A stretch of DNA of 20,000 bases from Chiloscyllium plagiosum (Eukaryota). The notes beneath the pieces were generated by a model. That model saw only the letters and a program-made list of their open reading frames with translations. It was not told the origin of the DNA and ran no database searches. Below are positions 1-20,000 of this stretch, in pieces. Numbering within the stretch: position 1 is the first letter of the stretch; every line of letters starts with the position of its first letter. Both the position numbers and the translations under genes were made by a program. The stretch spans positions 10,598,303 through 10,618,302 of the forward strand of contig NC_057719.1 in assembly GCF_004010195.1 (NCBI RefSeq). The letters run 5' to 3'.

Positions 1-19
1 AATTAGGACAGTTCAGCTC

Positions 20-579
20 CTCGTTCTGGTACTCCCTCTGTAAAACTTCCTCCTCCTATCTGCCACTTTAAAATTCTTCTCAAAGCCTGTCTTTTCAATA
101 CTTTCCTAACCCTCGCACCAAATCTTATTCTTTCGCAGCAGTGCTAACCACTGTGGGTGACACAGTGGCTCAGTGGTTAGCACTGCTGCCTCACAGTGCC
201 AAGGACAAGGTTTGATTCCTGCCTCGGAGAACTGTCTGTGTGGAGTTTGCACATTTTTCCCGTGTCTGTGTAGGTTTCCTCCAGGTGCTCCAGTTTCCTC
301 CCACAGTCCAAAGATGTCCAGGTCAGGTGAATTGGCCATGCTAAATTGCCCACAGTGTTAGGTGCATTAGTCAGGGGTAAATATAAGGTGAGGAAATGGG
401 TCTGAGTAGTTGCTCTTCAAAGGGTCGGTGTGGACTTCTTGGGCCGAAGGGCCTGTTTCCATACTGTAGGGAATCTAATCTAATCTATTCTTCTCAGCTA
501 CCCTTTGACATGTCCAACCCATCATAAATTGCCCTTGGATATTTCCCATGTTAAAAGCACAATCTAATTGTAAGTTGTT
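20..579 (+). mobile_element. Decayed L2-like LINE 3' end, split by the SINE at 135-485
   Basis: ctggtactccctc...ttaaaattcttctcaaagcctgtctttt (26-95) and gcccttggatatttcccatgttaaaagcacaatctaattgtaagttgtt (531-579) resemble L2-type 3' termini; recognition only. Confidence 0.45.
155..485 (+). mobile_element. HE1-like tRNA-derived V-SINE, full length
   Basis: Pol III A box TGGCTCAGTGG (166-176), B box GGTTTGATTCC (209-219), V-domain gtgtggagtttgcac...ggtttcctcc, CR1-like tail gggccgaagggcctgtttcc and (aatct)n end; three more copies in window. Confidence 0.9.
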
Positions 580-589
580 AAAATAAAAG

Positions 590-700
590 GGCATAGATTA
601 TAGGAACAGGAAGGCTATGTTGGAGATGTACAGGATTTTGGTTAGGTCACAGCTGGAGTACTGTGTGCAGTTCTGGTCACCACGCTACAGGAATGTTGAG
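590..700 (+). mobile_element. CR1 LINE ORF2 C-terminal fragment
   Basis: Translates GIDYRNRKAMLEMYRILVRSQLEYCVQFWSPRYR, the CR1 LEYCVQFWSP motif. Confidence 0.85.
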
Positions 701-754
701 ATTTCTAGATGACTAGCTTGCTTAGCGTGTTCAATAGAACAGAAAACTGAATAG

Positions 755-854
755 AAACCCAAACAGAAATTGTTGGAAAAGCTCAGTAGGTATGGCAACA
801 CATCAATGGTGAGAAATTAGAGTTAACGTTTCAGCTCGTGTTAGCCTTCCTCAG
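755..854 (-). mobile_element. Penelope-like terminal fragment with minimal hammerhead motif
   Basis: Minus strand CTGAGGA-A-GGCT-AACACG-AGCT-GAAA-CGTT; flanked by aactgaatag (745-754) / aattgaatag (855-864). Confidence 0.7.
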
Positions 855-864
855 AATTGAATAG

Positions 865-1019
865 CTTGGACAGCTGGTTTGTGACATGGAGTGACACCAA
901 CAGCATGGATTCAATTCCTGTACCAGCTGAAGTTACTATGTAGGCCCCGTCATCTCAACCTTGCCCCTCGTCTGAGACGTGGTGACCCTCAGATGAAACT
1001 ATCACCAGCTGTCTCTCTA
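865..1019 (+). mobile_element. tRNA-derived SINE fragment (non-HE1 family)
   Basis: B-box-like GGATTCAATTCC (907-918) followed by SINE-like body; cut off by the CR1 at 1021. Confidence 0.55.
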
Positions 1020-1020
1020 A

Positions 1021-1556
1021 CAGTTCTGGTCGCCACATTACCAAAAGGCTGTGGACGCTTTGGAGAGGGCGCAGAGAAGGTTTACGAGGATGTTGCCTGG
1101 TATGAAAGGTGCTAGCTATGAAGAGAGGTTGAGTAGGTTAGGGGTATTTTCACTACAAAAAAGGAGATTGAGGGGGGGACCTGATTGAGGTTTACAAAAT
1201 CATGAAGGGTATAGACAGGGTGGATAGAGACAAGCTTTTTCCCAGGGTGAAAGATTCAATAACCAGAGGTCATGCTTTCAAGGTGAGAGGTGGAAAGTTT
1301 AAGGGGGATACACTTGGCAAGTACTTCACACAGAGGGTGGTGGGCGTTTGGAATGTGTTGCCAGCGGAGGTGGTAGAGGCAAGCACGGTAGATTCATTCA
1401 AGATGCATCTGGACAGATGTATGAGTAGGTGGGGAGCAGAGGGATACAAATGCTTAGGAATTGACCGACAGGTTTAGACAGTACATTTGTATCGGGTCAG
1501 GCTTGGAGGGCCGAAGGCCTGTCCCTGGGTTGTAAATTTTCTTTGTTCTTTGTTCG
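1021..1556 (+). mobile_element. CR1 LINE 3' fragment
   Basis: QFWSPHY..., MKGIDRVDRDKLFP...TRGHAFKV...FTQRVVGVWNVLP; 3' UTR gggccgaaggcctgt and (ttctttg)n tail. Confidence 0.92.
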
Positions 1557-1875
1557 AACAATGGAAGAGTTGGACAGTGGCGACTTTCCCTTTACTGTTA
1601 ACAGACTATAATCTCTTGTATTTGATAATTCACCTTTGCCCAGCAAGAAACTCACAACGTCTCACATCAAAGTATGAAAAATGGAATGAGATTCTTCAGT
1701 TGTCGAGATGGGCCTTATTGGACTTTCTGTGAATTTGCCAACAAATCTCACTATTGGCCGTGTCACGCAGATCCCTATCTGATTTCAGTCCATTGATTCT
1801 TCTTTCAGTGTTGTTTCATTCTTTAATTTGGAAGGAAACACATCTCATTGGAAAAGTTAGAAGATTCTGAAGTGT

Positions 1876-2272
1876 CAGAGGCTGAGGGGTGACCTTATTG
1901 AAGTTTATACAATCATGAGGGGCATGAATAGGGTGAATAGCCAAAGTCTTTTTCCCAGGGTACGGGAGTCCAGAACTAGAGGGGATAGTTTTAAGATGAG
2001 AACGAAAAGGTATAAAATGGACCTTAGAGGTAACTTTTACACACAGAAGGTGGTGTGTGTATGGAATGAGCTGCCAGAGGAAGCGGTGGAGGCTGGTACA
2101 ATTGCGACATTTAAAAGGAATCTGGATGGGTATATGAATAGGAAGGGATTGGAGGGATATGGGTCACCTGCTGGCAAATAGGACAAGATTAATTTAAGAA
2201 ATCTGGTCAGCATGGATAATTTGGACCAAAGGGTCTATTTCTGTGCTGTACATCTCTATGACTCTATGACTA
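1876..2272 (+). mobile_element. CR1/HER1-like LINE 3' fragment
   Basis: RLRGDLIEVY, MRGMNRVNSQSLFP...VWNELPEE; (ctctatga)n tail. Confidence 0.92.
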
Positions 2273-2366
2273 TCACTATTGAGTGCTGTTGATGATACAT
2301 TGACATTTAATGCCATCACTGAATCCCCTACTGCCAGAATTGACCATCAACTGAACTGGACCAGTC

Positions 2367-2722
2367 ATAGAACATAGAAAAATACAGCACAGAACAGGCC
2401 CTTTGGCCCACGATGTGGTGCCGAGGTTTAGTCCTGATGTAAAGTATAATAACTTAACCTACGCACCCCTCAACTCACTGCTGTCCATGTGCATGTCCAG
2501 CAGTCACTTAAATGTCCCTAATGACTCTGCTTCCACCACCACCGCTGGCAATGCATTCCATGCATTCACAACTCCCTGCATAAAGAACCTACCTCTGACG
2601 TCTCCTTTATACCTTCCACCTAATATCTTCAAACTATGACTCCTCGTACCAGTCAATCCTGCCCTGGGGAAACGTCTCTGGCTACTGAACCTATCTATTC
2701 CACTCATTAGCTTGTTTACCTC
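2367..2722 (-). mobile_element. Antisense CR1 3' fragment, same subfamily as 7928-10329
   Basis: Minus ORF ...RGRFFMQGVVNAWNALPAVVVEAESLGTFK; (ttctatg)n tail seen as catagaacatagaa. Confidence 0.92.
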
Positions 2723-3040
2723 AAACACTATGGTTTCAAAAGCTGGTCAGAGGCTAGGAATCCTGCGTCGAGTAACTCACCTCCTGACTCCCTACCACCT
2801 GTCCACCATCTACAAGGCACAAGACACGAGTGTGAGGGAATATTCCTCACTTGCCTGGATGGGTGCAGCTTCAATGACAGTCAAGAAATGTGTCACTATC
2901 CAGCGCAAAGCATCCTGTACTATCGACAGTTGGCACTGCAGAGACCTATCAAAGCTCCTTAGACAGCAGCTTACAAACCTCAACTTCTACCATCTACCTA
3001 CCAAAGGGCAGCAAATACAAGAGAGAAAGACCCCCTCCAC

Positions 3041-3164
3041 AAGAATTCTGTGTCTAATATCCTGCCCCACTAGTTACCTGATGAAGGAGCAGCTAGTGCT
3101 CCAAAAGCTAGTGCTTCCAAATAAACCTGTTGGACGATCCTATTGTGTGATTTTTAACTTTGTC
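3041..3164 (+). mobile_element. Penelope-like terminal fragment, hammerhead with mutated GAAA
   Basis: CTGATGA(3078-3084)-A-GGAGCA-gctag-TGCTCC-AAAA-GCTA then caaataaacctgttgga shared with 10907-10929 and similar to ~16775-16790. Confidence 0.72.
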
Positions 3165-3515
3165 TTGGAATAGATCACCATTCCTTCAGTGTCACTGGGT
3201 CAAAGTACTCAGATTCCCTTCCTAACAGCGCGCGTGTCCCTACACCAGATGGATTGCAGCAGTTCAGAGACAGCTCACCACCACATTCTCAAGGGCAGTT
3301 AGAGATAGGCAATAAAGGCTGGCATTGTCAGTGATGACCATGTCCAAAGTACAAATAAAACTAATAGAGCAAAAGGGTGCATTAGGATATATGGCCCCAT
3401 TAAGCATTTCTGTACAAAATGAAAAGGATGAAAGGAAGAAACTGAAAGAGTTGCAGGCACATGTCTGAACTGGAGAGTATAAGCTGCAATATAGTGAAAA
3501 TATGGGACTAAATAT

Positions 3516-3745
3516 GTAGTCGTAGAGTTGTACAGCATGGAAATAGACCCTTCAGTCTAACCAGTCCATGCTGACCATAATCCCAAACTAAACTAGTCCC
3601 ACCTACCTACGCTTAGCCCATATCCCTCCAAACATTTCCTATTCATGTTCTAATCCAAACATCCTTTAAACATTGTAACCGTACCTGCATTCAGCACTTC
3701 CTCTGGAAGCTCATTCCACACACAGATCATCCTCTCTGTTAGAAA
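3516..3745 (-). mobile_element. Antisense CR1 3' end
   Basis: Reverse complement similar to 2050-2270 (VWNELPEEV and 3' UTR). Confidence 0.85.
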
Positions 3746-3756
3746 AAAAATGCTGC

Positions 3757-3853
3757 TGTGGCAGTGCCCCTATCTCTGGTCCAGGAGACCCAGGTTCATG
3801 TTCCACCTGCTCAGGAGGTATGCAGTAGTGTCTCTGAACAGATTAAGAATATC
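3757..3853 (+). mobile_element. Short decayed tRNA-derived SINE
   Basis: ggcagtg...cccaggttcatgttccacc B-box-like head; recognition only. Confidence 0.4.
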
Positions 3854-4304
3854 TTTTCTCTCAGGTTAGTTTTCTGCAGCCATGCGTCTCTGAACGAACA
3901 AAAGGCAGAACATCTTAAATTGAACAACAAGCAATGGGCCGGATGTAGTTCATAGCCTAGCACTGCATCACAATTTTTCTTGTAGTGATCACAATATCAT
4001 TAAACTTGACAAACAGAGAAGTGAGAGTCAGTTAGTAAGATTTAGATTTTGACGTGGCTGAATTTAACCTGATCAGACTGGCTGCAGAAAACTGGGCTCA
4101 CCTATTAAGGGGCTAAAAAGACAGATCAGAAAATCTTTGAATTGGTTGAAGAATTGGTTATATCCTTCCCTGATGAGACCTCCTTGCCAAGAAGAAAACA
4201 GCATGGATGACTGAATAGCTTTGGAGCAACATAATAATTAATAATGAAGCAAAAAAAATAGCACAGGCACTGGCAACGTGTATATAAGCAACTAGCACAG
4301 AACA

Positions 4305-4434
4305 AAACAAAATCTAAAGTACTGTAGATGCTGGAAATCAGAAATGAAAGCCAAAATTTCTGGAAAAACACAACAGGCAAATTTGTGGAGAGAAAGCATA
4401 GTTAAAATTTCAGGTCCAGTGAACCTTCTTTAGA
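4305..4434 (-). mobile_element. Degenerate Penelope-like terminal fragment
   Basis: actgtagatgctggaaatcaga...ctggaaaa...tttcaggtccagtgaaccttctttagaa parallels 14685-14811; hammerhead core mutated (CTAAAGA). Confidence 0.65.
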
Positions 4435-4720
4435 AGAGTAATGAAGAACGCTGAGTTGCCCTAACTTTAATCATCAAAATTTCTATTGATTTGGGAACTG
4501 ATCCTTTCGAACAGAAGGATGTGTCACTCCATTTGCTGAGGAAAGTGAGACAGGGGGAATTATAGGGCATTAACTCAACATCTGTCACTTGGGAATTGCT
4601 GAAGTTTGCGGCTAAGGATAGGATAATTAACCACCTTGAAAACATTCAGCTGATCTGAGGTGGCCAGGAAAGATTTGTAAACGATAGCCGATACATGATG
4701 CATCCAATTGCATTTTTATT

Positions 4721-5025
4721 ATATTACTTACACTGTGGAATCAGGCCCTTCAGCCCAACAAGTCCACACCGACCCTCCGAAGAGCAACCCACCCAGACCC
4801 ATTCCCCTACATTTACCCCTCCACCTAACACTACGGGCAATTTAGCGTGGCCAATTCGCCTAACCTGCACATTTTTGGACTTTGTGGGAGGAAACTGGAG
4901 CAAACCCGTGCAGACACGGGGAGAATGTGCAAACTCCACACAGACAGTTGCCTGAGGTGGGAATTGAACCCGGGTCTCTAGCACTGTGAGGCAGCAGTGC
5001 TAACCACTGTGCCACCATGCCACCC
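4721..5025 (-). mobile_element. HE1-like V-SINE
   Basis: Reverse complement similar to 155-485; B box GGTTCAATTCC; short tttatt flanking duplication. Confidence 0.92.
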
Positions 5026-5108
5026 CTTTATTGAAGTGATCATTACAAGTGAACAGATTAATGTTATTCATATGGACTTTCAGAAAGCACCAAGAGAGTG
5101 AGAGTTCT

Positions 5109-5450
5109 GGGGTGGCATGGTGGCTCAGTGGTTATCACTGAAGCCTCACAGCGTCAGGGGACTGAGTTTGATTCCACCCTCGGGATTCTGTCTGTGTGTG
5201 GTTTGCAAATTTTCCCCGTGAGTGTGTGAGTTTCCTCTGCTTTCCTTCCACAGTCCAAGGATGTGCAGGTTAGGGTGGATTAGCCATGCTAAATTGCCCA
5301 CCATGTCCAGGGACATGCAGGCTAGATGGATTTGGTGAGGGGAATGCAGGGTTACTGGGATGGGGTGGTCTGGATGGAACGCTCTTTGGGGTGTGGACCT
5401 GATGGGCCGAATGGCCTGCTTCCACACTCTAAGGATTCTATGATTGAATT
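5109..5450 (+). mobile_element. HE1-like V-SINE (variant subfamily)
   Basis: ggggtggcatggtggctcagtggtt head, gagtttgattcc B box, ccatgctaaattgccc, gggccgaatggcctg tail. Confidence 0.9.
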
Positions 5451-5629
5451 GAATACAGATTCTTACTGGGCAAGTTGACACACAATCAGAGGAGCCCACA
5501 GGCACTGAGGACCCATTTTTCATCAAGATGCTGTCTTTCCTTTGGAAACAGAGGTTGGGCATCTTCAGGGGGAGGTTAGGAGTGTGACACCTGGTGAGGA
5601 AATTCTGCAGCTTTGTAAATTATCCTCAC

Positions 5630-5691
5630 CACCCAGTCTTTTTGCCTCCACCCAACTTCTCGCTTAGAAGTCGTCTGTAAGCATGATTGCC
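5630..5691 (-). CDS. Candidate host-gene exon (GNHAYRRLLSEKLGGGKKTG), product unknown
   Basis: Non-repetitive; minus acceptor ttgctgttttattgcaaaaag, donor TG|gtgagg; phase-0 start matches the end of 7469-7630. Confidence 0.3.
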
Positions 5692-5802
5692 CTTTTTGCA
5701 ATAAAACAGCAAATTGTCTCTGTCTGCGTAAGCCACATATTTAATCCTGCTCCTACCTTCCACTTCTCCTCTGGGATTTTCAATAAAGAAGGTTATTATT
5801 TT

Positions 5803-5941
5803 GTTGGAGAGAAGGTTCAATCAAATGATCCCTGGTTTGGAGGGATTATCTTGTGAGCAAAAGTTAAACAGGTTGGGACTGTACTCACTGGAGTTTCGAA
5901 GGATGAGAGGTGATCTCATTGAAACAAGAAGGATTCTTAAG
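5803..5941 (+). mobile_element. CR1 fragment
   Basis: LGLYSLEFRRMRGDLIET motif. Confidence 0.85.
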
Positions 5942-6187
5942 CAGAGAAACAGGAGCTAGCTGATCAGATGAAACACCTACATTCTAGCCTCACTGTACAG
6001 GCTACAGCTGAAATGTTTAAAGACCCACGACGCGTGATGAGGCTGTGGCTGTCTAGTGCTGAACTGCCTGCAAGGGAACGTTCTGACGGCCAGAGTTTCT
6101 CAAGGTCATCAACATCCCCAACGCAAGTGACCTCCGCCCCAACCAGCTCCAGATCCCCTCCTCACACGTTGCTCCTTTTATTTACTC

Positions 6188-6352
6188 AAATGTAACAAAA
6201 CCACTGTGGAAGCTGGAAATCTGAAAAAAAAAGCAGGGAATGCTGGGGAACCCCTTTGAACCATTCTGAAGAAGATATCAGACTCAAAATGTTCACTCCG
6301 CTTCCCTCCCCACAGCTATTGCCAGATCTGCTCCAGCATTCCCGATGCCTGT
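6188..6352. mobile_element. Inverted Penelope-like mini-insert with target-site duplication
   Basis: Antisense arm (gctggaaatctg...gggaatgctgg) then sense arm CTGAAGA (6266-6272)...ccagcattccc; flanks ttgctccttttatttactc (6169-6187) / ttgctccttttatctattc (6353-6371). Confidence 0.7.
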
Positions 6353-6525
6353 TTGCTCCTTTTATCTATTCCATTATCTCCTCCCTCTTCCATGTGGAAA
6401 CCACCTTAGAGTAGCACAAGAGTAGTTAAAGCATGGAAGGGTTTGCACAGCAATAACAGGGATGTGCATTGACATAGCATCGAGTCACAGCAAGAGACAA
6501 GGAACCAAATGATAAAAGAGTAAGG

Positions 6526-7205
6526 TGTAGTGATTTCAACAAGGTCAGCCACGTGGAGCTCATCGAATATGAGTCACCTGATTGGGGCTGTTAATCTTGG
6601 CTAATCAGGGAGCCCTGGCTGACACATAAAAGCAGGACTGTCACACCTGCACACACACAGCATGGGTGCTGGGGAAAAAAAAGCACTACCGCAGTTAGGC
6701 GGTAGTGTGGGGGTTAAAAAAGAAAAAGAAAAAGAAAAAGAAAAGAAAAAAAGGAAAAAAGACAAACAGGAGGGTCAGGGGTTAACAAAATAAACAGGAG
6801 TGGCTTGAATAAAAAAAAACAGGAGTGTCACACACAACATGGGTGCTGGGGAAAATATAAGCACTACCGCAGTTAGGCGGTAGTGTGGGGGTAATAAGAA
6901 AAAAAGAAGCTGGACTATAAGGGCACTGCTTGTCACTGGCCACTCGGGTGCTTCCTCTCTTCCTGGTGGTGGAAACTCAATAAAGATTCGTGCACCTTGC
7001 GTCTTTCACTGTGTCTCACACCCGCACACACACAACATGGGTGCTGGGGAAAAATAAGCACTACTGCAGTTATGCGGTAGTGTGGGGGTAATAGAAAAAA
7101 AAATTTAAAATAAGAGAAAAAATAAATAAATAAACAGGAGTGTCAGACATCCTGTTCACTCCAAGAGCTGGCTCTGAGGGAGCTGGATCAGTGTGTGCAA
7201 GGACT
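6526..7205 (+). mobile_element. LTR-like sequence (3'-truncated), interrupted by poly(A) retro-copies
   Basis: Starts TGTAGTG; has cctgatt...aatcagg inverted motif and TATA-like cataaaa; resumes at 7132 (aaacaggagtgtcagacatcc...ggact); 3' part absent. Confidence 0.55.
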
Positions 7206-7429
7206 AAGAAAAAAAGCAGACTGAAAGGGCACTGCTTGTCACTGGCCACTCGGGTGTTTCCTATCTTCCTGGTGGTGGAAACTGAATAAAGATCCGTGCA
7301 CCTTGTGTCTCTCACTGTGTCTCACACCTGCACACACACACACACAACATGGGTGCTGGGGATAATAAGCACTACCGCAGTTAGGCGGGAGTGTGGGGGT
7401 AAATAAAAGAAGAAAAAAAGAAAAAAAAA
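6641..7429 (+). repeat. Four co-oriented 5'-truncated copies of a poly(A)-tailed (L1/Tx1-like) 3' end
   Basis: catgggtgctgggg..agcactaccgcagttaggcggtagtgtgggggt plus A-rich tail at ~6641-6760, 6829-6908, 6919-7130, 7225-7429. Confidence 0.85.
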
Positions 7430-7468
7430 CAAGACTGTCAGGTAGGATGAAGAAAATCCAGGATTCAC

Positions 7469-7630
7469 CAGCTTCCCAGAATTGTTAGAACACAGATTTT
7501 GAATGGGGTGGTTCATGTTTATGCAGCAGTCATTCTTGAAATCAGGAATCAAATCCGTTGGAAGTAATATGTTTTGATTTGGTGTACGGCTGCTGATCTT
7601 CATAATCTGAGTGATGGAATCTAAAGTTGC
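7469..7630 (-). CDS. Candidate host-gene exon, 162 nt (ATLDSITQIMKISSRTPNQNILLPTDLIPDFKNDCCINMNHPIQNLCSNNSGKL)
   Basis: Unique sequence, 54 open codons between acceptor ttcccgttaaactag and donor CTG|gtgaat. Confidence 0.38.
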
Positions 7631-7927
7631 CTAGTTTAACGGGAATTGTAATGGTGAGTGTCAGAACTTAGCCAAATGGAAGGAGGAAAGGTTAAGAGAG
7701 ATCTCCTTAATACTTTGTTGCTTTATAACTCTGACAGCTCAATGTTGCACATTCATTGTGAAGAACGCTAATTCTGAACTGCCAAGTGCTACAAAACTGT
7801 CACAATCAGATATCAGGTAATTGCACTTTTTTTCCCAGTTTTATCTGAGCAGGCTGACAAAGCTGAAAGCTTGAAATGTGATTATTTAAAAAACAACTAC
7901 AGCTGTAAGATTAACTGAGAGAAGAAG

Positions 7928-10329
7928 ATTGATTGGAATCTCCTTACTGCAAATGGTCTGGACGGAGTCGATTTTGTCAGGTGTGTTCAGGAAGGGTTTC
8001 TGACTCAACATGTAGATAGGCCGACTAGGGGAGAGGCCATATTGGATTTGATGCTAGGCAATGAGCCAAGCCAGATGTCAGATATCTCGGTGGGAGAGCA
8101 TTTCGGTTACAGTGACCACCACTGCCTCACCTTTACCATAGCCATGGAGAGGGATAGGAACAGGCAATTAAGGAAGGTATTTAATTGGGGGAGGGGAAAT
8201 TATACTGCTATTAGACAGGAGTTGTGGAGTATGAATTGGGAATAATTGTTCTATGGGAAATGCACAACAGAAATGTGGAGACTGTTTAAGGAGCACTTGT
8301 TGCGAGTGTTGGATAACTTTGTCCCACTGAGACAGGCAAGAAATGGTAAGGTGAATGAGCTTTGGATGACAAAAGAAGAGGAGATTCTTGTCAAGAGGAA
8401 GAAGGAAGCTTACTTAAGGTTGAGGAAGCAAGGATCTGGCACAGTTTTAGCGGATTACTAGGTAGTTAGGAAAGAACTCAAAAATGAACTGAGGAGAGCT
8501 AGGAGGGGGCGCAAATTAGCCTTGGTGGGAAGGATTAGGGTAAACACAAAGGTGTTCTCCACTTACATGAGGAATAAAAGAATGAACAGAGAGAGTGTAG
8601 GGCTGATCAGGGATAGTGAAGGGAACTTGTGCCTGGAGTCTGAAGAGGTAGGGGAGGCCGTAAATGAGTATTTTTGCTTCAGTATTCACGAGAGAGTGTT
8701 GATACCTTGTTGATAGAACACCATGGGCCAGGTTAATAGGCTCGATCAGATTGCTATTAAAAAAGTGGATGTGCTGGAAATTCTGGGAAGCATCAAGATA
8801 GATAAGGCCCCAGGGCCAGACCACTTATATCCAAGGTTACTATGGGGAGTGAGGAATGAAATTGCTGCGCCTCTGGGGATGATCTTTGCATCTTCACTCT
8901 CCATGGGAGTAGTACTAGATGATTGGAAAGAGGCAAATGTTGGTTCCTCTGTTCAAGAAAGGAAAGAGGGAAATCTCTGAGAATTATAGTCCAGTCAGTC
9001 TTACGTCAGTGGTAAGCAAGGTACTGGGAAGGATTCTGAGAGATAAAATTTATAACTATTTGGAAAAACATAGTTTGATTAAGGATAGTTAGCGTAGCTT
9101 TGTGAGGGGCAGGTCATGCCTCACAAGTCTTATTGACTTCTTTGAGGATGTGAAGAGACAAATTGATGAAGGCCAAGCAGTAGGTGTGGTTTATATTGAT
9201 TTCACTAAGTCATTTGATAAGGTTCCCCATGGTAGGCTTATTTAGAAAGTTAGGAAGTATGGGAGACAGGGAAATTTGGCTGTCTGGATACAGAATTGGC
9301 TGGCTGAAAGAAGTCAGCAACTGGTAGTGGATGCAAAGTATTCTGCCTGGAGGTCGGTTATCAGTGGTACCCTGCAGGGATGTGTTCTTGGGCCTCTGCA
9401 CTTTGTAGTTTTTATAAATGATTTGGATGAAGAAGTGGAAGGGTGGGTGAGTAAGTTTGCTGATGACACAAATGTCGGTAGTGTTGTAAATTGTGTTGAG
9501 GGCTGTTGCAGGCTACAACAAGTCATTGACAGGATGCAGAGGTGGGTTGGGAAGTAGCAGATGGAGTTCAGCCTGGATAAAAGCGAAGTGATTAGTTCTG
9601 GAAGGTTGAATTTGAATGCTGATCAAAGGATTAAAGACAGAATTCTTGGCAATGTGGAGGAACAGCAGGCTCTTGGGGTCCACATGCATGCATCCCTCAA
9701 AGTTGCCACCCAGGTTGATAGGGTTGTTAAGAAGGTGTATGGTGTGTTGCCTTTCATTAACGGGGGATTGTGTTTAAGAGCCGCGAGGTTTTGCTGCAGC
9801 TCTGTAAAGACCTGGTTAGACAACACTTGGATCATTGTGTCCAGTTCTAAAGATGTAGATGCTTTAGAGAGGATCCAGAGGAGATTTACCTGGATTGGAG
9901 GGCATGTCTTGTTGAGATAGGTTGAGTGAGCCAGGGCTTTTCACACTGGAGAGAAGAAGGAAGAGAGGTGACTTGATAGAGGTGTACAAGGTAATGAGAG
10001 GCATAGGTAGAGTAGACAGTCAGCGACATTTCCCCAGAGCAGAAATGGCTGTCACAAGGGGTCATAATTTTATGGTGCTTGGAGTAAGTTATAGGAGAGC
10101 TGTCAGAGGTAGGTTCTTTACGCAGAGAGTGGTGGGTGTGTGGAATGCACTGCCAGCAGTGGTAGTAGAGTCAGAGACATTAAGGACACTTAAGCGATTG
10201 CTGGACAAGCACATGGATGGCAGTAAATTGAGGGGTGTCTAGGTTAGGTTCATCTTAGATTAAGATAAATGCTCAGCACAACATCGTGGGCCAAAGGGCC
10301 TGTACTGTGTTGTATTGTTCTATGCTCTA
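7928..10329 (+). pseudogene. CR1 LINE ORF2 relic (end of AP endonuclease, RT, C-terminus, 3' UTR) with stops and frameshifts
   Basis: FLTQHVDRPTRGEAILDL...SDH; KAPGPD; NYSPVSLTSV; FDKVPH; QGCVLGP...SKFADDT; FFTQRVVGVWNALP; (ttctatg) tail. Confidence 0.97.
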
Positions 10330-10659
10330 GGAATGTTTCTTGAAGACGAACATCGACCTGGGAGAGAGTTACATGATGTTATGAACTTTTTTTCTCCCTC
10401 ATGTGCTTCACAGTTTGAAAGTCAGATGTTTATTTTCCTAACTCAGTGATGAGCCATGGGGACAAAGTCGATGCCCTCCATAAACTGGTGGGAGAGTCAC
10501 AATTTATAATTAACTCCTGCCAATTCAACATGATGGAGACTTCATAGAGCGTGTTGTTTCTACTCACTCATTCAGAAGGTCATACTCATGTTCCTTATGT
10601 GCAAGTCAAGATTCTCATAGATATTACACCACGGTTTAAAAAATCATGCTTTCGAAACA

Positions 10660-11088
10660 TCTCTTTTGCTCCTCTGTTCAGCTCCCCATCACATTTTCAT
10701 CAAATTTCTCCAATCTTCTCACATCTATCTACAAGCTTCAAGTCCCTGATCCCTGGAGTCGCACTCATTAACCTTCTCCGCACCCTTGATGTGGAGATGG
10801 TGGGGTTGGACTGGGGTGGACAAAGTCAGAAGTCACACGATACCCAGGTTATAGCCCTACAGGTTTATTTGAAATCACAAGCTTTCAGAGCATTGCTCCA
10901 AAAATATGATTTCAAATAAACCTGTTGGAATATAACCAGGTGTCATGTGATTTATGACCTTTTCTGCACCATCTCTAAGGCTTTCACATCACTCCTGACT
11001 ATGGTGCCCAGAGCCGGACACATTACTCCAGTTGAGACCAAACCAGTGTTTTGTGCAGGTTTATCATAACTTCCTCAGTTTTGTACTG
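10660..11088 (-). mobile_element. Old antisense CR1 fragment split by a Penelope-like hairpin
   Basis: Minus strand YKTEEVMINLHKTLVWSQLE (EYKSREVML...LEYC-like). Confidence 0.75.
10785..10956. mobile_element. Inverted Penelope-like mini-insert (long hairpin) with target-site duplication
   Basis: caggtttatttgaaatca (10860-10877) pairs perfectly with 10907-10924; flanks accttctccgcacc (10771-10784) / accttttctgcacc (10957-10970). Confidence 0.8.
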
Positions 11089-11731
11089 GAAGGGCCATGT
11101 CTTTTCATTTTGTGTGTTTTTTAAAATAAAACTGGGGCTGAAATGAGAAAGAGGTGTTTGAAAACCAGTGGTTAAAAGGGTGTTTGTACTCCAGAAAATC
11201 CAGTAACCTGACAAGTGTGGGAAACATCACAGAAAGAATATGGCTGGAACAGATAGTCATTGAAGTTTGCACTACAAATAATTTGGGATCAGGGTGATTG
11301 GTTCTCAGGCAACTGGATGGCTTGAGGCTCAGAGTAGTTCACAGAGAGAGAGAGGTTTTCTGTTCTTCCTTGGCTCAGGAGCAGTCTCTCTGTTCTCTGC
11401 AGTCAAAATTCATTATAAATGGGAAGATGACCAGTTTATCGTTATTGCAACTGTTGTTGTAAGCTGTGACTTTCATTTGATAAGTCCATGATGTTCTAGG
11501 AGTGAATCAGCCACCTTGTTTCTCCCAGTAACCAACAGAAGTTTGAAGCAATGATGATTTTGTATCTTTAATCATTCCTTTGGGATTGGCTATCTAAAAT
11601 TGCTTTAGATCTGAGATGTACATGAAAGAAACAGAAGAATGTGAAATATCTAACACCTGAAACATAATTCATATTTTTAATTAAGATGTTAATTTTTTCT
11701 CAATATTTAACTTGGTACAAATTAACATATG

Positions 11732-11936
11732 CAAGTAGTTCTTCTATAACGTGATGGTTGCATTGTTGCGCAACCCTGCATTATGGGAAAAAATCACGCT
11801 TTAGATACAGTGCTTAATTGCGTTACAGCCAACACCACGTTTTAAAATTCATGCTTTAGAAACAGTGCCCCCAATTCATCAACCACATTACAGCAAATTT
11901 ATGATAATGAAATGCGCAGCATCGCACAAGGACCTG
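11732..11936. mobile_element. Tc1/mariner (Tigger-like) MITE, decayed
   Basis: Left end caagtagttcttctataacg, right end ggacctg|TA; internal repeat gctttaga(t/a)acagtgc twice. Confidence 0.6.
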
Positions 11937-11942
11937 TATTCA

Positions 11943-12308
11943 AATTCAATGAACTCAACGTTGAGTCCTAGAGGATGCAGAGCAGAGCAATGAGATACAG
12001 TCGTTCCCCCATACCCGCAGGGGATATATTCCAAGACCTACCACGGAAACCTGAAACCTCGGATAGTAGCGAACCCATTCATTTGATTGGGAAATTTACT
12101 TCCATGGCAGCCCCCTAGTCCCAGGTTCTGGAATATTCCATGTAATATGTTAGGGCTGCCGTAGACCATGGGTAACAGAAACTACAGTAACTGGACCCAC
12201 GGATATGGTGGCAGCCCTGTACTTGTCCTTTGAGCTTGTGCTGAGGCTAGCTGAAACACTGCAGCAGGCCTGTGACAGAAAGGTTGGCGTGGAATCATGA
12301 TGATGGGC
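11943..12308 (-). pseudogene. Penelope-like GIY-YIG endonuclease C-terminal relic, split by a MITE
   Basis: Minus strand FHANLSVTGLLQCFS*PQHKLKGQ then, across the MITE, LHPLGLNVEF (P-x-GLN motif that ends PLE GIY-YIG domains). Confidence 0.7.
11998..12219. mobile_element. Tigger/MER2-like MITE
   Basis: TA|CAG...CTG|TA; imperfect TIRs cagtcgttcccccatacccgcagg vs revcomp cagggctgccaccatatccgtggg. Confidence 0.82.
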
Positions 12309-12433
12309 TTATTTCTCAAAGATGGCAGTGGTATAGGGCACTCCAGCCAAAGCTCCATCAGTTCCTTTTCTTTTTTTTTCTCTCTCTCTTATGTGTTTTC
12401 TTTCCTCTTCTGTCTTTTTCCTCTTGTGCCAGT

Positions 12434-12627
12434 GGCCCAGAGTGGAGTGAGGGTGGCCAGAGGGCCCTGAGTGGGGGCAGTCAGTGAGCCTGGAATGGGG
12501 ACAGCCAGTAGGCCCGGAGCAGAGTGGGAATGGCCCGGAGCAGAGTGGGGATGGCCCTGAGTGGAGTGGGGATGGTCCGGAGTGGAGTGGGGGTGGTCCG
12601 GAGGGGGTTGGGGATGGCCCGGAGCAG
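12434..12627 (+). repeat. G-rich ~21-bp minisatellite, block 1
   Basis: Tandem ggcccggag(tg/ca)gagtggggat units. Confidence 0.9.
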
Positions 12628-12629
12628 AG

Positions 12630-12817
12630 GAATCGACGTTTTGGGCATAAGCCCTTCTTCAGGAATCAGGAATCAGGAATCTTCAAGAAGCCCTGAAGAA
12701 GGGCTTATGCACGAAACGTCGATTCTCCTGTTCCTTGGATGCTGCCTGACCTGCTGCGCTTTTCCAACAACACATTTTCAGCTCTGATCTCCAGCATCTG
12801 CAGTCCTCACTTTCTCC
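12630..12817. mobile_element. Inverted Penelope-like insert with hammerhead motifs on both strands
   Basis: 34-bp arms 12630-12663 / 12692-12725 (32/34 match); sense arm is the reverse complement of 14685-14811. Confidence 0.85.
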
Positions 12818-12821
12818 ACGA

Positions 12822-13252
12822 GGAGATTCATAGTGTATGGTAGGGCCTTAAAAAGTGTAGTGGAACAGAGGGATCTAGGAGTTGAGGTTCACAGTTCTAT
12901 GAAAGTGGAGTCACACGTAGACTGGGCAGTGAAGAAGGCTTTTGCCACACTGGCCTTCATCAGTTAGGGCATTAAGTGTAGAAGTTGGGAAGTTATGTTG
13001 CAGAGTTGTACAGGATGTTGATGAGGCTGCACTTAGAGTATTGTGTTCAGTTTTGGTCACCTTGCTGTGGGGAGGATGTTATTAAACTGGAAAGAGTGCG
13101 GAAGAAATTTGTAAGGATGTTGCCAGGACTCAGGAGACTGTGATATGGGCCAAGTGCAGGGAAATGGGATTAGCATGGATGGACATTTTGGTCAGGATGG
13201 ACCAGTTTGAGCCAAAGGGCCTGTCTCTTTGCTATAGGACTCTATGACTCTA
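12822..13252 (+). mobile_element. CR1 3' fragment with internal deletion
   Basis: EQRDLGV...LEYCVQFWSP; jumps near 13140 to the 3' UTR; (ctctatga) tail. Confidence 0.9.
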
Positions 13253-13435
13253 AGTTACTGACTTTTGGAGAGCTGTTTGCTCTCTCCTCAAGATGCTGAC
13301 TGTTGGAGTACAGTTTGTGCTCTTCTCAAGTTTGCCTTCTCAAGGTTCGGACTTGGGGAAGAGTTCCCCTATCAAATTGCTGATTGTTGAGATAGAGCTT
13401 GCCCTCTCCTCTGCTGACTGGTGGCATACAGTCCT

Positions 13436-13640
13436 GGTGGCGATTGGAGTGGGGATGGTCCAGAGTGGAGTGGGGATGGCCTGGAGTGGAGTGAAGTGGG
13501 GATGGTCTGGAGTGGAGTGAGGATGGCCTGTGCCCTGAAGTGGTGACAGCCAGTGGCCTAGAGTAGAGTGTGGGTGGCCCGGAGTGGAGTGGGGGTGGCC
13601 CAGAGTGGAGTGGGGACAGCAGCCACTGGGACTGCAGTGA
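13436..13640 (+). repeat. G-rich ~21-bp minisatellite, block 2
   Basis: Same ggagtggagtggggatggcc unit as block 1. Confidence 0.9.
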
Positions 13641-14130
13641 AGATGGTCTGGAACTGATGAAGCCCGGTCAGACTCCATGGAAGCCCTTATAGAAAGACTG
13701 CAATGCCTGTCTTTTGAGCTTAATTCTTATTTTCCTAACTTATATTTTATATATCTGTAATGTAAACTTTCTCTTTATTTTCTCTTTTTTTGTACCTAAG
13801 ATGGTGCTGTGTGTTGACGACATTGTCCACTTTTCCCTGTAGTCTTGTTCTTTTGTAATGCAAGTACACATGACAATAAACACAATTCTAATTCTAAATT
13901 GATCTGAGGTTTCAACTGGATTGGATTGCACTGTTCTTTACAACACTGATGAGATGCAGTATGTTAACTCCACGAAGCCAATGCCACTTGGAAAATCAGG
14001 AGGTTAGAGGGAGTTACATTTGGTTGCATTCAATGGTCTGAACCCAGCTGGGAAATTTATTATTCCCATTGAGGTCAGAACCAGATATCAAGCCAAGAGC
14101 TGGTATATGTAATGTCATGTTCACATCCAC

Positions 14131-14192
14131 CTAAACCATTTAAGATGTCTTAGGTACGTTCTCTGCCACCAATCCTCCTTAATGCTATTAGT
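14131..14192 (-). CDS. Candidate host-gene exon (TNSIKEDWWQRTYLRHLKWF)
   Basis: Polypyrimidine tract ttttttcttgtttgctgtcagtgacttaag; weak donor AG|gtggat; phase fits 17366-17435. Confidence 0.25.
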
Positions 14193-14684
14193 CTTAAGTC
14201 ACTGACAGCAAACAAGAAAAAATGCCCACACAATTTATTTGACAGAAGACAGATAAATAGCGATGGTTCATTACATGATACTTAATAGCTATTTGCATTA
14301 CAACTAAGTTACATGAGAGTGAATGGTAATACCTCAGGCTATTACTTAAGAGTACATCCACACATCTGCGAGCTATAATAAGCTTAGTACTGAGATAGCT
14401 GGATAGCTCACACAGCAAACACAAGTTAGTTCCTATTCATCCACAGGATGAAGGTGGGCTGGCTAAACTCGCATTTGTTGCCCATTCTTAATTTCCCAGA
14501 GTTAAGAGTCAACTATACTGCTGTGGGTCTGGAGTCATATGTAGACCAGACCAGGTGAGAATGGGTCTGGCTTTTATGGTCATCATTAGACCCTTTATTC
14601 GAGACTGAATTCAAATTCCATCATCTGTCCGAGTCCCCAGAACATTATCTTGGTTTCTGGATTCATGGTCTAATAATAATACTA

Positions 14685-14811
14685 GGAGAAGGTGAGGACT
14701 GCAGATGCTGGAGATCAGAGCTGAAAAATGTGTTGCTGGAAAAGCACAGCAGGTCAGGCAGCATCCAAGGAGCAGGAGAATCAACGTTTCGGGCATAAAC
14801 CCTTCTTCAGG
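14685..14811 (-). mobile_element. 127-bp Penelope-like insert with perfect 13-bp target-site duplication
   Basis: aataataatacta at 14672-14684 and 14812-14824. Confidence 0.88.
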
Positions 14812-14814
14812 AAT
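14779..14814 (-). ncRNA. Minimal type-I hammerhead ribozyme motif (core intact)
   Basis: CUGAAGA-A-GGGU-UUAU-GCCC-GAAA-C-GUU; palindromic AACGUU helix III. Confidence 0.6.
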
Positions 14815-15134
14815 AATAATACTACCAGACTAAGACCACACCACTGATGGACAGAGTTTGTCTTGTGCTGTCTGCTAACCCTGTCAGCTATTAACGGCTT
14901 TACATAATGTGTGCTAGCAGTAAATTTATGGTTCTCTTAGTACCCGGTACAAAGGTGAGAGATAAGCTGAGAGTTCTGAAGGCCATCTAGGGATAGGCAA
15001 GACTACTTGCCACTAGGAGACAGTGAGACATGTTCAACAGTATGAGGTGAAACTGTTTATGGAAGCAAAACTGGAAACCATTTGCTTGAGGAAGGTAGCA
15101 AGCTATAAGGAGCAGACTAAAGACACCAAAAGCC

Positions 15135-15787
15135 ATAAAGGTCATAATATGTTGGGATAGAATTAGGCCATTTAGCCTATCAAATCTACTCCATCATTCT
15201 GTCATGGCTGATATATTTCTCAGTGCCACTCCCTTGCCTTCTCCCCATAACCCTTGATCCCCTTACTAATCAAGAACCTGTCGATCTCTCTTAAATACAT
15301 TCAATGATTTGGCTTTTACAGCCTTCTGTGGCAATGAATTCCACAAAATATTCATATTCTGGCTGGAAAAATTCCTCTGCATTTCATTTTTTTATTCTGA
15401 GTCTGTACCCTTGGCTCCTAATCTGCCCGACTAGTGGAAACATCTCCATGTCCAATTTATCCACGCCTCTCAATGTTCTCTATCCAATTTCAATTGAATT
15501 CTCATCCTCCATCTTCATCCTTCCAAACTGCAATGAATATAGACCCAGTCCTCAAGCACTCCTCATATGAGAAGCTCGTCATCCCCAGGATCATTCTTGT
15601 AAACCTCCTGTGGACCGTCTCTGATGCCAGCACATCCTTCCTTAGATACAGGGCCCAAAACTGCTCACAATATTCCAAATGTGGTCAGACCAGATCCTTA
15701 TACAGCCTCAGCAGTACATCTCTGCTCTTATATTCTAGCCCTCTTACAATGAATGCTAACATCACACTTGCCTTCCTAACTGCCAGC
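15135..15787 (-). mobile_element. Antisense CR1 3' fragment
   Basis: Minus strand EYKSRDVLLRLYKDLV...LEYCEQFWALYLRKDV plus 3' UTR. Confidence 0.9.
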
Positions 15788-15904
15788 TTTAAATTATTTT
15801 GAGAACTTCAATTCTCTGTCAAATGTCCTTGTGTCTTTCTCAGCTGACCAATGGAATGATTGTTTTATGTTATTTCGCTGTTGGGTTTCACTCACATCAG
15901 TGAG

Positions 15905-16110
15905 GTGGGCTGTCTGAGTTCTCTATCCTCATTTACTTCTGACCTCTTGAGCAATCCGAATTTTAATTGCTCATTGCTGCAGGCTGGTCCTTCAGCTTCC
16001 TGGATTCTATGCTCTGGAGTTCCATCCATAAACTTCTCTGACTCTCCATGTCTCCACCTTTATGATGTACCTTTAAACTATCAGTTAGTCCCAAGTGACT
16101 AGCCATCTGT
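15905..16110 (+). mobile_element. Decayed L2-like 3' fragment
   Basis: ccttcagct...gctctggagttccatccataaacttctc resembles L2 AFS...LWNSLP region and the element at 20-110. Confidence 0.5.
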
Positions 16111-16115
16111 CTGAT

Positions 16116-16652
16116 CATAAGCCCAAAGACATAGGAGCAGAAATTAGGCCATTCAGCCCATCGAGTCTACTCCACCTTTCAATCATGACTGATAAGTTTC
16201 TCAACCCCATTCTCCCTGTAACCCTTGATCTCCTTGATCCTCAAGAACCTATCTGTCTCGGTCTTAAATATATTCAATGACGTGGCCTACACAGCCTTCT
16301 GTGGCAGTGAATTCCACAGATTCACTACTCTCTGGCTGAAGAAGTTTCTCCTTATCTCCATTCTGAAAGGTCTTCCCTTTACTTTAAGGCTGTGCCCTCA
16401 GGCTCTCGTCTCTCCTACCAATGGAAACATCTTCCCAGCATCCACTCTGTCCAGGCCATTCAGTATTCTGTATGTTTCAATTAGATAACCCCTTCTAAAC
16501 TCCATCAAGTATAGACCCAGAGTCCTCACGCGTTCCTCATATGTTAAGCTTTTCATTCCTGGGGCCATTCTCATGAATCTCCTCTGAACATGCTCCATCC
16601 TTCCTGAGATATGGGGCTCAAAATTGCACACAATACTTCAAATATGGTGTGA
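16116..16652 (-). mobile_element. Antisense CR1 3' fragment
   Basis: Minus ORF VQRRFMRMAPGMKSLTYEER...LIETYRILNGLDRVDAGKMFP. Confidence 0.92.
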
Positions 16653-16681
16653 CCCTTACGTGGTTCAGTGTCCAAGACTGT

Positions 16682-16812
16682 TTGATGCGGAAATGCCAGT
16701 GCTGGACTGGGATCACATGACACCAAGTAAACGTCACCTGACGAAGGAGCAGTGCTCGAAAGCTTGTGACTTCAAATTAACCAGTTGGACTATAACTTGG
16801 TGTCATGAGATT
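16682..16812. mobile_element. Inverted Penelope-like mini-insert
   Basis: Left part similar to 10786-10850; catgacaccaagt (16716-16728) pairs with acttggtgtcatg (16795-16807). Confidence 0.78.
16733..16770 (+). ncRNA. Minimal type-I hammerhead ribozyme motif
   Basis: GUCAC-CUGACGA-AG-GAGC-AGU-GCUC-GAAA-G-CUU-GUGAC; perfect 5-bp helix I, palindromic AAGCUU helix III. Confidence 0.62.
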
Positions 16813-17365
16813 AACACAAGTTGTTGTTTCAGTGCCAGAGACCCCGTGTTCACAGCTGACCCAACTCTTTTTCAACCTTTTCCTTGGTCAGGAGACAAGA
16901 TTTATTTGTAAAATCACTGGACTTACTTGACAGTCTACCACACTGTTGGTATCTGTCAAATACCTCTATCTCTACATATTTGTTGTGTTACGTATGTATC
17001 CCTCTGCATGTGTACTTGCTAATCTTCCTGTCTATCCATCAATCCTGTCACTTCCTCTTTGCTTTGACTGTTTTTTTTTTAAATTTTGCTTACTGGCACT
17101 TTGGTCTGCTAGACTGTCAATCCATTTAACAATCTGACTGTCTATTTATCTTTACAGTCATACATAGCAGTGGGGAAATCCCTGCTTGAAAGACAGAAGA
17201 TTGATTACACTCAGGGAGTACAATAGCAAAGCAATCCTGGTGATGCTAGACTTTTATTTATTTATGTATTTAATGAAAACATGAGGTAGAGCTGTCTGTG
17301 CCAATTGACTGATCGATGCACTGTTGGGAATGCCAGCAGGGAATCTTTATTTGGGTCTAAACTAC

Positions 17366-17435
17366 CTCATAGGCTTCTTCTGGTGTGTTTTGTGTCATGG
17401 TGTCTGCTATCAGCCAAATAGAATTATGATTTCTT
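17366..17435 (-). CDS. Candidate host-gene exon (RNHNSIWLIADTMTQNTPEEAYE); alternative acceptor at 17474
   Basis: Acceptors ttttgttttcattcttctacaaag or tatttctttttaacag (same frame); donor GAG|gtagtt. Confidence 0.3.
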
Positions 17436-17637
17436 CTTTGTAGAAGAATGAAAACAAAAATGCTCTGCACTTTTCTGTTAAAAAGAAATAGATAGTTCAT
17501 TCATCTCTTTCTGTTGACACAAGCAAAATAGAAACAGGAGTCGGCTCTTTGGACCGTGGGGCCCGCTCCACCATTTAACGGCTGATCGCCCAACTCAGGA
17601 TCTTATTCCCACTTTCACCCCTTGAACCTTTTAGCCC

Positions 17638-17897
17638 CAGGTGGTTAGCACTGCTGCCTCACAACACCAGGGACCCGGGTTTGATTCCCGCCACGGGCAA
17701 CTGTCTGGGTTTGCACATTCTCCCTGTATCCTCCCACAATCCAAAGGTGCACAGGTCAGGTGAGTTGGCCATGCTAAATTGTCCATAGTGTCAGGGGTAA
17801 ATGTGGGTAGGGGAATGGGTCTGGCTGGGGTGCTCTTCGGAGGGTCGGCGTGGACTTGTTGGGCCGAAGGGCCTGTTTCCATACTGTAGGGAATCTA
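17638..17897 (+). mobile_element. HE1-like V-SINE, 5'-clipped with internal deletions
   Basis: gtggttagcactgctgcctcac...gggtttgattccc...gggccgaagggcctgtttccatactgtagggaatcta, near-identical tail to 441-477. Confidence 0.92.
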
Positions 17898-17949
17898 AAA
17901 TAAAACTACATCAAGCTCCTTCTTGAATACATTCAATGTTTTTTCCTTA

Positions 17950-18728
17950 ACCATTTTGGAAAGGCAAATCAGTGCAGGCCTTATACACTTAATGGTAAGG
18001 TCCTGGGGAAATGTTGCCGAACAAAGAGTCCTTGGAGTGCAGGTTCATAGTTCCTTGAAAGTGGAGTTGCAGGTAGATAGGATAATGAAGAAGGCGTTTG
18101 GTATGCTTTCCTTTATTGGTCAGAGTATTGAGTACAGGAGTTGGGAGGTCATGTTGTGGCTGTACAGGACATTGGTTAGGCCACTGTTGGAATACTGCAT
18201 ACAATGCTGGTCTCTCTGCTATAGGAAGGATGTCGTGAAACTTGCAAGGGTTCATAAAAGATTAACAATGATTTTGCCAAGATTGGAGGGTTTGAGCTAC
18301 AGGGAGAGGCTGAATAGACCAAGGCTGTTTTCCCTGCAACATCGGAGGCTGAGGGGTGACGTTATAGAGGTTTATAAAATCATGAGGGGCATGGATAGGG
18401 TAAATAGACAAAGTCTTTTCCCTCGGGTGGTGGACTCCAGAACTAGAGGGCATAGGTTTAAGGTGAGAGAGGTAAGATATAAAAGGGACCTGGGAGAACT
18501 TTTTCATGCAGAGGGTGGTGCATATATGGAATGAGCTGCCAGAGGAAATGGTGGAAACTGGTACAGTTATAACATTTAAAAGGCATCTGGATGGGCATAT
18601 GAATAGGAAGGGTTTGGTGGGATATGGGCCAAATGCTAGCTAATGTGACTAGATTAACTTTGGATATCTGGTCAGCATGGATGAGTCGAACTGAAGGGTG
18701 TGTTTCTACGCTATGACTCTATGACTCT
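17950..18728 (+). mobile_element. CR1/HER1-like LINE 3' fragment
   Basis: EQRVLGVQVHSSLK...LVRPLLEYCIQCW...RLRGDVIEVYKIMRG; (ctatgact)n tail. Confidence 0.95.
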
Positions 18729-19247
18729 GACCACTTTCTGTGACAGAGAATTTCACAGGCTCCCCACTCTCTGAGGGAAGAAATTTCTCCTCATCTGGAT
18801 CCTTATGCTGCGCTGGCTGGTTCTGGTGTACCTAATCATTGGGAACATATATCCTGCATTTATCCATTTCTGTTGGAATTTATAGGTATCTATGAGATCC
18901 TCACCTCATTCTTCTAAACCCCAGTGAAGTTAATCATAACTAATCCAGTCTCTCTTCATACATTTTTCTTGCCATCCTAGGGATCAATCTGGTGACATTC
19001 TCTTCAATACTAATCCATCTCCCAGCATCCACAAATCCAAGCAGTGACAACTACCATCTCAAAGGGCAAGAGGCAGACACATGGAGATACATTCACCTCC
19101 AAATCCCCCATCTAATATGAGATACATTCTGGTCGGGTCTTTACAAATACAGTTGTCCGCAGAACAGGACTCGTTGTGGTTCAGTGGGTAGCATCTCAGA
19201 ATCTCAGGAAGATTAGTCCATAAGATGGTGAACAAGTCCATAAGAAA

Positions 19248-20000
19248 GTAAGTGATTGTTATTTAAGAACTTACCTTGACGCCAACGGTCTTTTTGCAGT
19301 AGAGAGCAGCGGGAGCTGGGCGGAGGTGAAGTCGGAGCGCAGAGCTGGTTGGGAAGGTAAGTGATTGTTATTGTTGTTCCTCTCAACAATAAGTATAACG
19401 CTTTGGATACTGTTAGGGGGGACGGCCTAGCAGGGGTAAGCTGCAGTGACCGGGTCTCTGGCACGAGGTCCGGCTCTGAGGCTCAGAGGGAAAGGGGGAG
19501 AGGAGGAGAGCGCTAGTTATAGGAGACTCTATAGTTAGAGGGACAGACGGTGGTTCTGTGGACATGGGCGAGACTCTAGGATGGTTTGTTGCCTCCCGGG
19601 TGCCAAGGTCCGAGACGTCTCGGACCTTGTCTTCAGAATCCTTAAGGGGGAGGGTGTGCAGCCAGAAGTCGTGGTGCACATTGGCACCAATGACATAGGT
19701 AGGAAGAGGGGTGGGGAGGTCTTTCAGGAGCTCAGGGAGTTAGGCTGGAAGCTAAAAGCTAGGACGGACAGAGTCGCCATCTCTGGGTTGTTGCCGGTGC
19801 CACTTGACAGTGAGGCAAGGAATAGGGAGACAGTGCAGTTGAACACGTGGCTGCAAGGAAGGTGTAGGAGGGAGGGCTTCAGGTATTTGGACAATTGGAC
19901 TGCATTCTGGGGAAGGTGGGACCTATACAAGCAGGACGGGTTGCACCTGAACCAGAAGGGCAACAATATCCTGGGAGGTAGGTTTGCTAGCACTCTTCGG
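19248..20000 (+). pseudogene. CR1 5' region and ORF1 SGNH/GDSL esterase domain (frameshifted, runs off window)
   Basis: VVPLNNKY; VIGDS (GDS 19522-19530); frameshift ~19550; CCLPGAK, HIGTND (19683-19694), DGLH (19935-19946), open to 20000. Confidence 0.92.

Follow-up and report, generated by a model that had tools for sequence, protein, structure and literature searches.

In a 20,000-nucleotide stretch of the Chiloscyllium plagiosum genome (the window), an LTR-like repeat holds an array at positions 6630-7440 in which four 3' ends of a poly(A)-tailed element alternate with eight short copies of a single target motif. The most likely history is that three insertions occurred at this locus, two of which carried read-through cargo from other copies of the LTR. 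We consider it probable, with a good deal of room for doubt, that a site-preferring poly(A) LINE inserted three times at the TATA box of the LTR and that two blocks of the array, A and B, were imported by read-through. The array looks mosaic rather than purely sequential.

The window is repeat-rich DNA with LINE fragments and SINE-like repeats. Two of the five frames scanned in it gave Pfam matches, to RVT_1 (9246-9554) and to a GDSL esterase (19539-20000). The RVT_1 match is contained in a decayed LINE on the + strand at about 7919-10330, which we take to be CR1-like. The frame with the GDSL esterase domain (E 7.9e-13) is open and continues beyond the window edge; such domains are typical of ORF1 in some CR1-group LINEs. 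A minisatellite with a 21-nt G-rich unit forms two arrays (12433-12632 and 13426-13652) with about 800 nt of other repeats between them, as though insertions had divided a single array. Two SINE-like repeats placed head to head (4883-5026 and 5109-5252) form an inverted repeat with 144-nt arms, 76% complementary and separated by 82 nt, and short palindromes at 12621-12734 and 10844-10940 have arms of 43 nt and 34 nt with 28-29 nt between them; copies related to these palindromes lie at 14685-14811, 16758-16800 and 3097-3138.

Evidence from other loci was obtained from four runs, chosen from 24 listed, which were mapped on positions 6000-7950 at 85% likeness. X2 and X5 are from organism A (two studies), X9 is from organism B, and X21 is a poly(A)-primed single-cell RNA library. 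The mapping figures rest on the best 15 of 775 joints, the best 12 of 611 joint inserts, the best 24 of 2116 loose ends and the best 24 of 52341 pieces.

The 5' arm of the LTR-like repeat occupies 6526-6629 on the + strand. It starts with TG, ends in a TATA-like box and is common to organisms A and B (organism-B contig 6299-6593), and at 6526 the read depth rises from about 20 to about 1e5 in all three DNA runs. The paralogues add a further LTR feature, an AATAAA downstream. Their loose ends show TATAAA or a variant of it (e.g. AATAAA) at the start of the motif, and the target is therefore the TATA-like box together with the bases behind it. The initial annotation had placed the array inside an LTR; the paralogues back this context, but the LTR is not resumed after 7440, and its piece at 7146-7205 is broken off 11 nt short of the paralogues' AATAAA (loose end behind 7194). 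No match for a target-site duplication of the LTR itself was found at the locus, where the LTR 3' end is missing. Organism-B depth falls to zero at 7452-7583 and both flanks farther out are covered; such a hole by itself proves nothing, and could reflect either a change where the LTR end was lost or a mere contig gap.

All four element copies lie on the + strand, share a core and a hairpin, and end in GGGGGT followed by an A-rich tail. Copy 1 (6644-6763), with which block A begins, consists of the last 71 nt of the element (6644-6714) and a 49-nt tail. Copy 2 (6831-6906), with which block A ends, has the last 62 nt (6831-6892) and a 14-nt tail. Copy 3 (6919-7131) opens block B and comprises the last 171 nt (6919-7089) and a 42-nt tail, and copy 4 (7225-7426) the last 176 nt (7225-7400) and a 26-nt tail. 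The common orientation and core of the copies, and the differences between their tails (74-85% A), agree with what had been described from the sequence. The copies had also been said to differ in their 5' truncation points, and three distinct points do exist, but copies 3 and 4 start alike, because both begin where the same upstream element sequence has been lost. This common start is based on the loose ends before 6919 and before 7225 and on an alignment of the two copies, which differ by 11 mismatches and 8 gap columns in 177. The upstream sequence in those loose ends is identical, in the DNA and RNA runs, and the copies are therefore 5'-truncated ends of a longer element.

Microhomology shared with the end of the target was seen at two of the three 5' junctions examined, as TCA (3 nt) at copy 1 and CA (2 nt) at copy 2, and was absent at the 14-nt stub at 6778. 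The hairpin near the element 3' end (6683-6708, + strand) has a 10-bp stem and a 6-nt loop (-17.0 kcal/mol) and repeats on the same strand at 6861, 7058 and 7369, weakened in copy 4. Overall, the 175-nt element end folded no better than shuffles (z -0.21). An Rfam scan of 6000-8000 returned no family at gathering score; two matches (E 1.3 and 2.9) were rejected, lying far below gathering scores and outside the array.

At two or fewer mismatches, AAACAGGAGTGTCA occurs six times in the window, all within 6630-7440, against 0.33 expected, and six occurrences were reached in 0 of 200 shuffles. When target copies are placed by position, that is, between a tail and the next piece, eight copies of about 14 nt are found (T1 to T8, at 6630, 6764, 6792, 6817, 6907, 7132, 7214 and 7427, all on the + strand). 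The motif sites listed in the initial annotation were borne out, but the copy at 6907-6917 had been overlooked. Two variants are present. The locus variant, with G at motif position 3 and C at position 9, is carried by T1 (6630-6643), by T5 (6907-6917), which lies between the copy-2 tail and copy 3, and, with a 1-nt deletion, by T7, which together with the short A-run that ends block B occupies 7206-7223. The common variant, with A and G at these positions, is carried by T2, T3 and T4, which with two spacers make up 6764-6830, and by T6, which with 60 nt of LTR 3' arm makes up 7132-7205 (loose ends behind 6643 and 7194). T8 (7427-7440), the outermost copy on the right, has the position-9 C of T1 without the locus-variant G. 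Most paralogues have A at 6632, and G stands at motif position 9 in the paralogue loose ends behind 6624.

The two spacers, of 13-14 nt (6778-6791 and 6804-6816), had been likened to extremely truncated insertions. Both exist, and the first consists of the element's last six bases and a short tail, but the second is not recognisably element-derived. Lying between T3 and T4, it has a few bases and an A-run unlike the element end, and is possibly the tail of another RNA or a run of untemplated bases.

Ten of the best 15 of 775 joints link 6624-6630 to 7130-7169, with examples in all four runs. These joints skip about 500 nt and therefore represent paralogous LTRs without insertions. Further LTR-to-element junctions were listed at 6621>6994, 6624>7014, 6628>7257, 6637>7005 and 7161>7225, four of them located at the target and the fifth some 16-20 nt downstream of it. 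All five junction types rest on X5 contigs and one also on 3 RNA reads; the likeness cut-off for joints was 85% and their sides, where given, measure 21-37 nt, and joints of this kind are often repeat-derived. Element-to-target joins were listed at 6872>7123, 7049>7128 and 6677>7141, and 61 X5 contig ends behind a tail gave a consensus of an A-run followed by TAAACAG (agreement 0.49). It had been proposed that a poly(A) non-LTR element repeatedly hit and duplicated one LTR motif; the empty paralogous sites and the five junction types uphold this, and the tail-flank consensus and the microhomology at copies 1 and 2 back it further. These observations support a sequence preference of the element that reaches beyond the 6630-7440 locus. 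Three of the X5 joints (6628>7257, 6637>7005 and 6621>6994) have depths of 163-377 against 10-19 for single copies, which suggests that some LTRs were amplified with an element insertion already in place.

The preference does not seem to be exclusive. Depths over the element and over the LTR were 977422/104717, 1952753/81627 and 438068/79887, a 5- to 24-fold ratio that is not a copy number, and on this measure the element appears several-fold more abundant than the LTR. Two longer contigs (X2 record 7 and X5 record 15) are listed for the element end only. Given the depth excess and the element-only contigs, specificity for the LTR of the array is partial at best. In the accessible part of PMC4494074, target specificity is defined by more than 20% of flanks falling in one sequence type. 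At 6630-7440, eight tails or starts use one 14-nt motif, which may run against a relaxed L1-type target; beside it stand the two element-only contigs.

The initial annotation had read the array as an ordered record in which each event recreated its own target. Because a local insertion duplicates a copy only beside itself, a tree of the targets must, in such a record, keep the order of the array. Among all 429 ordered trees the lowest cost is 10 changes (10 columns), against 6 for an unconstrained tree. In simulated local histories an excess of at least 4 changes arose in 1 of 10604 cases at 10% divergence, 16 of 6988 at 15% and 167 of 5240 at 25%; the observed divergence of the target copies is 13.75%. 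The test covers 10 columns in 8 short copies, with two diagnostic sites and a simple mutation model, and its statistic was picked after the variant pattern had been seen. The array is not a clean ordered record, because the two target variants alternate, unlike the products of local duplication, at a cost of 10 rather than 6 changes. Judged from its target copies, it is probably not an ordered insertion record at all.

In the mechanism that we propose, the element would be a non-LTR retrotransposon with a poly(A) tail, probably a member of the Tx1 clade, with a preference for TAAACAGGAGTGTCA, which is the TATA box of an abundant LTR together with the bases just behind it. The element would nick the DNA at the A-run, where its own poly(A) tail would prime reverse transcription (TPRT); reverse transcription would usually end early, and the junction would be made by microhomology. 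Each insertion would duplicate about 11-17 nt of the target, so that the site would be open to further insertion. Target changes private to the locus would mark T1, T5, T7 and T8 as duplicates made locally, which would therefore delimit three insertions. One would be copy 4 alone. Another would be block B (6919-7213), made up of copy 3, the donor's target, 60 nt of the donor LTR and a short A-run, and another block A (6644-6906), in which copy 1, three targets with two stubs, and copy 2 would have arrived together as a finished array. We infer that both blocks would be read-through transcripts (3' transduction) of other LTR copies that had already been hit, and copy 4 is probably the oldest insertion.

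Between T5 and T7, block B presents in order the element, its tail, downstream flank, a new A-run and a target, the textbook arrangement of a transduction. Its weak points as a transduction are a second A-run of only about 10 nt and an end that falls 11 nt before the LTR AATAAA. At odds with a history of three insertions are the 5' point shared by copies 3 and 4, which is unexpected for independent events, the loss of the LTR 3' arm after 7440, which needs an extra deletion, and the lack of the locus-variant G in T8.

The same common start of copies 3 and 4, together with their identical first 32 nt and a minority C common to 6976 and 7282, would fit a history in which copy 4 with T7/T8 arose when copy 3 with T5/T6 was duplicated locally at the DNA level, the LTR end being lost then or later, and only block A was imported. 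A single event could then account both for the LTR piece that breaks off and for the LTR end that is missing. We regard this history as rather unlikely. T6 and T8 differ at a diagnostic site, so that one parallel change is required, and copies 3 and 4 show 11 differences in about 170 nt as well as unlike tails. Moreover, another LTR site joins the element at the same position (7161>7225), and the 5' point of copies 3 and 4 can therefore recur. The 12-mer that T5 and T7 both have upstream is uninformative here, 11-12-mers being common to 5 of 10 tail pairs.

A mosaic could also have arisen at the DNA level, by ectopic gene conversion or unequal exchange between array-bearing LTRs with element ends serving as homology. 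Element sequence does stand at both ends of block A, and some junction types in X5 reach 10-20 times single-copy depth (146-377 against 10-19), so multi-copy donors exist. Block B, however, ends in LTR and an A-run without homology to what follows, and several switches would be required, which leaves exchange of this kind an unlikely source of the array.

It is improbable that all pieces were inserted locally in turn, each duplicating the local target and adding to an ordered record. A target copy does follow every tail, and sequential tandem insertion around a target-site duplication is known for SINEU-3, according to the available text of PMC4494074. Such a history would, however, require 4 extra parallel changes at two sites, and it leaves unexplained both the LTR piece at 7146-7205 within the array and the common start of copies 3 and 4.

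An artefact of assembly in this A-rich repeated region is very unlikely, although none of the contigs listed (best 24 of 52341 pieces) spans the whole array and 6709-6762 and 7320-7437 were skipped in mapping, because the element copies differ from one another, an X5 contig (6000-6659, 3 differences) extends from the unique flank 16 nt past the LTR/copy-1 junction, less than the 31-nt rule asks for, and the copy-2/T5/copy-3 junction is bridged by an organism-B contig (6828-6948, depth 10) whose short side is 31 nt. The latter contig has single-copy depth, 7 differences and 4 gaps, and could stem from the orthologous locus or from another one like it. In X2 and X5, contigs of unique sequence have their left ends at 7438 and 7441.

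The element that the three-insertion history calls for has a poly(A) 3' end, 5' truncation and a target-site duplication, features that are common to L1 and others and are not diagnostic of Tx1. Its placement in the Tx1 clade, read from the last 176 nt rather than from an ORF, is suggested by the poly(A) tail, the duplicated target, precedent, and the whale shark, for which Tx1 but no full L1 is reported in the accessible text of PMC8455134. A protein search with the translated 3'-end frames found no relative; 4 matches (E 2e-6 to 6e-4, with 4-11 stretches each) were set aside as compositional, having no RT or endonuclease domain. Element motifs gave 0 matches in viral_contigs and 0 in a first metagenome scan, and the single match in a second scan was discarded as chance, being unlike the element beyond the pattern. 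A SINE (SINEU or one with a tRNA, 5S or 7SL head) was rejected, with no Rfam match in 6000-8000 and other copies extending upstream of 6919 and 7225. DIRS/Ngaro-type and Penelope-type elements were also rejected, as an A-tail closes each of the copies and a target copy comes next.

Targeting of other transposons by Tx1, tandem insertion and transduction are already published. The crocodilian Tx1 LINEs Tx1-8_Crp and Tx1-4_AMi likewise prefer specific LTR retrotransposons (PMC4494074, available portion); the comparison is by LTR preference alone, and the present case differs in its shark host, in its site at a TATA-like box and in a clade assignment that is indirect. Tx1L of Xenopus laevis likewise uses one site of another multicopy transposon, Tx1D, and its endonuclease recognises about 10 bp (PMC1919474 and, for the site, PMC4494074, both as far as their accessible text goes). 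In the shark an LTR takes the place of the piggyBac-type DNA transposon as target, and the preference seems looser. SINEU-3 likewise inserts in tandem into another transposon, Mariner-N4_AMi, around a TSD of 15 nt (PMC4494074, same portion); the copies here come from a longer element by 5' truncation rather than from a SINE headed by an snRNA, and the shark array looks mosaic, not purely sequential. L1, R7Ag and R1Bm likewise transduce downstream sequence, by read-through RNA with a new tail (PMC7265360, in the part available), whereas the cargo here would be the element's own target and earlier copies, delivered, as this one locus suggests, to the same kind of site. The mosaic look of the stack appears to be what is added to these known systems. 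A literature search, which did not take in Repbase or most subscription journals, turned up no description of a Tx1 element in sharks that targets an LTR or a TATA box.

The RNA library X21 contributed 2270 reads, stranded on the element, of which 16 had at least 99% identity. With so few near-identical reads, this represents family-level RNA or internal priming, not expression of the locus. Transcription from the flanking target has been proposed for SINEU-3 (PMC4494074, in its accessible text). Here we raise, tentatively and as a doubtful extension of the three-insertion history, a self-feeding loop in which 5'-truncated stubs with no promoter of their own, once behind the LTR TATA box, gain a Pol II promoter, and whole arrays, transcribed by read-through, are re-inserted at the corresponding site in other LTR copies. 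The loop is compatible with the variant pattern and the multi-copy junctions. The RNA loose ends listed tell against it: those before 6919 (148 reads) and before 7225 (378 reads), with an agreement of 0.84-0.85, continue into upstream element sequence and not into LTR. No cluster of RNA starts is among those listed for X21, a poly(A)-primed single-cell library being a poor test of starts.

The finding adds an LTR promoter motif, a short and defined target, to the known targets of site-preferring vertebrate LINEs; the novelty of the TATA target would depend in part on where in their LTR elements Tx1-8_Crp and Tx1-4_AMi land. Because blocks can be imported, such stacks are not readable as simple time-ordered records of insertion. 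If the LTR promoter drives the stubs, the promoter of one transposon would be both landing site and launch pad for another, and if the loop holds, the arrays would be non-autonomous retroposons, lengthening as they pass from one LTR to another.
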